Positions 1 through 64,000 of a stretch of DNA of 64,000 nt are shown one piece after another; the stretch's first letter is position 1, and every line of letters begins with the position of its first letter. The notes under the pieces were generated by a model that did no database searches, was not told the DNA's origin, and saw nothing but the letters and a program-made list of their open reading frames with translations. Source of the stretch: Candidatus Saccharimonadales bacterium (GTDB lineage: Bacteria > Patescibacteriota > Microgenomatia > Woykebacterales > RBG-16-39-9b); NCBI GenBank assembly GCA_035480955.1, contig DATIHF010000006.1, positions 11,110-75,109 on the forward strand. The letters are read 5' to 3'. A program made the translations under genes and the position numbers.

Positions 1-436
1 AACCCTGTTTGGCTTTCAAAGCTCCAAGATCCTCTGATAGCCACATCTTGAAACTGATCAATTTCTTCACGTGTGTACCAATCTGAGTCTATCAATCCCA
101 ACAACAAGACAAGGTAGTGTGCTCTTTCTTCACCGCCCCAAATCTCATAGATGTCTCGACCAACTTGGCTTGACCCTGAGGTTAAGAAACCTTCAGCTGT
201 GTATCTTGCTTCCAAACTTTCAACCTCAAAGAAGCCTGGGACCATAACTTTCAAATTATCACTATAGTTAAAGTGGTCTGCTGTGACTCCCTCTCGAGCT
301 ATTTGAAATGGATCCCAAAATCTATTTGCCTTTCTCTTCTTATAGTTGTATCTCTCCGCCAAAACCCGTTTCTCACTCTCAACTGCAGCAAGTTTGCCTT
401 CGAGAGTGATTGGGTTTGCAAGTTGAGTAACCATGG
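1..436 (-). CDS. hypothetical protein (3' end runs off window start)
   Basis: Open minus-strand frame from ATG at 434-436 to the window edge (MVTQLANPITLEGKLAAVESEKRVLAERYNYKK...). Absent from the ORF track because no stop lies inside the window. Confidence 0.4.
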
Positions 437-508
437 ACTCTCCCTCCACGAGACTAACCGCAGTTAGACGCTTGATTGCTTGAAGACATTATAACAAAAA
501 TAAAGGGA

Positions 509-1327
509 TTAAACTTTGGACTTTCGCCAGCCAGCAGAAACCGCTTCAGACTCACTGCAAAACCATTTCTCACCTTTTGATTCGTCAATCGTGGTTTGCT
601 CGTAATAGCGCCCACCAGGAACATGGTAAATTTTCTCCCCAGAACTGCTGATATTGCCTTTGATCGTACATTGTCCAGAAGTCGGAGCGAGAGTTACTTG
701 GTAATTGGTGCTGGTCGCTCCCTGGACAGAGCAGGTGCTCCAGAGTCCAAGATTGTTGTCCCGTGCGTAGTTTTCTGCCTCTTGAAACTGTTTTTGAAAC
801 TTAACATCGGGTGGAAAAGTAGCGACTCGGGCAAACCCTTGCCTCACCAAGGTGTCGTTGATGAAATTATCACCAAGATAGACATAGCGCAGCAGTCGGC
901 CGTATCTATCCGTTTCAGAAACGTCTTTGACAAGTTTGACCTTTTTGCCTTCAACCAGCTCTTTATTTTTTGCGGAGGCTTCTTTGCCGTAACACTGTAC
1001 CGTCTTGCGCGGGTCGACTGTCTCGGGAGTGTCCATGCCAATATAGCGCACTTTTTGCCCACCTGAAATCTCGATCGTGTCCCCATCGACTACTTTGGTA
1101 ACCAAAACCCCGTCCGTTGTTTTCTCAGAGGTTTGAGAAGTCGAATTGGAGTTAGGCGAAGTTGGGTTAGAAGTTTGGGAAGTTGATTTAGTAGAATTTT
1201 CTTGTTTGGCAGAGTTAGCGGAATTTTCCGTAGTAAAATTTTGCCCGGCGAAAAAAGCGATGAGAATGAGGAAGAGAATCAAGAGTGGGAAGAAAAGTTT
1301 TTGTCTCATTGAGCCAATAATAGACAA
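509..1327 (-). CDS. secreted thermonuclease (staphylococcal-nuclease-like) with N-terminal signal/TM, S/T/N-rich linker and C-terminal Cys-containing domain
   Basis: VVDGDTIE...VRYIGMDTPE motif typical of the SNase catalytic core. Hydrophobic N-terminus. Low-complexity linker. Conserved C-terminal GEKIYHVPG...WFCSESEA..AGWRKS block. Confidence 0.75.
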   Translation of the reverse strand: MSIIGSMRQKLFFPLLILFLILIAFFAGQNFTTENSANSAKQENSTKSTSQTSNPTSPNSNSTSQTSEKTTDGVLVTKVVDGDTIEISGGQKVRYIGMDTPETVDPRKTVQCYGKEASAKNKELVEGKKVKLVKDVSETDRYGRLLRYVYLGDNFINDTLVRQGFARVATFPPDVKFQKQFQEAENYARDNNLGLWSTCSVQGATSTNYQVTLAPTSGQCTIKGNISSSGEKIYHVPGGRYYEQTTIDESKGEKWFCSESEAVSAGWRKSKV

Positions 1328-1366
1328 GTTTGCAGACTTTTTGAAGTTAGAGTTTAATTAGATTAA

Positions 1367-1864
1367 ATGAGGTTTGAAAATCCCAAGCTAAAAGTTGTAA
1401 TCATCGCAGCACTTTTGTTGATTGCCTTTTTGGCAATGTATCTAGCTCTGAGTGCGGGAGAAACTCATGCGCCAACCCAAACTGCGACTGCTTCTGCTTT
1501 AGCTAAAAATCAGCTCCAAGTTGGTAGCAAAACCATCAGTGTTGAGATGGCCCAAACCTCAAGTGAACTGCGGCAAGGTTTGTCTGACCGAGAGTCTTTG
1601 GAACAGAGTAGCGGAATGTACTTTATTTTAGGAAAAAGAGACTTCACGACTTTCTGGATGAAAGATATGCACTTTCCTCTCGACATCATATGGATTGATG
1701 GAGATAAAATAGTGGGAATTGTGAAAAACGCTCCTGTCCCAACTACAGGTAATATCCCAACCTTTCCTTCACCAGAGAAAGTAACGAACGTACTCGAGGT
1801 CAACGCTGGATTTACTCAAACCAACAATATAACTGTGGGTGATTTGGTAAAAATGGAAAACTAA
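1367..1864 (+). CDS. DUF192 (COG1430) family protein with signal/TM
   Basis: ISVEMAQTSSELRQGLSDRESL...GMYFIL...FWMKDMHFPLDIIWID resembles DUF192. Confidence 0.65.
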   Translation: MRFENPKLKVVIIAALLLIAFLAMYLALSAGETHAPTQTATASALAKNQLQVGSKTISVEMAQTSSELRQGLSDRESLEQSSGMYFILGKRDFTTFWMKDMHFPLDIIWIDGDKIVGIVKNAPVPTTGNIPTFPSPEKVTNVLEVNAGFTQTNNITVGDLVKMEN

Positions 1865-1969
1865 AGATGAGAAAGGATGAGGTAGAGGATTGCAACCGCA
1901 GTTGAGGCGCCAAAGATGAGACCCAAGACTGCACCAGCCCCACTGACAAAAATTTCAAAGAAATCTAGG

Positions 1970-2566
1970 TTAAGCTTTGACGGATTCATACTTTTTAGTT
2001 CCCAGGTGAAGGGCGATTCCTGAAGTAATCAATAGAGCACTTACCCAAACGAAAGCATAGTTGTCTTGCTCACCATTAGCGGTGTTTGGCAAAGTTGAGA
2101 TTGTTAAGACAGTTGGAGTCACAGGAGTGGCCGGAGTGGCAACTGCTGGGGTAGTCGGAGTTCCGACACCAGGAGTTTCCGGATTTGTAGTTTCATTTTT
2201 AGGTTTGTGACCACACCAACCTTCGTTGTCGTCTTCAAAGTCGTCATCGTTTCCACAACCATTGTTGCCGTCTTGATCAGCTTTATCGACTCCACCACCC
2301 ATACCAGGTTTATCTAAACCAGTGTTAAGACGGTCAGGACCCTTGCCATTGTTATCAGGGTCAGAGTTTGATTTACCTTGAGTGAGAGAACCACCCTGCT
2401 CAACAGAACGATCCTTTCCTGAGGGGTGAGCGTTATCACCAGAGTCTGGTGTGTCGTAAACAATTTCAGATTTATTTGAATGAGAGTTACTGGCAAATGC
2501 GGGAGTAGCCGCAATAGAGAAAGCGGCAATTAATGTAAGACTTATAGTTGTGAGTTTCTTAATCAT
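1970..2566 (-). CDS. secreted low-complexity surface protein with C-terminal sortase-type sorting signal (LPNTA + hydrophobic segment + KKYESVKA tail)
   Basis: N-terminal signal peptide MIKKLTTISLTLIAAFSIAATPAFA. G/D/N/P-rich body. LPNTA followed by a TM stretch and a basic tail. Confidence 0.55.
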   Translation of the reverse strand: MIKKLTTISLTLIAAFSIAATPAFASNSHSNKSEIVYDTPDSGDNAHPSGKDRSVEQGGSLTQGKSNSDPDNNGKGPDRLNTGLDKPGMGGGVDKADQDGNNGCGNDDDFEDDNEGWCGHKPKNETTNPETPGVGTPTTPAVATPATPVTPTVLTISTLPNTANGEQDNYAFVWVSALLITSGIALHLGTKKYESVKA

Positions 2567-2784
2567 TGAGGAAGATTATATCACAGCTCATAGTAGTTTG
2601 TCAACTATTATAGGTTGTGTCTCGCTCAGGAGTCGGCTAGTATCTTATAGAAAGTGGGGGGGCTATGGAGAGCAAAGGCGGCCGTGAAGAAGTAAAACGG
2701 GCGCCTTATTAATTTGGTTGCTTTGCTTTACTTCTATCCTGTAGTGTGTTAGGGTCGGTGCGTACCTTAACAAGAAGGAGTTAA

Positions 2785-3408
2785 ATGATGGATCCCTGGG
2801 AAGAAACCTGGGTTAACCATTACGCTGAACTTGGTGTTCCAATGTTCAGTGACGTAAAAGTTTGCAAAAAAGCTTATCGTAAGCAGGCGATGAAATATCA
2901 TACTGACGCGGGTTCTGAGCCAAACAACGCTCGGATGGTAAAACTGAATGCAGCCTTTGAGGTTTTGATCAAAAACCAGGCCAACAAGACACGCTACGAC
3001 CAATATTCCCGTGAAAATAAAATGAGAACAACCTCTGGAACAGGGGCTTCAGCTGGCAGTCCTGGTCCAAGCGGTACCAGAAGAACTCCACCAAGTTCGC
3101 CTAAACCCCCACCGGCATCACCTAAGGTATACAACCCGGTTATTCGAGTTGAGCACCTAGGGTCAAGATTGAAGACTACAACCGAAGGTGAGGCGATAGT
3201 TGAGAAGTTTGTCGTCCACCACGTCAGTGGAGAATTGCCTCCAAATCCACAGCTAGATATTGAGATTGAGGGAATTTTTGAAGAAGCTTTCAGTATCGAT
3301 CAATACCCCAAAAACCGCTTTCCGACGACTGTCGTCGTCAATATCACTCCCCAGTCGACTGGAAGCTATGTCGGCGCGATAAGCTTCCAGATCCTTGACC
3401 CAGCCTAA
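2785..3408 (+). CDS. J-domain protein (DnaJ-like N-terminal domain, HTD variant of HPD) with P/S-rich linker and unknown C-terminal domain
   Basis: YAELGVP..SDVKVCKKAYRKQAMKYHTDAG....LNAAFEVL....RYDQY matches J-domain helices II/III. AAGGAG RBS 5 nt before the ATG. Confidence 0.7.
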   Translation: MMDPWEETWVNHYAELGVPMFSDVKVCKKAYRKQAMKYHTDAGSEPNNARMVKLNAAFEVLIKNQANKTRYDQYSRENKMRTTSGTGASAGSPGPSGTRRTPPSSPKPPPASPKVYNPVIRVEHLGSRLKTTTEGEAIVEKFVVHHVSGELPPNPQLDIEIEGIFEEAFSIDQYPKNRFPTTVVVNITPQSTGSYVGAISFQILDPA

Positions 3409-3418
3409 GGAGGCGAGC

Positions 3419-4129
3419 ATGTCTGAGCAAATCGGTTTGGTCGTACGCAAATCCAGCGAGCCAAACAAAAAGTTGAATCCACAAGGGCAGGCTTACAAGC
3501 AAAAGACAAACCCTGTTTTGGATCTTGTTTTTGTGATCGATACGACAGGAAGTATGAGTGACAAGATTGACAGTTTGTTACGCAAATGCCAAACATTCGT
3601 TGATAAGCTAGCTAGCAGAAAGATCGACTGGCGGATTGCAATAGTTGCTTTCGGGGATCTAACAATCCCAGGAGACAAGATCGTCGCCGCTAGCTTTAGC
3701 AATAAGACAGAGACTGTCAAAGACACTCTAGCAAAAATTCCACGCTTTAACGGCGGTGGCAATGAGGGCGAGTCTTCCTTAGAGGCTCTTCAGAAAGCAA
3801 TGAGTGTATACCAATTCCGACCAAATGCTATCAAAGCTTTTATCTTGTTGACCGACGAGCCAGCTCTGAAGCACCAAAACAGCCCCGAGAGAGTCACAAG
3901 CAGTCTCAGGGAAAGAGGAATTTTGACTTTTGTGATCGCTCCACCACTTCAATACTATAAAGATATGGCCCAAACAACTGGTGGCAAATGGTTCCAGATC
4001 TCAGCGACAACTGACTTTGACTCTATAATCGATATGCTCATTGGGAGTTTGACCGAGGTTGTCGAAGAAGTACAAGAAATCGCCCAAGGAGATGTAGAGA
4101 AATACCTTCGACTTAAAGGAGGTCACTAA
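3419..4129 (+). CDS. von Willebrand factor A (vWA) domain protein with MIDAS-like motif
   Basis: LVFVIDTTGSMSDKI (DxTxS), IAIVAFGD, FNGGGNEGESSLEAL, AFILLTDE and TGGKWFQ are typical vWA/MIDAS blocks. Start moved from the ORF-track TTG at 3395 to the ATG at 3419 because TAAGGAGG overlaps the upstream stop codon. Confidence 0.75.
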   Translation: MSEQIGLVVRKSSEPNKKLNPQGQAYKQKTNPVLDLVFVIDTTGSMSDKIDSLLRKCQTFVDKLASRKIDWRIAIVAFGDLTIPGDKIVAASFSNKTETVKDTLAKIPRFNGGGNEGESSLEALQKAMSVYQFRPNAIKAFILLTDEPALKHQNSPERVTSSLRERGILTFVIAPPLQYYKDMAQTTGGKWFQISATTDFDSIIDMLIGSLTEVVEEVQEIAQGDVEKYLRLKGGH

Positions 4130-4131
4130 CC

Positions 4132-4160
4132 CTGGATTTTTCCGGGGTTATTTTTTGCTT
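4132..4160 (+). terminator. intrinsic terminator after the vWA gene
   Basis: CCCUGGA-UUUU-UCCGGGG hairpin (one G.U) followed by UUAUUUUUU. Confidence 0.45.
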
Positions 4161-4183
4161 AAATAAACTCAGTGTGCTATATA
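4155..4183 (+). promoter_or_regulatory. sigma70-like promoter of membrane-protein paralog A
   Basis: TTGCTT, 17-nt spacer, TATATA. Followed by the conserved GCACATTCACAA box that is also present upstream of paralog B. Confidence 0.4.
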
Positions 4184-4218
4184 GTCACTAGGCACATTCA
4201 CAACCCGATGGAGGGAGA

Positions 4219-4884
4219 ATGCCAAGCAATCGAGTCCGGGTCGATTATGCTCTAAAGGTCATTCCGAAAACTAGACCTCGCCCAACACCAGCTGGACCTA
4301 AAACACCAGTCTACACTTCTACTCCAGCACCAGCTCCAGTATCAATAAGTCCACCAAAGAAATCTGATTGGGATGATTACCCCCTGGGTAAAGTTGGGGC
4401 GTTAGTCTGGGCGATATTCATGCTATTGGTTTTTACAACCGTGATAAGCTACTTCGTCTATAAAGGAACCACAGACGATAGTCCTGATCAAACCTCAGGC
4501 AACAAGTCTTCTGCAGCTGCCTTCCCGACGACAAAAGTACCTGGATATGGCACAGTAACCATGTATCCAAGTAAAAAAATCACCACTGATAACCCTCGTA
4601 TTAACGAGAATACTGTAGCGGATACTTCAGTGCAATTTTGTTTCGTTAATTGGAATAGTAGCAAACCCAACGTTTGTACCTCTTCCTCTCAGATCGTCAA
4701 TGGACAGTATCAGGTATACACCTTACCTGAAGGCCAGTACTGGATATCAGGGGTTAGAAGTAACGGTGAAAAACAGTATGTAGACGGAACAGAGTGGATA
4801 AATGTTTCTGCTGGCTCAAGGTTTACTTTCCATTGCTGGCGTTACACAGAATATGGTAGTGAATGGTTTATCTGCGATGAGTAG
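4219..4884 (+). CDS. single-pass membrane protein, paralog A (cytoplasmic Pro-rich N-tail, TM, Cys-containing extracytoplasmic domain)
   Basis: N-terminal MPSNRVRVDYALKVIPK motif shared with the downstream paralog. TM at ALVWAIFMLLVFTTVISYFVY. GGAGGGAG RBS. Confidence 0.6.
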   Translation: MPSNRVRVDYALKVIPKTRPRPTPAGPKTPVYTSTPAPAPVSISPPKKSDWDDYPLGKVGALVWAIFMLLVFTTVISYFVYKGTTDDSPDQTSGNKSSAAAFPTTKVPGYGTVTMYPSKKITTDNPRINENTVADTSVQFCFVNWNSSKPNVCTSSSQIVNGQYQVYTLPEGQYWISGVRSNGEKQYVDGTEWINVSAGSRFTFHCWRYTEYGSEWFICDE

Positions 4885-4903
4885 TATAAGACAATTTTTT
4901 AGA

Positions 4904-4930
4904 CCCCGAAACTAGAGTTCGGGGTTTTTT
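4904..4930 (+). terminator. intrinsic terminator
   Basis: CCCCGAA-loop-UUCGGGG followed by UUUUUU. Confidence 0.7.
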
Positions 4931-4983
4931 CTTGCTTAATAGAGTAAAATGTACTTAAGCACATTCACAAAAAGAAGGAGAGT

Positions 4984-5580
4984 ATGCCAAGTAATCCAAT
5001 ACGGATAACTTATCGGTTGCGAGTTAAACCAGGCCGTTCAAAGCCAAGCAGAACACCTATTTTCGTTATCCTATTACTTTTCTCGTTGGCTCTTTTAGTC
5101 AGTTTTTTGGTTCTCAAGGGTCAGAGTTATCAAAGCTCTTCTGCGACAAGTTACACGGTGCCGGTTCATAGTTTCATAACGCCAAGCTTTGCAACCCCAA
5201 CTCCTACGTTTAACCAGCCGAGCGTAAACAAAAGTACTTCTTCAAACGAAGTTAAAGGGTCTTTGAAACTTTATTCCACTACTATCTTTTGTCGTAAAGA
5301 AGGTGATTGTAACCCCCCTGGACAAAATCGTTATGACACTTTTTGTTTAGGACCTGTGGGGCAAAGTCCAGGTCTGTTTAACTGTACTCGATACGAAAAC
5401 GGGTACCACATTATCCCGTCTATAATAGCAAGCGGCTTGTACGATATTACAGCGGAGGGGCTCAAAATTTATTTGAAAGTGGGACAGGTAAATATTGTTC
5501 CAGGTCTCACTTCGCTGGTTGACTGTACCATTTACGAATGGAGCGAACGACCAAGCACGGGTACTTGTACTGCTAGATAG
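4984..5580 (+). CDS. single-pass membrane protein, paralog B
   Basis: N-terminal MPSNPIRITYRLRVKPG motif and TM IFVILLLFSLALLVSFLVL. C-terminal domain is Cys-rich and differs from paralog A. AAGGAGAG RBS. Confidence 0.6.
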   Translation: MPSNPIRITYRLRVKPGRSKPSRTPIFVILLLFSLALLVSFLVLKGQSYQSSSATSYTVPVHSFITPSFATPTPTFNQPSVNKSTSSNEVKGSLKLYSTTIFCRKEGDCNPPGQNRYDTFCLGPVGQSPGLFNCTRYENGYHIIPSIIASGLYDITAEGLKIYLKVGQVNIVPGLTSLVDCTIYEWSERPSTGTCTAR

Positions 5581-5602
5581 TCGTACGGATAGAAGAGAGA
5601 TC

Positions 5603-5636
5603 AGGGCGTTCAACAAGTTATTGACCGCCCTTTTTC
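5603..5636 (+). terminator. intrinsic terminator
   Basis: GGGCG...CGCCC stem followed by UUUUU. Confidence 0.6.
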
Positions 5637-5700
5637 TTTGCTTGAATTTCGGTAAACTCAAAGCTTTCACCGCTCCAAAATTTCCTCTAAGAACCTATAG

Positions 5701-5729
5701 TTGAGCTTCTTTGTTTTATTTGCTATAAT
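5701..5729 (+). promoter_or_regulatory. sigma70-like promoter
   Basis: TTGAGC, 17 nt, TATAAT. AAAGGAG RBS before the ATG at 5756. Confidence 0.5.
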
Positions 5730-5755
5730 TTTTTCCCGACGAAAGGAGTCGATCC

Positions 5756-6025
5756 ATGAACCCTGAATTGACCATGCTGCAGTGGGATATCATCGCGATT
5801 GTACGAGAAGGCAACTGGCCTTCGGCAAAGAAGATTCGCGAGCAGCTGGAGAAACGTCATTCTCCCGAAGGTTTGAGCGAGCTCGACGAAATCCTCGACA
5901 TCATGGTTGGGGCAGGATGGATGCAACAAACTCACACTCCGAGAGGTTCGAAAGTCGCCGACCTGAACGAGCGTTATTTTACTGTAACCAAAATGGCGCT
6001 AATACTGTCTCTGGAAGCAGTGTAG
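5756..6025 (+). CDS. small helical protein, possible winged-helix DNA-binding regulator
   Basis: 89-aa helical protein with basic stretches. GC visibly higher than neighbouring genes. Confidence 0.4.
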   Translation: MNPELTMLQWDIIAIVREGNWPSAKKIREQLEKRHSPEGLSELDEILDIMVGAGWMQQTHTPRGSKVADLNERYFTVTKMALILSLEAV

Positions 6026-6038
6026 AAGGGAGTCTCTC

Positions 6039-6299
6039 GTGACGCAACTTGAGCAGCTGACGACGGTCCAGGTTTTCACCTTGGAGCACCTGCGGTTTTC
6101 TTCCGCGAACTGTGCAGAGATTCAGAAAGGGGTAGAGCAGCGTCTCCAAAAGCAGATCAAAAGTGCAGGAGTCTTCATGGCTCAACTGCACGAACTCAAA
6201 CATGCGGGACTGGTCACCTCGGACAAACTCGACGGCATCGCTGTCTACAACATAACCAGTTCAGGTCGAAGTCTGCTTCGAACAGCAACACCTGCTTGA
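6039..6299 (+). CDS. small putative winged-helix transcriptional regulator
   Basis: TTVQVFTLEHL...CAEIQKGVEQ...LHELKHAGLVTSDKLDGIAVYNITSSGRSLL resembles the PadR/MarR-like wHTH pattern. GTG start. Confidence 0.4.
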   Translation: MTQLEQLTTVQVFTLEHLRFSSANCAEIQKGVEQRLQKQIKSAGVFMAQLHELKHAGLVTSDKLDGIAVYNITSSGRSLLRTATPA

Positions 6300-6305
6300 A
6301 ATGCT

Positions 6306-6338
6306 CCGGGAAGTCCCACCAGATTTCCCGGTTTTTTT
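6306..6338 (+). terminator. intrinsic terminator
   Basis: CCGGGAA...UUCCCGG followed by UUUUUUU. Confidence 0.7.
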
Positions 6339-6380
6339 ATTCCTTGATAAACTCTTCACTAGACTCTAAAATAATTCTTC

Positions 6381-7040
6381 ATGATCAAAGTCACCAATCT
6401 CACCAAAACTTACAAAACCGGTGAAACTTCTTTCAATGCCCTTGACGATGTTTCATTGGAGATCCAAAAAGGTGAGTTTGTCGCAATTTTGGGTGCTTCG
6501 GGCAGTGGCAAATCCACTCTGATGCACCTCATTGGTGGCCTGGATAAGCCAACTAGCGGAACTATCGAAGTCGATGAGCAAAATCTCGGCAAACTCAATG
6601 ACGGCAAGCTGGCCCGCTACCGCAATGAAAAAGTCGGCTTTGTCTTTCAATTTTTCAATCTCTTGCAGGGAACCAGCTCGTTAAACAATGTCACCCTACC
6701 TTTGATTTACTCTCGAAAAAAGGTTAGCCGCAAACAAGCGGCCACCGCGATACTCACTGAAGTAGGACTCGCCGAAAAGCTCAAAAACCGTCCCAACCAA
6801 CTTTCCGGCGGCGAGCAGCAGAGAGTCTCGATCGCGAGAGCTCTGGTAAATAATCCCGAGATAATTTTGGCCGACGAACCCACGGGCAACCTTGACTCGA
6901 AAACTGGCTTAGCGATTTTTGAACTTTTGCGAGAACTCAACAAAAAAGGCAAAACGGTCGTGGTGGTGACTCATGACAATAATTTAGCCGAGAAAGCTGA
7001 CCGGGTCATCCGAGTTTCTGACGGGAGAATTGTTGAATGA
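6381..7040 (+). CDS. ABC transporter ATP-binding protein (MacB/LolD/FtsE-type)
   Basis: Walker [10 protein letters not shown], signature [15 protein letters not shown] and Walker [12 protein letters not shown]. Confidence 0.9.
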
Positions 7041-8254
7041 TAATAATTGATTCTTTCAGAATGGCTTTTGCCTCACTCTGGTCGAAAAAATCACGTAGTT
7101 TTCTCTCCATGCTTGGAATAATCATCGGGATCCTGACGGTTGCGAGTCTTTTATCCATTGGCTTCGGAGTCAAAAGTGAGGTAACCAAACAAATTGGAGA
7201 CTTGGGCACTAACTTGATTGTGGTTATTTCTGGCAAACAAACCCAGGACGGCAGCCCCAATCTTTCGGCTTCTTTGGGACAGAGTACTCTCACTGAAAAA
7301 GATTATCTCTCAATTCGCGACAATGTTGTGCAAGTGCAAAATCTATCAATGATGAATCTAATCTCAGGAACTGTTAAAAGAGATACAACTACCATGGACT
7401 CCTCGGTCTTAGTCGGCGGCTCACCTGGACTAGAGAAAGCTTTTACATTCAAACTAAAAGAGGGACGTTTCTTAAATCAGGCTGACGAGGATCAAAAACT
7501 CAAAAATGTCGTTATCGGCTCGAATGTAGTCGAAAAACTTTTCCCAGGAGAAGACCCCTTAGGCAAAACCCTCGAAACTCGCTCAACTCCTTTTACAATC
7601 GTCGGTATCTTGGAAAAGCGCGACACCGCTAGCAATCTCGGTGGGCCAGATTTCAATGCTCTGGTACAAATGCCAGTACACACCAGCTGGGAGCTCACCG
7701 GTAGCGAACAGCTTTTTCGTATCACCATGCAATCCAAAGATTCCGAATCCATTGATGCGGATAAAAAAGCGGTCAAAGAGGCCGTATTAAAAAGTCACAA
7801 AGGGGAGGAGGATTTCTCAGTTTTGACACAAGATGATCTTCTCAAAACAGTCGGCGGGATTTTAAATATCATCACCGCCATGCTTGGCGCGATCTCATTG
7901 ATTTCTTTGTTGGTCGGGGGGATTGGGATCATGAATATAATGTTAGTCTCGGTCTCAGAACGAACTCGGGAGATAGGGATTCGCAAAGCGGTTGGTGCCA
8001 CGCGAGACGCAATATTGCTGCAATTTTTGATTGAGAGTATTATTTTGACTCTCTTTGCTGGTTTGGTCGCGGTAGTGATCTTTGGAACAATCGTGAGTCT
8101 AATCCCCAAAGATTCACCAATTCCAATTCATCTCAATATCAATATTTTGCTCCTCGCCCTGGGTTTCTCGGGAGTGGTTGGAATAATCTTTGGAATCATC
8201 CCCGCAATTGGCGCTTCACGCAAAAATCCGATCGAAGCTCTGCGCTACGAGTAA
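7037..8254 (+). CDS. ABC transporter permease, FtsX/MacB-type (N-terminal TM, periplasmic domain, C-terminal FtsX 3-TM)
   Basis: ATGA start/stop overlap with the ATPase gene. Typical FtsX C-terminus GIGIMNIMLVSVSERTREIGIRKAVGA. Confidence 0.85.
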   Translation: MIIIDSFRMAFASLWSKKSRSFLSMLGIIIGILTVASLLSIGFGVKSEVTKQIGDLGTNLIVVISGKQTQDGSPNLSASLGQSTLTEKDYLSIRDNVVQVQNLSMMNLISGTVKRDTTTMDSSVLVGGSPGLEKAFTFKLKEGRFLNQADEDQKLKNVVIGSNVVEKLFPGEDPLGKTLETRSTPFTIVGILEKRDTASNLGGPDFNALVQMPVHTSWELTGSEQLFRITMQSKDSESIDADKKAVKEAVLKSHKGEEDFSVLTQDDLLKTVGGILNIITAMLGAISLISLLVGGIGIMNIMLVSVSERTREIGIRKAVGATRDAILLQFLIESIILTLFAGLVAVVIFGTIVSLIPKDSPIPIHLNINILLLALGFSGVVGIIFGIIPAIGASRKNPIEALRYE

Positions 8255-8317
8255 AATTCACCTTATAATAATCTAGCTTGTCTTGACAAAATCTCAGCAA
8301 TTTCTCATGCTTATTAT

Positions 8318-9028
8318 ATGAGCAAATTTTCTCCCACCGCTGCAATTTCGTTTGGCTGGAATAGCTTTACAAAAAATGTCGGGTTTTTGATTTTAGTTAC
8401 CCTTATCCCTTTGGGTTTTAGTTTAGTTTCTTTCACTCTCATTGCCTTAATAGATTATTTAGTAGGCAAGTCTTTAGCAGGTTTCGTAAATATTTTGCTC
8501 GTCCCAGCTTTTTATTATTTTTCTTTTGTTATTGCGCTTGGGACGATTAAGGCTATTTTGAATTTGCTGGATAAAGGTCAGGGTGATCTTTCTGATTTAC
8601 TCATCTACACAAAGAATTTCATGATGCTTCTCAACTATCTTTTTGCCTCTATTTTAGCGGGGCTGATCATCTTAGGTGGGTTTATCTTATTTATTATCCC
8701 AGGCATTTATTTTTCGATTAGGCTCAGCCAATTTACTTACTTTTTGATTGATAAAAATCTTGGACCAGTGGACGCAATCAAAGCAAGCTGGGAGGCAACC
8801 AAAGCTAGTATGTTGAATTTAATGGTCTTTGGATTTTTGTCCTTTTTGGTTATTTTGGCCGGTGCCATCCTCTTTGGAATTGGTTTGCTTGTTGCAGCGC
8901 CAATCGTCACCGTCGCTACCGTCTATGTCTACAGACAGCTAGCTGGAGCTAGCCAAATACAAACTCAAGATGCGCCTTCTCCAGTTCAACCTGTAGTACC
9001 AGTTGCAACACCACCGGCAGCGGGATAA
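8318..9028 (+). CDS. polytopic membrane protein, unknown function, Pro-rich C-terminus
   Basis: Several predicted TM helices. C-terminal DAPSPVQPVVPVATPPAAG. Confidence 0.5.
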   Translation: MSKFSPTAAISFGWNSFTKNVGFLILVTLIPLGFSLVSFTLIALIDYLVGKSLAGFVNILLVPAFYYFSFVIALGTIKAILNLLDKGQGDLSDLLIYTKNFMMLLNYLFASILAGLIILGGFILFIIPGIYFSIRLSQFTYFLIDKNLGPVDAIKASWEATKASMLNLMVFGFLSFLVILAGAILFGIGLLVAAPIVTVATVYVYRQLAGASQIQTQDAPSPVQPVVPVATPPAAG

Positions 9029-9034
9029 GCTAAT

Positions 9035-9760
9035 GTGAGAATGCAAACGGTTTTAATCTTTCTTGGAATACTCCTAGTTGGCTATATAATTGTTCAATTT
9101 TTTTACACTTCCCACTATTTTTCAGTTGGTTCAAAGCTCACAAAAACAACTTACGCACGCAAAACAACTTTAGGAAGTTCCAACAATCCAACTTTTAAAC
9201 TCTGGATTGCGGGGGACAGTGTCGGTGCTGGAGTGGGGGCAAGTAGTTTTGAGAATTCAGTGGCGGGACGGTTGGGCGAATATTTTGCCAAAGATCACCA
9301 GGTAATCTTTGAGAATGTTTCCGTAAGTGGTAATAAAGTCGAGGATGTAGTCTCTGGACCCTCCCCAAGCGAGAAACAAGATCTGATCGTGCTGATTGTC
9401 TCCTCTAACAATTTGTTTCGCTTTACTTCAATGAAGGATTTTGCCTCTAATGTACCCAAACTTTTTACCAAGTTTTCTCCACTAGCAGACAAAGTTATCT
9501 TGATCGGGCCGGGAAGAATCTCCAATTCAACCGCAATACCTCTGCCAATGAGACCACTTTATGTACTAGAGGGGCCAAAATATGCCAAGATTCTCAAAAG
9601 CGAAGCAGCAAAATTTAACAATGTAGTTTATGTAGATCCATTGGAACACCCACTTGAAGATAATAAATTTGGAAACATAGAAGCAGCGGATCATTTTCAC
9701 CCCAACGACTCTGGTCACAAATATTGGTTTGATTTAATTGTGGAAAGTTTGAGCAAATAG
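9035..9760 (+). CDS. SGNH/GDSL-family hydrolase
   Basis: KLWIAGDSVGAGVG (GDS block) and DHFHPNDSGH (DxxH block). Confidence 0.7.
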   Translation: MRMQTVLIFLGILLVGYIIVQFFYTSHYFSVGSKLTKTTYARKTTLGSSNNPTFKLWIAGDSVGAGVGASSFENSVAGRLGEYFAKDHQVIFENVSVSGNKVEDVVSGPSPSEKQDLIVLIVSSNNLFRFTSMKDFASNVPKLFTKFSPLADKVILIGPGRISNSTAIPLPMRPLYVLEGPKYAKILKSEAAKFNNVVYVDPLEHPLEDNKFGNIEAADHFHPNDSGHKYWFDLIVESLSK

Positions 9761-9764
9761 AAAA

Positions 9765-9810
9765 CGCCGGGCGGGTATAGCGAGATTCGCTATTTTAACC
9801 CAACCCGGCG
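9765..9810. terminator. nested hairpin between convergent genes (probable bidirectional terminator)
   Basis: CGCCGGG...CCCGGCG outer stem enclosing a TAGCGA-GAT-TCGCTA hairpin. U-rich flank on the minus strand. Confidence 0.45.
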
Positions 9811-9824
9811 CTTTCGTACCTGTA

Positions 9825-10700
9825 TTAGTGCGCTATGATAGTCACCAGATCCTTCACTGTTTGAACTTGCCAGAAGAGATCTTGATCAATGACGGGACGA
9901 CCTTGATCGTCGTAGACGGTGGTTTCGTTCACTCCATCGCCGTCGGTGTCGATCGTTTGGACCGCACCTTTATAAGAGGCGAGGACCAGATCCATGTTGC
10001 CTGGAAAGAGATCCAACAAGTACCGGAAGAGCTTCGCTCCACAGTAAATGTTGGTCTTTAACTCAGACCAGAGCTCCATCGGACAAATTGAGAGGTTGCA
10101 CCCTTGATAGATGCCGACACAGCCCGCTTCTGATGTGATTAGGGACTGACCATCTTTGACCAACACCGCGTTGGGATTTTGGTCTGGATCGAAGTGGTGA
10201 TACTTCGACTCAGTACACCCTAAAGCCATGAACCAGTTCTTCTCGTTCTCAGTGAACGAGATGTCGGTAAGTCCTAGCTCCCTCAACCCGAATTGCTCCG
10301 GGTGATAGAGAAACATATGGACTTGCAGAAAATTGTCGTATTGTTCACGACACGCAGGTGTGATGTTGAAGATATCCTCTTCACTTCCAACTGCAAGCTC
10401 CACCGGTTGCGGCGGACTAGCTGCCTCAAGACTCGGCGAAACAATCGACTGCACTTTCTTCGTCTCGGGCTGCAGGTAAAAAAACAGCACAAAGACGATG
10501 AAGAGGAACGCTGCGATCGTCATGAATGTCCCGATTCCCGGGTTTGCCGATTGCTTCTGCGGGATGCTCTTAAACAACCGACCTAGATCGCCCGTGATCG
10601 GACGATTTTTCCTGCTGCGTGCACCTTTGGCGGGGGCCATGATAATCCTCCTTAGGGATCCAACTAGTTGTTCAGGTACGAAAAAGCGGCTATTCGCCAC
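9825..10700 (-). CDS. membrane-anchored lytic-transglycosylase-like (SLT-like) protein
   Basis: N-terminal TM. GCTESKYH...EAGCVGIYQG...NIYCGAKLFRYLLDLF loosely resembles the SLT catalytic region. GC-elevated. Confidence 0.45.
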   Translation of the reverse strand: MANSRFFVPEQLVGSLRRIIMAPAKGARSRKNRPITGDLGRLFKSIPQKQSANPGIGTFMTIAAFLFIVFVLFFYLQPETKKVQSIVSPSLEAASPPQPVELAVGSEEDIFNITPACREQYDNFLQVHMFLYHPEQFGLRELGLTDISFTENEKNWFMALGCTESKYHHFDPDQNPNAVLVKDGQSLITSEAGCVGIYQGCNLSICPMELWSELKTNIYCGAKLFRYLLDLFPGNMDLVLASYKGAVQTIDTDGDGVNETTVYDDQGRPVIDQDLFWQVQTVKDLVTIIAH

Positions 10701-10812
10701 TTAAGTCATAAAAGTATAGCAGAAATGAAGCTAAATGTCAATCCCTATAGGATAGGTTTTGGTAAATTTCGAAGACTCAATTTATCAATCTCTTTAAGTA
10801 GGATTTTTTTGT

Positions 10813-11049
10813 TTACTGCTCTTTGAAGAAATTTTCCTCTAAAGAAACTGTGAAAAAAGATATCAAAATAACCAAGAGAACTACATCCACGACCAGCTCA
10901 AAAGCAATTCCCATACCTACTAAACCAGAGAGACCAATTACTTGAATATTGTAAAAATCAAAGGTGTTAGGGAAGAAGATCCGGTTGGCGACGACAACCA
11001 CAAATAGACTTAGAATAATCGCGAGAATCTTTGGGAAATGTTTTTTCAT
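10813..11049 (-). CDS. small two-TM membrane protein
   Basis: 78-aa hydrophobic ORF directly downstream of the receiver gene. Confidence 0.4.
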   Translation of the reverse strand: MKKHFPKILAIILSLFVVVVANRIFFPNTFDFYNIQVIGLSGLVGMGIAFELVVDVVLLVILISFFTVSLEENFFKEQ

Positions 11050-11060
11050 TTAAACTATCC

Positions 11061-11471
11061 CTATTCGAGTCCGAATTCTTTCAAATTGATCTTCATTGGC
11101 CCTTCGACGAAGAAGCGATCAATGGACTCTAAAACTTGAGAGGGGAGGTAGCGGGCTTTTAAAAGATAGCCTTGAGCGCCGATATCGACCGCTTGCTTGA
11201 TGATGGAACCTTGACCGAGATTGGTCAGTAAGTAAACTGGGGTAGAGCGATAAGGCTCGGGGGCTTGACGAAGCTTGCGGAGAACATCAATTCCTGTCTG
11301 TTTGGGAAGCATGATGTCCAGCAAAACCAAGTCATATTTCTCTGAGGTTGATTTTGCAACCCCTTCATCACCATCGGCGGCAATGACGATCTCGTAATCT
11401 CCTTTTTTTAGTTCACGAGCATAGATATCGCGGATAAAAACGTCATCTTCGATCAAAAGGATTTTTTTCAT
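11061..11471 (-). CDS. stand-alone response-regulator receiver (CheY-like)
   Basis: ILLIEDD...DLVLLDIMLPKQTGIDVLRKLR...LLTNLGQG matches the REC domain. No output domain. Confidence 0.85.
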   Translation of the reverse strand: MKKILLIEDDVFIRDIYARELKKGDYEIVIAADGDEGVAKSTSEKYDLVLLDIMLPKQTGIDVLRKLRQAPEPYRSTPVYLLTNLGQGSIIKQAVDIGAQGYLLKARYLPSQVLESIDRFFVEGPMKINLKEFGLE

Positions 11472-11486
11472 GGTTATAGATTTATT

Positions 11487-12053
11487 CTAACTTTCTTTTT
11501 TCTTTTTGACAATTTTTTTCTGTTTTGAGTAGTTGGTCACCGCGGCGATCGAACCAGCGGGAATTATATGCTGGATTCCTTCTGAGTCACGCAAGTAAAT
11601 CGTGCGAAAACCAACATGCTCGACGATCCCTCGTTTGCCAGCAATATCGACGTCATCGCCTTCGGAAAACTGATCCTCAGCTAAAATAAAGAAAGAAGTG
11701 ACAACATCACGGACGAGCTGTTGCGAGCCAAAACCAATCGCCAACCCAACTATTCCTGCACTCGCGACCAGGGGAGCGATATCAATACCCAGAACTGAGC
11801 AAGTTTCGATAACGGCAAAGGCAAGAATCAATACTGAGCCAAAGGCTTTAAAAACACTACTGAGCGTACGCAATCTTTTGCCACGCGGAGTCCCAACGGA
11901 GAGGAAACTCACCAGCGCTCTGGTGCCAACTTGAAGGAGCACCCAAGCAATGGCGGAGATGGCAAAGATCGTTAAAAGCGATAAAGTAGTCGGATTGAGG
12001 ACATTGTCGGATACCACACTTTTAAGCTTAGTAAACTTTACAGATAAGTTCAA
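11487..12053 (-). CDS. MscS-family mechanosensitive channel homolog (short form)
   Basis: PLVASAGIVGLAIGFGSQQLVRDVVTSFFILAEDQFSEGDDVDIAGKRGIVEHVGFRTIYLRD...IIPAGS matches the MscS pore helix and beta domain. Confidence 0.7.
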   Translation of the reverse strand: MNLSVKFTKLKSVVSDNVLNPTTLSLLTIFAISAIAWVLLQVGTRALVSFLSVGTPRGKRLRTLSSVFKAFGSVLILAFAVIETCSVLGIDIAPLVASAGIVGLAIGFGSQQLVRDVVTSFFILAEDQFSEGDDVDIAGKRGIVEHVGFRTIYLRDSEGIQHIIPAGSIAAVTNYSKQKKIVKKKKES

Positions 12054-12138
12054 CCCCTGTATGATTGGAACTGCAATGACGGACTATTCTGATTACCAAA
12101 ACGAGAAGGTAGTGGAAATTTCCTCTCCTCAAAAGTCC

Positions 12139-12675
12139 ATGGGAAAAGCCTCCATCATTATTTTTCTTTTGCTTTTTTTATTAGTAGTCGGATTACTTTC
12201 ACTCTCAGCCGGCTATTTTTTCGGTAAGGCAACCGCGACAAAACCAGAAGTTAAAAAGACTACCGTTAAAGCTCCCGCTGCCCCAGTCGGCAAAGACGTT
12301 TATTTTGACTCCGATGAAGGCTATTCGGTCACTTACCTAAAAGCTTGGAAAGCAGAGGGTAAAAATGGCACAACTGCAGGAGTAGTCGTAAAAAAAGATT
12401 CTTCTTCAGTTGAGCTCTCTATTGGGACCGAGCAGAGCTACACTTTATCGAAGGATCAAAAAAGTAAACTTTCGGCCACGAAAAAGGTTGATGTGACTAT
12501 CAACGGCAAAACACTTTCGATGAGCGAGTATTCTTTTAAAGACAGCTCTTTCATCACTTCAGCAACACTGCCGGCAACCACCAACTCGCCACAGGTTTCA
12601 ATATTGATCAAGGCAGAGAATCAAGAAAGCTATGATCAAGCCAAAGAAATCGTCCAGTCGTTAACCTTTCTCTAG
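12139..12675 (+). CDS. secreted/membrane-anchored hypothetical protein
   Basis: ORF-track start at 11950 overlaps the convergent MscS gene by about 100 nt. Internal ATG at 12139 precedes the hydrophobic segment IIIFLLLFLLVVGLLSL. Start uncertain. Confidence 0.4.
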   Translation: MGKASIIIFLLLFLLVVGLLSLSAGYFFGKATATKPEVKKTTVKAPAAPVGKDVYFDSDEGYSVTYLKAWKAEGKNGTTAGVVVKKDSSSVELSIGTEQSYTLSKDQKSKLSATKKVDVTINGKTLSMSEYSFKDSSFITSATLPATTNSPQVSILIKAENQESYDQAKEIVQSLTFL

Positions 12676-12681
12676 AAAACT

Positions 12682-13545
12682 ATGAAAATTAAGGCAAGAT
12701 ATAAAATAGCAGCAGTGGTAGTGATCTTTGCGTTTTTGGTTTTTTTGCCGCGCAAAGATGTTCTCAATAATTTGACCGCAGCTGTCAGCAAACCGACGGT
12801 GATCCAAAAAGTTAATACAATTTTTCAGAAAAAACCGACTACTGAAGAGCTTGCCGCAGCTCGAAAAGCCAAACAAGACCCACTTCTAGCTGAATTGACC
12901 CCGATTTTGGCAGTCAACAAAAACTACGCCATTGCAGTCTACGACATCAATAATAAAGAGCTTTTTGGGATCAACCAAGATACTCAGTTTCACGCGGCCT
13001 CAGTGATGAAACTTTTGGTCGCAACCACTGCCTACCGAGATATTGAGGCGGGCAAATATGATTTATCGAAAACTGTCGAATACAACCTAGAGCAAATGAT
13101 CAATCAAAGCAACAACAATTCCTGGGATTATTTCAACAATCTTCAAGGGTTTGATCATCAGCAGCAAGTCGCCGATCAGCTCGGTCTAGTAGGTGCCAAG
13201 GTCTGGGGTAACCAGATGACCACTCATGGGATCGCTCAGTTGCTACAACAACTCTACAATGGGCATATCATCTCTGACCAACATAGGGAGCAACTTTTTT
13301 CCTACATGCAAAACACTGAGACAGAGAATCGCATCACCAAAGGTCTACCGGCTGGAGTGACCTTTTACCACAAAACCGGCCATTACAACGGGGGAGTCCA
13401 TGACGCTGCCATCGTACTCCATCCGAAAAATCCCTTTATCATTGTTGTTTTTACCAATGACACCACTGGCACTCCTTGGGAAACCCGTTTTGCCTCTATA
13501 GCCCAAGCTACTCAAAAAGTTTACGCTTACTTTGACTCAATTTAG
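12682..13545 (+). CDS. class A beta-lactamase-like serine hydrolase
   Basis: SVMK (SxxK), HKTGHYNG (KTG) and overall PenP-like layout. N-terminal TM/signal. Confidence 0.65.
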   Translation: MKIKARYKIAAVVVIFAFLVFLPRKDVLNNLTAAVSKPTVIQKVNTIFQKKPTTEELAAARKAKQDPLLAELTPILAVNKNYAIAVYDINNKELFGINQDTQFHAASVMKLLVATTAYRDIEAGKYDLSKTVEYNLEQMINQSNNNSWDYFNNLQGFDHQQQVADQLGLVGAKVWGNQMTTHGIAQLLQQLYNGHIISDQHREQLFSYMQNTETENRITKGLPAGVTFYHKTGHYNGGVHDAAIVLHPKNPFIIVVFTNDTTGTPWETRFASIAQATQKVYAYFDSI

Positions 13546-13548
13546 ATA

Positions 13549-14094
13549 ATGCCAAAAATTTACACTAAAACCGGTGACTCTGGAGAAACTTCACTTTTCG
13601 GCGGCAAAAGAGTAAAAAAGTCTGACCCTAGAATTGAAGCAATTGGCAGTGTCGATGAGATCAATTCAACTCTCGGGATCTGTGCTTCAGAAACCCAAAA
13701 TTCTGAGATTAAAACCCTCGTCCACCAAATCCAGAATAAACTTTTTGAGATTGGGGCAGAATTAGCAAATCCTGAAGGAGTGGGGGAGCATTCTCAGAAA
13801 ATGATTTTGCAAGACTCCGACGTAGAATTTTTGGAAAAGCAAATTGACCACTATCAATCAGACCTTCCCGCCATGAATCAGTTTATTCTGCCTGGAGGGA
13901 CGAGAAGTGCTTCTTATTTTCACTTAGCTCGAAGTGTCACGAGACGAACGGAAAGATATTTAACTCAACTGGAAAACACCAACCCTGCAATTCAAAAATA
14001 TCTCAATCGTCTTTCCGATTTATTTTTTGTTCTCGCCAGAGCCGAGAACCACTCCGCTGGGGAAGAGGACAAACCCTGGCAAAAACCTCAGTAG
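13549..14094 (+). CDS. PduO-type ATP:cob(I)alamin adenosyltransferase
   Basis: IYTKTGDSGETSLFGGKRVKKSDPRIEAIGSVDEINSTLG is the canonical PduO/MMAB N-terminus. Confidence 0.85.
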   Translation: MPKIYTKTGDSGETSLFGGKRVKKSDPRIEAIGSVDEINSTLGICASETQNSEIKTLVHQIQNKLFEIGAELANPEGVGEHSQKMILQDSDVEFLEKQIDHYQSDLPAMNQFILPGGTRSASYFHLARSVTRRTERYLTQLENTNPAIQKYLNRLSDLFFVLARAENHSAGEEDKPWQKPQ

Positions 14095-14150
14095 CCCACT
14101 AAGTTTTTTTGACAGCCTCGACTCATGTATGAGAAAATTTAAAGTAAGAA

Positions 14151-15272
14151 ATGCCAAATTCCCTGCCAAAACTCCCTCCCAGCGCTCCCGCACAGATTTT
14201 CATACACCCTGAACATATCGAAGGAACTTTGAAAGTTCCAATTGAAAAAAAATCCCATCCGAATAAAGGAATAAATATCGTGGCCGCTTTTGTAATTGTG
14301 GGGCTAATCCTGATTCTAGCTGGAGCTTATTACATCATCCCGCGCACCCGAACTGTTGCTTTTGCGAGCAGTACGATTGAATCAGTGGGGGAGCTAAGTG
14401 GTAAAACCGATAAAGTTAACTCTTCTTTGACTAGTCTCTATCAATCTCTCACCCAAGGACAATCAGGGAGTGCGGGGACTACCCAAATCAGTGATCAGGT
14501 GCTGGGTTTACAGAGTGATCTTTCGAAAAAACTTTCTGATTCTTCACTTCTAACACTCTCCGCAGCCTACGAAGCAACCGGGAAAACTAAAGTAAAGGCT
14601 TTTTCAGTCCCAGATGAGGATCCCAATAAAGTTACCCGAGAGCAGAGGAGTTTGGCCAAGGAAATAGCCGATAAAAAGAAAGACGCTGAGGCGAGTTTGA
14701 GTGAGGCAACCGCTTTGACCAACGAAAATCTGTCCGGAAAAGCCGCTACACTTGAGACACAGCTATCCCAAGTCAATATCGATACCAAAGACTATCTTTC
14801 CGAAGCTGAAAAAACATCTCTATACTATGTCAATCTCTCCGACGCCTCAATCGAGCTCTACAATCTTTCCAGCAGTTTGGTCTCACCCAAAGATATCGCT
14901 GTCGCACTTCCCAAATTGACTGCTCTGAGAAGCAGCTTTGCTGATTATGATAGTGCAAAACTACCTGACCAGATGGATTCTCTCAATAAAGATGTTGTTG
15001 GAATATTTGATTTACTAATCGGCTTTTTCAAAGAAGTCAGCTCTGGCAATCAATCCGAGGAAGCACTCGCCGCTAGTTACCAAAACTTCCTCTCTTCAGC
15101 AAAGACTCTCGAGAGCCAAACTAGTGTTCACGAAATTAGCTTCTGGCAAAACAACGCAGCTTTTTCCAACTATAAAAATCTCACCAGCTCGCAAACTGAA
15201 GTGATCAAAAAAGCCCAGGAAGTCAAAAAAGAAAACAACTTCTTTGTGTTGTCCTGGTTTGGAGTTAACTAA
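14151..15272 (+). CDS. membrane-anchored hypothetical protein (helical, S/T-rich)
   Basis: TM at IVAAFVIVGLILILAGAYYII. Long low-complexity helical region. Confidence 0.5.
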   Translation: MPNSLPKLPPSAPAQIFIHPEHIEGTLKVPIEKKSHPNKGINIVAAFVIVGLILILAGAYYIIPRTRTVAFASSTIESVGELSGKTDKVNSSLTSLYQSLTQGQSGSAGTTQISDQVLGLQSDLSKKLSDSSLLTLSAAYEATGKTKVKAFSVPDEDPNKVTREQRSLAKEIADKKKDAEASLSEATALTNENLSGKAATLETQLSQVNIDTKDYLSEAEKTSLYYVNLSDASIELYNLSSSLVSPKDIAVALPKLTALRSSFADYDSAKLPDQMDSLNKDVVGIFDLLIGFFKEVSSGNQSEEALAASYQNFLSSAKTLESQTSVHEISFWQNNAAFSNYKNLTSSQTEVIKKAQEVKKENNFFVLSWFGVN

Positions 15273-15275
15273 TTT

Positions 15276-15863
15276 ATGCAATGGAAAATCTGTGTCTCCG
15301 GAGCAGCTGTCGGTGACTGCCTCAACGAGGAAACAATCGAAAAAGCCGAATTGCTCGGGCGCTCTATCGCCAAACATGATGCGGTACTGGTGACTGGCGC
15401 GACGACGGGAATTCCTTTTTACGCCGCTCGAGGGGCGAAAAAGGTTGATGGCGTCAGTATTGGCTTTTCTCCCGCCGCGACCTATCAAGACCACGTCAAA
15501 CGCTACCAACTACCGACGCGCTACATGGATTTGATCGTTTACACAGGTTTTGGCTACGCGGGGAGAAATTTGTTGTTAACCCGAAGTGCCGATGCGGTGA
15601 TCGTAGTTTGTGGTCGAATTGGCACTTTGAACGAATTTACTGTTGCCTTTGAAGATAAAAAACCCCTTGGTGTACTAACTGGTTCTGGCGGGATTGCCGA
15701 CGAGATCAAAGAGTTGACCGAGGTCGCCCACAAGCACGAGTGCCCAGTAATTTATGAAGATGATCCCGACAAATTGGTCGTCAATCTGATCCGTGATTTG
15801 GAAAGAACACGAGTAGCCGACAATGCTCGGGAGCGAGTAACCAAACCTGAAAAAACCGACTAG
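15276..15863 (+). CDS. TIGR00725/LOG-like Rossmann-fold (SLOG) protein
   Basis: VSGAA...VLVTGATTGIPFYAARGA...GRNLLLTRSADAVIVVCGRIGTLNEF fits the LOG/DprA-like SLOG pattern. Confidence 0.65.
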   Translation: MQWKICVSGAAVGDCLNEETIEKAELLGRSIAKHDAVLVTGATTGIPFYAARGAKKVDGVSIGFSPAATYQDHVKRYQLPTRYMDLIVYTGFGYAGRNLLLTRSADAVIVVCGRIGTLNEFTVAFEDKKPLGVLTGSGGIADEIKELTEVAHKHECPVIYEDDPDKLVVNLIRDLERTRVADNARERVTKPEKTD

Positions 15864-15865
15864 CA

Positions 15866-17059
15866 ATGGTTTCTAAATTTTCAATTTTTTTTCTCAAATA
15901 CAAATTTCAAATTGGAGCGGCTATTTTGCTTTTTACTACCTTGGCGTCTTTGACATTTTTGGTTAAAACTTCTCTTGAAAACCAGCAAAAAGAGCTAACG
16001 GCCGTTTCTAATGAGCAGAAAATTGCTTCTCTTTCGGCGCAAGTAAAAAGTTTGCTCAAGGTTAATAATCAACTACAAAATGAAGACACTCGGGCAACCC
16101 TGACAACGATCAATAATACAATCGAAAAATACGAAACAGTCAAAAATAAATCAGCCGACTATAAAAATCAGGGCGTTGATACAGCTAGCGTGGATTCTCA
16201 ATTTCCCACTGCAGTCGATCTTATCTTGCAGAAAAAATATTCTGAGGCAGACGCTCTTTTGACCAAACTTGATACTGATCTGGAAACTGCTCTCAAAGCC
16301 AAACAAGCTGCTGATGCCGCGAAGCCCAAGACAACGACCACCACGACAACCTCGACCTGCAGTAGTGTCCCGACGAGTGGTTATTGCCAGTTGAGTGTTA
16401 AAGTTGGGTCAACCAGTTTTTCAGTTTATCTCGTCGCGGGAAACGTCAGTTCCGTCTGGACCGATACTGCCAATTCCGACAACTGCGCGGACAACTGTCC
16501 CACTAAAGCTCTGGCGAGTTATGTTTCCGCTGATGGTGGCTACGCGGGGATCAACGGAACTTATTTTTGTCCTCCAGACTATAGCTCCTGTGCGGGAAAA
16601 GTGTCCTCTTTTGATTTTCCAGTTTACAATTCCAATCTGAAAAAATGGATCAATGAAGACAAACTTGCTTGGACCAACCGGGCCATGATGGCTTTTACTT
16701 CTAGCTCAGCAGTTTTTTATCCAACCGCCAATAGTTACTCGGGGCTGGGAGGGATCAAAGCAGGGATCGTTAATTTCCCGGGACTGCTTCAAAACGGACA
16801 AAATATTGTTGGAAACTACACTTTGACTTCTGCACAACAAACCAAGGGAAATCGTGGCGGAGTGGGGGTAAAAGGCTCAACTGTTTATCTGGTCATCACC
16901 AAGAGTGCTACAGTCAATGATTTGGCGGAGATCATGAAGAGTATGGGAATCAGCAATGCTTTGAATCTCGACGGGGGAGGATCAAGCGCGCTTTACTACA
17001 ACGGAAGCTACAAGGTCGGGCCAGGAAGAGCTTTGCCAAACGCTCTGATTTTGAAATAA
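15866..17059 (+). CDS. phosphodiester glycosidase (NAGPA/DUF2233) family protein, membrane-anchored
   Basis: C-terminal NALNLDGGGSSALYYNG..KVGPGRALPNALIL is the family hallmark. N-terminal TM, coiled coil and T-rich linker. Confidence 0.7.
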   Translation: MVSKFSIFFLKYKFQIGAAILLFTTLASLTFLVKTSLENQQKELTAVSNEQKIASLSAQVKSLLKVNNQLQNEDTRATLTTINNTIEKYETVKNKSADYKNQGVDTASVDSQFPTAVDLILQKKYSEADALLTKLDTDLETALKAKQAADAAKPKTTTTTTTSTCSSVPTSGYCQLSVKVGSTSFSVYLVAGNVSSVWTDTANSDNCADNCPTKALASYVSADGGYAGINGTYFCPPDYSSCAGKVSSFDFPVYNSNLKKWINEDKLAWTNRAMMAFTSSSAVFYPTANSYSGLGGIKAGIVNFPGLLQNGQNIVGNYTLTSAQQTKGNRGGVGVKGSTVYLVITKSATVNDLAEIMKSMGISNALNLDGGGSSALYYNGSYKVGPGRALPNALILK

Positions 17060-17141
17060 AATTAGCAGCCCACCATGCGTGTCCAGATGTGATCTAGAAA
17101 AACGAATCTTTGGGATCCGTTGCACTAGCGAGCTGCTAATT
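17060..17141 (+). repeat. 10-bp inverted repeat AATTAGCAGC/GCTGCTAATT flanking about 62 nt just after the stop codon (long stem-loop, possible terminator)
   Basis: Perfect 10-bp IR. U-rich sequence follows the 3' arm. Confidence 0.4.
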
Positions 17142-17271
17142 AATTTTATAAGACTATAAGCAATAAAGGTCAACAAACAAGCGAGACTAAACATTAGTTT
17201 GATAGAGATTGACATAAACTCTCTGCTTGAGTGTTTGACAAAGAACGAATTGTGGTTGAGAATGAAAGGTG

Positions 17272-18285
17272 ATGGAGCCTGAATTTGAAAGTGACGATTT
17301 AGGTCAAAAACGCGTCGTGATCGATCAACCCAAGTCACGGCCTTTGTGGCAAAAAATTCTCTTTATTATCATTGTCCTTGCGCTAATCGCTCTGGCTCTC
17401 TTTGGTCTGAGTAAACTTTTTGGGAGTAGCAAGAAAAGCTCTTCAGGTACTAAAGAAGCCACTAGCAGTGCGACAGAGAGTGCGACCGCTTCAACAACAA
17501 AAACAAACAAATCAACTTCCAACTCTTGTGCTCCCAACTCAGAATTTGTCAATCAAGATCAAGGTTATCAAGTCTGCTATCCTAGTGGTTGGGTAGAGAA
17601 AGAGCTAAAAGTTTCTGGTTTGAAAGTTGGCTTTGATCCAAAAAAAGTTGACGACACCACTGCCACAATAGTCGTTGAGATCACTGATGATTCAGCTGAT
17701 TTGGCAATACAAAATTTCAATGACAATTCTTCAAAGTTTGATTTCGGAACAGATAGCATTGATGGTCTCAAGGTTACTCAAACTACGATAACAAGAATGA
17801 AATCTGATCCTCTTTCCGCTACCTACCCAAAATCAATCCTGACTGCGACCACAACTCACGGGCGCACTTACGTTGCCACCTTGAACTCAACCGAGGCTGA
17901 TTTCTCCGCCAACCAAACTATTTACACCAATTTTCTCAAAAGCTGGAAGTTTTTAGACGATATTCCCAAACCTCCCTGGTCAAATTCGCGTAATATTATA
18001 GTTGATCAGCCTTGGACGGATTCCACAGTTGGTAATCCAGTCACGATCTCTGGGGAAGCGATCACCTTTGAGGCAGTACTAAATATTCGCATCAAAGACG
18101 CCAAAGGGACCACTTTGAAAGAAACTACTCTACAAACCCAGAGTGGGCAAGACCGCTCACCATTTTCCGGACAGGTGAGTTTTGATAAACCCAAGACTTC
18201 AACGGGAACTATCGAGGTCTACACAACCAGCGCCAAAGACAATAAAGAGCAAGACAAAGTTTCCATCCCCGTAAAATTCCAATAA
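17272..18285 (+). CDS. membrane-anchored protein with C-terminal Gmad2 Ig-like domain
   Basis: DQPWTDSTVGNPVTISGEAITFEAVLNIRIKDAKG...GTIEVYT matches Gmad2. TM near the N-terminus. ORF-track start is the GTG at 17269. Confidence 0.55.
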   Translation: MEPEFESDDLGQKRVVIDQPKSRPLWQKILFIIIVLALIALALFGLSKLFGSSKKSSSGTKEATSSATESATASTTKTNKSTSNSCAPNSEFVNQDQGYQVCYPSGWVEKELKVSGLKVGFDPKKVDDTTATIVVEITDDSADLAIQNFNDNSSKFDFGTDSIDGLKVTQTTITRMKSDPLSATYPKSILTATTTHGRTYVATLNSTEADFSANQTIYTNFLKSWKFLDDIPKPPWSNSRNIIVDQPWTDSTVGNPVTISGEAITFEAVLNIRIKDAKGTTLKETTLQTQSGQDRSPFSGQVSFDKPKTSTGTIEVYTTSAKDNKEQDKVSIPVKFQ

Positions 18286-18336
18286 ATTGAAATAAATTGC
18301 TAGATCAACTATACTCGCTTCCGGAAGGAGGCAGAT

Positions 18337-18615
18337 ATGTGGGCGATTCACGTTTCAAGGATTGAGGGTTACAGTTCGGAGCAAATAAATGAATCTCTCC
18401 ATAATGCTCTTGAAGCTGAGCACAGCTTAAAGTTGATATATTGGTTTGATCCAACAGATGGTGGTCGACAGAATCCCTGGTCAATGACATTTGAGAAGCG
18501 AGAACTGCGTTTTGATCCCACGCACGTTGTCTTCGCTCTCTACAGGCGATCATCTTTCCATTCAGATGAAAGGGTTTATCTGATCCAAGCGGAACCAATC
18601 GAGAAAGGAAACTGA
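18337..18615 (+). CDS. hypothetical small protein
   Basis: GGAGG RBS. 92-aa ORF coupled to the next gene. Confidence 0.45.
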   Translation: MWAIHVSRIEGYSSEQINESLHNALEAEHSLKLIYWFDPTDGGRQNPWSMTFEKRELRFDPTHVVFALYRRSSFHSDERVYLIQAEPIEKGN

Positions 18616-18616
18616 G

Positions 18617-18973
18617 ATGGTGGAGATCATCAACAGGGATGTCAATTTTGTCTCGGTCAGTGATGATATTGGTTTCCCAAGTCTGATCAAGTTTTTTGAG
18701 AAGAGAGAGCTAGAAATAATCAAAGCCTACTCTCAATCAAACCCAAAAGAAAACTTGGCAAAGAACGGGGAGATTTTTGTTTGTGAAACTTCGGAAGGTT
18801 TTGTTGTAAATATTAGGCAAACTCATGTAGTTACAGCTTACGTTACTAGACATCCAAACTATAAGTCTTCATTGTCAACCTTTGTTGTTCAAGCAAGGCC
18901 AAAAGGAAAGAAAAAAACAACCGAAGTTGCTTCCAAGAAAAAGTCCGTCCGCAAGCCAGCTAGAAAATCCTAG
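18617..18973 (+). CDS. hypothetical small protein with Lys-rich C-terminal tail
   Basis: 2-nt spacing to the upstream stop. C-terminal KGKKKTTEVASKKKSVRKPARKS. Confidence 0.45.
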   Translation: MVEIINRDVNFVSVSDDIGFPSLIKFFEKRELEIIKAYSQSNPKENLAKNGEIFVCETSEGFVVNIRQTHVVTAYVTRHPNYKSSLSTFVVQARPKGKKKTTEVASKKKSVRKPARKS

Positions 18974-18985
18974 TTGGCTCTTTTT

Positions 18986-19225
18986 TTAACCTTTTTCCCA
19001 ACGCTCTTTTTCGCCTTTCTCAACTTCCTCAGCCAATCCAGCTTCTTCGGGCTTTTCTTCAGTTTCTTCAAGATAAAGTCCAACAGCATGCTCTGCTTCA
19101 GTGGTATCGTTTATTTCAGGTGAGTCTTCGGCATCGGGCATGCTGCCAGAGACTGATTCCTCGCCTTTCATGTCTTCGGTCAAGTGCTTTTCCTTTTCGC
19201 CAGATGTGTAGATTATTTTTGCCAT
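18986..19225 (-). CDS. small acidic hypothetical protein
   Basis: 79-aa Glu-rich ORF. Weak evidence. Confidence 0.3.
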   Translation of the reverse strand: MAKIIYTSGEKEKHLTEDMKGEESVSGSMPDAEDSPEINDTTEAEHAVGLYLEETEEKPEEAGLAEEVEKGEKERWEKG

Positions 19226-19271
19226 TAACTAATTTTCCCTTAACTAACTATTGCTGTCAACAAACAGCCTC

Positions 19272-19300
19272 TTGATTTTTATAAGGGTCGGGACTATATT
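19272..19300 (+). promoter_or_regulatory. sigma70-like promoter
   Basis: TTGATT, 17 nt, TATATT. GGAGG RBS before the ATG at 19324. Confidence 0.45.
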
Positions 19301-19323
19301 TTTCAGACAAGGAGGAAATTTAT

Positions 19324-19755
19324 ATGATTAAAGGACTCGACGGTGTTACTATCGGAAGCAAAAATGCGACCGAATTAGCAAATTTCTACAAAGATAAAGT
19401 AGGTATTAAAATCAAAGAAGAATTCCAGATGGGTGAAAATCTCAATGCATTTGAGATGGACGCTGGTGAAGGCAGCAGCGTTATGATTATTGACATGCCC
19501 GATTATGCCGATAAAGCCTCCGAGGACAGTAGAGTTTGGCTAACTTTTGAGGTAGAGAATATCGAAAAATCAACCGAGGAGATCGATGGAAAAGGCGTCA
19601 AAAAGGTCAGAGACACTTTTCATATCGAAGGTTATGGGTATGTAACTACCTACTCAGACCCAGATGGCAACTCTTTTCAGATCGCCCAAGTGCGCGGTGG
19701 TGAAGAAGATCACAACGAGCATGACCATGATCACGAAGAAGGCCACGATCACTAA
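19324..19755 (+). CDS. VOC/glyoxalase-family protein with His-rich C-terminus
   Basis: Glyoxalase-like beta-alpha-beta-beta-beta layout. C-terminal HNEHDHDHEEGHDH. Confidence 0.6.
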   Translation: MIKGLDGVTIGSKNATELANFYKDKVGIKIKEEFQMGENLNAFEMDAGEGSSVMIIDMPDYADKASEDSRVWLTFEVENIEKSTEEIDGKGVKKVRDTFHIEGYGYVTTYSDPDGNSFQIAQVRGGEEDHNEHDHDHEEGHDH

Positions 19756-19774
19756 AGATTAATTTAACTTAAAA

Positions 19775-20131
19775 ATGGCTTACATTGTCGCAGGACTTAT
19801 CGTCAATTCATTATCACTATATGTAGCTGATCTCCTCATTGATGGGATAAAAATTGAAAATTTTGGAGCACTTGTAGTTTCTGCGATTGCCATCGCAATT
19901 GTTAACACTTTCATCAAACCACTAGCTCATCTGATCGCACTACCGATCACAGTAATTACATTGGGCCTTTTCGCACTTGTGGTAAACACTGCAATGCTTG
20001 GGCTAGCGGCTTGGTTTGTACCTGGTTTTCACATCAACGGCTTTTTTGATGCTTTCTGGGGAGCAATCATAATCTCGCTCGTCAGCCGGATCCTCTCGCT
20101 CTTCTTTGAGCCAAAAAAAGCTACTGCCTAA
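19775..20131 (+). CDS. DUF360 / phage-holin-4_2-like 4-TM membrane protein
   Basis: LIVNSLSLYVADLL...ALPITVITLGLFALVVNTAMLGLAAWFVPGFHINGF matches the DUF360 consensus. Confidence 0.65.
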   Translation: MAYIVAGLIVNSLSLYVADLLIDGIKIENFGALVVSAIAIAIVNTFIKPLAHLIALPITVITLGLFALVVNTAMLGLAAWFVPGFHINGFFDAFWGAIIISLVSRILSLFFEPKKATA

Positions 20132-20148
20132 CTTTTTAAAAGTAATAA

Positions 20149-20700
20149 ATGAAAAGAAGACTTTTTGTTGCCCTACCTCTAACAGACTCACTCCTCAATA
20201 TTTTTCTTGATTATCAAAAAACTCTGCCAATAGATGCAGTCAGGGCAACCAAAAGGGAAAATCTGCATTTGACGCTGGCTTTCCTTGGTTATGTCGAGGA
20301 GTCTCACGTGGGTAAGATAGAGGAAATACTTGCCAAAATCGCTTCCTCAACCAAATCATTTTCACTGCAGTATCAGTTTATCGCTCTTGCACCACCTCAG
20401 ATTGAGCCGCGAATGATCTGGGGAAGATTTCATATCAACGATAATTATGAAAAACTGGTTAATGAGATTTTTGCCAATGCCGAGAGCTACATTACAGAAG
20501 AAACTCGGATAGAAAAGATCCCTCATGTGACCATAGCCCGCTTCCGCGAGGGACTGGTCAATAAAGACTTGGTGCTGCAGCAACCGCAAGTAGTCGAACC
20601 AAACCTAACAATAGGCTCGATGATTCTATTTGAATCACAACCTGATGGCGACGGTCCAGTGTATTTGCCACTAGCAACTTTCAAACTACAGGGGAACTAA
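20149..20700 (+). CDS. thpR: RNA 2',3'-cyclic phosphodiesterase (2H phosphoesterase, LigT/ThpR)
   Basis: Two HxT/S motifs (HLTLAFLG and HVTIARF). Length about 180 aa. Confidence 0.8.
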   Translation: MKRRLFVALPLTDSLLNIFLDYQKTLPIDAVRATKRENLHLTLAFLGYVEESHVGKIEEILAKIASSTKSFSLQYQFIALAPPQIEPRMIWGRFHINDNYEKLVNEIFANAESYITEETRIEKIPHVTIARFREGLVNKDLVLQQPQVVEPNLTIGSMILFESQPDGDGPVYLPLATFKLQGN

Positions 20701-21398
20701 GGCGCAATAGTGAGGTGAACGAAGCTTTCCGCGGAAGCAACTCCCATTTTCTCACCAGCAGAATGATCAAAATCTTCCATTTCTTCTTTCATCCCGTCAC
20801 TAAACTGACTGGTGTGTTTTTTTAGAAGTTCAAGCTTTTTTGAAGCGGCGTCTGAAATATCAACTGAATAGTTGGCTTTCTCAAAATTAAACAGGAAAAG
20901 ATGTTCGACTTTGTGAGAAGAATTATTTGGAAAAGTGAGGAAGTCTCTGGCCATTGGGTAAACACAATCCAGTACTGCCTGACCAATCGCTCGATGATCT
21001 GGGTGATTGATGAAATTTTTCTCAACCGTATAAACCAAAGTCGGATCCCAGGTGAAAACCGCGTCAGGCTGGTACTCGCGAATAATCTTTACTAATTTTT
21101 CTTTCAGCTCTTGAGTGTTTTCTAGATGTGCGTCAGGATAGTCGAGGAACCAGGTATTCTCGAGTCCTAGAAATTCTGAGGCTTCAAGTTGTTCTTTTTT
21201 GCGGAGTTGGACTAACGCTTCCCCTGTCACATTTTGATCATGAGTACCTTTATCACCATTGGTTGCAATGACAATCGCAGCTTTAGCTCCCTGATCAATC
21301 CATTTAATGAGCGTGCCGCCACAAGAAAAATCCGCATCATCGGCATGAGCGGTAATAATTAAAACCTTTTTATTTTTTGGGTCAAACTCATTTTCCAT
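20697..21398 (-). CDS. PIG-L/LmbE-family N-acetylglucosaminyl deacetylase
   Basis: ITAHADDADFSCGGT and HPDH metal-binding motifs. Confidence 0.85.
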   Translation of the reverse strand: MENEFDPKNKKVLIITAHADDADFSCGGTLIKWIDQGAKAAIVIATNGDKGTHDQNVTGEALVQLRKKEQLEASEFLGLENTWFLDYPDAHLENTQELKEKLVKIIREYQPDAVFTWDPTLVYTVEKNFINHPDHRAIGQAVLDCVYPMARDFLTFPNNSSHKVEHLFLFNFEKANYSVDISDAASKKLELLKKHTSQFSDGMKEEMEDFDHSAGEKMGVASAESFVHLTIAP

Positions 21399-21413
21399 TT
21401 TTCCAATTATACC

Positions 21414-22772
21414 TTATTCCACATTCGCACAAGCGATTTTTATTGCTTCAGAAAAAGTGGGGTAGGCGTGGATCATTTCCGCCACGTCACTAGCATTGGC
21501 TTTTAGCTTTATTGCTAAAGTAAGTTCATGAATCATTTCTCCGGCTGATGGTGCGACTATCGAAGCGCCGATCAAAATTCCTTTTTCATCAGTGACGACT
21601 TTAACAAACCCATCAAATTCTTCAGAGGTATTGGCTCGTCCAAGGATGGAAATGGGAACGATGGCTTTTTTGATTTTTATTTTTTTCTCCAGCGCCTCTT
21701 TCTCAGTCAGACCAACTGCTGCAATCTCCGGGGAAGTGAAAACACAGCGCGGAACCGCCGAATAGTCCAGTTTAATTTTTTTACTGTTGAAAATATTGTT
21801 GGCCGCGATGTAGCTTTGATAATTGCCGGTGTGAGTAAATTGGTAAGGACCGACGATGTCTCCGGCAGCGTAAATATTTGGAGTGGTGGTTAGGAGAAAT
21901 TCGTTCACCTTTATTTGTTTGGGGTTGTATTCGACTCCTGCTTTTTCCAGTTCAATGTCGAGCACTGGTTTTTTTCCTGAAGCAAGCAAAATCTCGTCGA
22001 CCTCGACTTTGTCCAGGTGCCCACCAATTTCGAAAGAAACGATCTTTTTGTGACCAGCTTTGCGCACTTCCATGACTTTTGTTCCAGTGAGTACTTTGAC
22101 CCCAGCTCGTTCGAATAAATCCGCAGAGAGTTCACCGACTTCTTTGTCCTCCCGTGCCATCAAAGAGGGGAGTGCTTCGGCTAGATAAACTTCGGAACCA
22201 AAGGTAGAGAAAATCTGGGTAAATTCGAGCCCAACCGCGCCGCCACCAAGGATAAAAATCGATTTGGGCAGATGGTCAAAATCCACTGCTTCTTTGAAAG
22301 TAGAGAACCCAGTTTCTTTTAGTCCCGGGATCGGTGGAACCAAAACTTCTGTTCCAGTCGCAATCAAAAAATTCTTTGCCGAGTAAGTTTTTCCGCCTGC
22401 TTCGACTTCATGCGGGGAAAGAAACCAAGCGCGCTCTTTGATCAAAGTAATCCCTGCGTTTTTGAAAGCTTCTTCGCCTTCGGCAGCTCCAGTCCGGGAA
22501 ACCACCAGGTTTTTCCAGGCTTTGATTTTTTGGTAGTGGATCGTCGTCCCGGTGACACTAACACCAAACTTCCCGGCAAATTTAATATGCTCTAGAGTAT
22601 CTGCGACACTAAGTAAGGCTTTGGTCGGCACACAGGCCCAGTTGGGACACTCGCCACCAACTTTCTCTTTTTCAAAAACTGCGACTTTTTTGCCCAAATT
22701 CGCAGCAAAGTCAGCTCCAACTGAGCCGCCAGCCCCAGAACCTATTACAATTAAATCAAAATCGTATTTCAT
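21414..22772 (-). CDS. class I pyridine-nucleotide-disulfide oxidoreductase (Lpd/GR/MerA-like flavoprotein) with atypical CPNWAC redox centre
   Basis: GSGAGG FAD motif, GGECPNWACVPTK redox-active disulfide, second Rossmann GGGAVGLE and C-terminal HAYPTFSE dimerisation motif. Confidence 0.85.
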   Translation of the reverse strand: MKYDFDLIVIGSGAGGSVGADFAANLGKKVAVFEKEKVGGECPNWACVPTKALLSVADTLEHIKFAGKFGVSVTGTTIHYQKIKAWKNLVVSRTGAAEGEEAFKNAGITLIKERAWFLSPHEVEAGGKTYSAKNFLIATGTEVLVPPIPGLKETGFSTFKEAVDFDHLPKSIFILGGGAVGLEFTQIFSTFGSEVYLAEALPSLMAREDKEVGELSADLFERAGVKVLTGTKVMEVRKAGHKKIVSFEIGGHLDKVEVDEILLASGKKPVLDIELEKAGVEYNPKQIKVNEFLLTTTPNIYAAGDIVGPYQFTHTGNYQSYIAANNIFNSKKIKLDYSAVPRCVFTSPEIAAVGLTEKEALEKKIKIKKAIVPISILGRANTSEEFDGFVKVVTDEKGILIGASIVAPSAGEMIHELTLAIKLKANASDVAEMIHAYPTFSEAIKIACANVE

Positions 22773-23479
22773 CCGAAATTAATTGTCCCGTTGGCGAGTA
22801 AAATTAAGATCCAACCCAGCGCAACTAAGAGCAATCCAATAAAAAGTCTCATGTAACCACGGGACTCTTGGCGCCATTTTGAGAGTGAACCCAAACTGGT
22901 ACCAAAAACAGCCAGGAACAAAATAATGATCAAAGGCGCGACAAAGACGAGATTGTAGAGGACTAGTAAACCTAGCGCGGCCGCGTCAAAATTGAGCGAG
23001 AGGATTGTCAGAATCGCCAGGTAAGGAGCCCCGGTACAAGGAAGCTCGACTGCCGCAACGAAAATTCCCAAAAGAATCACTCCAATCACAGTGGTATTTT
23101 TCGCGAAACCCTCGATTTTTTGAGATAAACTCACCGGAATCCCCAGAGAAAAGCCTCTCTGGTACCAGAAGAAATCTTTTATCTCAACTAGTCCTGCCAG
23201 AACAATCAAAATGCCAACTAGAATTGAAAGATACTCAGTCACAAAAAGAGGAATCGCTCCGAGAAAGTAAACCAAACCAAGTCCGGCAACCAGGTAGGTC
23301 GCGAAAACCGCAAAGATGTAAAGTCCGCCGAGCAAAAGCATTCGAGAGACGCTACGACCTGAGCTCATCAGCATGGAAATTAATAGAATTAAAACCCCAA
23401 TGGCGCAGGGGTTGACCCCATCGATTGCGGCGGACGAGAGTACCAGAGCTAGAGTAGGCAAGTGTGTCTCAATACCCAC
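22769..23479 (-). CDS. ccdA: CcdA/DsbD-family transmembrane thiol-disulfide electron transporter
   Basis: AIDGVNPCAIGVLILL matches the DsbD_2/CcdA pattern, with a second conserved Cys (ELPCTGAPY). 6-TM. 4-nt overlap with the upstream gene. Confidence 0.75.
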   Translation of the reverse strand: MGIETHLPTLALVLSSAAIDGVNPCAIGVLILLISMLMSSGRSVSRMLLLGGLYIFAVFATYLVAGLGLVYFLGAIPLFVTEYLSILVGILIVLAGLVEIKDFFWYQRGFSLGIPVSLSQKIEGFAKNTTVIGVILLGIFVAAVELPCTGAPYLAILTILSLNFDAAALGLLVLYNLVFVAPLIIILFLAVFGTSLGSLSKWRQESRGYMRLFIGLLLVALGWILILLANGTINFG

Positions 23480-24176
23480 GAATAAATTTTCCTTTCAAGA
23501 TGGCAACTTTATAGCTTTCGCAAAGATGATCACTCTTCAATTTAGTTTCCGCAAACTCGATTATCAAACAGTCTCCCGGTGGGACATTACTCTCCGGAGA
23601 GAGGATATAGTTGCCGATGTCAGAAAGTTTGGTCTGAGTGATATTTTTGCCCACTACTTTGTAAACAAATCCTTGAAGTTGTCCCTTCTTTCCATCAGGA
23701 CAGCTTTCCCCATCAACTACGATCAATTTCCCATTGTTAGTCGGAACAGAGAAGTAACCTTGATCAAGTCGACCACCGATCACACTGATGAAAGAGCCGA
23801 AGGAAACCTCGTTTTTGTTTAAAACAACACCTTCGACATGCAAACGGCTATCATTGTGCTCATGCACTAGAGGCGTTCCAATTTTGTTGGAAAAGCCTTT
23901 TGGATCCACCAGATTAACCTTTTGTCCACAGAGCCAAATTTCAAAATCCATGTGCCAGTGGACTGGGCCACTCGTTGCGGAAACGCTGTTGAGATAAACA
24001 GTTGAGAAAGCCAAGAAAAAGGTGGTGAGAAGAATCGTTGCCACTAAAAGAGCGAAAAAATATTTTTTGAGATTTTCTCGGTTTTTGGTGAGAACAATGG
24101 CAAGTAAGACAACGACAATTACCAGAAAGGTGAAGAAAATTAGCGCAATGGACCAGCTTTCGATCTGGGCAGACAT
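23469..24176 (-). CDS. membrane-anchored extracytoplasmic protein with conserved His/Cys (HWHMD, HEHND, 4 Cys), unknown function
   Basis: Two N-terminal TM segments. Overlaps ccdA by 11 nt, so the three genes form one operon. Confidence 0.5.
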   Translation of the reverse strand: MSAQIESWSIALIFFTFLVIVVVLLAIVLTKNRENLKKYFFALLVATILLTTFFLAFSTVYLNSVSATSGPVHWHMDFEIWLCGQKVNLVDPKGFSNKIGTPLVHEHNDSRLHVEGVVLNKNEVSFGSFISVIGGRLDQGYFSVPTNNGKLIVVDGESCPDGKKGQLQGFVYKVVGKNITQTKLSDIGNYILSPESNVPPGDCLIIEFAETKLKSDHLCESYKVAILKGKFIRGY

Positions 24177-24236
24177 TGCCTTAACTATAACAAAATAGGC
24201 ATCTAGAGGCTAGGCTAACCCTCTTATCATATAGTC

Positions 24237-24265
24237 TTGACTCAACGGTTGCTTGCTAGTATCCT
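24237..24265 (+). promoter_or_regulatory. candidate promoter of GC-rich untranslated transcript
   Basis: TTGACT, 17 nt, TATCCT. Confidence 0.3.
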
Positions 24266-24271
24266 TTTTCC

Positions 24272-24690
24272 TAAGGAGAGCGGTTGGGAGAATAGCGGGA
24301 TCCTGGCAGTTGCCATGCTTGGTCGAATGCCATCGTGGCCTACATGGACCGTTCTCCTTTTTCAGGTTGTCAATCGGGGGTAGGAGACCGAGCGACGAAT
24401 AATTTCCTCCTGCATGCCGAGGGAAGGATGATGACATATGGATGTGTCACACTAGCCTGCAAAGGCATCCAAGGTAGCCCAAGGGGAATAGCGAGCATTG
24501 AGTCTTGCTCGCGACGTGGTGTAGCCTCGGCAAAGTTCTCCGGCTGAGACGCACCAGGACCAAATGCCCTGAGGTCCTCGGGTGAAAGCTCGATCAAATA
24601 AACTCTGCGGTAGAAGTACTAATCGTTCACGTTCGTGCCAAGGCAGACCCCGTCTGACTCCTACCAGTCAGGGTCTGCCTCTTTTATTTG
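24272..24690 (+). ncRNA. candidate structured RNA of about 420 nt, class unassigned (GC-rich hairpin-rich island ending in a strong intrinsic terminator)
   Basis: Local GC clearly above surroundings. Only short mutually overlapping ORFs. Helices seen by eye: GGAGAGCGGU/ACCGUUCUCC closing 24276-24360, GGCA-GU-UGCC, and CCAUG/CAUGG. 3' hairpin GGCAGACCC...GGGUCUGCC plus U-tract at 24642-24689. Confidence 0.35.
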
Positions 24691-24722
24691 CAAAAGATCT
24701 CAATCTAGCTTAAAGTTTTACT

Positions 24723-24908
24723 ATGGACGAAACACACAATCTTCACCAAGCCGAAGGGGTCAAACACTTTTGCAAAAATTGCGGCAAAGAAGTCAAAGAG
24801 GGGACCCACTTCACCAAAGAGAACGAGAAATATTGCTGCGAGACTTGCTGCTCCCTTGGTCCACGCGAAGAGCTCCTCAAATCCGCCAACGTCTGCCAAT
24901 TCTGTTGA
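24723..24908 (+). CDS. small Cys-rich metal-binding protein (TRASH/zinc-ribbon-like)
   Basis: FCKNCGKEV...YCCETCC...CQFC, eight Cys in 61 aa. Confidence 0.5.
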   Translation: MDETHNLHQAEGVKHFCKNCGKEVKEGTHFTKENEKYCCETCCSLGPREELLKSANVCQFC

Positions 24909-25037
24909 CAAGCAAGCTTACTTTTGCTAAATTAAAGCTAATGAAAACTAGAGTTTCATTCTTTAACTACTTTAAGTCCGCCGCAACCGGCGAGCTTGTC
25001 GTGGTCTAAAGAGAAACTTTAGTTCCAGTTGGCAAAG

Positions 25038-25060
25038 ACTCGCTCAAGGGCGAGTTTTTT
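25038..25060 (+). terminator. intrinsic terminator
   Basis: GACUCGC-UCAAGG-GCGAGU followed by UUUUUU. Confidence 0.6.
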
Positions 25061-25103
25061 AGTGCGTTAGGAGAGCACTGTGGGAGAGAGCTTCGGTCAT
25101 CAC

Positions 25104-25343
25104 ATGCCCTATTGTATCCACAAGAAGCTACAGGACCGGCTGGAGAAACTGCAAGACAAACTCGACAAGCTCTGTGACAAGAGAGTCAAAAATATCAAAG
25201 ACACCGAGAGCTGCCTCAAAATCGCTTTTGAGATCGGACAGCAGAGAGTCAATCTGGTGAAAGGAAATTGTCCGGTGTGCGGGGTCAATCAAAATATAGA
25301 GGAGAAGAGCACTGAGAGGAGGGCAGCGAATTTTGTCGGGTGA
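25104..25343 (+). CDS. small coiled-coil protein with C-terminal CPVCG zinc-knuckle
   Basis: ORF track starts at the GTG at 25080. The ATG at 25104 gives MPYCIHKKLQDRLEKL...GNCPVCGV. Confidence 0.4.
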   Translation: MPYCIHKKLQDRLEKLQDKLDKLCDKRVKNIKDTESCLKIAFEIGQQRVNLVKGNCPVCGVNQNIEEKSTERRAANFVG

Positions 25344-25509
25344 CCTGCAAACCAAATACTCGCCAAAGATCGAGCATCGGATCAGTTGCAAGAAAGAGGA
25401 TCTCGAACTACTCAAATATCCAAAACTGAGTAAGAAGTTGTTGAGATGCAAAAACTGCGGAAGAAAAGTACCTTACTTCTCTGACAACATCATGGAGCAG
25501 TTTGGATGA
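25333..25509 (+). CDS. putative small zinc-ribbon protein (TTG start, overlaps the preceding gene by 11 nt in another frame)
   Basis: AGGAGG lies 9 nt before the TTG. Product LSGDLQTKYSPKIEHRISCKKEDLELLKYPKLSKKLLRCKNCGRKVPYF. Below the ORF-track length cut-off. Confidence 0.3.
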   Translation: MSGDLQTKYSPKIEHRISCKKEDLELLKYPKLSKKLLRCKNCGRKVPYFSDNIMEQFG

Positions 25510-25519
25510 GAATTTAAAT

Positions 25520-25551
25520 GAGCACCGGCGTCTAGTCTGTGCTCTTTTTTT
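25520..25551 (+). terminator. intrinsic terminator
   Basis: GAGCAC...GUGCUC followed by UUUUUUU. Confidence 0.65.
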
Positions 25552-25686
25552 ATTTTTTTTAACCAAGCAAGCACCAGTAAGATTCTAAAAGTTAGTTTTC
25601 TATCTATTTATACTGAGTTGACGAGCCCCCGCAGAATTGGTTAAAAATAGTCGAGGAGAAGGGGGACTTTCCGTCGGAGTTTTATC

Positions 25687-26094
25687 GTGTCTGCAGTAGC
25701 ACACACCAGCCTAAGCACCCGTCCTACACGTCACGAGATCACCACCCCAGAACACCGAAGAACACTCAAATCAATGCGACACAAAGACCACTGCAGGAGG
25801 GACAGAGCTCCACTGCTGCGGCGGTATCGTGACCACACTCTACTCATCTGCCGACGCTGCCGCGTCCGAACCGTCCAGATGAGTGCGGATGAGATTGCGG
25901 CCTCGAAGCTGATCATGCATCGACGCCCAGGGTGTTCCCAACTCTTTCCACCGAAGATCGGGTACGTCTACGGCGCCGGAAGATGCTTCATTTGCCAGGA
26001 ATGCCGACGAGCAGCACCTATCCCACCATTGAGTGAGTTGATAGTTGCAGAAGAGAGAGCATCAACAAAGAGAATTCCCCAACGGGCAGCCTAA
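25687..26094 (+). CDS. GC-rich Arg/Cys-rich hypothetical protein (possible zinc-binding), compositionally foreign
   Basis: GTG start. Roughly 55-58 % GC by eye. CRRCRV...GCSQ...CFICQEC. Terminator 26084-26109 overlaps the stop. Confidence 0.35.
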   Translation: MSAVAHTSLSTRPTRHEITTPEHRRTLKSMRHKDHCRRDRAPLLRRYRDHTLLICRRCRVRTVQMSADEIAASKLIMHRRPGCSQLFPPKIGYVYGAGRCFICQECRRAAPIPPLSELIVAEERASTKRIPQRAA

Positions 26095-26109
26095 CCAACT
26101 GCCCTTTTT
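26084..26109 (+). terminator. intrinsic terminator
   Basis: GGGCAG...CUGCCC followed by UUUUU. Confidence 0.6.
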
Positions 26110-26148
26110 CTTGCCTAAAAACTCTGCTTGGGTTATTATCTGCAAGTC

Positions 26149-27312
26149 ATGGAAACTATCATTTGTCCCCACTGCAAAAAAGAAGTCGAGCTCTCCAAAG
26201 CTCTCTTTCACGAAGTTGAAGAAAAAATTTCCCACGATCTGAAGGCAAATCAATCCAAAGAGATGGAGAAAATTCAAAAGGAAACTGAAGAGCGGGTCCG
26301 CTCTGAAGTAGAGAAAAGAACCGAGTTTCAACTAAAAAACCAAAGTAAAGAAACTGAAGAACTCAAAACCAAAAACGACAAACTTTACGCTGATCTACTG
26401 GAAATGAATAAAAATATCCGCGAGCTGAAAGAAGCAGAAAAGGACGCCAAACTCGAGCAAGAAAAAAGATTAAACGAACAACTGGAAAAGTTTTCCCAAG
26501 ATTTTGAACAAAAATCCAAGTTAGAGAAAATGGAGCTGGAAAAGAAATTAACCGACACCCAGAAAGCTCTGGAAGAAGCCCAAAGAAAAACCAAGCAGGG
26601 GAGTCAACAGCTCCAAGGTGAGGTGCTCGAACTCGACCTCGAAACTCAACTCCTGCAGGCTTTTCCTGATGATTTAGTCAAAGATGTTCCGAAAGGCATC
26701 CGCGGCGCCGACGTGGTGCAGTTTGTTCGCAACAAACAGGGCCGAGAGGCGGGTTCAATCATCTGGGAGGCCAAAAGAGCCAAGTGGAATCAAAACTGGC
26801 TCTCCAAATTAAAGGATGATATGCGCAGTGCTGGTTCCTCCGAAGCAGTGCTAGTCGTCGAGGATTTGCCGGACAAAGTAAAAAATTCTGGTCTGGTCAA
26901 TGGGGTTTGGGTGACTTCTTATCGAGATTTTTTGACGGTTGCCTCAACGCTGCGACTTTTGTTGATGAAGGTTGCTGCTGCCAAATCCGCGGCCGAGAAC
27001 AAAGACGAGCGGCTTGAGGATCTTTATCAATACATCACTTCAGACGGTTTTCGACACCGTCTCGAATCCCAAATTGAGAGTTTTATCGCTATGAAAACCG
27101 ATTTGGAAACTGAGAAAAGAGCGATGGAGCGGCTCTGGGCAAAAAGAGAAGTCCAGCTTTCCCGACTAGAGAAAAACACCAGCAATATTTTTGGGGAGCT
27201 GCAGGGGATCGCGGGAGAAAGTCTGGGAACCATCAAGTCCCTGCAGGGCCCAGAGGATTATTCGGAAGAAACCCAGGAAGAGCTTTTCACCGAGACACTC
27301 GCAGAGCATTGA
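26149..27312 (+). CDS. DUF2130-family protein (N-terminal CPHC zinc ribbon, long coiled coil, C-terminal RmuC/PD-(D/E)xK-like domain)
   Basis: METIICPHCKK start is typical of DUF2130. E/K-rich coiled coil. GADVVQFV...GSIIWEAKRAK nuclease-like core. Confidence 0.75.
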   Translation: METIICPHCKKEVELSKALFHEVEEKISHDLKANQSKEMEKIQKETEERVRSEVEKRTEFQLKNQSKETEELKTKNDKLYADLLEMNKNIRELKEAEKDAKLEQEKRLNEQLEKFSQDFEQKSKLEKMELEKKLTDTQKALEEAQRKTKQGSQQLQGEVLELDLETQLLQAFPDDLVKDVPKGIRGADVVQFVRNKQGREAGSIIWEAKRAKWNQNWLSKLKDDMRSAGSSEAVLVVEDLPDKVKNSGLVNGVWVTSYRDFLTVASTLRLLLMKVAAAKSAAENKDERLEDLYQYITSDGFRHRLESQIESFIAMKTDLETEKRAMERLWAKREVQLSRLEKNTSNIFGELQGIAGESLGTIKSLQGPEDYSEETQEELFTETLAEH

Positions 27313-29182
27313 GGATCACGATAACATCTATCACTTCCTGCAGTATTGCGCCTTTCACTGGAGAAATAAAGCCAAAAGCGGCGAAACCCATCGCGATGAA
27401 AGAGGCACCCATCCCAAACCAAATCCCGCCTTTGGCAATACTCAAAACTTTTTTACCAATTCTCAAAAGATGGTTGAGTTTGGCTAGATTATTTTCAACA
27501 AAGACAATATCAGCTGATTCACTGGAAATACTGCTACCACCTTCTCCCAAGGCGATTCCGACGGTTGCGGAGGCCAGGGCAGGAGCGTCATTGAAACCAT
27601 CACCCACCATAACTACGTCTTGGAATTTCTTCTTCAGCTCGAGGATAAAGGCGACTTTCTCGTCCGGCAGACTTTGAGCTTTGACCAGGTCGATCCCGGT
27701 CTGCGCGGCGACCTGCTCTGCAACAGTCGGAGAGTCTCCGGTAAGCATCGCCACTTGTTCGATCCCCAAAGTCTTCAACTCGGCAATTGTTTCTTTGATT
27801 TCCGGGCGGATCTGGTCTGCGAAGACGAGGCTGCCAACTATTTTTTGATCAACTCCGACGAAACTAACCATTTTCCCTTTTGAGCTCTGCTCTTCTTTAA
27901 ATTTGATCTGCTCGGGAGTGAATTTTAAACCCATATTTTTCAGGTGTTTCATACTGCCAACTGAAACGGCGTTCTTTTCAACAAAACCGGCGACTCCTTT
28001 GCCAAAAGTTTCTTTAAAATCTTTCGGGAAAGAAAGTTTGATTTTTTTCTCATTTGCAGCACTTACGATTGATTTGGACAGAATATGGGCCGAGAGTCTT
28101 TCAACTGAGGCAGACAAACGTAAAATTTCTGCTGAGTCAATTTTCTCGAAGGTTTTGACTTCCTCGACCGCGGGCATTCCGAAAGTCAGAGTCCCAGTTT
28201 TATCAAAAACTACTGCTTTGGCGGCACCAATTTTCTCAATCGCAATACCGTTTTTGACAATGATTCCTTTTTTAGCGGCTTTATTGATACCGCCCATGAT
28301 CGCAATCGGAGTGGCCAGAATCAGCGGGCAGGGGGTCGCGACCACCAAAACCGCCAGGACATTGGTCGTATCTTGGGTGAGTAAATAAGTGAAGCCCGCA
28401 ACCAAGAGAGTCACCGGGGTGAAGATCGCTCCGTAACGGTCAGCGAGCCGAACTAAAGGAGCTTTTGATTCCTGCGCTTCACGCACTAAACGAACAATCT
28501 GCTCGTATTTACTGTCTGAAGCTTTGCGGATCGTTTGAATTTTGATTGGGTTATCGAGATTAACACTTCCGGAAAGTAGGGCGGCATTGGACATTTTTTG
28601 GGTCGGGACTGGCTCACCAGTGAGAGCTGCCTCATTGATCGAGGTTTCTCCTTCAACTATTACCGCATCCACTGGTATGAGCTCACCAGGTTTGACCAAA
28701 AGAATGTCACCCACTCGCACTTGCTCAACACTCACATCAGTGACGCTTTCACCTTTGACTAGATGGGCGACCCGCGGAGCCGCGGCGGCTAATTTTTTTA
28801 AAGCATCCGAAGCGCTTCTCAAGGCATAATCTTCCAAGGCTCGGCCGCCAGAGAGCATGATAACCACGATCGCTCCTGCCAGGTATTGACCCAGTAGCAA
28901 CGAAGTAACAATTGCCAAGATCGCAATAACATCGGCACCAAAATTTTTCTTGAGCAACTCTTTCAGAGTGTCATAGGCGAGAGGAATCCCACCCAAAATT
29001 AAAACTAGTTGAAAAAATAAATTGGCAACTTGTTTCTGACCAGAGGCAAGCTCAAACAAACCTATTATTAATAAAACAAAAGAAAAGCTAAAAACTGGGT
29101 ATTTTTTTATCCACTCTGGCGAGCCGGGGAAAAATCGGGAATTTTCTTGCAAACTAGTATTTCCTTTCTTTTTTATTACCAA
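27287..29182 (-). CDS. P1B-type heavy-metal-translocating P-type ATPase (TPCP TM6 motif, no N-terminal metal-binding domain)
   Basis: DKTGTLT phosphorylation site, MVGDGFNDAPAL hinge, TGEPVP and VATPCPLILATP TM6 motif. 631 aa beginning directly with TM helices. Confidence 0.9.
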   Translation of the reverse strand: MVIKKKGNTSLQENSRFFPGSPEWIKKYPVFSFSFVLLIIGLFELASGQKQVANLFFQLVLILGGIPLAYDTLKELLKKNFGADVIAILAIVTSLLLGQYLAGAIVVIMLSGGRALEDYALRSASDALKKLAAAAPRVAHLVKGESVTDVSVEQVRVGDILLVKPGELIPVDAVIVEGETSINEAALTGEPVPTQKMSNAALLSGSVNLDNPIKIQTIRKASDSKYEQIVRLVREAQESKAPLVRLADRYGAIFTPVTLLVAGFTYLLTQDTTNVLAVLVVATPCPLILATPIAIMGGINKAAKKGIIVKNGIAIEKIGAAKAVVFDKTGTLTFGMPAVEEVKTFEKIDSAEILRLSASVERLSAHILSKSIVSAANEKKIKLSFPKDFKETFGKGVAGFVEKNAVSVGSMKHLKNMGLKFTPEQIKFKEEQSSKGKMVSFVGVDQKIVGSLVFADQIRPEIKETIAELKTLGIEQVAMLTGDSPTVAEQVAAQTGIDLVKAQSLPDEKVAFILELKKKFQDVVMVGDGFNDAPALASATVGIALGEGGSSISSESADIVFVENNLAKLNHLLRIGKKVLSIAKGGIWFGMGASFIAMGFAAFGFISPVKGAILQEVIDVIVILNALRVSR

Positions 29183-29226
29183 AGTTTCTTTAATTTAAAA
29201 CCCTACGAAGTTAAATTACAAGAACA

Positions 29227-29355
29227 ATGGAAAACTTACCACCGCTTCAAAGACAAAATAATACTTTTGTTCCCAGTTTGATCGTTTTTCTGCTCTCTCT
29301 GGTTTTGATTTTTGCGGCTTACTTCTTGCTCTTTCGCTTTATCGTCCTTGGCTAA
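29227..29355 (+). CDS. possible 42-aa single-TM small protein (unannotated sORF)
   Basis: ATG...TAA frame giving MENLPPLQRQNNTFVPSLIVFLLSLVLIFAAYFLLFRFIVLG in the spacer divergent from the P-type ATPase. No clear SD. Confidence 0.25.
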   Translation: MENLPPLQRQNNTFVPSLIVFLLSLVLIFAAYFLLFRFIVLG

Positions 29356-29396
29356 CTTGCTTTCTCCTAATTTCTCTGAGAAACTAGTAAAAGTAG

Positions 29397-29987
29397 ATGC
29401 CAACAACAATCTTTTTCGTGCGCCATGGCCAAAGTGAAAATTTGGAAAAAATAAATTACGGCCGCATGCCTGGCTATCCTTTATCAGAAACTGGGACCGC
29501 CCAAGCCGAGGCGGACGGAAAATATTTTGCTGATAAAAAGATAACGGCCATTTTTACCTCTCCTTTGGAAAGGTCCTTTCAAACCGCGGACATCATTGCC
29601 AAAGCTTGCCCCTCGGCAACTGTGGAGCATGTCTTTGATCTCAATGAAGCTGAGGCGACTCACTGGCAGGGAATGAAAGTAGAGGAGCTTTTCACCAACA
29701 GTTTTTACGAAACTTTTGTCAACGATCCAGATGCAGATATCGGCACGGAAAATCTCACTGAAGTGGCCGCTCGTATGGAAAAAACACTCCAGGAAATCCT
29801 CTCAAAACACAAAGGGCAAAATATTGTCTGCGTTTCCCATGAATTTCCAATTCTTGCGCTAAAACTCAAACTTGAAGGCAAGCCTTTGCAGAGTATGAAA
29901 ACTTATCACCTGCCGATGGGCGGAGTGCTTTCGTTTACTTTTGACGATTCCGGAAAATTTGTTAAAACCGAAGAAGTCAGCGTCTGA
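29397..29987 (+). CDS. histidine phosphatase (phosphoglycerate-mutase-like) family protein
   Basis: FFVRHGQSE (RHG catalytic motif) and later SHEF. Confidence 0.8.
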   Translation: MPTTIFFVRHGQSENLEKINYGRMPGYPLSETGTAQAEADGKYFADKKITAIFTSPLERSFQTADIIAKACPSATVEHVFDLNEAEATHWQGMKVEELFTNSFYETFVNDPDADIGTENLTEVAARMEKTLQEILSKHKGQNIVCVSHEFPILALKLKLEGKPLQSMKTYHLPMGGVLSFTFDDSGKFVKTEEVSV

Positions 29988-30369
29988 AAAGGCGTTTGTT
30001 GATGGCGCGGATAGGGAAAAGCGGATCAAAAGAGCGGATTGAAAAATTCCTCAAACTTCTTCTAGACCTTCCCTTTGACCAATCTTTTTCTCTTCTTAAA
30101 ATCTCATTCATCCGATCACAAGCTTTATCAATCGCTGCGTACATGTCACCTGCTTGATCAGAAATCTTCAAAGTTTTCTTGGGGATTTTCACCACAATAT
30201 TGACGATGAAGTCTGTTTCTTTATCTTTGTGCGCTTTCTCCGAGCGCAGCTCAATCTCAGTCCTAATAATCTCAGGGAAATAGCGATAAAATTTTTGGGA
30301 TTTTTTGGTCGCGTAGTCTTGCAGGGCCTGATTTTCGTTTAGGTGTTTACCTTTGACAACGATACTCAT
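29977..30369 (-). CDS. hpf: ribosome hibernation promoting factor / RaiA family
   Basis: MSIVVKGKHLNENQALQDYATKKSQKF...IELRSEKAHKDKETDFIVNIVVKIPKK matches YfiA/HPF. Confidence 0.85.
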   Translation of the reverse strand: MSIVVKGKHLNENQALQDYATKKSQKFYRYFPEIIRTEIELRSEKAHKDKETDFIVNIVVKIPKKTLKISDQAGDMYAAIDKACDRMNEILRREKDWSKGRSRRSLRNFSIRSFDPLFPIRAINKRLFRR

Positions 30370-30509
30370 CTGATGAAAAGTATAATTTGTCTGTCCCTTG
30401 ATTTCAAGAAAGAAGCGAGCAAATTTTTTGAAAGATTGACTTTCCGCAGGAAAGCGAGCGCGAAGCGATTGACAACCAAGCGGCTTTTTCGATAGGCTAA
30501 AGAGAGCCC

Positions 30510-31247
30510 ATGCAAGACGCTACTGCTACCACTCAAATTTCCACTGAAGCTTTTCCTATACAAGAGCCGATCGTGCTCACCCCCGGACTTGACGAAAAAG
30601 TCAAAAAAAGTAAGCCAAAAACCGGTAGGGGAGCTTTTTCAACTCTCGGTATCCTCCTCGCCGGCTGGTTTTTTGGTAATTTGATTTTGGTGGGACTTCT
30701 TTCGATCGTTGTCATGGTCTCGGCCTCTTCTACTGGATTGATCAAAGTTCCTTTTTTCACCGAAAATTTTTTTGGAAAAAGCTTGTCCACTAGCGTCGTG
30801 GCGGACGCTACCGGTCTAGAGTCTGCCGAAGCAAAAATAGCGGAAATCAACACTCTCTCCTCAAATAAAACCATCAAAAGCCTACAGTTCACACAAGATG
30901 AGATCAACGCTCTTTTTGCCAATCAAGTCGAACAGAAGGGTAGTTTTCCACTTTATGATCCCAAGATTGTTATCAAAGATGGAAAGTTTGTTTTCAGTGC
31001 CAAGATGATTCAGACAAATGCTCCAGTTACCATCGCCGGCAACGTCACTTCTTCGGGTCTAATTGCCAATATCGAGCTCACTTCAGCAAAATTTGGCAAA
31101 GTCTCCCTGCCGACTTTTCTAGCCAGCAATTTATTTGATTCTTACTTGTCACAAATTGGCCTGAGTCTCTCAGGTAGCCAAGTGCCGGCCAAGCAAATCA
31201 CCCTGGAAAACGGATCGGTGACCCTGGTCTCTGTTTCCAAACCCTAA
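30510..31247 (+). CDS. membrane-anchored hypothetical protein
   Basis: TM at GILLAGWFFGNLILVGLLSIVVMV. Possible TTGACA-17-TAGGCT promoter upstream. Confidence 0.5.
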   Translation: MQDATATTQISTEAFPIQEPIVLTPGLDEKVKKSKPKTGRGAFSTLGILLAGWFFGNLILVGLLSIVVMVSASSTGLIKVPFFTENFFGKSLSTSVVADATGLESAEAKIAEINTLSSNKTIKSLQFTQDEINALFANQVEQKGSFPLYDPKIVIKDGKFVFSAKMIQTNAPVTIAGNVTSSGLIANIELTSAKFGKVSLPTFLASNLFDSYLSQIGLSLSGSQVPAKQITLENGSVTLVSVSKP

Positions 31248-31289
31248 CTCTCATTTGAGAAAAAACTCGCAATCGAATAAACTTAAAAT

Positions 31290-31652
31290 ATGCAGCCTGC
31301 CATCTCAATCAGCTCATACCTGATTAGCTTGCCTTTGGAATTTCTCAACTGGTGGTTCGTCGAGGCAACTTTCAACCTTTTCAAAATTCTCCGTTTCGTC
31401 CTAGCTGCCGCCCTTCGTTTGTTGGGAGTCGAGTTGCTTTTGAAAACTTTTTTCAAACCCTGGAAAAATGAATACCGAGAAGGGTTGACCCGCTTTGCCC
31501 TTTTCATGGGTATGGGGATCAAAACTTTTATTTTATTTTTTGATTTTTTGTTTTTCTCAGCTTTGATTTTTCTGGAAGGGCTCATTTTAGTAGCTTGGCT
31601 TGCTTTTCCACTGCTTGTAATCTGGGGGGTCTATGCTGCAATTTTCACCTAG
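31290..31652 (+). CDS. small polytopic membrane protein (overlaps the start of the Clp-type ATPase gene by 20 nt)
   Basis: Hydrophobic 120-aa ORF. The antisense ORF 31283..31585 is Lys-rich as expected for the reverse of Phe/Leu codons. Confidence 0.5.
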   Translation: MQPAISISSYLISLPLEFLNWWFVEATFNLFKILRFVLAAALRLLGVELLLKTFFKPWKNEYREGLTRFALFMGMGIKTFILFFDFLFFSALIFLEGLILVAWLAFPLLVIWGVYAAIFT

Positions 31653-34089
31653 TACCAGCAGAGTTTGGCAAGCCGCGACCTTTTGCCTCATCTACAGCTC
31701 ACTTTTGGGGATAATCATCAGACTCTCGGCTTTCATACTTTTGCTGACGACTATCTTGTTACTTCTCACCAATGGCACCAAATTTTTCCCGCCGCTGCTT
31801 TTTTCTCTTTTGTCACTTCTGATTATGTTTGAATTTTTCTATCGTTTTAAAGTCAGCCGCGAAAAGCCCCGCTTCAGCGTCGAAGAAATAAAAGAAACTA
31901 CCAATTTAGCTGATTTAGTTACGCTCCCGCTGGCCAAACTGCTTCTTTCTCACCCTGCTTGGAGCGAAACAAAAAGTCTCATGAATGCGCTGAGTTTTTC
32001 GGAAAGTGTCAAATTTGTCCTTTACCGGTCAGGAATCTCACGGGACAACTTGGGAGCTCTTTTTGCCAACGGGGAAGAGATAAACTTGAACGGCGCGCTG
32101 CAGACTGCGGCAGATATTTCCGCGAAAGAAGGTTGGGTCTACATCGATGAGCTCTCACTGGTCTCAGCTTTGTTCAGCAAATCTGCTCTCCTACAGAAGC
32201 TCCTTTTTGACCGAAACCTCAAGCAAAATGACCTAGACAATATCCTACACTGGGCCCGGGAAGCGCAAAAAGTTTATCTCGAAGATCGACCTTTTTGGGA
32301 ACTTTCGACTTCCTCCTTGGGACTAGGACTAGCGGAGGTTTGGATGGGTGGTTGGACTCTGGAGACTGAAAAATACACCAAGGATATCAACACCGAAGTA
32401 CTCAAAAGAAGTGAGGAATATTTTTTGGTCGGTCGGGGCAAAGAAGTCTCCCAACTTGAACAAGTACTTCTGCGAACCAGCAAGAGAAATGCGATTTTGC
32501 TGGGTGAGCCGGGTCTGGGAAAAACGACAATTGTTTATTCTCTCGCGAGAAAATCCGTGATTGGGGAGCTTCCGGTCGAGCTCTCTTACAAACGCTTCAT
32601 GGAGCTGGATCTCACCTCAATCAATGCTTCAGCGAACGAGGGAGAGATCGAGCAGAGACTCAAAAATATTTTGGTTGAGGTTTCCCATGCTGGGGACGTC
32701 GTGCTTTTTGTTCCCAACATTGAGAACCTCGCTGGCGCGCTTGAAGGCGGAAAGTTTGATATCTCAGGACTGCTTTCTCAGACTTTGAAAGATATTAACT
32801 TGCAAGTCATTGGAACTTCCACACGAGCAGCCTTCCATAAATACATCGAGGACAAAGCAGTTTTTGCCGATTCCTTCGAGGTCATTGACGTGACCGAGCC
32901 AAATACAGACGAGGCGATCAGAATATTGGAAGAAGCAACTCATCTGATTGAAAGTAAAACTGGTGTGAAGATTACTTACAAAGCGATTCTGAAAGCAGTT
33001 GAGCTCTCGGAACGCTACCTAATTGACAAAGTTTTGCCAGGTAAAGCGATCAACCTGGTCGATGAGGCAGCGGCCAATATCGCTCTTTCCGGGAAAAAAT
33101 TGCTGGAAGAGTCCGACATTGAACATATAATTTCTGATAAAGCGAAGGTCCCGGCTGGACTTGCTACTGGAGAAGAGAAAGATAAATTACTCCAGCTTGA
33201 AAAAGTCCTCCACCAGAGAATCGTCTCCCAAGATGAGGCCATCTCGGCTATCTCTCAAGCTGTCAGGCGGGCGAGAACTCTCAAACGAGACAGCAAAAAA
33301 CCAATCGGAGTTTTCCTTTTTCTGGGACCAACTGGAGTGGGAAAGACCGAGACTGCCAAAGCTCTCGCGGAGGTTTACTACGGATCAGAAGAGCGGATCT
33401 TGCGCTTTGACATGAGTGAATTTAACCAGGAAAACAGTGTTTATCGACTCATCGGCTCTCCTCCTGGCTCATCAGAATTTAAAGAAGGCGGCCAGCTCAC
33501 TGAAGCAGTCCGGGTCAATCCTTTTAGTTTGATCCTATTGGATGAGCTGGAAAAAGCCCACAGCAAAGTTTTGGAAATTTTCTTGGCAATTTTCGATGAG
33601 GGAAGGATCACTGACTCTTCAGGACGACCAATTTCTTTTACCAATACAATAATAATTGGAACGTCCAATGCGGGAGCAGAGTATATCCGCGAGCAAATCA
33701 ACAGCGGTAACCCAGCAGATCTGAAAAAATCTTTAATTGAGAAGCTTTTGACTGAAAATACTTTTCGTCCTGAGTTTATCAACCGTTTTGATGATGTGAT
33801 CGTCTATCGACCACTGGATCAGATCGAAGTCACCAAAGTAGTCGAAATGCTTTTGAACAATCTAGCTCGCCGCTTAGAGAAACAAGATTTAACAGTGAAA
33901 TTCACTCCAGCTCTTGTAACCTTTCTAGCCAAAATAGGCTACGATCCACAGTTTGGCGCTCGACCACTCCAGCGAGCGATCCAGGATCAAGTTGAAGCAA
34001 AAATTTCCCAGGCAATACTAGAGGGCAAACTCGCTCGGGGAGCCAAAACCACTGTTACAGCAGCCAACGACCAAGTCACTTTAAGTTAA
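31633..34089 (+). CDS. Clp/Hsp100-family double-AAA+ ATPase with N-terminal transmembrane anchor
   Basis: AAA-1 LLGEPGLGKTTIV. AAA-2 FLGPTGVGKTETAKALA, LLDELEKAH and RPEFINRFDDVIVYRPL. About 60 N-terminal residues form two TM helices, followed by a Clp_N-like repeat. Confidence 0.85.
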   Translation: MLQFSPSTSRVWQAATFCLIYSSLLGIIIRLSAFILLLTTILLLLTNGTKFFPPLLFSLLSLLIMFEFFYRFKVSREKPRFSVEEIKETTNLADLVTLPLAKLLLSHPAWSETKSLMNALSFSESVKFVLYRSGISRDNLGALFANGEEINLNGALQTAADISAKEGWVYIDELSLVSALFSKSALLQKLLFDRNLKQNDLDNILHWAREAQKVYLEDRPFWELSTSSLGLGLAEVWMGGWTLETEKYTKDINTEVLKRSEEYFLVGRGKEVSQLEQVLLRTSKRNAILLGEPGLGKTTIVYSLARKSVIGELPVELSYKRFMELDLTSINASANEGEIEQRLKNILVEVSHAGDVVLFVPNIENLAGALEGGKFDISGLLSQTLKDINLQVIGTSTRAAFHKYIEDKAVFADSFEVIDVTEPNTDEAIRILEEATHLIESKTGVKITYKAILKAVELSERYLIDKVLPGKAINLVDEAAANIALSGKKLLEESDIEHIISDKAKVPAGLATGEEKDKLLQLEKVLHQRIVSQDEAISAISQAVRRARTLKRDSKKPIGVFLFLGPTGVGKTETAKALAEVYYGSEERILRFDMSEFNQENSVYRLIGSPPGSSEFKEGGQLTEAVRVNPFSLILLDELEKAHSKVLEIFLAIFDEGRITDSSGRPISFTNTIIIGTSNAGAEYIREQINSGNPADLKKSLIEKLLTENTFRPEFINRFDDVIVYRPLDQIEVTKVVEMLLNNLARRLEKQDLTVKFTPALVTFLAKIGYDPQFGARPLQRAIQDQVEAKISQAILEGKLARGAKTTVTAANDQVTLS

Positions 34090-34158
34090 TTCTTCCAAAT
34101 TTTGATCTTGAAAGGTATAATACAAAGGTTCATAAACTAATTCCAAGGAGGGAGAGTT

Positions 34159-34479
34159 ATGCACTGGTTCTTAACCAAAACTGTTAAGGCACTCGTGCTT
34201 GCCATACTGACAGCTGTAAGTTGTGGTTTACTTGTGTCGCTCTTCATACTATTGACCTCAACAGAAAGCTGGAACCAAATGAAAACTCTGGTGGTGGTAG
34301 TCTCCTTTTTCTTGTTCGTGGGCATTTTCACAGTGTTGATGATTGATTTAAGTGAAAACCCTACAGCAGAATTGTATGAACCAGTAAAACCGATTAAGAA
34401 AAAGGCAGACGCAGACGTTTTGATTGAAGATGTCCTAGACTTTCTTAACGAGAATAATCCCACATTAAAGAAGAAATAA
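34159..34479 (+). CDS. small 3-TM membrane protein
   Basis: AAGGAGGGAG RBS. Hydrophobic 106 aa. Confidence 0.5.
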   Translation: MHWFLTKTVKALVLAILTAVSCGLLVSLFILLTSTESWNQMKTLVVVVSFFLFVGIFTVLMIDLSENPTAELYEPVKPIKKKADADVLIEDVLDFLNENNPTLKKK

Positions 34480-34513
34480 GATGATCAAATGTGAAGTCGG
34501 AGAGTTACCACGC

Positions 34514-34549
34514 TGAGCCGTTAACTGAAGAAAGTTGCGGCTCTTTTTT
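34514..34549 (+). terminator. intrinsic terminator
   Basis: GAGCCG-17-nt loop-CGGCUC followed by UUUUUUU. Confidence 0.5.
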
Positions 34550-34602
34550 TATTTTTTACTCCTTTTGTTATAATAGCCACGATCAATCCTGAAGGAGGCG
34601 TG

Positions 34603-34899
34603 ATGAAGGCGATCAGCGAAGGCAGAGCGATTCTTTTCGAAAGCTACTGTCGAGAAGAAGGAAAGATCATCGGTCGACAGATCTTTGCTCAGAAAACCAC
34701 TCTCGATGGCTACCGTATCGTAGTTGTTGGAGACTCAATCTATTACGCTTCAGCACTTAACAAGAGGGATTTAAGAAAGCTCTTGACGACTGACTTGGGT
34801 GCAAATGAACAAATCGTCTGCTTCCTACAAAGAAGAGAAAATTTCATTGTCGGGTTTGAAAAACGTGTCATAAATCAAATCGTCGAAAGAGCAGTGTAA
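34603..34899 (+). CDS. hypothetical small protein
   Basis: TATAAT about 25 nt upstream and GAAGGAGG RBS. 98 aa. Confidence 0.45.
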   Translation: MKAISEGRAILFESYCREEGKIIGRQIFAQKTTLDGYRIVVVGDSIYYASALNKRDLRKLLTTDLGANEQIVCFLQRRENFIVGFEKRVINQIVERAV

Positions 34900-34962
34900 G
34901 GAACAATCCAGAAAAGAAGCGGTGAGCAAAGAGAAAGTTTTTCTGAGACCAAGGCAGTACTG

Positions 34963-35208
34963 ATGCACCACTTCGGAATCAACTCTCAAGTTAGAGCGGC
35001 CAGGATTGTGGAAGAGCGTAGTGAAAACACATTCGTACTAGCTCAACCACAGACTTACAACTGCGAAGTGGGCAACTATGATGTTGCTAAACTAATTGAT
35101 AGTAGAGAACCAGAGCAGTGGCTCATCTGTACGATTTTCGATGGGGCAGTAATACAGATCAAAAGGGAGTCGAGAGGAAAGATCATCAAAGCAACAGACC
35201 AAGTTTAA
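34963..35208 (+). CDS. hypothetical small protein
   Basis: 81-aa ORF. Confidence 0.35.
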   Translation: MHHFGINSQVRAARIVEERSENTFVLAQPQTYNCEVGNYDVAKLIDSREPEQWLICTIFDGAVIQIKRESRGKIIKATDQV

Positions 35209-35301
35209 CCACTTGGTCTTTTTTTTAACCCATAGCATTGAATAGTATTTAAAATTCTGTTAAAATAATCTTGAAATCAAGCGCATTTCAAGGAGGAGAG
35301 C

Positions 35302-35655
35302 GTGAACACTCCCGAGGCAGTTCGCACTTTGTCAAAGATTGCTGAACATCTTGTGATGGACGCCAGAGGAACAGAGTTAAAGTACGAGACAGGCGATTTC
35401 CAACGTATTCTTCAATACAGCGTTCACACTGACGTTGTTCTTGTGGAAGACTGGACCTCCCATTCCCACAGAATAGGAAGATACAGATGGGAAGGGTTCA
35501 AGGGTTTCGAGCCAGAAGATGGAAATGCAGTTGTTCTCATCTTTGAACACGGTGGCTGGCAAACTCGAGTGAGACTTGGACGTATTAATGGTCCAGAGGT
35601 GAGTGTCTATCATATAGCACCTACTCTGATAGCTCATGAGGGCACCGTCTCCTGA
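35302..35655 (+). CDS. hypothetical small protein
   Basis: CAAGGAGGAG RBS before the GTG start. Confidence 0.45.
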   Translation: MNTPEAVRTLSKIAEHLVMDARGTELKYETGDFQRILQYSVHTDVVLVEDWTSHSHRIGRYRWEGFKGFEPEDGNAVVLIFEHGGWQTRVRLGRINGPEVSVYHIAPTLIAHEGTVS

Positions 35656-35672
35656 GGAAGGGGAGAAAGTGA

Positions 35673-35750
35673 ATGGATTCCAACCGTATCGGAACATTGG
35701 TGTTCATCACGATCATCATCGTCATAGTGATAGCGTACCAAACGAGATGA
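35673..35750 (+). CDS. 25-aa single-TM peptide (MDSNRIGTLVFITIIIVIVIAYQTR)
   Basis: GGGGAGAAAG RBS 6 nt upstream. Entirely hydrophobic core. Confidence 0.3.
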   Translation: MDSNRIGTLVFITIIIVIVIAYQTR

Positions 35751-35772
35751 TGGTCACTGGAGGTCTAAGCCC

Positions 35773-35859
35773 ATGAGAAAGATCAACTGGGACGTGGTCG
35801 GGCTCTTACTTGGTCTCGTCTCTTTGGTCGCGATCATCGTGGTCAGCAATATCCTGTAG
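35773..35859 (+). CDS. 28-aa single-TM peptide (MRKINWDVVGLLLGLVSLVAIIVVSNIL)
   Basis: GGAGG RBS. Directly follows the previous peptide. Confidence 0.3.
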   Translation: MRKINWDVVGLLLGLVSLVAIIVVSNIL

Positions 35860-35867
35860 GAGGGGCC

Positions 35868-36011
35868 ATGATCAACAAGGTCTTCGCTTTCTTGCAAGCA
35901 ATGAAGAAAAGGATGGATAGAGAGAACGAAGAGCACTTCCCAGGGTTCATCGCGATCGCCGCAGTGTTACTCGCGATTTTTCTCGCGACAACCTACAACA
36001 CCTTCGGCTAG
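35868..36011 (+). CDS. 47-aa single-TM peptide (MINKVFAFLQAMKKRMDRENEEHFPGFIAIAAVLLAIFLATTYNTFG)
   Basis: AGGAGGGG RBS. Terminator 36039-36074 follows. Confidence 0.3.
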   Translation: MINKVFAFLQAMKKRMDRENEEHFPGFIAIAAVLLAIFLATTYNTFG

Positions 36012-36038
36012 ACAATAAATCAGCAATGGACAAACCAT

Positions 36039-36074
36039 GACTCCCTCGCAACCGCTTGGGAGTCTTTCTTTTTC
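36039..36074 (+). terminator. intrinsic terminator
   Basis: GACUCCC...GGGAGUC followed by UUUCUUUUU. Confidence 0.6.
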
Positions 36075-36118
36075 CGAACATTGACCAAAAGTTCTACAAG
36101 TACTAAGATAGGCTTTCT

Positions 36119-37462
36119 ATGGGGATGAAACTGACCAGCAAAGCTCGCGCAAAAAAACTCTTTACTCCACTGACTGCCAATGGTCAAAAACCATTAGCTG
36201 AAAGAATCCGTCCAACTAACCTTGAGGGCTTTGTCGGTCAAGAGCATTTGGTCGGGCAGGGGAAACTGATCTCCACTTTACTCCGACAAGACAAAATCCC
36301 TTCTCTAATTTTCTGGGGGCCACCAGGCTCGGGTAAAACAACTCTCGCGAAAATCATCGCCCACGAAACCAAATCTTTTTTTGAATTCCACTCTGCAGTC
36401 GAGGTCGGCGTCAACGACATCAAAATAGTTATTAACGAATCTAAGGAGAGGCTTGAACTTACTCAGCAAAGGACGATTCTTTGCATTGACGAGATCCATC
36501 GCTGGAACAAATCCCAACAAGCGATCCTGCTGCCTTTTGTCGAAGACGGAACAATCATTCTTATCGGCGCAACCACCGAAAATCCTTCTTTTGAAGTCAT
36601 CGGCCCACTGCTTTCTCGCAGCAAAGTTGTCATTCTCGAAAGATTGGAAGAAGCAGACATCAAGAAACTAGTTCAACACGCCCTGCGCGATAAAACTCAT
36701 GGGTTGGGCAATTCAAAAGCAAAACTGGAACCAGAGGCCATGCAACTTTTGTTGGACGCCTCGAACGGGGATGCGAGGACGACCCTCAACGCTCTGGAAA
36801 TTGCTGTTAATCTCACTTCGCAACGAAACGGCGAGAGGAAAGTTACGGTTGAGAAAATCGAGCAAGCTTTGGGCAGTAAAAAACTGCTTTACGATAAAAC
36901 TGGAGAAGAACACTACAATGTCATCTCGGCTTTCATCAAAAGTTTGCGCGGCTCTGACCCTGACGCGGCGGTCTATTATCTGGCGAGAATGCTGGAGGCA
37001 GGAGAAGATCCAGAATTTATCGCGCGAAGAATGATAATTTTAGCCAGCGAAGACGTCGGCAACGCTGACCCCAAAGCTCTGCAGGTTGCGGTTGCGACCG
37101 CCCAAGCCCTACAATTTGTCGGTTTACCAGAAGCGGCCATTAATCTCGCTCAAGCGGCAACTTATCTAGCCACCACACCGAAAAGCAACGCTAGCTACAT
37201 GTCACTGCGCTTTGCACAATCAGACGTCAGAGCCACTCTCAACGAACCAGTGCCGCTGCATCTACGCAACGCAGTCACTGATCTGATGAAAGATGTGGGC
37301 TACGGAAAAGGTTATAAATATGCTCATGATTATGAAGGTGGGGTAGTGGAGCAGCAATTTCTTCCCGACAGCCTCAAAAATAAAAAGTACTACCATCCCA
37401 AAAAAATTGGGTATGAGAAATATATCAAAGAACATCTCGAAAAAATCAATTCCAATAATTAG
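36119..37462 (+). CDS. rarA: replication-associated recombination protein A (RarA/MgsA AAA+ ATPase)
   Basis: [29 protein letters not shown] and C-terminal MgsA helical domain. Confidence 0.9.
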
Positions 37463-37504
37463 CATTGCTGTTTTGTTTGCTTTTTCTTTGTTAAAATTAA
37501 ACAA

Positions 37505-37978
37505 ATGAAGTTTAACCAAGTCACTTGGTATTCCAAATTGATTGCTCTAATTCTTTTTGTTGCTCTGCCATTCATTGGTTTTTACTTGGGAATGCAATAC
37601 CAAGAGCTTACTCACCCTACAACAGAGGTGCAAACAACTACTGTTTCAAACAGCTTTACAGCCACCACCTCTGCAAATACCACAAATGATCAAAGTAATA
37701 TTTCCATAAAAACAGATCAGGTTAGTGTTAACGCAGTTGAGAAAAATGGGTTAGTGACTTACTCGGGCACAGTACAGCTTCCAACTCCTTGTACAAATCT
37801 CAATGTTGATGCGACTGCTTCTCGAACTGATCCTTCGGTAGTCAGTATTCAACTAACTACTCAACCAACAGATACCGTTTGTGCACAAGTAGTAACTCCG
37901 AAACCATTTTCTGGGGAAGTGGCCGCTCCAAAGGGAGTTCAAATTCACGTTTTCTACAACGGTTCACAGATAAAGTAG
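37505..37978 (+). CDS. membrane-anchored hypothetical protein
   Basis: N-terminal TM, T/S-rich linker, two Cys. Confidence 0.5.
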   Translation: MKFNQVTWYSKLIALILFVALPFIGFYLGMQYQELTHPTTEVQTTTVSNSFTATTSANTTNDQSNISIKTDQVSVNAVEKNGLVTYSGTVQLPTPCTNLNVDATASRTDPSVVSIQLTTQPTDTVCAQVVTPKPFSGEVAAPKGVQIHVFYNGSQIK

Positions 37979-37991
37979 CGCTTTAGCGCGT

Positions 37992-38345
37992 TTATTTTCT
38001 TTCCAACTCCTGCAGTCTTTCGTCTGAAATTCCAAAATGATGGGCGATTTCGTGTTTGACTGTGTCCGTGACGACATTTTTGATCGCTTGTGGGTCGCCG
38101 TGAGAAACCCACATGATCGGTCCCTGAAAAATAGAAATTTTATCTGGCACGGCTAGATTGTAACCTCTCCCGCGAGAGGTGAGGGGAACTCCTTGATAGA
38201 GTCCCAGAAGCAGCCTTCCTCGAGCAAACTCTGGAGCAGGCCAAGCTTCGACGACTAGATCAACATTGTCCAGTTTATCTTTAAAAAATTTTGGTAAAGC
38301 TTCGACCGCCTCGACCACTAGTTTTTCAAACTCTTCTTGTTTCAT
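37992..38345 (-). CDS. zincin-like metallopeptidase family protein (HExxH)
   Basis: GLYQGVPLTSR...IFQGPI...VKHEIAHHFGISDERL. Start placed at an internal Met because the ORF-track N-terminal 48 aa look spurious. Confidence 0.55.
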   Translation of the reverse strand: MKQEEFEKLVVEAVEALPKFFKDKLDNVDLVVEAWPAPEFARGRLLLGLYQGVPLTSRGRGYNLAVPDKISIFQGPIMWVSHGDPQAIKNVVTDTVKHEIAHHFGISDERLQELERK

Positions 38346-38409
38346 TTGCTCAATAATAACACCCTTGGATATAATAAAATAATCTGTCTCTAGTGTTGGG
38401 AGGAGGCCC

Positions 38410-38700
38410 ATGACCACCCAAGTCGACCCAGAACAAGAGGAGAGGGCGGAAAAAGAAATAGAGGAGATCGTCGTCCGTAAAGAGATCAAAGTAGACTATG
38501 TGAGAAACGGGCACCATTTTGAGTTTGTCTACCCACTCGTTGGTCTCACTGTAAAAGAAGCAATCGAGAGACTGAGAGTCTATCTTAGTAGAGAAGAGGC
38601 TCTGATTGTGAAGGCTCCCTACTATCTCAACAGAGAACTAGTCAAACACTCAAGTGAGAGAATAATCGAAGAGGGAGATATCTTGAATGTCGATCCGTAA
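38410..38700 (+). CDS. hypothetical small acidic protein
   Basis: GGAGG RBS. 96 aa. Confidence 0.45.
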   Translation: MTTQVDPEQEERAEKEIEEIVVRKEIKVDYVRNGHHFEFVYPLVGLTVKEAIERLRVYLSREEALIVKAPYYLNRELVKHSSERIIEEGDILNVDP

Positions 38701-38771
38701 AGATTGCACGATAACGAAAAAAGCTCTCCAAAAATTCTGGAGAGCTTTCTTTTTTTTGTTCTGTTCAAATG

Positions 38772-39248
38772 TTACTTAACTGTGAAAGAGTAGGTCCCGT
38801 TTTTGCAAGTTCCATCCTCTAGACAATAAGAGTAGGCGACTTTGTAGGCTCCGGCGTCAGCGACTGCTACTGGAACGATCAGGGTTTTTCCATCTTTGGA
38901 GACAATATTGGCCCCGGGTACGACGTCAACTCCTTTGGCGGTCGCGACTTTGATTTCCGAACCACCTTTGACAGCCTTTTTGAAAGTTATTGAGACTTGG
39001 TTTGGTTTGGTCGAGACGGTTGAGTTTGGCTCGGGAGTGATACTGGTAATGTTGCTGTCATTGTTGTACTCAGCGTTTTTATCTTCTGATTTTTCCGCGC
39101 TAGAGGTGCTAGATCCGTTTAAATTTACATCTTCTTTCTTAGTTTCGTTTTTATTTGAGGATTGGTTTTTATTGATCAGGTAACCTATACCAAGCAACAC
39201 AAGGATTGCAATTGCAGCGATAATAATTTCTCTTGAAGTGATTTTCAT
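38772..39248 (-). CDS. secreted CopC-like (cupredoxin-fold) domain protein
   Basis: Signal/TM, then PEPNSTVSTKPNQVSITFKKAV...SKDGKTLIVPV...AGAYKVAYSY...GTYSFTVK resembles the CopC/YtkA beta-sandwich pattern. Confidence 0.55.
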   Translation of the reverse strand: MKITSREIIIAAIAILVLLGIGYLINKNQSSNKNETKKEDVNLNGSSTSSAEKSEDKNAEYNNDSNITSITPEPNSTVSTKPNQVSITFKKAVKGGSEIKVATAKGVDVVPGANIVSKDGKTLIVPVAVADAGAYKVAYSYCLEDGTCKNGTYSFTVK

Positions 39249-39455
39249 ATTTGCTTCTTAGTAAATACAGAGCGCTTTAGCGTCTGTTTAAATTCTAATT
39301 ATTCCCAGCGGAGCAGAGTAGGAAATCCTCCTTGTAAATTAGTCTAGACAAGTTAAATCTTTTTGTCAAATCTTATAAGTCGCTTAAAAATCACTCATAG
39401 TAAACTTGCAATTTCTCTCAATTCTAGGGATAATTTTCGTGGAAAGGAGACTCTC

Positions 39456-39863
39456 GTGAGAGTGCTGGTTGTCGGTAGCATTGGCAAGAGAGGCGAGACA
39501 CGGATTGATTTCCTGGTAGGAGAATTGGGAGCACGAGACATCGAGGTAGTCAAAGTTAGGACAAACTACGGCAATCGTGATTGGCGAGAACACTTCGATG
39601 AGGTGAAAATATACTTGAAGAATTCACAAAGATATTTTGAAGAGAACTCAATTGATGTCGTGGTCGCGGATCTATCAGCTGCCTCAGATGGTAGAACCCA
39701 CCAGTTGATGATTGCCAATCAACGAGGGATTCCTACTTTTGGTTTTGCCCAAGTGGTAGTGGACACTCCCTGGAGATTAGTCGATGTCGACAGGCTATTC
39801 ACAAATATCAACGATCTTGTCGCTGCATTGCGCTCCTACGAGAAAACTATTGCCGCTGACTGA
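39456..39863 (+). CDS. hypothetical protein (GTG start after AAAGGAG)
   Basis: ORF track starts at 39363. The SD-preceded GTG at 39456 gives VRVLVVGSIGKRGETRIDFLV... Confidence 0.4.
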   Translation: MRVLVVGSIGKRGETRIDFLVGELGARDIEVVKVRTNYGNRDWREHFDEVKIYLKNSQRYFEENSIDVVVADLSAASDGRTHQLMIANQRGIPTFGFAQVVVDTPWRLVDVDRLFTNINDLVAALRSYEKTIAAD

Positions 39864-39917
39864 CCCTCGGCGGTTTTTTCTTGCACTACAAGCTATAATT
39901 GATCTCGGTGGTATCGG

Positions 39918-40535
39918 GTGGGAGAAAGGACTCCCAAGTTGGCAATCAAGACAGAGCAGAAAGTAGTCTGTCCCGTTTGTCTAAAGCCAAAAAACAAACT
40001 AACAAATCGCCACCCAATCAGTCGAGTTCTTGTTTGTAGTAATTGTTTTAAAAAACTCACTAACTTCAAACCAAAATTGAGGAGAGGGGTCTGTAGTCTC
40101 TGCGGTAAGGGACCAAGACTTATTCATTATAAAAATGAAAGTTGTGGGCGATGTTATAGGAATAGGATAGCTAAAGAGAGATTTCCGTCATGTAGCGAGT
40201 GTGGCACAGTGATAAGCCGCGCGAAGAGAATACATCCGGATACCAAGGCTGTACTCTGCCTGAAGTGCTATTTCAAGGCAAGCGGCACTTACGACCCAAT
40301 AGGTCGGTGTTTTCTGTGCAAGAGAGATCAGATGCGGCTTCCCATGCTTGACTCAGAATCCAAGGAGAGGATTTGTATGAGATGCTACTCGAAAGGAAAG
40401 GGGCCTAAATATGGTCATCGATGGGGCAAATGCAGCAAATGTGGAAATTCTCCGAGACTCATCTACGGAAAGGCTCTAGACTACTGTCTGACCTGCTATC
40501 GCAAACATCTTAATTACGAACAACCGAGGTACTAG
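39918..40535 (+). CDS. basic protein made of five tandem CxxC...CxxCY zinc-ribbon repeats
   Basis: Repeating C-x2-C-G-x2-PRLI-x6-8-C-x2-CYR units, e.g. CSLCGKGPRLIHYKNESCGRCYRN and CSKCGNSPRLIYGKALDYCLTCYRK. 20 Cys in 205 aa. GTG start. Confidence 0.55.
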   Translation: MGERTPKLAIKTEQKVVCPVCLKPKNKLTNRHPISRVLVCSNCFKKLTNFKPKLRRGVCSLCGKGPRLIHYKNESCGRCYRNRIAKERFPSCSECGTVISRAKRIHPDTKAVLCLKCYFKASGTYDPIGRCFLCKRDQMRLPMLDSESKERICMRCYSKGKGPKYGHRWGKCSKCGNSPRLIYGKALDYCLTCYRKHLNYEQPRY

Positions 40536-40543
40536 AAACGTCA

Positions 40544-40580
40544 ACCGGTAGCCAACTAAACGCTACCGGTTTTTTTTTTG
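40544..40580 (+). terminator. intrinsic terminator
   Basis: ACCGGUAGC...GCUACCGGU followed by U10. Confidence 0.7.
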
Positions 40581-40610
40581 CCTTTTTCCACGGAGTCTAT
40601 ATATAATATT

Positions 40611-41270
40611 ATTGTGTACGCCATTACTGCCATAGTCGCCTGTACAATCGCTTTTTTTGTCTACCAATACTGGAAATACAAAGCCTCGGACAACGGTGCG
40701 CCTTATGTCGCGATCGAACACCCAGTTGTCGAGCATATTTTGCAGTTAGCGCAGATCGAGCCGGACGATGTGCTTTATGATCTCGGGAGCGGGGATGGGC
40801 GAGTGCCGATTGCCGCTGCGCTAAACTACAATATCAAAGCCGTGGGGATTGAGATTGACCGTTTTCGCCACTGGTATGCTCTCTACCAGCGTTTTATCCT
40901 CAGACTCGGTAATCGAGTGACTTTCATTAATAAAAATATTTTTAATGTAAACTTGTCTGAGGCAACGATTTGTTTTGTTTATTTGACTCAACAAGCCAAC
41001 GAAGGTTTGGAGGATAAATTTTTAAAAGAATTGGGTGAGGGGACTCTGATAATTTCTCCTTCTTTCCAATTCCCCGGCTGGACTCCAGTCTACGTTGATG
41101 AAAACCCCACCCTTCATACTCCGTGGGGCCCAACTTATTTTTACGAAATCGGCACGTCAAACCCAAAAGTGGCTGAACAAACTGCAGTGGCAACCCCGCC
41201 AGTTCAACCCGAAGTTGAGCAAGCGCGGCAAGCTCCTAATTTAACCCCACCCACACAACCAAACCCCTAG
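40611..41270 (+). CDS. class I SAM-dependent methyltransferase with N-terminal TM helix
   Basis: VLYDLGSGDGRVPIAAA (motif I) and ICFVYL (motif II-like). ORF track starts at the TTG at 40578. First GTG is at 40611, immediately after a TATATAAT box. Confidence 0.65.
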   Translation: MVYAITAIVACTIAFFVYQYWKYKASDNGAPYVAIEHPVVEHILQLAQIEPDDVLYDLGSGDGRVPIAAALNYNIKAVGIEIDRFRHWYALYQRFILRLGNRVTFINKNIFNVNLSEATICFVYLTQQANEGLEDKFLKELGEGTLIISPSFQFPGWTPVYVDENPTLHTPWGPTYFYEIGTSNPKVAEQTAVATPPVQPEVEQARQAPNLTPPTQPNP

Positions 41271-41319
41271 CTTTTGGTATATTAATGTATAATACCTAGG
41301 TTCAGTAAAGGAGTTTGTC

Positions 41320-42072
41320 ATGGCCGAGGACCCAACCAAGCCAGGCAATGAGAATCGGGAAGAGCCCTCTGGAGAAAGAACTCGCCGAGTAACGGAACAA
41401 GACCAAGCAAGGGAAAAGAAAACCAAGATTAGTTTTTGGCAAAAGCTGAAGCACAGTTTCTCGCTAAGAAGTTACTCAAAATCTACTCTGCTAATGATCG
41501 CCGGGGGCCTAGTAGTATTAGGTCTCGCAATTTTATTAGCTGTACACAATATTTACTTCAGTAGCGACAGTAGCGCAGCTTCAGGGCAAGTTCCGTTCAT
41601 CAGAGCAACCGCAACACTGACACCGAGACCGACACCTACTCCTAATTACGAAGAAGAGATCGAAAGAGGGGTAATTGACTCGGTAAATTACCGACGGGAG
41701 CTGACCATGTTGCCACCCTTGAAACTCGCAACTGCTTATGTACTTTATGCGAGGGACTATCTCAACCCACCGGCAACGCCACAACCGAATCAATTTGAGA
41801 TAGATGGTCTGCCTCCTTGTGAGGATGTTTGCACCTTTGACATGCCCACACCGAGCGGCATCTCAGTCATCTTTGCAAAAGTCAGAGAGATCAAGCAAAA
41901 CGTGGTCGAGAAAACAATGGATATGATTGAGGAGAAAAGTTTTAGCAGCGACGTCATCTATCTCTGTCAGTCAGGTAATATTGGCGTTGGTGCTATGAAA
42001 GTTGACACTCGCCTCTATTACGTAGTGATTCTCGTCAACAAACTGAGCAAATGCAACCTGCATCAGCAGTAA
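41320..42072 (+). CDS. membrane-anchored hypothetical protein
   Basis: TM at LLMIAGGLVVLGLAILLAV. Confidence 0.5.
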   Translation: MAEDPTKPGNENREEPSGERTRRVTEQDQAREKKTKISFWQKLKHSFSLRSYSKSTLLMIAGGLVVLGLAILLAVHNIYFSSDSSAASGQVPFIRATATLTPRPTPTPNYEEEIERGVIDSVNYRRELTMLPPLKLATAYVLYARDYLNPPATPQPNQFEIDGLPPCEDVCTFDMPTPSGISVIFAKVREIKQNVVEKTMDMIEEKSFSSDVIYLCQSGNIGVGAMKVDTRLYYVVILVNKLSKCNLHQQ

Positions 42073-42260
42073 CTCTTTACTGGTATTGTCCTAGAAATGG
42101 AAGACGCGGAGCAATCGAGATCGAAGAGATAACAACTACTGCAAAAATCATACAGCAGTTGAGAGGCGCTCATAGCACAAAGGATCGAGATTGTTTTTTC
42201 GATCCAGCAGAACTGACATTAACAACAAAAGATGAAAGAGGTTTTATCTTAGTCGATTAG
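42051..42260 (+). CDS. hypothetical small protein
   Basis: 69-aa ORF followed by the terminator at 42260-42291. Confidence 0.3.
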   Translation: MQPASAVTLYWYCPRNGRRGAIEIEEITTTAKIIQQLRGAHSTKDRDCFFDPAELTLTTKDERGFILVD

Positions 42261-42353
42261 GACGGACTCAATTTTGATTCCGTCCTTTTTTATTGGAGAT
42301 TGATGACTTTTGTTGTATTATTTCATTTAGTGAGTGGTTCCGAGGAGGGTTTG

Positions 42354-42710
42354 ATGACCAACGAATTCGAAGGTGTTGGCCCGAGAGCAAATCCTAATAC
42401 CCGAGAGTTTCGCACAATTCGGACAAGCGAAGAGAGAAAATCCACTCAGAGTGGGACAAATGGAACCAAAGGCCCGGCAACTGGCTTCACAGCCAAATGC
42501 AGCGAGAAACCAGTTCTACAAAACGCATGCCCACGGTGTAATACCTCGGATCTGTTGCCAGGAAAAGATCAGGACGGAAGATTTTTTTTCTGCATTAATT
42601 GCAACTACCGTCAGGAGAAGATCTATTACGGTAATTTCGTCGCTGCAGAACAAGAGGTCAGTTACAAAAGAAGACGACCACCCTCACATGGTAAATCTAT
42701 GCTTGGATGA
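42354..42710 (+). CDS. hypothetical protein with C-terminal C4 zinc ribbon
   Basis: GAGGAGG lies 5 nt before the ATG at 42354. CPRCNTSD...CINCNY. Terminator 42713-42741. Confidence 0.4.
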   Translation: MTNEFEGVGPRANPNTREFRTIRTSEERKSTQSGTNGTKGPATGFTAKCSEKPVLQNACPRCNTSDLLPGKDQDGRFFFCINCNYRQEKIYYGNFVAAEQEVSYKRRRPPSHGKSMLG

Positions 42711-42738
42711 ACGCCTATATCTCTCGATAGGCGTTTTT

Positions 42739-43143
42739 TTATCTATCTTTCAGTCTAAAAACAAATTTAAGAGCTGACCAGTCCTCATCAATGGCAGCAA
42801 CTTTCACATCAACTAATGAATTTTCCAAACCGATAGTCCGAACAATATTCTCGTTCAAATCTTTAGGGATTTTTGAAGAACCTTTTGGCCAGCCGACCCA
42901 TAAGTTTCCGTTTTTAGCCAAATGGGATTTTAATTTTGGAAAAGTCTCGTGCAGCTCAGCTTTTTCTGTAACAAAAGAAATAATAAAATCTAAATTCGAT
43001 TCAGGCTTTTCAAAAATTTTAAAAGTGATAGGAGAGTCTGCAATTTCTTTTTCAAAAGAAAGAGGGGAATTGTCAAAATAGACTCTGCTGCCCTCTTTCA
43101 AACCCAACTTTTCAACTAAAGACTTACCAGAATAGCCTGCCAT
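42739..43143 (-). CDS. DUF3052 family protein
   Basis: N-terminal MAGYSGKSLVEKLGLKEGSRVY is characteristic of DUF3052. Confidence 0.65.
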   Translation of the reverse strand: MAGYSGKSLVEKLGLKEGSRVYFDNSPLSFEKEIADSPITFKIFEKPESNLDFIISFVTEKAELHETFPKLKSHLAKNGNLWVGWPKGSSKIPKDLNENIVRTIGLENSLVDVKVAAIDEDWSALKFVFRLKDR

Positions 43144-43934
43144 AGCCGTATTATCACACTATAATCTTTATTTTTCAAGGCTAAAAGCGCGTCTTTTGCT
43201 TGATAGATCAGTCTAATTTATCAATTATAGGGTAAAAATGGACCCCTCAGGGGGAGGAGGCGAAAGGGGTAAAACCCTTGAATGTACTGATACAGCAGCC
43301 AATATGAGCAATTTGAGTGCGATAAATAAATTTAAGAATTTAGGACAGAGAAAAAACAGGGAATTTTGAATACGATTTTGAAAGCTAAAAAGTTTTCAGT
43401 TAGCGCAGTAGGAAAGTGAGAGGAAAATTTCAAAACAGCTCTCGGTGGGGAGCTTAACTCCACGTCGCATAAGATACATTGTGCGACGTAATAGCAAATA
43501 GCCTTTAGGAGCTCTTTCTAATGAAGAGAAGGGGCGCACAGATATCACAGATTAATTGGAAATTAATTTGTTTTTTATTTTCACTTCATCCTCTGTGCAC
43601 TTCCTACATTACTTAAGATCTAAAAACGCCTCCTAGGCCCTTTTAAGGGCTTGCTACTATTAGCCTTGGAAATACCTTTAGTCGGACTCTTGGGTAGACA
43701 CTCATCGGAGAGAGTCAAATTTGCTTGTTATTTAGGTTTAAATTGATAGTTTTCTAGCTATAAATTATGACATCTCAGGCATGCAATTAGCACTCGTTTT
43801 ATAGCTCTGCAAAGTTATCCACAAAAGATACCTCAGTCTAATGTAAGAAGGGCGCATTAAAAAACTAAAGGAGGGTCGCACTACACTAGAGAAGAGTGGG
43901 GCGAAAGTTTTGTTTGGCTCCAGCTCGTCCAAAG

Positions 43935-43957
43935 CCGAAAGGTCTTTCGGGTTTTTT
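43935..43957 (+). terminator. intrinsic terminator inside the ORF-free region
   Basis: CCGAAA-GGUC-UUUCGG followed by GUUUUUUG. Confidence 0.5.
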
Positions 43958-44229
43958 GCGATCGGACTTCTTCATCTAGACCCTATAGTATTACTTTCCA
44001 CACGTGGAAACAACTATATCATACTATATCATCATGTCTTATAGTATTGTTGTACCTTTTCTCCTTTTTACCCCCACTACTCCTCCACTCTGACAGAGCG
44101 TCGCAAAAATTTTTTCCTCTTCTTTCAAATAAAAATTAATTGTCAGTAAATAGATCCGCTGATCAAGCTTTCAAGTACTGCAATTAAAAAAAGCTAGTCT
44201 CTTAAAACCCTCACCCCCTCCCTGTTATC

Positions 44230-44268
44230 AAAAAAAATGGGCCCCGGGAAAACAAGTTTCTCGGGGCC
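44230..44268 (-). terminator. intrinsic terminator for the minus-strand transcript
   Basis: GGCCCCG...CGGGGCC hairpin with an A8 run on the plus strand, giving a U-tract on the minus strand. Confidence 0.6.
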
Positions 44269-44296
44269 GACAGGCTATTCAATTGTAAGACTCTGG

Positions 44297-44658
44297 TCTA
44301 AAACCCCGCTAGCGAAGCTTAGGTTTTAGAGTCCAGGGCCTGAAGTTCACTGTCGAGACCGCGGCATTCTTCGGCCAGATGTCGCTGCTCTTCTGGATTC
44401 TGAGCAGACTGGCCGAGTACATTACCGCTCAACGATACAGCGATTCCTCGTCTACCAACAGAGGGTTCGTCATCCCTCCATGGTGTTTTTGGCGGAGGCG
44501 GGGGTGGCTCCCCGGGTCCACGCGTCTGCCAATAACGAGGTCTATAATCCATCGTCCATATCCTCACGGGGAACTCGCCCAAACCCAGGGGCGGATCTAT
44601 CGGTTCCTTCCTCTGTAAATCCCTCAATTGGGTTCTTTCCCCCTCCCTTCTAAAACCC
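44297..44658. repeat. 10-nt direct repeats TCTAAAACCC (44297-44306 and 44649-44658) bracketing a GC-rich 350-bp segment, plus the complementary GGTTTTAGA at 44322-44330
   Basis: Exact 10-mer duplication. The central element can pair with either copy. Confidence 0.5.
44319..44627 (-). CDS. GC-rich Pro-rich hypothetical ORF (doubtful)
   Basis: TTG start. GPGEPPPPPPKTPW low complexity. Overlapping ORF on the opposite strand. Composition atypical for this genome. Confidence 0.25.
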   Translation of the reverse strand: MRDLQRKEPIDPPLGLGEFPVRIWTMDYRPRYWQTRGPGEPPPPPPKTPWRDDEPSVGRRGIAVSLSGNVLGQSAQNPEEQRHLAEECRGLDSELQALDSKT

Positions 44659-44699
44659 GAAGGATCTGAAAAGGATTTTAGTACTTTGAAAAAGGGGTG

Positions 44700-45473
44700 T
44701 CAAATGCCCCAGGTTGTGGTGACAATAAGAAGAAGAAATACACTAAACGCAACAAAAACATACTCAAAGGTCGCTCGGCGGGTCAGATCCTTATCAAGCA
44801 TATGATGCATGATGCCCAGCACAACATAAACCATCGCGGTCATTGCCAGCCCAATCTTTGGTGGGTCAAGTGGCCAAAAAGACAAGGCCGCGGACAGCTG
44901 AGCAACAATCAACCCGGCGACTAAACTGTAGAGTATTAATTCTCGACTCAAAGTTTCTTCAAGCTCGACTTGCCACAATGCTTGAGCAAAAAGCAAAGAA
45001 CCGAACCCAAAACTTATCAAAGTTAGCGCCCACCACGGCAGTCCTAATCCATAAATCAAAGAAAAGAAAGCAAAGGAAACAAATAAAGTCACGAGATAGC
45101 CCACTGTCCGAGCTGCTCGCAAAAGTGGGATGTTTCGCTCCGCGGAGACATTAAAAATATTTTCTGCCAGCAAATTGGTATAAAGAACAACTCCGTAAAC
45201 CACACAGAGAAGAAGTCTGATCTCAGTCGAAGGGTTGAATTGATTGATAAAAAGGGCAAAACTCAGTGTTAGAAAAGTGGGCAAAACAAATAAAGTGATG
45301 AATTCAAAACCTTTCAGGTCTTTGAAAATCGACCAGACCGAAAGCAGATAGCTGGCCACGACTAACCCAGCAAGTAAATAGAGTTTGATATTAGCCTCAG
45401 CGAGTGGAAAAAAGAAAAGTCCTCCGGAGAGAACGATCGTTACGATTGTGATCTTTACGCGCTTGGTCAGCAT
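44700..45473 (-). CDS. polytopic membrane protein, unknown function
   Basis: About 8 predicted TM helices, downstream of ruvC. Confidence 0.55.
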   Translation of the reverse strand: MLTKRVKITIVTIVLSGGLFFFPLAEANIKLYLLAGLVVASYLLSVWSIFKDLKGFEFITLFVLPTFLTLSFALFINQFNPSTEIRLLLCVVYGVVLYTNLLAENIFNVSAERNIPLLRAARTVGYLVTLFVSFAFFSLIYGLGLPWWALTLISFGFGSLLFAQALWQVELEETLSRELILYSLVAGLIVAQLSAALSFWPLDPPKIGLAMTAMVYVVLGIMHHMLDKDLTRRATFEYVFVAFSVFLLLIVTTTWGI

Positions 45474-45482
45474 AGTTGGCGG

Positions 45483-46034
45483 CTAGATTTTAGCATTTCC
45501 TTTTGCCGCTGTCACTTGCTGCTCTTTGAGAACATGGCAAATCGCCAAGGCCAGCGCGTCATAGGCATCGTCACGAAAGCGGTAAACGTCTTTGCCAGCT
45601 TGGTTTTTGGCAGTGTGTAGCTCCTTCATACCCAGATGTTTCAAAACGGCATCCTGCACCTGTTGTTTGTCGCTTCTACCGTGACCTGCGACCATTAATT
45701 TCATTGTCAGACCAGTATATTCATGGATTGGTAAGTGTTTCTCCGCAGCTGCCAGAGAAATCGCCCCAATCGCTTGTCCGACATTGATCGCGGTGGTGAC
45801 ATTGGCTCCAAAGAAAATCTTTTCCATCGACATCAAATCTGGTTTGTACTCAGCAATCAATTTGCTAATTCCCTCCTTCAAGGTCAGCAAACGATACGGC
45901 ATTTCCCGATTTTTGTCAGTCAGGATACACCCGTAATTGCGGGCGATAAATTTCGTTTTGCTGTCACTACCCTCAACTTTGAGAACTCCCCAACCAGTGG
46001 TGGCAGTTCCCGGATCAATTCCGAGAATTAACAT
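45483..46034 (-). CDS. ruvC: crossover junction endodeoxyribonuclease RuvC
   Basis: MLILGIDPGTATTGWGVL N-terminus. RNase H-like fold with catalytic Asp/Glu. Confidence 0.9.
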   Translation of the reverse strand: MLILGIDPGTATTGWGVLKVEGSDSKTKFIARNYGCILTDKNREMPYRLLTLKEGISKLIAEYKPDLMSMEKIFFGANVTTAINVGQAIGAISLAAAEKHLPIHEYTGLTMKLMVAGHGRSDKQQVQDAVLKHLGMKELHTAKNQAGKDVYRFRDDAYDALALAICHVLKEQQVTAAKGNAKI

Positions 46035-46036
46035 AA

Positions 46037-46291
46037 TTATTTGTTAAGCAGTTTATATATTACCACGGAAAACATTGGGATTATTATTACTGACACAATG
46101 GGAATCCCCAGAAACCAAAAGTACAGCGACCGATAACCACATCCAATCTCAGAAAATTCGCCATATGAGACACAAGTTCTAACAAAAAGAAGATAGATTA
46201 AAACCAGAATAGCAATATCTAGAATCAATGCACCAACAAGAACACCAAATATCTTTAAAAAAGAAGGCTCTTTGATTGCTTTAGATTCCAT
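46037..46291 (-). CDS. small membrane protein
   Basis: 2-TM, 84 aa. Confidence 0.4.
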   Translation of the reverse strand: MESKAIKEPSFLKIFGVLVGALILDIAILVLIYLLFVRTCVSYGEFSEIGCGYRSLYFWFLGIPIVSVIIIPMFSVVIYKLLNK

Positions 46292-46549
46292 CTAGTTTTT
46301 TCTCAAAAAGCTGTAAACTAGCTGGGACAGGACCGGGATTGCGATTACCCAAATTACCACAAACATCACCCAATTGAGATTACTCGTGTTAAAACAGTCC
46401 CAACCGCGACAACCACCTATTCGATAATAATAGTAATAAATCACGCTCGACCAAGCAAAAACAATAACCAAACTAATTAAAACTGAATAGATTACCTGCT
46501 GATTTAGCAAAGGGGGTTTTTGTTCAATACTTGCTGAGTTGTCCGCCAT
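46292..46549 (-). CDS. small membrane protein
   Basis: 2-TM, 85 aa, abuts yebC. Confidence 0.4.
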   Translation of the reverse strand: MADNSASIEQKPPLLNQQVIYSVLISLVIVFAWSSVIYYYYYRIGGCRGWDCFNTSNLNWVMFVVIWVIAIPVLSQLVYSFLRKN

Positions 46550-47307
46550 TAAGAAACCTCCATATTTTCTTCTAGCATTTCCTCTGAAATGTCAAAATTG
46601 GCGTAAACTTTCTGGACATCATCAAGCTCTTCAAGCTTTTCCACTAAAGAAAGGACGCTTTTGGCTTGAGAGTCTTGAGTGATTTTTACTGTTGTAGTTG
46701 GCTCTTTGACTACTTCAGAACTAACTACCAGGTAACCTTCTTTCTCAACTGCTTCTTTAACCTTCAGCAACTGCTCAGGAGAAGAAAAAATAGTTGCCTC
46801 TTCTCCATGAGTGTCGATATCCTCTGCCCCACTATCAGCGGCCAGCAAAAAAAGTTCATCCGGGTCTTTTTCACTCAGATTTACCACCAGCTCGCCTTTT
46901 GGTTTGAAAAGATAGGCAACACTACCTGGACCAGCGAGATTGCCATTGTTGCGATCGAGAGTCGAGCGTACGTCAGAAGCGGAGCGCATTTTATTGTCAG
47001 TAACAACTTCGATGATCAACGCAACTCCAGCGGGACCAAAACCTTCGTAAGTTACCTCTTCCAAGGCTTTCTCACTTCCCTCTCCGGTTGCGCGAGAGAC
47101 GGCTCGATCAATGTTGTCTTTGGGCATATTGATCGCCCGAGCGGCTTCAATTGCCAATCTCAGTTTGAAATTGGCATCTGGATTGCCACCGCCTTCTTTA
47201 GCGGCAATGGTGATTGCCCGACCAGCTTTGGTAAAAGCTTGGCCACGCTTAGCATCATTAGCCCCTTTTTGTCGTTTAATAGTCGACCATTTACTGTGAC
47301 CTGACAT
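46549..47307 (-). CDS. yebC: YebC/PmpR-family transcriptional regulator
   Basis: MSGHSKWSTIKRQKGANDAKRGQAFTKAGRAITIAAKEGGGNPDANFKLR is the canonical YebC N-terminus. Classic yebC-ruvC arrangement. Confidence 0.9.
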   Translation of the reverse strand: MSGHSKWSTIKRQKGANDAKRGQAFTKAGRAITIAAKEGGGNPDANFKLRLAIEAARAINMPKDNIDRAVSRATGEGSEKALEEVTYEGFGPAGVALIIEVVTDNKMRSASDVRSTLDRNNGNLAGPGSVAYLFKPKGELVVNLSEKDPDELFLLAADSGAEDIDTHGEEATIFSSPEQLLKVKEAVEKEGYLVVSSEVVKEPTTTVKITQDSQAKSVLSLVEKLEELDDVQKVYANFDISEEMLEENMEVS

Positions 47308-47505
47308 TTTTCTTAAAATGCGATTCGCGTAACTTAGCGAACGACATTTATTGACCTTTCTTGTGGGAAACTACAGAGCGCGAAGCGATCTATAGTCGAC
47401 CACTGACTGTGTCCACTCATAACAAGCTTATTTTAACACAAGAATTGAACTTTCTAAGCGCTTCCCTCTTGACAGCTCTGGTAAAAATACCATGTAATAA
47501 ACTCT

Positions 47506-48351
47506 ATGAGTAGCCAAGATGAACTAGATCCCCGCTTTCAAGAAGCCATAAACGCCGCCCTCGTTGGAGAGTGGCAAAAAGCCGCGGAATTAAATTCCCA
47601 ACTTTTTGACGAGTATCCTGAAGACGTCAACGTTCTCAATCGTCTCGGCCATGCTTACAGCGAGCTCGGACAAGTCAATAAAGCCAGCTCTACTTTCAAA
47701 AAGGTTTTGGAACTTGACCCTTATAATCCAATCGCCAAGAAAAATATTGATAAACTCTCGACTCTCCGCGGGGCAAATTTGAAACCAAAAGAAGGAACTA
47801 GGGTGATCGATGTTGACATGTTTCTCGAAGAGCCAGGCAAAACAAAAACTATTGAGGTGGTAGATCTGGCGATGCCGAGAGTACTGATCCAACTAAGAGT
47901 CGGTGACACCGTACTACTCAATAATAATAAAAACGACGTTTCCATTGTCTCTGAGGAGGGGAAAAGATTGGGCAAACTGGAAAGTTCCTGGGGCAACGAG
48001 ATTTCTTCGGCGCTCTCTTTGGGAAGTGATTTTTCCGCAATTGTGAAAGCGATCAATGTCGGCAAAGATCCCAAGGGTTCAACTTTTTCTGTTTTTGTCA
48101 GAGAAACAAAACGCTCGAAAAAAATCGTTCAACCAATTTTCCCGATTGATTCTAACTTCACTCCTTTTGTTCGTGAAGAGACAGTTTCTTATATCAAAGA
48201 AGAGCCTAGTGTCCCACCAGAGTCAGGAGAAACAGCAGAAGCAGATTCTAGTGAGGAATTACCCAAAGAAGATCTCCCCCAAGAAGCCAATGAACTTCTT
48301 CCCGAGCCAGAATTAGTCGAGGACGAGGAAGAATACAAAGAAATCAAATAA
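47506..48351 (+). CDS. hypothetical protein with N-terminal TPR-like helices and acidic C-terminus
   Basis: AAELNSQLFDEYPEDVNVLNRLGHAYSELGQVNKASSTFKKVLELDPYNPIA resembles a TPR. Confidence 0.5.
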   Translation: MSSQDELDPRFQEAINAALVGEWQKAAELNSQLFDEYPEDVNVLNRLGHAYSELGQVNKASSTFKKVLELDPYNPIAKKNIDKLSTLRGANLKPKEGTRVIDVDMFLEEPGKTKTIEVVDLAMPRVLIQLRVGDTVLLNNNKNDVSIVSEEGKRLGKLESSWGNEISSALSLGSDFSAIVKAINVGKDPKGSTFSVFVRETKRSKKIVQPIFPIDSNFTPFVREETVSYIKEEPSVPPESGETAEADSSEELPKEDLPQEANELLPEPELVEDEEEYKEIK

Positions 48352-49287
48352 TTAAGTCAATTCATCTTCTTCAGGACTTACTTCAATCGGTGGTGTAGGA
48401 ATTGCTGGTTCTGATGTCGCCACTGGAGCGCTCGCCGCTTGCGGCTTTGGTACTTCGACTTTGGGGGCTTCAACTTTTGGTGCAGGTGGTGGGGTTGCCT
48501 CAACTTTCTTGGTCTCCTCTACTTTGGGAGGCGCGGGAGTTTCTACTTTTTTTGGCTCCTCAACTTTCGGTGCGGGTGCTTCTTTTACTTCAACTTTTTC
48601 AACTTTGGGTAACTCTTTTTTAGGCTCTTCTTTTGGTGCCGCTGGTTTTGGTTTCGGTGGTTCTTTCTTCTCTATTTTCGGTTTTTCTTGAGAAACTTTT
48701 TGCTCAATTTCTTTTGGCTCTTCTTTGTGCTCAGGTTTTTCAGCAATAGGAGAAGGAGTTTCTGTAACTTCAGTTTCTTTACTTTTCACATTCTCCAGAG
48801 CTCCCCAAGGAGCGTTCAAATTACCCGCAGGGATTTGTAGGACAACTTCAGATCCAATCTCTGCTCCAAAATGCTCTACCGCCGCTGGTAGGACTTTGTA
48901 AGAGCCTTCTGGAGTGACAACCTTCCACTTCCCTTCTTTTTTAGCTAAAATTCCGCTCGTCTTCTGACGTTTGACATGTTCAACCTGCTTAAAGCGTTTT
49001 TCCCTATTTTTTCCTTCTTCAACTAGTTTCAGAGTGTCGCCCACAACGAGCAGACTTTTACTAGCGTAATTGGCAGGAACTGGATAGACCTCACCTGACT
49101 CGCTTTTCATCGCTTCCCCATCAAAGACTCCGACAATTCCGGGAAGATTGTCGGGGGTTTTTGAGTTTTGTGGTGCGCTACCTTCCTTGCCGGTTTCCAA
49201 ATCAGCAAGCAATTGTTTGGCGAGTTTGATGCTAGATTCAGCCGCACCCAGGGCTTGGCTTATTAGTTCAATATTTTTACTACTCAT
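48352..49287 (-). CDS. hypothetical protein with C-terminal PK/PAPKVE-rich repeat tail
   Basis: Repeated (E)PKKVE(A)P(A)P units. Directly downstream of the VirD4-like ATPase. Confidence 0.5.
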   Translation of the reverse strand: MSSKNIELISQALGAAESSIKLAKQLLADLETGKEGSAPQNSKTPDNLPGIVGVFDGEAMKSESGEVYPVPANYASKSLLVVGDTLKLVEEGKNREKRFKQVEHVKRQKTSGILAKKEGKWKVVTPEGSYKVLPAAVEHFGAEIGSEVVLQIPAGNLNAPWGALENVKSKETEVTETPSPIAEKPEHKEEPKEIEQKVSQEKPKIEKKEPPKPKPAAPKEEPKKELPKVEKVEVKEAPAPKVEEPKKVETPAPPKVEETKKVEATPPPAPKVEAPKVEVPKPQAASAPVATSEPAIPTPPIEVSPEEDELT

Positions 49288-49306
49288 CTCAAAAACCTCC
49301 TTTTAT

Positions 49307-52300
49307 TTATTGTTTTAATTGGGTCGGTGGAAAGCGGAAAATTTCCACTTCCCCACTTTTTCCTGCTATTGCAGGCTCTTTTTTCTCTTCATTCTGCCCA
49401 CCAACTAACCCAGTCGGCAGGTTTTGATTAAGATTTTCCGGAGTAATTTTTGCTTGTTCTTGCTCTTGCCTAGAGATTGCCCCAGGGTCTGGGTAAGATT
49501 CTGTTCCTTCCAGATTTTGATTGAGCTCTTCAAAACTTTCTACCACGGGAATATTTTTATTAAGATCAACATTGTCTTTCGGCGGCAGAAAAGCGGTGTC
49601 AACACTGTTCAAACTAATTGCAGATGGTTGCGGTGGTGCTTGAGGTGTTTGTATTTGTGGTTGGGTGGTTTCTGGAGCAGGAATTGGCGCCGCAACCGGA
49701 GTTTGTGGTGCAGGAGTGCTTTGTGGTTGTTGAAGAGCCTCTGGTACGAATGTCGGTGGGGTTGGTGCACTAACAGGAGCTTTCAAACTTTCCTCGACCA
49801 GTAAATCTGCCAAGGGAGATCCACCTGAAGTGGCTGGTTGTCCAAAAGCGGGTGTTGTTCTAGCTGGAGCAGGAGTGGCGGCCGCAGCGGCAGCGGCACG
49901 AGCTTCTTCGACGGCCCAGGCGGGCGGCTGAGGTGGCTGGCCGGGAATGAATTTCGTCTCCGTCCATTTTTTGATTAATTTCTCTACCTTTTCGACTTCC
50001 TTACCAAACTTGATGCGGGAGAGCTGAATTGCTTTAGTTGTCATTGCCGTAGCATCAGTTGGAGGTGCGAGAGAGACGGCCGAGAATGGTTTTGATCCCT
50101 GATCGTCAATTTGCAGTTTAATATACATTTCGAATCGACCGAGGTTGATAAAATCATTTTCCAAAAAGACCGGTGAGAATTCTCTTTCCAAAAAGTGCGC
50201 GTCCTGATTCCCAACTCCAAAGACAATCGTGGTACCAACGTTTCCAAAAATAGCATCCCGGACAGTTTCCGGCATTTGCTCGATATACTGATGCGTAATA
50301 ACCAAATCCAATCGGTATTTTCTCGCTTCAGAGAGTATCACTGCAAACGAATCTGTCGCAAAGTTTTGGAACTCGTCAGCGTAAAGGAAGAAATCTTGGC
50401 GACTCTCTTCTGGAATATCGACTCGGCGCATGGCGGCAAACTCCAACTGGGAAACAATCATCGCTCCGAGCAGTGAAGTGTTGTTCGCACCGATACGACC
50501 TGAAGCCAAATTGACGAAGAAAAGTTTTTTGTTATTGATAATATCGTCAACTTTGATCGTGGATTTTGGCTGCCCAACAATATTTCTGATCAGCTCACTG
50601 TTTAAGAACTGTCCAACTTTGTTTTGAATTGGTGCGATCGCTTCGGTGATGAGTCGGTCGTTTTGCTCCAATTTGGCAAACTCGGTTAGCCAGAAGTCTT
50701 TCATTTGCGGATCTTTGATGAGCCCCACGATATATCTGCGGTAGCCTTTATCAACCAAAAGTCGAGTGATCGACAACAGTGAGGTGTTTGGCACCTCGAG
50801 AAGTGTCAAAATACAATTTTTCAAAATGTACTCAAGTCGAGGTCCCCAGCTGTTGGCAAAGTATTTTTTGAAAACGTCAACCAGGGTGTCGGCCATCAGC
50901 GTCCTCTGTCTTGGGTCGACCATCTCCAACATGTTCAATGAGACCGGGTGATCCGCATCAGCTGGATTGAAAATGACTACATCTTCAGCTCGGTTTTCCG
51001 GAACAAATTCAAGCAGCTCGTCAATTAATTGTCCATGGGGATCCAAAACCGCCACTCCCTCACCGTTGCGCATATCTTGAATAATCATGTTTTTGATCAA
51101 AGTAGACTTACCCGTACCAGTTTTTCCAATAATATACATGTGTTTTCGTCTGTCGGGCTTTTTAATTCCGAACGTTTGTTCGTGATCGCGGAAATAAGTT
51201 TTACCCAAATAAGTCACCGCTGAAGTCGGGATATTGAGCGGTGGTTCGCCTTTTTTAGAATGAGTCCAGGCAATCGTAGGTGTCTCAACTGAAAGATTTG
51301 GCAAGTGGAATATCGAGGCCAGCTCTTCGATCGTTAAGACATAGTCGCCACTAGCTCCTTCGGGAAAACTCCTATCACGGTAGCTTTTTACCATAGAAGC
51401 GGTGGTCGGACTGTCCGGATCAGGTTCAAAAGCATTTAAGGAGGCGGTGGAAAATTGTTTGAAAGAAGCAATTGCTGAGGAGAGTTTAGCCTGAGCTTCC
51501 TCTTTGGTGTCAGCAACGGCAACAACACGTATTTTTGTTTCAAAACCGATCTTGGAAAGTTTATTCTCAATCATTTTCAGATCAAGTTCTTGTCCAGCCG
51601 AAAGTCTAGGCGCGAGCTCCGCCCGAGCCGGAAGCGGCGGCTCTTTGGGACCGGACATCATGTAAGGAAGGATATTTGTTCCGACTGAGAGAATATGCTT
51701 ACCGACATCAATTGCGATATCTCCAGGAGCCAGAGAAACGGGATGTTTACCCTCTCTAACCATTTTCACGTAGTCATGGCCGCGATCTTGCCAAAAGTCA
51801 TCGATTGGCCGCACCATAATTTGCACCCAAATTTGTTCAGTTTTTCGCACGCTACCTAGTGCACTGGTAATTGCCGCTAGCGGATCCACCTCAAAGTCAC
51901 GGAAAGTTTTGATTGGAAAAATAAAATCTTTGGCGAGAGCCAGCTCTGTTCCGATGACCACAGCATTGTCACTAACGCTTTTAGAATAATCAACTGCTTC
52001 TCGGATCTCAGCATCAGGATATTGTGCGTAGATTTGGCTTTCAACGAAACTTTTGAAACCTCTTGGGGTAAAACAGTAAAAATTGATTCCAGAGGAAGAG
52101 CTGGCCATCTCTAGTGAGATGTGTTCTTGCAAGTCTGGAGTAAAACGCAGTAAACCGTGGAGCGACGCGAACATCTGCTCAGCCGCTATTGGCAGTTTTT
52201 CATTTTCTTTGGGAAGTCGAATAGAAAGGAGTACTCCCTCCCCAATTGCTTCTTTCTTACTATCCCCTTTTTCCTGCGATAAGGCAGAACGGTAAGCCCA

Positions 52301-52348
52301 GAAAAAAGCGATTATTACGATAACTAAAATGCCGCCTATTACTAGCAT
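49307..52348 (-). CDS. membrane-anchored TraD/TrwB/VirD4-like (FtsK-HerA superfamily) P-loop ATPase with long P/Q/A-rich C-terminal tail
   Basis: N-terminal TM. Walker A IIGKTGTGKSTL, VLDPHGQLIDEL and Walker B FFLYADEFQNF. Roughly 250-aa low-complexity C-terminus. Confidence 0.65.
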   Translation of the reverse strand: MLVIGGILVIVIIAFFWAYRSALSQEKGDSKKEAIGEGVLLSIRLPKENEKLPIAAEQMFASLHGLLRFTPDLQEHISLEMASSSSGINFYCFTPRGFKSFVESQIYAQYPDAEIREAVDYSKSVSDNAVVIGTELALAKDFIFPIKTFRDFEVDPLAAITSALGSVRKTEQIWVQIMVRPIDDFWQDRGHDYVKMVREGKHPVSLAPGDIAIDVGKHILSVGTNILPYMMSGPKEPPLPARAELAPRLSAGQELDLKMIENKLSKIGFETKIRVVAVADTKEEAQAKLSSAIASFKQFSTASLNAFEPDPDSPTTASMVKSYRDRSFPEGASGDYVLTIEELASIFHLPNLSVETPTIAWTHSKKGEPPLNIPTSAVTYLGKTYFRDHEQTFGIKKPDRRKHMYIIGKTGTGKSTLIKNMIIQDMRNGEGVAVLDPHGQLIDELLEFVPENRAEDVVIFNPADADHPVSLNMLEMVDPRQRTLMADTLVDVFKKYFANSWGPRLEYILKNCILTLLEVPNTSLLSITRLLVDKGYRRYIVGLIKDPQMKDFWLTEFAKLEQNDRLITEAIAPIQNKVGQFLNSELIRNIVGQPKSTIKVDDIINNKKLFFVNLASGRIGANNTSLLGAMIVSQLEFAAMRRVDIPEESRQDFFLYADEFQNFATDSFAVILSEARKYRLDLVITHQYIEQMPETVRDAIFGNVGTTIVFGVGNQDAHFLEREFSPVFLENDFINLGRFEMYIKLQIDDQGSKPFSAVSLAPPTDATAMTTKAIQLSRIKFGKEVEKVEKLIKKWTETKFIPGQPPQPPAWAVEEARAAAAAAATPAPARTTPAFGQPATSGGSPLADLLVEESLKAPVSAPTPPTFVPEALQQPQSTPAPQTPVAAPIPAPETTQPQIQTPQAPPQPSAISLNSVDTAFLPPKDNVDLNKNIPVVESFEELNQNLEGTESYPDPGAISRQEQEQAKITPENLNQNLPTGLVGGQNEEKKEPAIAGKSGEVEIFRFPPTQLKQ

Positions 52349-52568
52349 TAGCTCTTTTCTCTCCTTTTAAAGATAGGTTTATGATAGCTCTTTTTGGCTT
52401 CAAAGTCAATTGAATTTTGGGGTGTAGAAATGACAAAACTCCCCCGAAGGAGAGTCTTGTCTTTAGGAGAGGCTATTTTGGCCTCTCCTCGGAAGAAAGG
52501 AGAGAGATCGAGGATATTTTAGCAATTTTTGGTCCAAAAGTCAACTATCTGAGCGGTTACAACACTTT

Positions 52569-53618
52569 CTAGTAAGACAAACGGTTAGCTACATCTTGAC
52601 CAATTATTATTTTTATATCAACCCCATTTTGATTGCTCTGTTGTTTTATACTCGTCTGTTTGAATAGGGTTTTTAGTCTCTCGGTAAGGGCGAATTTTTG
52701 TTGGCCCACCAAAAGCTGGCTCTGCTTCTGAGTTTGGTCACTTGCAGTCACTGAAACCACATTGCCTCCCAAATTGGTAACGATATTCTTGACAACGTTT
52801 CCGATCCCTTCTTCTCCACTGGCATTGACTATCTCTACTGAAGACCCCTCATTAGCAATTTTGGAATCCTGAAACTTAACTCCAAGAGCAGATTTCAAAT
52901 TTTGTGAATCGATAAAATTGTCACTAGTCAGATAAGAATTTGTGTCAATAAAATCAAATCTTGCTGGTTCAAGTTTTTTAACTTCGGTTGTCAGAGTGTA
53001 AAAATCTCCAATTGTCAGACTGGTAAAAACCTGCCTGTCTAGGAAGTCTTTGTTACTTTTTACTTTAAAAAAATCAGAAGGAGTATAGAGCTTTGTAAAA
53101 AGCTGGTCTAAAAAGCTAGAGCTAATCCAGTTTTTTGGACTCTCAACTACAAAATATCCATCGATCAGATACCCAGTTGAGACGGTCAATGCTGAGGAAA
53201 GTTTATCGATGTTGTTTATTTTTCCGTTTTTAAACTCTACAAGAGCGCCAAGACTCTTATCCTCAGAATTAGTTCCAACTAACGTTGAAGATGGGAATTT
53301 GAGGAGTATTGCTTTGTTCGCTCCCTTTTCGTAACTTGCCAAAGCAATCTCTTCTACTCTACTAGAGTCTTCAGTAATAAGTAATAAATTTACTCTTTTA
53401 TCAAGTTTTACACTAGCATTTTTGTAATTCTCTGTTGGTAGATTTTGGAAAGGTTTTACTAATTTAGAAAAAATCACCGGGAGATTGATCAAAAAAATTA
53501 GTACAAAAATCCCCACTAAAAAAAGGGCGGAAAGTTTTATAGTTTTCCCTAGCCTCTTCTTTCGTTTCTCTTGATTTTTGTTCTTGGCGAAATTCTGAGC
53601 TTGTTGGTCAATGATCAT
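52569..53618 (-). CDS. membrane-anchored LytR_C-domain (LCP-related) cell-envelope protein
   Basis: N-terminal TM. C-terminal VEIVNASGEEGIGNVVKNIVTNLGGNVVSV matches LytR_C. Confidence 0.55.
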   Translation of the reverse strand: MIIDQQAQNFAKNKNQEKRKKRLGKTIKLSALFLVGIFVLIFLINLPVIFSKLVKPFQNLPTENYKNASVKLDKRVNLLLITEDSSRVEEIALASYEKGANKAILLKFPSSTLVGTNSEDKSLGALVEFKNGKINNIDKLSSALTVSTGYLIDGYFVVESPKNWISSSFLDQLFTKLYTPSDFFKVKSNKDFLDRQVFTSLTIGDFYTLTTEVKKLEPARFDFIDTNSYLTSDNFIDSQNLKSALGVKFQDSKIANEGSSVEIVNASGEEGIGNVVKNIVTNLGGNVVSVTASDQTQKQSQLLVGQQKFALTERLKTLFKQTSIKQQSNQNGVDIKIIIGQDVANRLSY

Positions 53619-53628
53619 AATTCCAAAT

Positions 53629-55344
53629 CTATAAATTGATTTTTTCCAGACTAGCGTGTAGTTCTTCCAAATGATCCTTTTTCATCTCCCCTTCTCTGAT
53701 CGCTGAGAGTTTTTGGGCCGTTAGTAGATGAGCTACTTGATGACCAGACAATACTCGAGGAACGATAACGTAGTCAGCCCCGTGTCGGTAAAATTTTACG
53801 GCCCACTCCCTCTCCGCCGCCGTCACAAAAACGATTGGTTTGCTGCCTGAATCCTTTAAATTATGTAACAATTCCTCTGTATCGTCTGGGTCAAAAATAG
53901 TCGAAATAATCAACACTGCCTTTTCAATATTTGCTTCCTCCCAAATCTCCGGATCAGTGACATCGCCAAAAAGAAAATCAACCTGCGCTTCTTTCAATGA
54001 ATTGATAATCGTTGGATTGAAATCCACGACCAAAACTTTTTTTCCTTGTTTTTTTAGCTGCTTTAAAACTTCCCAACCCAAGCGATCGCAACCAATTAAA
54101 ACCACATGGTCTTCTAACTCTGTTTTAACATTTTTCTCGGCAAAGACTTCTTTCACTTCGACAAATCTCAAATATTTCTCTACCGAACGATAAATTTTGG
54201 TTGCATAAACTAGAAGGTAGGACGAGACACCGAAAGTGATTAGTGCTGTTAGTGTTAGCACTGAAACGGTCTCACTCGAAACGACGTGCTGTTTGTAAGC
54301 AAGAAATAAAATTATCAAAGAAAACTCGGAGATCTGAGCGAGAGACACCCCGCTTAAAAAAGCGGTTCGCCGCTTAAAACCTAGCCGAGCAAGGCTAACT
54401 AAAACAATCAGGGGCTTGATCATTAGCACAAAAGCCGACAAAAGTAAGGCTTCGAACAAAATCTTAAACTGAAAGGTGACGACGATTTGACTACCCAAAA
54501 TTATAAAGAAAATAACTATGAAAAAGTCCCGCAAGGGACGTACTCGAGCGGCAATTTGATGCTCCTGCTTCAAAGACGCTAATCCTAGACCTGCTAGAAA
54601 AGCACCAATTTCTAAAGAAAAGTTTAATTTCGCCGAGATCGCTGCGATCAAAAGAACCCAAGCAATACTTGTCAAAAAAAGCAGTTCTAGATTTACCGCT
54701 ACCCTCTCAAAAAGATAAGGCAAAACTTTTCGACTTAGTAAGTAAATCAGTGAAACTAAAATTGACCCAACAGCGATGGTTATGAAAAAACTACTGACAT
54801 TGAAATCCCCTTTTGAACCAAGAGCGGGAAGCAAAATCAAGAGAATAATTGCGGCCAAATCCTGTAGGAGAAGTATTGCAACGGTTAATTTGCCATAGAG
54901 AGAGTCGAGATCTCTTTTTTCCGAAAGTATTTTGACAACAATAACTGTGCTAGAGAAAGCTAGTGCCGCTGCAATATAAAAACTCGCCAAAGCCGAAAAA
55001 CCCAAAAGTATTGCCAGGAAATAGCCCACAAAAGCGGTGCCAAAAATCTGTAAAAACCCAGCGATGAGTGCTTTGCCGCTAAATTCTTTAAACTCACTGG
55101 TTTTTATTTCCAAACCAACCAAAAAGAGCAAAAAGCTCAGACCCAGGTCTCGCATCAGAGCAAAGGAAGTGTCAGCGGAGCTTTTGAAAAGGAAAGGACC
55201 CAGTATCAGTCCGGTGAGGATATAGGCAATAATCAATGGGAGTCGAAAGAAAGTCGCCCAGGCTCCAAAGAAGGCTGCTAAGGCAATGACAATTCCCAGA
55301 GCTAAAAGTGCATCGGCAGGGTTCATAGTAATATTATAACTCAA
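53629..55344 (-). CDS. CPA2-family cation:proton antiporter with C-terminal TrkA-N (RCK) domain (Kef-type)
   Basis: 12-13 TM Na+/H+ exchanger core. HVVLIGCDRLGWEVLKQLKKQGKKVLVVD Rossmann fold. Confidence 0.85.
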   Translation of the reverse strand: MSYNITMNPADALLALGIVIALAAFFGAWATFFRLPLIIAYILTGLILGPFLFKSSADTSFALMRDLGLSFLLFLVGLEIKTSEFKEFSGKALIAGFLQIFGTAFVGYFLAILLGFSALASFYIAAALAFSSTVIVVKILSEKRDLDSLYGKLTVAILLLQDLAAIILLILLPALGSKGDFNVSSFFITIAVGSILVSLIYLLSRKVLPYLFERVAVNLELLFLTSIAWVLLIAAISAKLNFSLEIGAFLAGLGLASLKQEHQIAARVRPLRDFFIVIFFIILGSQIVVTFQFKILFEALLLSAFVLMIKPLIVLVSLARLGFKRRTAFLSGVSLAQISEFSLIILFLAYKQHVVSSETVSVLTLTALITFGVSSYLLVYATKIYRSVEKYLRFVEVKEVFAEKNVKTELEDHVVLIGCDRLGWEVLKQLKKQGKKVLVVDFNPTIINSLKEAQVDFLFGDVTDPEIWEEANIEKAVLIISTIFDPDDTEELLHNLKDSGSKPIVFVTAAEREWAVKFYRHGADYVIVPRVLSGHQVAHLLTAQKLSAIREGEMKKDHLEELHASLEKINL

Positions 55345-56226
55345 TTAGAGCTTCGCCAATACTTTTTTCAGCTCATCGGGCAAATTTGAGGTAAATTTAA
55401 GTTTTTTCTTGCTCGTTGGCTGGACAAAGGCAAGCTCTCCAGCATGAAGAAATTGCCTGGAAAGAAGCATTTTTCCTCCGTAAAGTTTATCCCCGACTAT
55501 TGGATGTCCCAAATGGGAGAGATGGACTCGGATTTGGTGGGTCCGGCCAGTCTTCGGGGTTAGCTCAACTAGTGTAAAATTGGAAAAACGCTCGACGACC
55601 TTATAGTCGGTTACGGCTTCTTTGCCACTCTCACCTACAATAAATTTCTGCTTAAATTTAGGGTGTCTTTGTATACTTCCCTTTATTTCCCCTTTTTCCT
55701 TCTCCACTCTTCCGCCTACCAAGGCAAGATATTTTTTCTCGACAACCCTTTTTTTAAACTGCTCTTTCAGAGCTTCAAGTGAATCTTGATTCTTTGCAAC
55801 CACTAGCAAACCTGAAGTGTTTTTATCAAGACGGTGGACGATCCCTGGGCGGTTTGACTCTTGATCAAAAGAACCCAAATGAGAAAGCAGTGCGTTCACG
55901 ACTGTACCACTAGGATGGTCAAGTGTTGGGTGAGTCACGAGGCCGGCTGGTTTATCTATTACTAACAAATCTTTGTCTTCATAAACAAAGTCCAGTGGGA
56001 TATTTTCCGCTTTCAAAGAAACTTCTTTCTCGACTGGTATCTCAACGACTATTTTGTCACCCTTCCTGACTTTATAGGAAGGCTCTAAGGAAGCTTCATT
56101 AACTCGAATAAAGCCTTCCTTGATCAATTTATTGGCTTTGGAACGGGAAAGAACTTTGATTTGGGAGGAAACAAACTGGTCCAGACGATCCAATTTTGGT
56201 TTGACGGAAACTTTGAGAACTTGCAT
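55345..56226 (-). CDS. rluD: RluA-family 23S rRNA pseudouridine synthase with S4 domain (RluD-like)
   Basis: S4 N-terminus. HRLDKNTSGLLVVAKN catalytic motif. Confidence 0.8.
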   Translation of the reverse strand: MQVLKVSVKPKLDRLDQFVSSQIKVLSRSKANKLIKEGFIRVNEASLEPSYKVRKGDKIVVEIPVEKEVSLKAENIPLDFVYEDKDLLVIDKPAGLVTHPTLDHPSGTVVNALLSHLGSFDQESNRPGIVHRLDKNTSGLLVVAKNQDSLEALKEQFKKRVVEKKYLALVGGRVEKEKGEIKGSIQRHPKFKQKFIVGESGKEAVTDYKVVERFSNFTLVELTPKTGRTHQIRVHLSHLGHPIVGDKLYGGKMLLSRQFLHAGELAFVQPTSKKKLKFTSNLPDELKKVLAKL

Positions 56227-56624
56227 CAGCTGTTGCCGGCAGAGAGAGTACTTTTATTGAGGAACACTTTGACTTCAGAGAGGACTTGATCTGGATTCAT
56301 GGCGCTTTTTATGAGGTAGCCGCTTGCTCCTAAGGCAAAACCTTCTTTGATGATTGAATCTTGTCCTAAGTTGGTCAAGAGAACTACCGGCCCATTTTTT
56401 TGCTTGGGAGGTTTATTTTTCAGGTTACGCAAGATTTCCAAACCATCCATCTTGGGAAGCATAATATCCAGAAGAACTAGCTCGTAGCCTCCTTCAGTCA
56501 TTTTGTTGAGACCCTCTTCTCCATCAACTGCGAGTGAAACATCATAATTTTCCCCTTTGAGGAGCTCGTCATAAAGCTCTCGGAGAAATTCATCATCTTC
56601 AACTACTAAAATTCTCTGTGCCAT
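56226..56624 (-). CDS. stand-alone response-regulator receiver (CheY-like), paralog of 11061..11471
   Basis: ILVVEDD...LVLLDIMLPKMDGLEILRNLK...VLLTNLGQDSIIK. Confidence 0.8.
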   Translation of the reverse strand: MAQRILVVEDDEFLRELYDELLKGENYDVSLAVDGEEGLNKMTEGGYELVLLDIMLPKMDGLEILRNLKNKPPKQKNGPVVLLTNLGQDSIIKEGFALGASGYLIKSAMNPDQVLSEVKVFLNKSTLSAGNS

Positions 56625-56710
56625 AATTGTTTCAGAGCAATTATATCGAGCGCATACAATCTCATTATCTTATCTAAATTACCTTAAGCTCGATATAGAC
56701 TTTATATGTA

Positions 56711-57052
56711 TTATCCCCTTTTAACTTTCTTTTGACAAGACAAACACAGGCTCGCGGTGGGCATAATTTTCAGTCTTTCTTCCTCGATCTTGTCACCAGA
56801 GGACAAGCAAATACCATAAGTCCCCGCTTCGATTCGTTTTAGGGCTCTTTCCACGTCAATCAACTCTTTTTTGAGCTCTTCGGCGGTAGCGAAAATCCGA
56901 TCGTGCTCCTCGATCTCGGTAATTGTGTCATCCAAAACAGCGGTTTCACGGTCGGTCTTTGCGTAGGGATCTTCTTTTTTTAAATAGATGATCTGCTTGC
57001 TAAGTTTTTCTTTTTGTTCAACTAATATCTTTTCAAAAATCTCGGTATTCAT
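56711..57052 (-). CDS. DksA/TraR-family C4 zinc-finger protein
   Basis: Coiled-coil N-terminus. C-x2-C...C-x2-C (CLSSGDKI...CLSCQKK). Confidence 0.7.
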   Translation of the reverse strand: MNTEIFEKILVEQKEKLSKQIIYLKKEDPYAKTDRETAVLDDTITEIEEHDRIFATAEELKKELIDVERALKRIEAGTYGICLSSGDKIEEERLKIMPTASLCLSCQKKVKRG

Positions 57053-57869
57053 TGTTTCTCCTTTTGCGAAAACGTCCTAAACCAAAACCATATTTTCCTG
57101 CCTTGGCGCGATCCGCACTAAAGTCTCTAAATTGGTAAAAGTATAAAGAAAATCCCGCTAAAACTGCAAGCAAGAAGCTTGCGATATTTCCCAGTTTTAC
57201 GCCTAAAAGATAGGTCGAGTCTCCCCGGAAAAATTCAAAAATAAACCTTCCGACACTGCTCCAGAACAGAAAGTAAAGAAAAGTCTCCCCGGCTCTGTAA
57301 GTTGAAGGCTCTTTGAGTCGTTTTTTGTAAAAGCGGTAGAGAACTATAAAAAGAATTAGAGTAAAAAGAGCTTCATAAAGCTGTACTGGGTGTCTTTTCC
57401 CCTCCAGATTAACCAGGACGACTCCCCAGGGTAGTCGGGTCAGGCTACCATAATCATTGCCCGCCAGGAAACTTCCGATTTTAGCTAAAATTGTTGCGGC
57501 CATGATCGCGAGGGCTCCAATGTCGGCAATTGCCAAAATACTCCAGCGCCATCTCCGTAATAAAAATATACTCACCAAGGCAACCGCGATCGCACTCCCG
57601 TAAAAAGCAAAGCCGCCCTCCCAAAAATAAAGAATTGTGCGCAAATCAGAGGCAAAAAGATGGAAATTTATGATTGCGTAGTAAATCCTTCCGCCGATTA
57701 CCGCTGCAAGTAAATTGGCAATTGAGAAATCCATCAATTTTTCTTCTTGAAAACCTTGTTTTTTCCCTTCGCGCCAGATTATGTAAGTTGCCGCGGCAAA
57801 AGCTAGGGCAAGGAAGAAACCATAAGAATAGGCAGTAATTGGTCCGACTTTGAAAAGAATTGGATACAT
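57033..57869 (-). CDS. lgt: prolipoprotein diacylglyceryl transferase
   Basis: Lgt signature region, 7 TM, about 278 aa. Confidence 0.8.
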   Translation of the reverse strand: MYPILFKVGPITAYSYGFFLALAFAAATYIIWREGKKQGFQEEKLMDFSIANLLAAVIGGRIYYAIINFHLFASDLRTILYFWEGGFAFYGSAIAVALVSIFLLRRWRWSILAIADIGALAIMAATILAKIGSFLAGNDYGSLTRLPWGVVLVNLEGKRHPVQLYEALFTLILFIVLYRFYKKRLKEPSTYRAGETFLYFLFWSSVGRFIFEFFRGDSTYLLGVKLGNIASFLLAVLAGFSLYFYQFRDFSADRAKAGKYGFGLGRFRKRRNNEYRDF

Positions 57870-57899
57870 GACTAGTAATCTATTATAACAAGAAACCTT

Positions 57900-59120
57900 C
57901 TAGAAACTTTTGGCTCTTCTGGGTCTGAGACGGTAAATCCCAAAAGTAAAAACCACCAAACCAAGCGTCAAAAGCACACTTCTGACTCCAAACAAATCCC
58001 CGATTGCTCCAGAAAGCAGAACTGGTAGAGCGGCCACCCCACTGATAAATGTAGACAAGAGCCCATAAGCTCTCCCCCGCAAACCCTCGGGGGTATTTTT
58101 TTGGAAACTTGTCGTCACTGGGATTGTGACCAGGGCATTGCCGATCCCCAGAACAAAAATTAAAAACAAAGAAGTAATTTGTAAAACTCGCCCGACACTG
58201 CCCCGATCCAAAAATGCTAGTAGCAAAAAAGTCACTCCTAATCCTAGCAGTCCAGTGTTGATCAGACTTCTCTCGGTGAAACGCTCACCGAAATTACTAA
58301 GAAAAAACGAACCTACGACCATACCCACCACTGCCGGAGCTATGACGACTGCGGAAGCGTAACGCACGTCTAAATTTAGAATCTTATCGACATATCCTGG
58401 TCCAATTGTTGCTAAAATGAAAAAAATTGTCGTGGTCAGTGTCAGGAAAAATATTGAATCTCTGACTATTTTGTTTTTGAAAATAAAGATGATCCCTTCG
58501 AAAAAATTCTGCATCAGACTTGTGTGTGAAACTCTAGATTCTGACTGAATATTTTTCGGAAGTAGTAAATTTAAGACAAAAGAAAAAATAAATAAGAACA
58601 AAATCGCAAAGAGAGTGTAGTCTTCACCAACCAACTTTAAAGCAAATCCTCCTGCTAAAAACCCAATTATTAGAGAGAGCTGCAGAGTCAAAGAAAATAA
58701 GCTATTCGCCGAAATCAATTGTTTTTCTTCAACAATTGCGGGGATTGCGGAGCCTTCAGCGGGAACAAAAAAGGTAGTAGCAATAGCAAGTGCGACAACG
58801 GCGAGGAAAACAAAATAAGTTTGTCCTAGGAATAAAATCAAGAAAACTAGTACTACTGATCGGAGTAAATTAGTGAAAAGCAAAACCCTCTTGAGATTTA
58901 GCTGGTCAACATAAACTCCTGCTAAATAGCCAAAGATAATTGAAGGTAAGGTAAAGCAAAGAATTAAAATACTAACGGCAGTATTTTTCTTGGTAATTTC
59001 ATAAACTTTGAGGGTTAGAACAAAATAGAGTGCGTTTAGACCTATTTGTGAGGTAATTTGCGCAAACCAGAGGTATAGGAAATTTAAATTAGAAAAAACC
59101 TTGGGAAAGATTTTCTTAAT
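57900..59120 (-). CDS. MFS transporter (12-TM) with apparent ATT start codon
   Basis: The ORF-track TTG start at 58883 removes TM1-3. The in-frame upstream extension reads (ATT)KKIFPKVFSNLNFLYLWFAQITSQIGLNALYFVL... AAAGAGGAG sits 7 nt before the ATT at 59118-59120. The frame opens right after the pepA TAG stop, with no ATG/GTG/TTG upstream of 58883. Confidence 0.6.
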   Translation of the reverse strand: MKKIFPKVFSNLNFLYLWFAQITSQIGLNALYFVLTLKVYEITKKNTAVSILILCFTLPSIIFGYLAGVYVDQLNLKRVLLFTNLLRSVVLVFLILFLGQTYFVFLAVVALAIATTFFVPAEGSAIPAIVEEKQLISANSLFSLTLQLSLIIGFLAGGFALKLVGEDYTLFAILFLFIFSFVLNLLLPKNIQSESRVSHTSLMQNFFEGIIFIFKNKIVRDSIFFLTLTTTIFFILATIGPGYVDKILNLDVRYASAVVIAPAVVGMVVGSFFLSNFGERFTERSLINTGLLGLGVTFLLLAFLDRGSVGRVLQITSLFLIFVLGIGNALVTIPVTTSFQKNTPEGLRGRAYGLLSTFISGVAALPVLLSGAIGDLFGVRSVLLTLGLVVFTFGIYRLRPRRAKSF

Positions 59121-59147
59121 CGGTTGACTCCTCTTTAAATCAAATGA

Positions 59148-60572
59148 CTAAAGTTGGTCAATTAATTTTAGTAGAGTTTGGACCCCAACACCAGTAGGTC
59201 CTTTGGCGAGATAGGGTTTCTCACCTTCATTCCAGGCAGTGCCGGCAATATCAAGATGAGCCCAGGCGACTTTGTTATCGATAAATTCTTGCAAGAACAC
59301 TGCCCCCGCGATCACTCCTGCTCCTCTGCTGGGAGGAACATTGGCCAAATCGGCAACCTCGCTGCGTAAAAATTCTTTGTGTTCCGGGTAAAGGGGCAAT
59401 TGCCACATCCTTTCCCCCACTTCTTTACCGCTTTGGATCACTTGATCAATAAACTCTTGATTGTTTCCCAAAATTGCTGTGGCCTCATAACCAAGTGCAA
59501 CAATCGCCGCCCCAGTGAGAGTTGCCAGGTCAACGATCTTTTGCGCACCTTGTTTTTGGGCAAGCAGTAGCCCATCAGAGAGTACAACTCTGCCCTCAGC
59601 ATCGGTATTGATTACTTCAATGCTCTTACCGTTGCTTGCTTTGACAACATCACCAGGTTTGAGGGCGCCCCCGCCAGGAAGGTTTTCTGTAAGGGGGGTA
59701 ACTCCAACAACATTAATTTTGGGTTTTAAGATCCCAACAAGTTTCATGAAGCCAATTGTCGCGGCTGCACCGGCCATATCCATTTTCATATCGTGCATTT
59801 TTTCTGAAGGTTTTATTGAAATTCCCCCTGAATCAAAGGTGATTCCTTTACCCACTACTCCAAGAGTTGGAGCATCTTTGCCGTAAAGATACTTCAGGGA
59901 GACCATGTAGGAAGGTTCGTGACTTCCTTTGGCAATACCCAGAAAAGCCCCCATTCCCTCTCGAGCCGCCTGTTTTTCATCATAAACTTCGATTTTTAGT
60001 TTTTGTTCACGGGCGATCTTTTTCGCTTCCTCAACCAAATGAGATGGAGTCAAAAGATTGGCAGGTTGAGCAACTAAGGCTCTGACCCAGTTGGTTGTTT
60101 CTGCGGCACTCTGAGCTTTTTTAATTTCAGATGAGGAGAATTTCCCAATTATCATTAACTCTTCGAACTTTCCTGGCTTTTCTTTCCCGGTTTTGGCAAC
60201 TCCTGGATCAAATTCTCCCAAGACTACCCCTTCGATGATCAGACTTGGTTGAGAATAAATTTTTGCGTCAAATGCAATTTTTTTAACTTTATTTTTGAGT
60301 AAACGTCGCGCAGCGGCTCCGGCAACATTGCGCCCGATTCGCGCATCGAATTCACCTTTTTTACCAGCACCAACTAACAATATTTTCGGGGTTGAGGACC
60401 CAGCGGGAATGAGAAAAGTTTCGTAAAGTTTTCCACTAAAGTCGTTCTCTGTCAGATTTGCGGTAGTTTTGACGACATTTTGTAGAAAATTTTTATCTCC
60501 TTCAAAAATAGGGAAAACAAGGGCTTCGGTTTGAATTTCTTCAATTGGAGACTCTGTAGAGATAATCTTCAT
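59148..60572 (-). CDS. pepA: leucyl aminopeptidase (M17)
   Basis: NTDAEGRVVLSDGL signature and metal ligands. Confidence 0.9.
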   Translation of the reverse strand: MKIISTESPIEEIQTEALVFPIFEGDKNFLQNVVKTTANLTENDFSGKLYETFLIPAGSSTPKILLVGAGKKGEFDARIGRNVAGAAARRLLKNKVKKIAFDAKIYSQPSLIIEGVVLGEFDPGVAKTGKEKPGKFEELMIIGKFSSSEIKKAQSAAETTNWVRALVAQPANLLTPSHLVEEAKKIAREQKLKIEVYDEKQAAREGMGAFLGIAKGSHEPSYMVSLKYLYGKDAPTLGVVGKGITFDSGGISIKPSEKMHDMKMDMAGAAATIGFMKLVGILKPKINVVGVTPLTENLPGGGALKPGDVVKASNGKSIEVINTDAEGRVVLSDGLLLAQKQGAQKIVDLATLTGAAIVALGYEATAILGNNQEFIDQVIQSGKEVGERMWQLPLYPEHKEFLRSEVADLANVPPSRGAGVIAGAVFLQEFIDNKVAWAHLDIAGTAWNEGEKPYLAKGPTGVGVQTLLKLIDQL

Positions 60573-60688
60573 TGCAGGAGGAATTTTAACAAACTAATCC
60601 TTATTTGACAATCTTTTTTCTAAATTTTATTGCTTTTTTATTACAAATCTCTAAAGTAATTTTCGACTAAAAATTTTACTGTTAAGTC

Positions 60689-62920
60689 ATGGATTCTTAC
60701 TACTATTTATCTAGAAAATTAAATCGAGAAAAATTCTTTAAAAAAAGCAAATTTAATTTTAAATCTTTTGTGAAAATAGTTGGGATTTGTTTGATTTTTT
60801 TGGTCTTTCTTTCTGTAGTTACTTTGTCAATTTTTAGCACTGGTGTACTAGCAGAATATCAAAATTATTTTTCCGAACCTAAGATGCTCTCCTATAATGT
60901 GAACAATTTAACAATTTTTGATCGCAATGGAGATGTGCTTTACCGAACTCCAGGACGCTACAATACCCAACTAATCCCTTTGAAGGATATCTCCCCCAAT
61001 TTAGTTAAAGCAACTCTCGCAACTGAAGATAAAGATTTCTACAAACATAACGGTTTTTCCATAAAATCCATTGCCAGAGCCCTACTCACCGATGTCAAAA
61101 ATCAAGATCTCTATAAACAAGGTGGTTCAACTATCACCCAACAGCTTTCCCGAACTTTCTTTTTAAACAACGACAAATCTCTCGTCCGCAAAGTTAAAGA
61201 GCTGGTCTTGGCAACCGAGATTGAAAGAAGATATTCAAAGAACCAGATTTTGGATTTTTATTTAAACAATGTTTACTACGGCTCAGGAGCTTATGGGGCA
61301 CCGGAAGCTTCGAGAGTTTATTTCAACAAAGATGTCAAAGATCTCACCCTCTCAGAAAGCAGTCTCCTCGCAGCTCTCCCCTCTGCACCAACAGAGCTTT
61401 CCTTGATCAGTGGCGATAAGGAAAGGGCCTTTCAGAGACAGGCGTATATTTTAAATACCTTAGCTAAAAAAGGAGACTATTCTCCCAAAGAAATCGAAAC
61501 TGCTAAAGTAGAAAAACCGACTATCAATACAGCTGAACCAGTTTATGCTGACGCTCCTCATTTTTCGGTAATGGTCAAAAACCAACTGAAAGCCCTGTTT
61601 CCAAATATTGATATTAATAATTCTGGTTTGAGAGTTTACACAACGATTGATAAAAAACTCCAAAACAAAGCGGAAGATTTGGTAAAAGAAAGGGTCAAAG
61701 CCCTCGCTGGAAAAAATGTCACCAATGGTGCTTTTCTATCCACCAACCCCCAAACTGGTGAAATTTTGGCTCTGGTGGGTTCAGTTGATTTTTCTCAACC
61801 GCAATGGGGCAGCGTCAACGTCCTCACCTCTCCCCGCTCTCCTGGTAGTTCAATCAAGCCCTTGGTTTATGCTAGCGCGATCGACTCAAAAGCAATTGCA
61901 ACTACCACAGTTTTACACGACGAAAAGACTACTTACAAAAATGAGTGGGAGACCTACACTCCAGTGGACTCTGATGGAAAAACTAGAGGAATAGTATCTC
62001 CGCGGATTGCCCTTGCCAATTCCCTAAACATACCAGCGGTTGAAGTAATTTCGAAAAATGGCTTAGCCAGGACTCTACAGACTGTTAATCATCTGGGAGT
62101 CACTGGTTTGAAACAACCGACTGATTACGGTCTCTCTTTTGTCCTCGGTGGTGAAGAAGTCAAAGGCCTCGATATGGCTGCTAGCTACGCTGTTTTTGCC
62201 AACGGAGGCAACCTGATCAAACCTTGGGGTATCAAAGAAGTCAAAGATCGCTTTGGCAAAGAGCTCTGGTCACAAAAGGTTGAAAAAACCCAAGTCTTAA
62301 ATCCCCAAATTAGCTATATCATCACTAATATCCTTTCGGATAACAAAGCTAGAGAGTTACTTTTTGGCCCACATAATCCTTTGGATATCGGTCGAGCGGC
62401 GGCAGTAAAAACCGGCACTGGGGAAGATTTCAAAAATGCTTGGACGATCGGCTACACACCCAGCCTACTGGCTTTGGTTTGGGTGGGTAACAACGATGGC
62501 TCTCCAATGAAAGACATTTGGGGGTTAGAATCAGCGGCCTTAATTTGGAATCGTTTTATGACTTACTCTCTGTCGGGGACCAAAGTTGAGCAATTTGACC
62601 CACCCTCTGGTCTGCAACAGATTTCTGTCTGTGCACTAGACGGGAGCAAGGCGGTTTCTGGACAACCCACTTTGAAAGAAATATCACTTTCTGGGGAAGA
62701 ACCGACTGACTACGGAAAGTGTGGATTTATGAAAATGCAACAAGATGAACAAATCGCCAAAGCCGAGGCCGAAAAACAACAGCAACTCTTGCAATTACAG
62801 GAAAACCAACCGTCAGAACCTTTACCTCCAGATCAAAATAGCCCAGGGACCGGTAACAGCTTACCTTCAGACGGTCAGGATAGTGGTCCAGGAGTGGGTA
62901 CAGATAAACCTAAACAATGA
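60689..62920 (+). CDS. class A penicillin-binding protein (bifunctional glycosyltransferase/transpeptidase, PBP1A-type)
   Basis: GT51 motifs EDKDFYKHNGFS and GGSTITQQL. Transpeptidase SSIKP (SxxK) and KTGTGED (KTG). N-terminal TM. Confidence 0.9.
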   Translation: MDSYYYLSRKLNREKFFKKSKFNFKSFVKIVGICLIFLVFLSVVTLSIFSTGVLAEYQNYFSEPKMLSYNVNNLTIFDRNGDVLYRTPGRYNTQLIPLKDISPNLVKATLATEDKDFYKHNGFSIKSIARALLTDVKNQDLYKQGGSTITQQLSRTFFLNNDKSLVRKVKELVLATEIERRYSKNQILDFYLNNVYYGSGAYGAPEASRVYFNKDVKDLTLSESSLLAALPSAPTELSLISGDKERAFQRQAYILNTLAKKGDYSPKEIETAKVEKPTINTAEPVYADAPHFSVMVKNQLKALFPNIDINNSGLRVYTTIDKKLQNKAEDLVKERVKALAGKNVTNGAFLSTNPQTGEILALVGSVDFSQPQWGSVNVLTSPRSPGSSIKPLVYASAIDSKAIATTTVLHDEKTTYKNEWETYTPVDSDGKTRGIVSPRIALANSLNIPAVEVISKNGLARTLQTVNHLGVTGLKQPTDYGLSFVLGGEEVKGLDMAASYAVFANGGNLIKPWGIKEVKDRFGKELWSQKVEKTQVLNPQISYIITNILSDNKARELLFGPHNPLDIGRAAAVKTGTGEDFKNAWTIGYTPSLLALVWVGNNDGSPMKDIWGLESAALIWNRFMTYSLSGTKVEQFDPPSGLQQISVCALDGSKAVSGQPTLKEISLSGEEPTDYGKCGFMKMQQDEQIAKAEAEKQQQLLQLQENQPSEPLPPDQNSPGTGNSLPSDGQDSGPGVGTDKPKQ

Positions 62921-63995
62921 CTTGCTTAATTTCTTTAGGAGCCTTAGTCAGTACTACTGGCCCCTCTTTTGTGACTAAAACCATATCCTCGATCCTCACT
63001 CCGCCCCAAAGAGGTTCATAAATTCCCGGCTCAACTGTAATAACATTTCCCTCTTCCAATTTTTCTTTTGTTCTGAAGTTGACCATGGGTAGTTCGTGAA
63101 CCGCTAGTCCAACTCCGTGTCCAACACTGTGGCCAAAAGCAAATTTGGAGTTTTCGTTTAGAAAAGTCCTAGCCGCTAGATCAACATTTTTATTTGCGTT
63201 GCCGACTTTTACTTGCTCAATACCTTTTTTTTGTGCTTCCAAAACAAGATTGTAAACTTCTGCTTGTTTTTTGCTTGGCGAACCAAGAAAAACAACCCGA
63301 GAAATATCTGAGCAGTAACCTTGGTAAACGCCTCCCCAATCAAGCAAAATTTGATCGCCTTTTTTTAACTTTCTTTCCCCTGCCGAGTAGTGAACTTTTG
63401 AAGAGTTTGGGCCTGAAGCAACGATAAAAGGATCCCAAGCGTTTTTCTCTGCACCCAAATCTTTCATAAACTTTTCCAATTCCACAGCAATTTCTTTTTC
63501 AGTTTGGCCTACTTTGATATTTTTTAAAATGTGCTTGAAAGCTTGGTCAGAAATAAAAGCTGCCTTTTGCAATAATCTTATTTCATTAGAATCTTTTTTG
63601 GCTCTTAGTTTTTCAATTAAATTTGTAGTTGAAACAAGCTTTTTTGCACTAGAGTGTTTCTTGAAATTTTTAAATTGGGCAACTGAAAGATCCTCTCCTT
63701 CAAAACCAATCCGGCTCCCCTCTACTTCGGTAAAGAGTTTCTCCCAGAAATTTTCATCACGACCAATCTCTCGCATTTGAAAATGTGGGACTTTTTCGAG
63801 TGCTTCTTCGGTGTAGCGACTATCAGTAATCAAAAATGCTTTTTTTTGGGTAATCAATAAATAGCCTGATTCGCTGTCCGCTGCCCAACCAGTTAGGTAG
63901 TGACGGTTTATAGTAGAAGACACCAACACTGCGTCTAGCTTCTTAATTTCTAGCTTTTCGCGAAGTAGTTTGAGACGATTAGTTGAGCGTTGCAT
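62910..63995 (-). CDS. M24B Xaa-Pro aminopeptidase/dipeptidase
   Basis: Creatinase-N-like N-terminus. HSVGHGVGLAVHE and later Glu ligands of the pita-bread fold. Confidence 0.85.
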   Translation of the reverse strand: MQRSTNRLKLLREKLEIKKLDAVLVSSTINRHYLTGWAADSESGYLLITQKKAFLITDSRYTEEALEKVPHFQMREIGRDENFWEKLFTEVEGSRIGFEGEDLSVAQFKNFKKHSSAKKLVSTTNLIEKLRAKKDSNEIRLLQKAAFISDQAFKHILKNIKVGQTEKEIAVELEKFMKDLGAEKNAWDPFIVASGPNSSKVHYSAGERKLKKGDQILLDWGGVYQGYCSDISRVVFLGSPSKKQAEVYNLVLEAQKKGIEQVKVGNANKNVDLAARTFLNENSKFAFGHSVGHGVGLAVHELPMVNFRTKEKLEEGNVITVEPGIYEPLWGGVRIEDMVLVTKEGPVVLTKAPKEIKQVIV

Positions 63996-64000
63996 CTTTA

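Follow-up and report, generated by a model that had tools for sequence, protein, structure and literature searches.

Conserved non-canonical start codons are rare, and only a handful have been documented, namely those of infC, pcnB, ccpN and cvfC1. In E. coli, the infC gene starts with an AUU codon that is discriminated by IF3. Expression of E. coli pcnB, which also begins with AUU, is said to have been found by Binns and Masters, in 2002 (cited in PMC13009471), to be limited by the inefficiency of its start codon. In S. aureus, conserved AUU and AUA starts are accompanied by extended Shine-Dalgarno (SD) sequences and yield approximately 10% of the output of AUG (PMC13009471). Conserved non-canonical starts are found in ccpN (AUA; S. 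aureus and B. subtilis), S. aureus cvfC1 (AUU) and infC (AUA) (PMC13009471). As a general trend, weaker start codons go together with stronger or better-conserved SDs (Belinky, Rogozin and Koonin 2017, PMC5622118); that work treated GUG and UUG, and found replacement of AUG by AUU to be almost non-existent (1 in 61,358).

The MFS transporter gene described here lies in a 64-kb window (the whole stretch of DNA that was analysed), as part of a conserved gene row, pepA-MFS-lgt-dksA/traR-response regulator-pseudouridine synthase (Table 1). In the window, its frame is the same as that of pepA and opens immediately past the pepA stop codon. No ATG, GTG or TTG is found in this frame from the pepA stop to codon 80, where the first such codon, the TTG at 58883-58881, occurs. 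The first-pass annotation had noted this absence and had singled out an in-frame, SD-preceded ATT just after the pepA stop as the likely start; both observations were confirmed, the ATT occupying positions 59120-59118, 7 nt from AAAGAGGAG. AAGGAGG motifs precede other genes in the window, and the anti-SD of the host is deduced from these motifs alone, the window containing no 16S gene. From the comparisons presented below, it is very probable that the MFS gene is translated from this AUU, a weak codon coupled to a strong SD, and that it represents a genuine case of AUH (AUU, AUC or AUA) initiation. Judging from the sequence, it is an addition to a known kind of start, exemplified by infC, pcnB and the ccpN and cvfC1 genes of S. 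aureus.

Table 1. Position of the proposed MFS start and of neighbouring features in the window.
Feature	Coordinates	Strand	Basis or remark
pepA (leucyl aminopeptidase, Peptidase_M17)	59148..60572	-	ORF list; Pfam labels of identical locus L161
pepA stop codon, TAG	59150-59148	-	end of the upstream cistron
Intercistronic spacer between pepA stop and MFS start, 27 nt	59121..59147	-	contains the SD
SD, AAAGAGGAG, core AGGAG	59128..59136 (59136-59128)	-	7 nt 5' of ATT
Spacer between SD and ATT, 7 nt, TCAACCG	59127-59121	-	sequence
ATT, proposed MFS initiation codon	59118..59120	-	ortholog alignment, distance to Trp, two further assemblies
MFS codons 2-79 (TM1, TM2, start of TM3)	58884..59117	-	omitted from public gene calls
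TTG used as start by gene callers (327-aa product, P0001)	58881..58883	-	codon 80 counting from ATT
Full MFS transporter CDS of 406 codons, with TAG stop at 57902-57900	57900..59120	-	DHA3-like; Pfam MFS_1 and MFS_3
lgt (prolipoprotein diacylglyceryl transferase), downstream cistron	57033..57869	-	ORF list, ortholog loci

Like ccpN, cvfC1 and infC, the MFS gene combines an AUH codon conserved across relatives with a properly spaced SD that is strong or extended, and is otherwise an ordinary gene. The ccpN, cvfC1 and infC starts were demonstrated by retapamulin ribosome profiling and reporters, whereas the evidence for the MFS start is comparative, and documents where it lies, that it is conserved, that it goes together with the SD and that it is confined to a single gene. 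Unlike those genes, the MFS gene encodes a membrane transporter, is the second gene of an operon and belongs to an uncultivated, Patescibacteria-like lineage; furthermore, the absence of the SD from its orthologues with AUG or GUG starts (see below) has not been described for the S. aureus set. The AUU lies a few nucleotides past the stop codon of the preceding cistron, as it does in E. coli infC. However, infC encodes IF3 and so closes a feedback loop, while the product here is a transporter, which is not IF3, does not feed back on start discrimination and has no known link to initiation; the gene would be, at most, a passive reporter of IF3 activity. In E. coli pcnB, the AUU serves to keep a potentially harmful protein scarce, a role that the AUU of the MFS gene may share. 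Relative to the general trend described in PMC5622118, the MFS family displays an all-or-none association, and does so for AUH codons. Literature searches found no earlier reports of non-canonical starts in Patescibacteria/CPR.

Alignment places the ATT opposite the Met-1 ATG of loci L164 (MKRFFPSV) and L165 (MRKIIPSIM). The ATT is also exactly 17 codons 5' of a conserved Trp; in 118 distinct distant homologues the canonical start (ATG in 92) mostly lies 16-18 codons before this residue. The stretch before the conserved Trp is likewise free of ATG, GTG and TTG codons in L163, L002, L082, L003, L083 and L084. In L163, the frame opens just 3 codons (GGA GGG TTT) before an ATC, so that no alternative codon is usable there.

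An AUH start (ATT, ATC or ATA) was found in 13 of 17 distinct members of the clade (7 ATT, 5 ATC and 1 ATA), the 12 AUH orthologues other than the window gene being 49-71% identical to it. An SD of 5-8 nt at a spacing of 4-10 nt is present in all 13, whereas none of the 3 clade members starting with ATG or GTG has one, and just 3 of the 118 distant homologues, all with canonical starts, do; Fisher tests of this association count related sequences as independent, the real independent events being few, with a canonical start regained about twice. L169 is an ambiguous member of the clade, its ATT being preceded by a TTG 5 codons upstream and lacking a clear SD. Scans of GTDB-representative genomes and JGI metagenomes provided 7 close orthologous loci and exact-protein look-ups the remaining ones; start codons read at the DNA level exclude P0008, P0010, P0018 and the remaining proteins with short annotations. 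In a rough neighbour-joining tree, the third base of the start codon moves between T, C and A on at least 4 occasions, and changes to G once, coinciding with loss of the SD. Thus, to judge from these sequences, weak codon and strong SD look like a maintained pair in the pepA-linked MFS clade. The non-canonical AUU initiation envisaged in the first-pass annotation is strongly supported by the Met-1 alignment, the distance to the Trp and the 12 other orthologues with AUH and SD; ATG, the finding that would have spoken against it, was seen in just 2 of the 17 clade members, both lacking the SD.

The segment upstream from the TTG was expected, from the first-pass annotation, to contribute some 80 residues forming genuine MFS helices TM1-3. 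In the AF2 model, these residues form TM1, TM2 and part of TM3. When translated from the ATT, the protein matches Pfam MFS_1 (PF07690) over profile positions 1-344 of 347 (E 2.9e-43); from the TTG, the match is restricted to positions 65-344. The MFS_1 score, 148.6 bits against a curated cut-off of 33.4, places the protein in the MFS. NCBIfam TIGR00900 (DHA3 H+ antiporter, TC 2.A.1.21) is the best match, its full model length (positions 1-364) aligning to residues 14-378; since the score, 159 bits, is below the cut-off of 319.6, the protein is considered DHA3-like without being assigned to the DHA3 subfamily. No relative of solved structure was found by sequence at E <= 0.01. The AF2 model (pLDDT 93.1, pTM 0.90; pLDDT about 97 across residues 11-80) has 12 long helices, in two halves separated by a short helical loop (residues 194-215). 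TM1, TM2 and TM3 span residues 12-43, 46-71 and 76-96, respectively, and TTG 58883 falls within TM3. The sequence VFSNLNFLYLWFAQITSQIGLNALYFVLTLK is a peptide within residues 1-79. Comparison of codons 2-79 with four orthologues gave pN/pS values of 0.11-0.23 at pS of 0.83-0.94. Such low ratios, with synonymous sites saturated, indicate strong purifying selection. The 79 codons from ATT to TTG are real coding sequence.

These data bear directly on the alternative that translation starts at TTG 58883 or at some different codon 3' of the ATT, in which case the open frame before it would be an untranslated remnant or the gene a pseudogene deprived of its start. Gene callers do report the 327-aa product P0001, and many orthologues are annotated as N-terminally short as well. 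The short annotations, however, begin at scattered, non-homologous sites, as caller artefacts do, and TTG 58883 has no SD in front of it. With codons 2-79 under purifying selection, encoding TM1, TM2 and the beginning of TM3 in a confident 12-TM model and completing both the Pfam and TIGR profiles, a downstream start appears very improbable. Examination of the orthologues, by which the first-pass annotation had proposed to judge this point, revealed that they neither begin at the TTG nor miss the N-terminal helices. The same annotation had raised the possibility of a sequencing error converting ATG to ATT. A single base change, an artefactual T at 59118, would indeed suffice, and the window derives from a metagenome-type assembly, the codon being known from assemblies, not reads. 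Yet the Logan assemblies of runs SRR9179559 and SRR9179561 share an identical 120-nt stretch that includes the ATT, and 12 orthologues from unrelated samples have ATT, ATC or ATA at the equivalent codon. The identical ATT in two other runs, together with the clade-wide conservation, excludes a sequencing or assembly error to near certainty. Finally, the transporter might be made as a continuation of PepA, through read-through of the TAG or frameshifting, with no separate initiation event, as the common frame of the two genes in the window and the single TAG between them would permit. This has next to no chance of being correct: the frames of the pepA stop and of the MFS gene differ in L163, L001, L166, L002 and L084, some orthologues have extra in-frame stops (a TAA three codons before the ATC in L163 and a similar situation in L167), and the 9 codons from TAG to ATT are not conserved as protein. 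The orthologous pepA genes end with the same C-terminal motif. A pepA-MFS read-through fusion was ruled out by the variation of the frames among orthologues.

The unusual start is restricted to the MFS gene. The window holds 73 ORFs of 100 codons or more, and no other real gene among them has a long leader devoid of start codons; the remaining long leaders belong to HPF and YebC, in which the Pfam domain starts at the ATG, or to ORFs without a family match. No second gene with the AUH and SD pattern was found in the 64-kb window. In a scan of roughly 1000 long ORFs taken from every locus, 19 matched the pattern, of which 12 were the MFS gene and the remainder noise-like. The pepA, lgt, dksA/traR and response regulator genes have normal called lengths in all orthologous loci. 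On the basis of the window scan, the normal lengths of the neighbours and the scan of the ~1000 ORFs, a lineage-wide use of AUH starts was rejected.

Two further ideas were considered and rejected. One was that canonical start codons have been purged from the 5' portion of the gene so as to shield the weak start. None of the 78 codons from 2 to 79 in the window gene is ATG, GTG or TTG, and across orthologues these codons make up 4.0% of the N-terminal region versus 7.5% of the rest of the gene. The depletion is identical in genes with AUH and canonical starts; it is therefore a trait of the N-terminal sequence and not of the start type, and the absence of such codons from positions 2-79 is only mildly unusual. 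The other was a conserved RNA structure at the start. Folding of the 120 nt around the start in the window gave a z of -1.3, and in single-sequence folds the SD is often paired with a downstream UUCCC from Phe-Pro codons. RNAalifold returned zero consensus pairs for 13 orthologues, ruling out a conserved structure.

As to the mechanism, the strong SD AAAGAGGAG, 7 nt upstream, would position the 30S subunit, and the initiator tRNA would pair with AUU, the third position of the codon being mismatched. The combination of weak codon and strong SD is predicted to make the choice of start precise while throttling the rate of initiation, and the product would be a normal transporter of 406 residues and 12 helices. 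In E. coli and S. aureus, AUH starts operate at roughly a tenth of the AUG rate. A reduced yield of the MFS protein is predicted, as is a sensitivity of the initiation rate to IF3 like that of other AUH starts. With only 27 nt between the pepA stop and the start, ribosomes leaving pepA may account for some of the initiation. The throttling, coupling and IF3 predictions are carried over to Patescibacteria from E. coli and S. aureus. The idea of the first-pass annotation that the AUU might link MFS expression to the state of translation, by way of IF3, is conjectural.

A variant of this explanation holds that initiation at the AUU occurs mainly by re-initiation from the pepA stop, with a negligible de novo component; the SD would retain ribosomes that terminate on pepA, making MFS output dependent on pepA translation. 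The spacers between pepA stop and AUH codon measure 9-35 nt in every orthologue whose stop can be located, and the 27-nt spacer of the window contains nothing resembling a promoter or a terminator, an organization typical of coupled cistrons. Moreover, E. coli reporter work showed re-initiation and de novo initiation to contribute about equally to a second cistron near the upstream stop, also where the junction has an infC-type AUU (PMC3592434). Against a predominant role of re-initiation, the adjacency to pepA predates the AUH start, as L004 (41% identity) is pepA-linked but begins with ATG and has no SD; clade members with ATG or GTG retain similarly short gaps without an SD; and IF3, which selects against non-canonical codons, still takes part in accurate re-initiation in E. 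coli (PMC2268962). On balance, we regard this variant as possible but unlikely.

If AUU initiation at a strong SD is accepted, the persistence of the arrangement calls for comment. It is conceivable, although we think it improbable, that the AUH codon and strong SD have long been maintained as a regulatory device tying synthesis of the transporter to the activity of IF3 or the availability of ribosomes, to translation of pepA, or to both. Selection against AUG for as long as the SD is present would let the third base wander among U, C and A and turn to G only upon loss of the SD. Within the clade, synonymous sites are saturated and protein identity has fallen to about 50%. The host lineage has very few conventional regulators. 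In any event, the MFS family appears to offer an unusually clean natural case of start-codon strength traded against ribosome-binding-site strength. Should the pattern prove general, conserved AUH starts would constitute an overlooked layer of gene control, as well as a systematic source of annotation error, in Patescibacteria. Standard gene finders miss the start; they ignore ATT, ATC and ATA here. The annotations of at least 16 of approximately 30 clade orthologues lack TM1-TM2 or place the start wrongly at a TTG, the public protein of the window gene being 327 aa long, and it is this broken protein that enters any modelling or counting of transporters in such genomes.

Re-reading the sequence confirmed what the first-pass annotation had reported about the pepA stop codon, the Shine-Dalgarno (SD) sequence, the ATT codon and the TTG at 58883. 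The MFS transporter gene shares pepA's reading frame in the window, and TTG 58883, its earliest in-frame ATG, GTG or TTG, is codon 80; it serves as the start both in the ORF list and in public databases (P0001, 327 aa). The ATT-started protein matches positions 1-344 of the 347 in the Pfam MFS_1 profile (E 2.9e-43), whereas the match of the TTG-started protein begins only at profile position 65. The full NCBIfam model TIGR00900 (DHA3-type H+ antiporters; positions 1-364) can be aligned to residues 14-378, with a score of 159 bits, short of the family cut-off of 319.6 bits. An AlphaFold2 model built with 43 input sequences (mean pLDDT 93.1, pTM 0.90) has twelve long helices, including TM1 (12-43), TM2 (46-71) and TM3 (76-96); a start at codon 80 removes the first two and cuts into the third. 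Comparison of codons 2-79 with four orthologues gave pN of 0.10-0.19, pS of 0.83-0.94 (saturated) and pN/pS of 0.11-0.23. Profile coverage, structural model and low pN/pS rule out a decaying remnant and agree with the earlier remark that the roughly 80 upstream residues look like genuine MFS TM1-3: codons 2-79 are translated, constrained sequence. In-frame ATG, GTG and TTG account for 4.0% of the first 78 codons and 7.5% of the remaining gene in 19 close loci. This depletion is equal whatever the type of start codon, and selective purging of downstream start-type codons was rejected.

Features of the pepA-MFS junction and homologous loci. Coordinates are window positions; AUH stands for AUU, AUC or AUA (ATT, ATC or ATA in DNA), L-numbers are loci carrying homologues of the MFS gene (L161 is identical to the window's) and P-numbers are database proteins of the family.
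Feature	Position or members	Strand	Remarks
pepA 3' end, ...LLKLIDQL then TAG	59150-59148	minus	474 aa, Peptidase_M17
pepA stop to SD	between TAG 59148 and 59136	minus	TCATTTGATTT
SD	59136-59128	minus	AAAGAGGAG
Spacer between SD and ATT		minus	TCAACCG
Proposed start ATT	59120-59118	minus	next codons AAG AAA ATC TTT CCC AAG...
MFS stop TAG	57902-57900	minus	frame open over 406 codons
SD-Phe/Pro hairpin	59090-59136; same region in L163, L167, L001, L003, L083, L084		
ATT start	window, L167, L001, L168, L166, L172, L084		
ATC start	L163, L002 (identical to L081), L082, L003, L083		
ATA start	L170		
Conserved gene row	55345-62920; L161, L163, L164, L168, L169, L171, L172		
N-terminally short calls	P0001 (57900-58883), P0002, P0005, P0006, P0011, P0012, P0014, P0016, P0017		
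N-terminally short calls, remainder	P0019-P0022, P0024, P0026, P0028, P0030		

The family start position was located by placing 172 loci on the window protein with tblastn, anchored on a conserved Trp (residue 18) that lies 17 codons downstream of the window ATT. The 118 distinct distant homologues (identity 41% or less), from Gottesmanbacteria, Levybacteria, Woykebacteria, other Patescibacteria and some Chloroflexi, start with ATG (92), GTG (19) or TTG (7), most often 16-18 codons before the Trp and very often exactly 17. The ATG codons of two closer relatives, L164 (MKRFFPSV) and L165 (MRKIIPSIM), align exactly with the window ATT (IKKIFPKV). These alignments place the ATT at the start position of the family.

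The DNA was read for every reachable close orthologue, giving a clade of 17 distinct members (49-71% protein identity), nearly all immediately 3' of pepA. An AUH codon occupies the orthologous position in 13 of them. In L163 the frame opens just three codons (GGA GGG TTT) before the ATC, which is therefore the sole possible start. In a rough NJ tree AUH is apparently ancestral to the clade; its third base has changed at least four times among T, C and A between sister lineages and became G once, on the L164/L165 branch, along with loss of the SD. L171 instead starts at a GTG located three codons further on, and it too lacks an SD. Outside the AUH clade, the nearest homologue (P0027, locus L173; 48% identity) is not linked to pepA; at L173 1498-1503 its ATG, which lacks an SD, overlaps the stop codon of an unknown 318-aa gene (TAATG), another kind of coupling.

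Each of the 13 AUH codons follows, at a distance of 4-10 nt, a 5-8-nt match to TAAGGAGGT (for example, TAAGGAGG-4-ATC, AAGGAGGT-4-ATT, AAGGAGG-5-ATT and, in the window, AGGAG-7-ATT). The SD is absent from all three clade members with canonical (ATG/GTG/TTG) starts (L164, L165, L171); L169 is ambiguous, with a TTG preceded at 10 nt by a weak TAAGG and an ATT without SD five codons later. Among the distant homologues (loci L004-L160, canonical starts), an SD at least 5 nt long is found in just 3 of 118 (Fisher p ~2e-15 against 13/13, a value that ignores shared ancestry and overstates the evidence). Many window genes also lack an SD and others have a perfect AAGGAGG; SD use appears strongly gene-dependent in these genomes.

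The first-pass annotation had proposed non-canonical AUU initiation, with a sequencing error changing ATG to ATT as the alternative. The error is refuted: a 120-nt stretch over the pepA stop, SD and ATT is identical in two Logan assemblies that contain the same organism but come from other sequencing runs (SRR9179559 and SRR9179561), and AUH is conserved in the clade. Position, conservation and SD association argue for AUU initiation. The frames of pepA and the MFS gene differ among orthologues, which rejects a read-through fusion. A conserved RNA structure around the start was also rejected, RNAalifold yielding no consensus. When sequences are folded singly, the SD is often base-paired with UUCCC/CUUCC further downstream, in the conserved Phe-Pro codons 5-6, forming a small hairpin around the start codon; given the lack of consensus, this may be simple complementarity of the SD to a pyrimidine-rich coding motif.

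In other bacteria, the initiator tRNA reads AUH codons with a third-position mismatch and IF3 discriminates against them. Output from AUG or GUG is six to eight times that from AUU in E. coli reporters (PMC3592434), and the AUU/AUA starts of S. aureus cvfC1, ccpN and citZ, all with extended SDs, give about 10% of AUG output (PMC13009471). By analogy, the AUH start of the MFS gene would be subject to the same mismatch reading and IF3 discrimination, with output perhaps a tenth that of AUG. On the most economical interpretation, the SD would fix the choice of site while AUH would hold the initiation rate low, the net rate approximating that of an ancestral AUG without SD; AUG behind a strong SD would give too much initiation, and AUH lacking an SD would give none. 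Some initiation might come from ribosomes ending pepA translation. The pepA stop lies 27 nt from the AUH in the window (9-35 nt in orthologues with a locatable stop), and a search of the window's spacer revealed no promoter-like or terminator-like site. That terminating ribosomes are the dominant route seems rather unlikely, because linkage to pepA arose before AUH did (L004) and gaps of similar size persist in the clade members with canonical starts. A speculative possibility is that the AUH start acts in regulation by sensing IF3 or translational capacity.

The AUH start is gene-specific. Remaining ORFs of the 64-kb window have a canonical start a few codons after the frame opens, and the few with a long start-less leader are non-genes or start at their own ATG (HPF: domain from residue 53, ATG at codon index 50; YebC: residue 26, index 21). 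Some 1000 ORFs from all loci, each 200 codons or longer, were scanned for an AUH that follows an SD and precedes the first canonical start by 15 codons or more, which gave 19 matches; 12 are this MFS gene, and the others look like antisense or high-GC noise. Lineage-wide AUH usage was rejected on both counts.

Initiation at AUU, AUA and AUC is an established phenomenon, infC and pcnB being among the known cases. More recent ones, ccpN and cvfC1, have conserved extended SDs (PMC13009471). For GUG and UUG, weaker starts have been reported to tend towards stronger SDs, whereas the starts here are AUH; the same survey counted AUG-to-AUU switches at 1 in 61,358 (PMC5622118). The searchable literature yielded no report of an MFS transporter with an AUH start, nor of such starts in Patescibacteria/CPR. 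The MFS gene is a well-supported new case of a known phenomenon, involving no new mechanism, with an unusually clear evolutionary signature.

The AUH start has a practical consequence for annotation. Of the clade's proteins in databases (NCBI, Logan, JGI, ENA), about half are N-terminally truncated, their annotated starts being scattered over non-homologous positions, the signature of callers seeking the next ATG, GTG or TTG. Starts are also misplaced in at least three apparently full-length calls (P0004, P0009, P0015), where a TTG 3-4 codons downstream of the AUH was chosen, 14-20 nt from the SD versus 5-8 nt for the AUH. Short and misplaced starts are a systematic gene-caller artefact.

The neighbours in the conserved row (pepA, MFS, lgt, dksA/traR-type zinc finger, response regulator, pseudouridine synthase) have normal called lengths in all orthologous loci. 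A divergent class A penicillin-binding protein gene lies upstream of the row in the window and L163. The pairing of this DHA3/LplT-like MFS with lgt is constant, and in NCBIfam the transporter weakly resembles LplT and Aas-LplT fusions; together these hint at a lipid or lipoprotein-related substrate. Several loci with the Patescibacteria-type row (L001, L009, L018 and others, and L002) are labelled "uncultured Gammaproteobacteria bacterium" or "Candidatus Nanoarchaeia archaeon", probably mislabelled MAG taxonomies. Upstream of pepA, a promoter-like site known from consensus match only (TTGTCA-17 nt-TAAAAT with TG; 60572-60611, minus strand) ends 10 nt before the ATG, and the intervening TCCTCC is anti-SD-like and provides no SD; the pepA mRNA may thus be nearly leaderless when translated.
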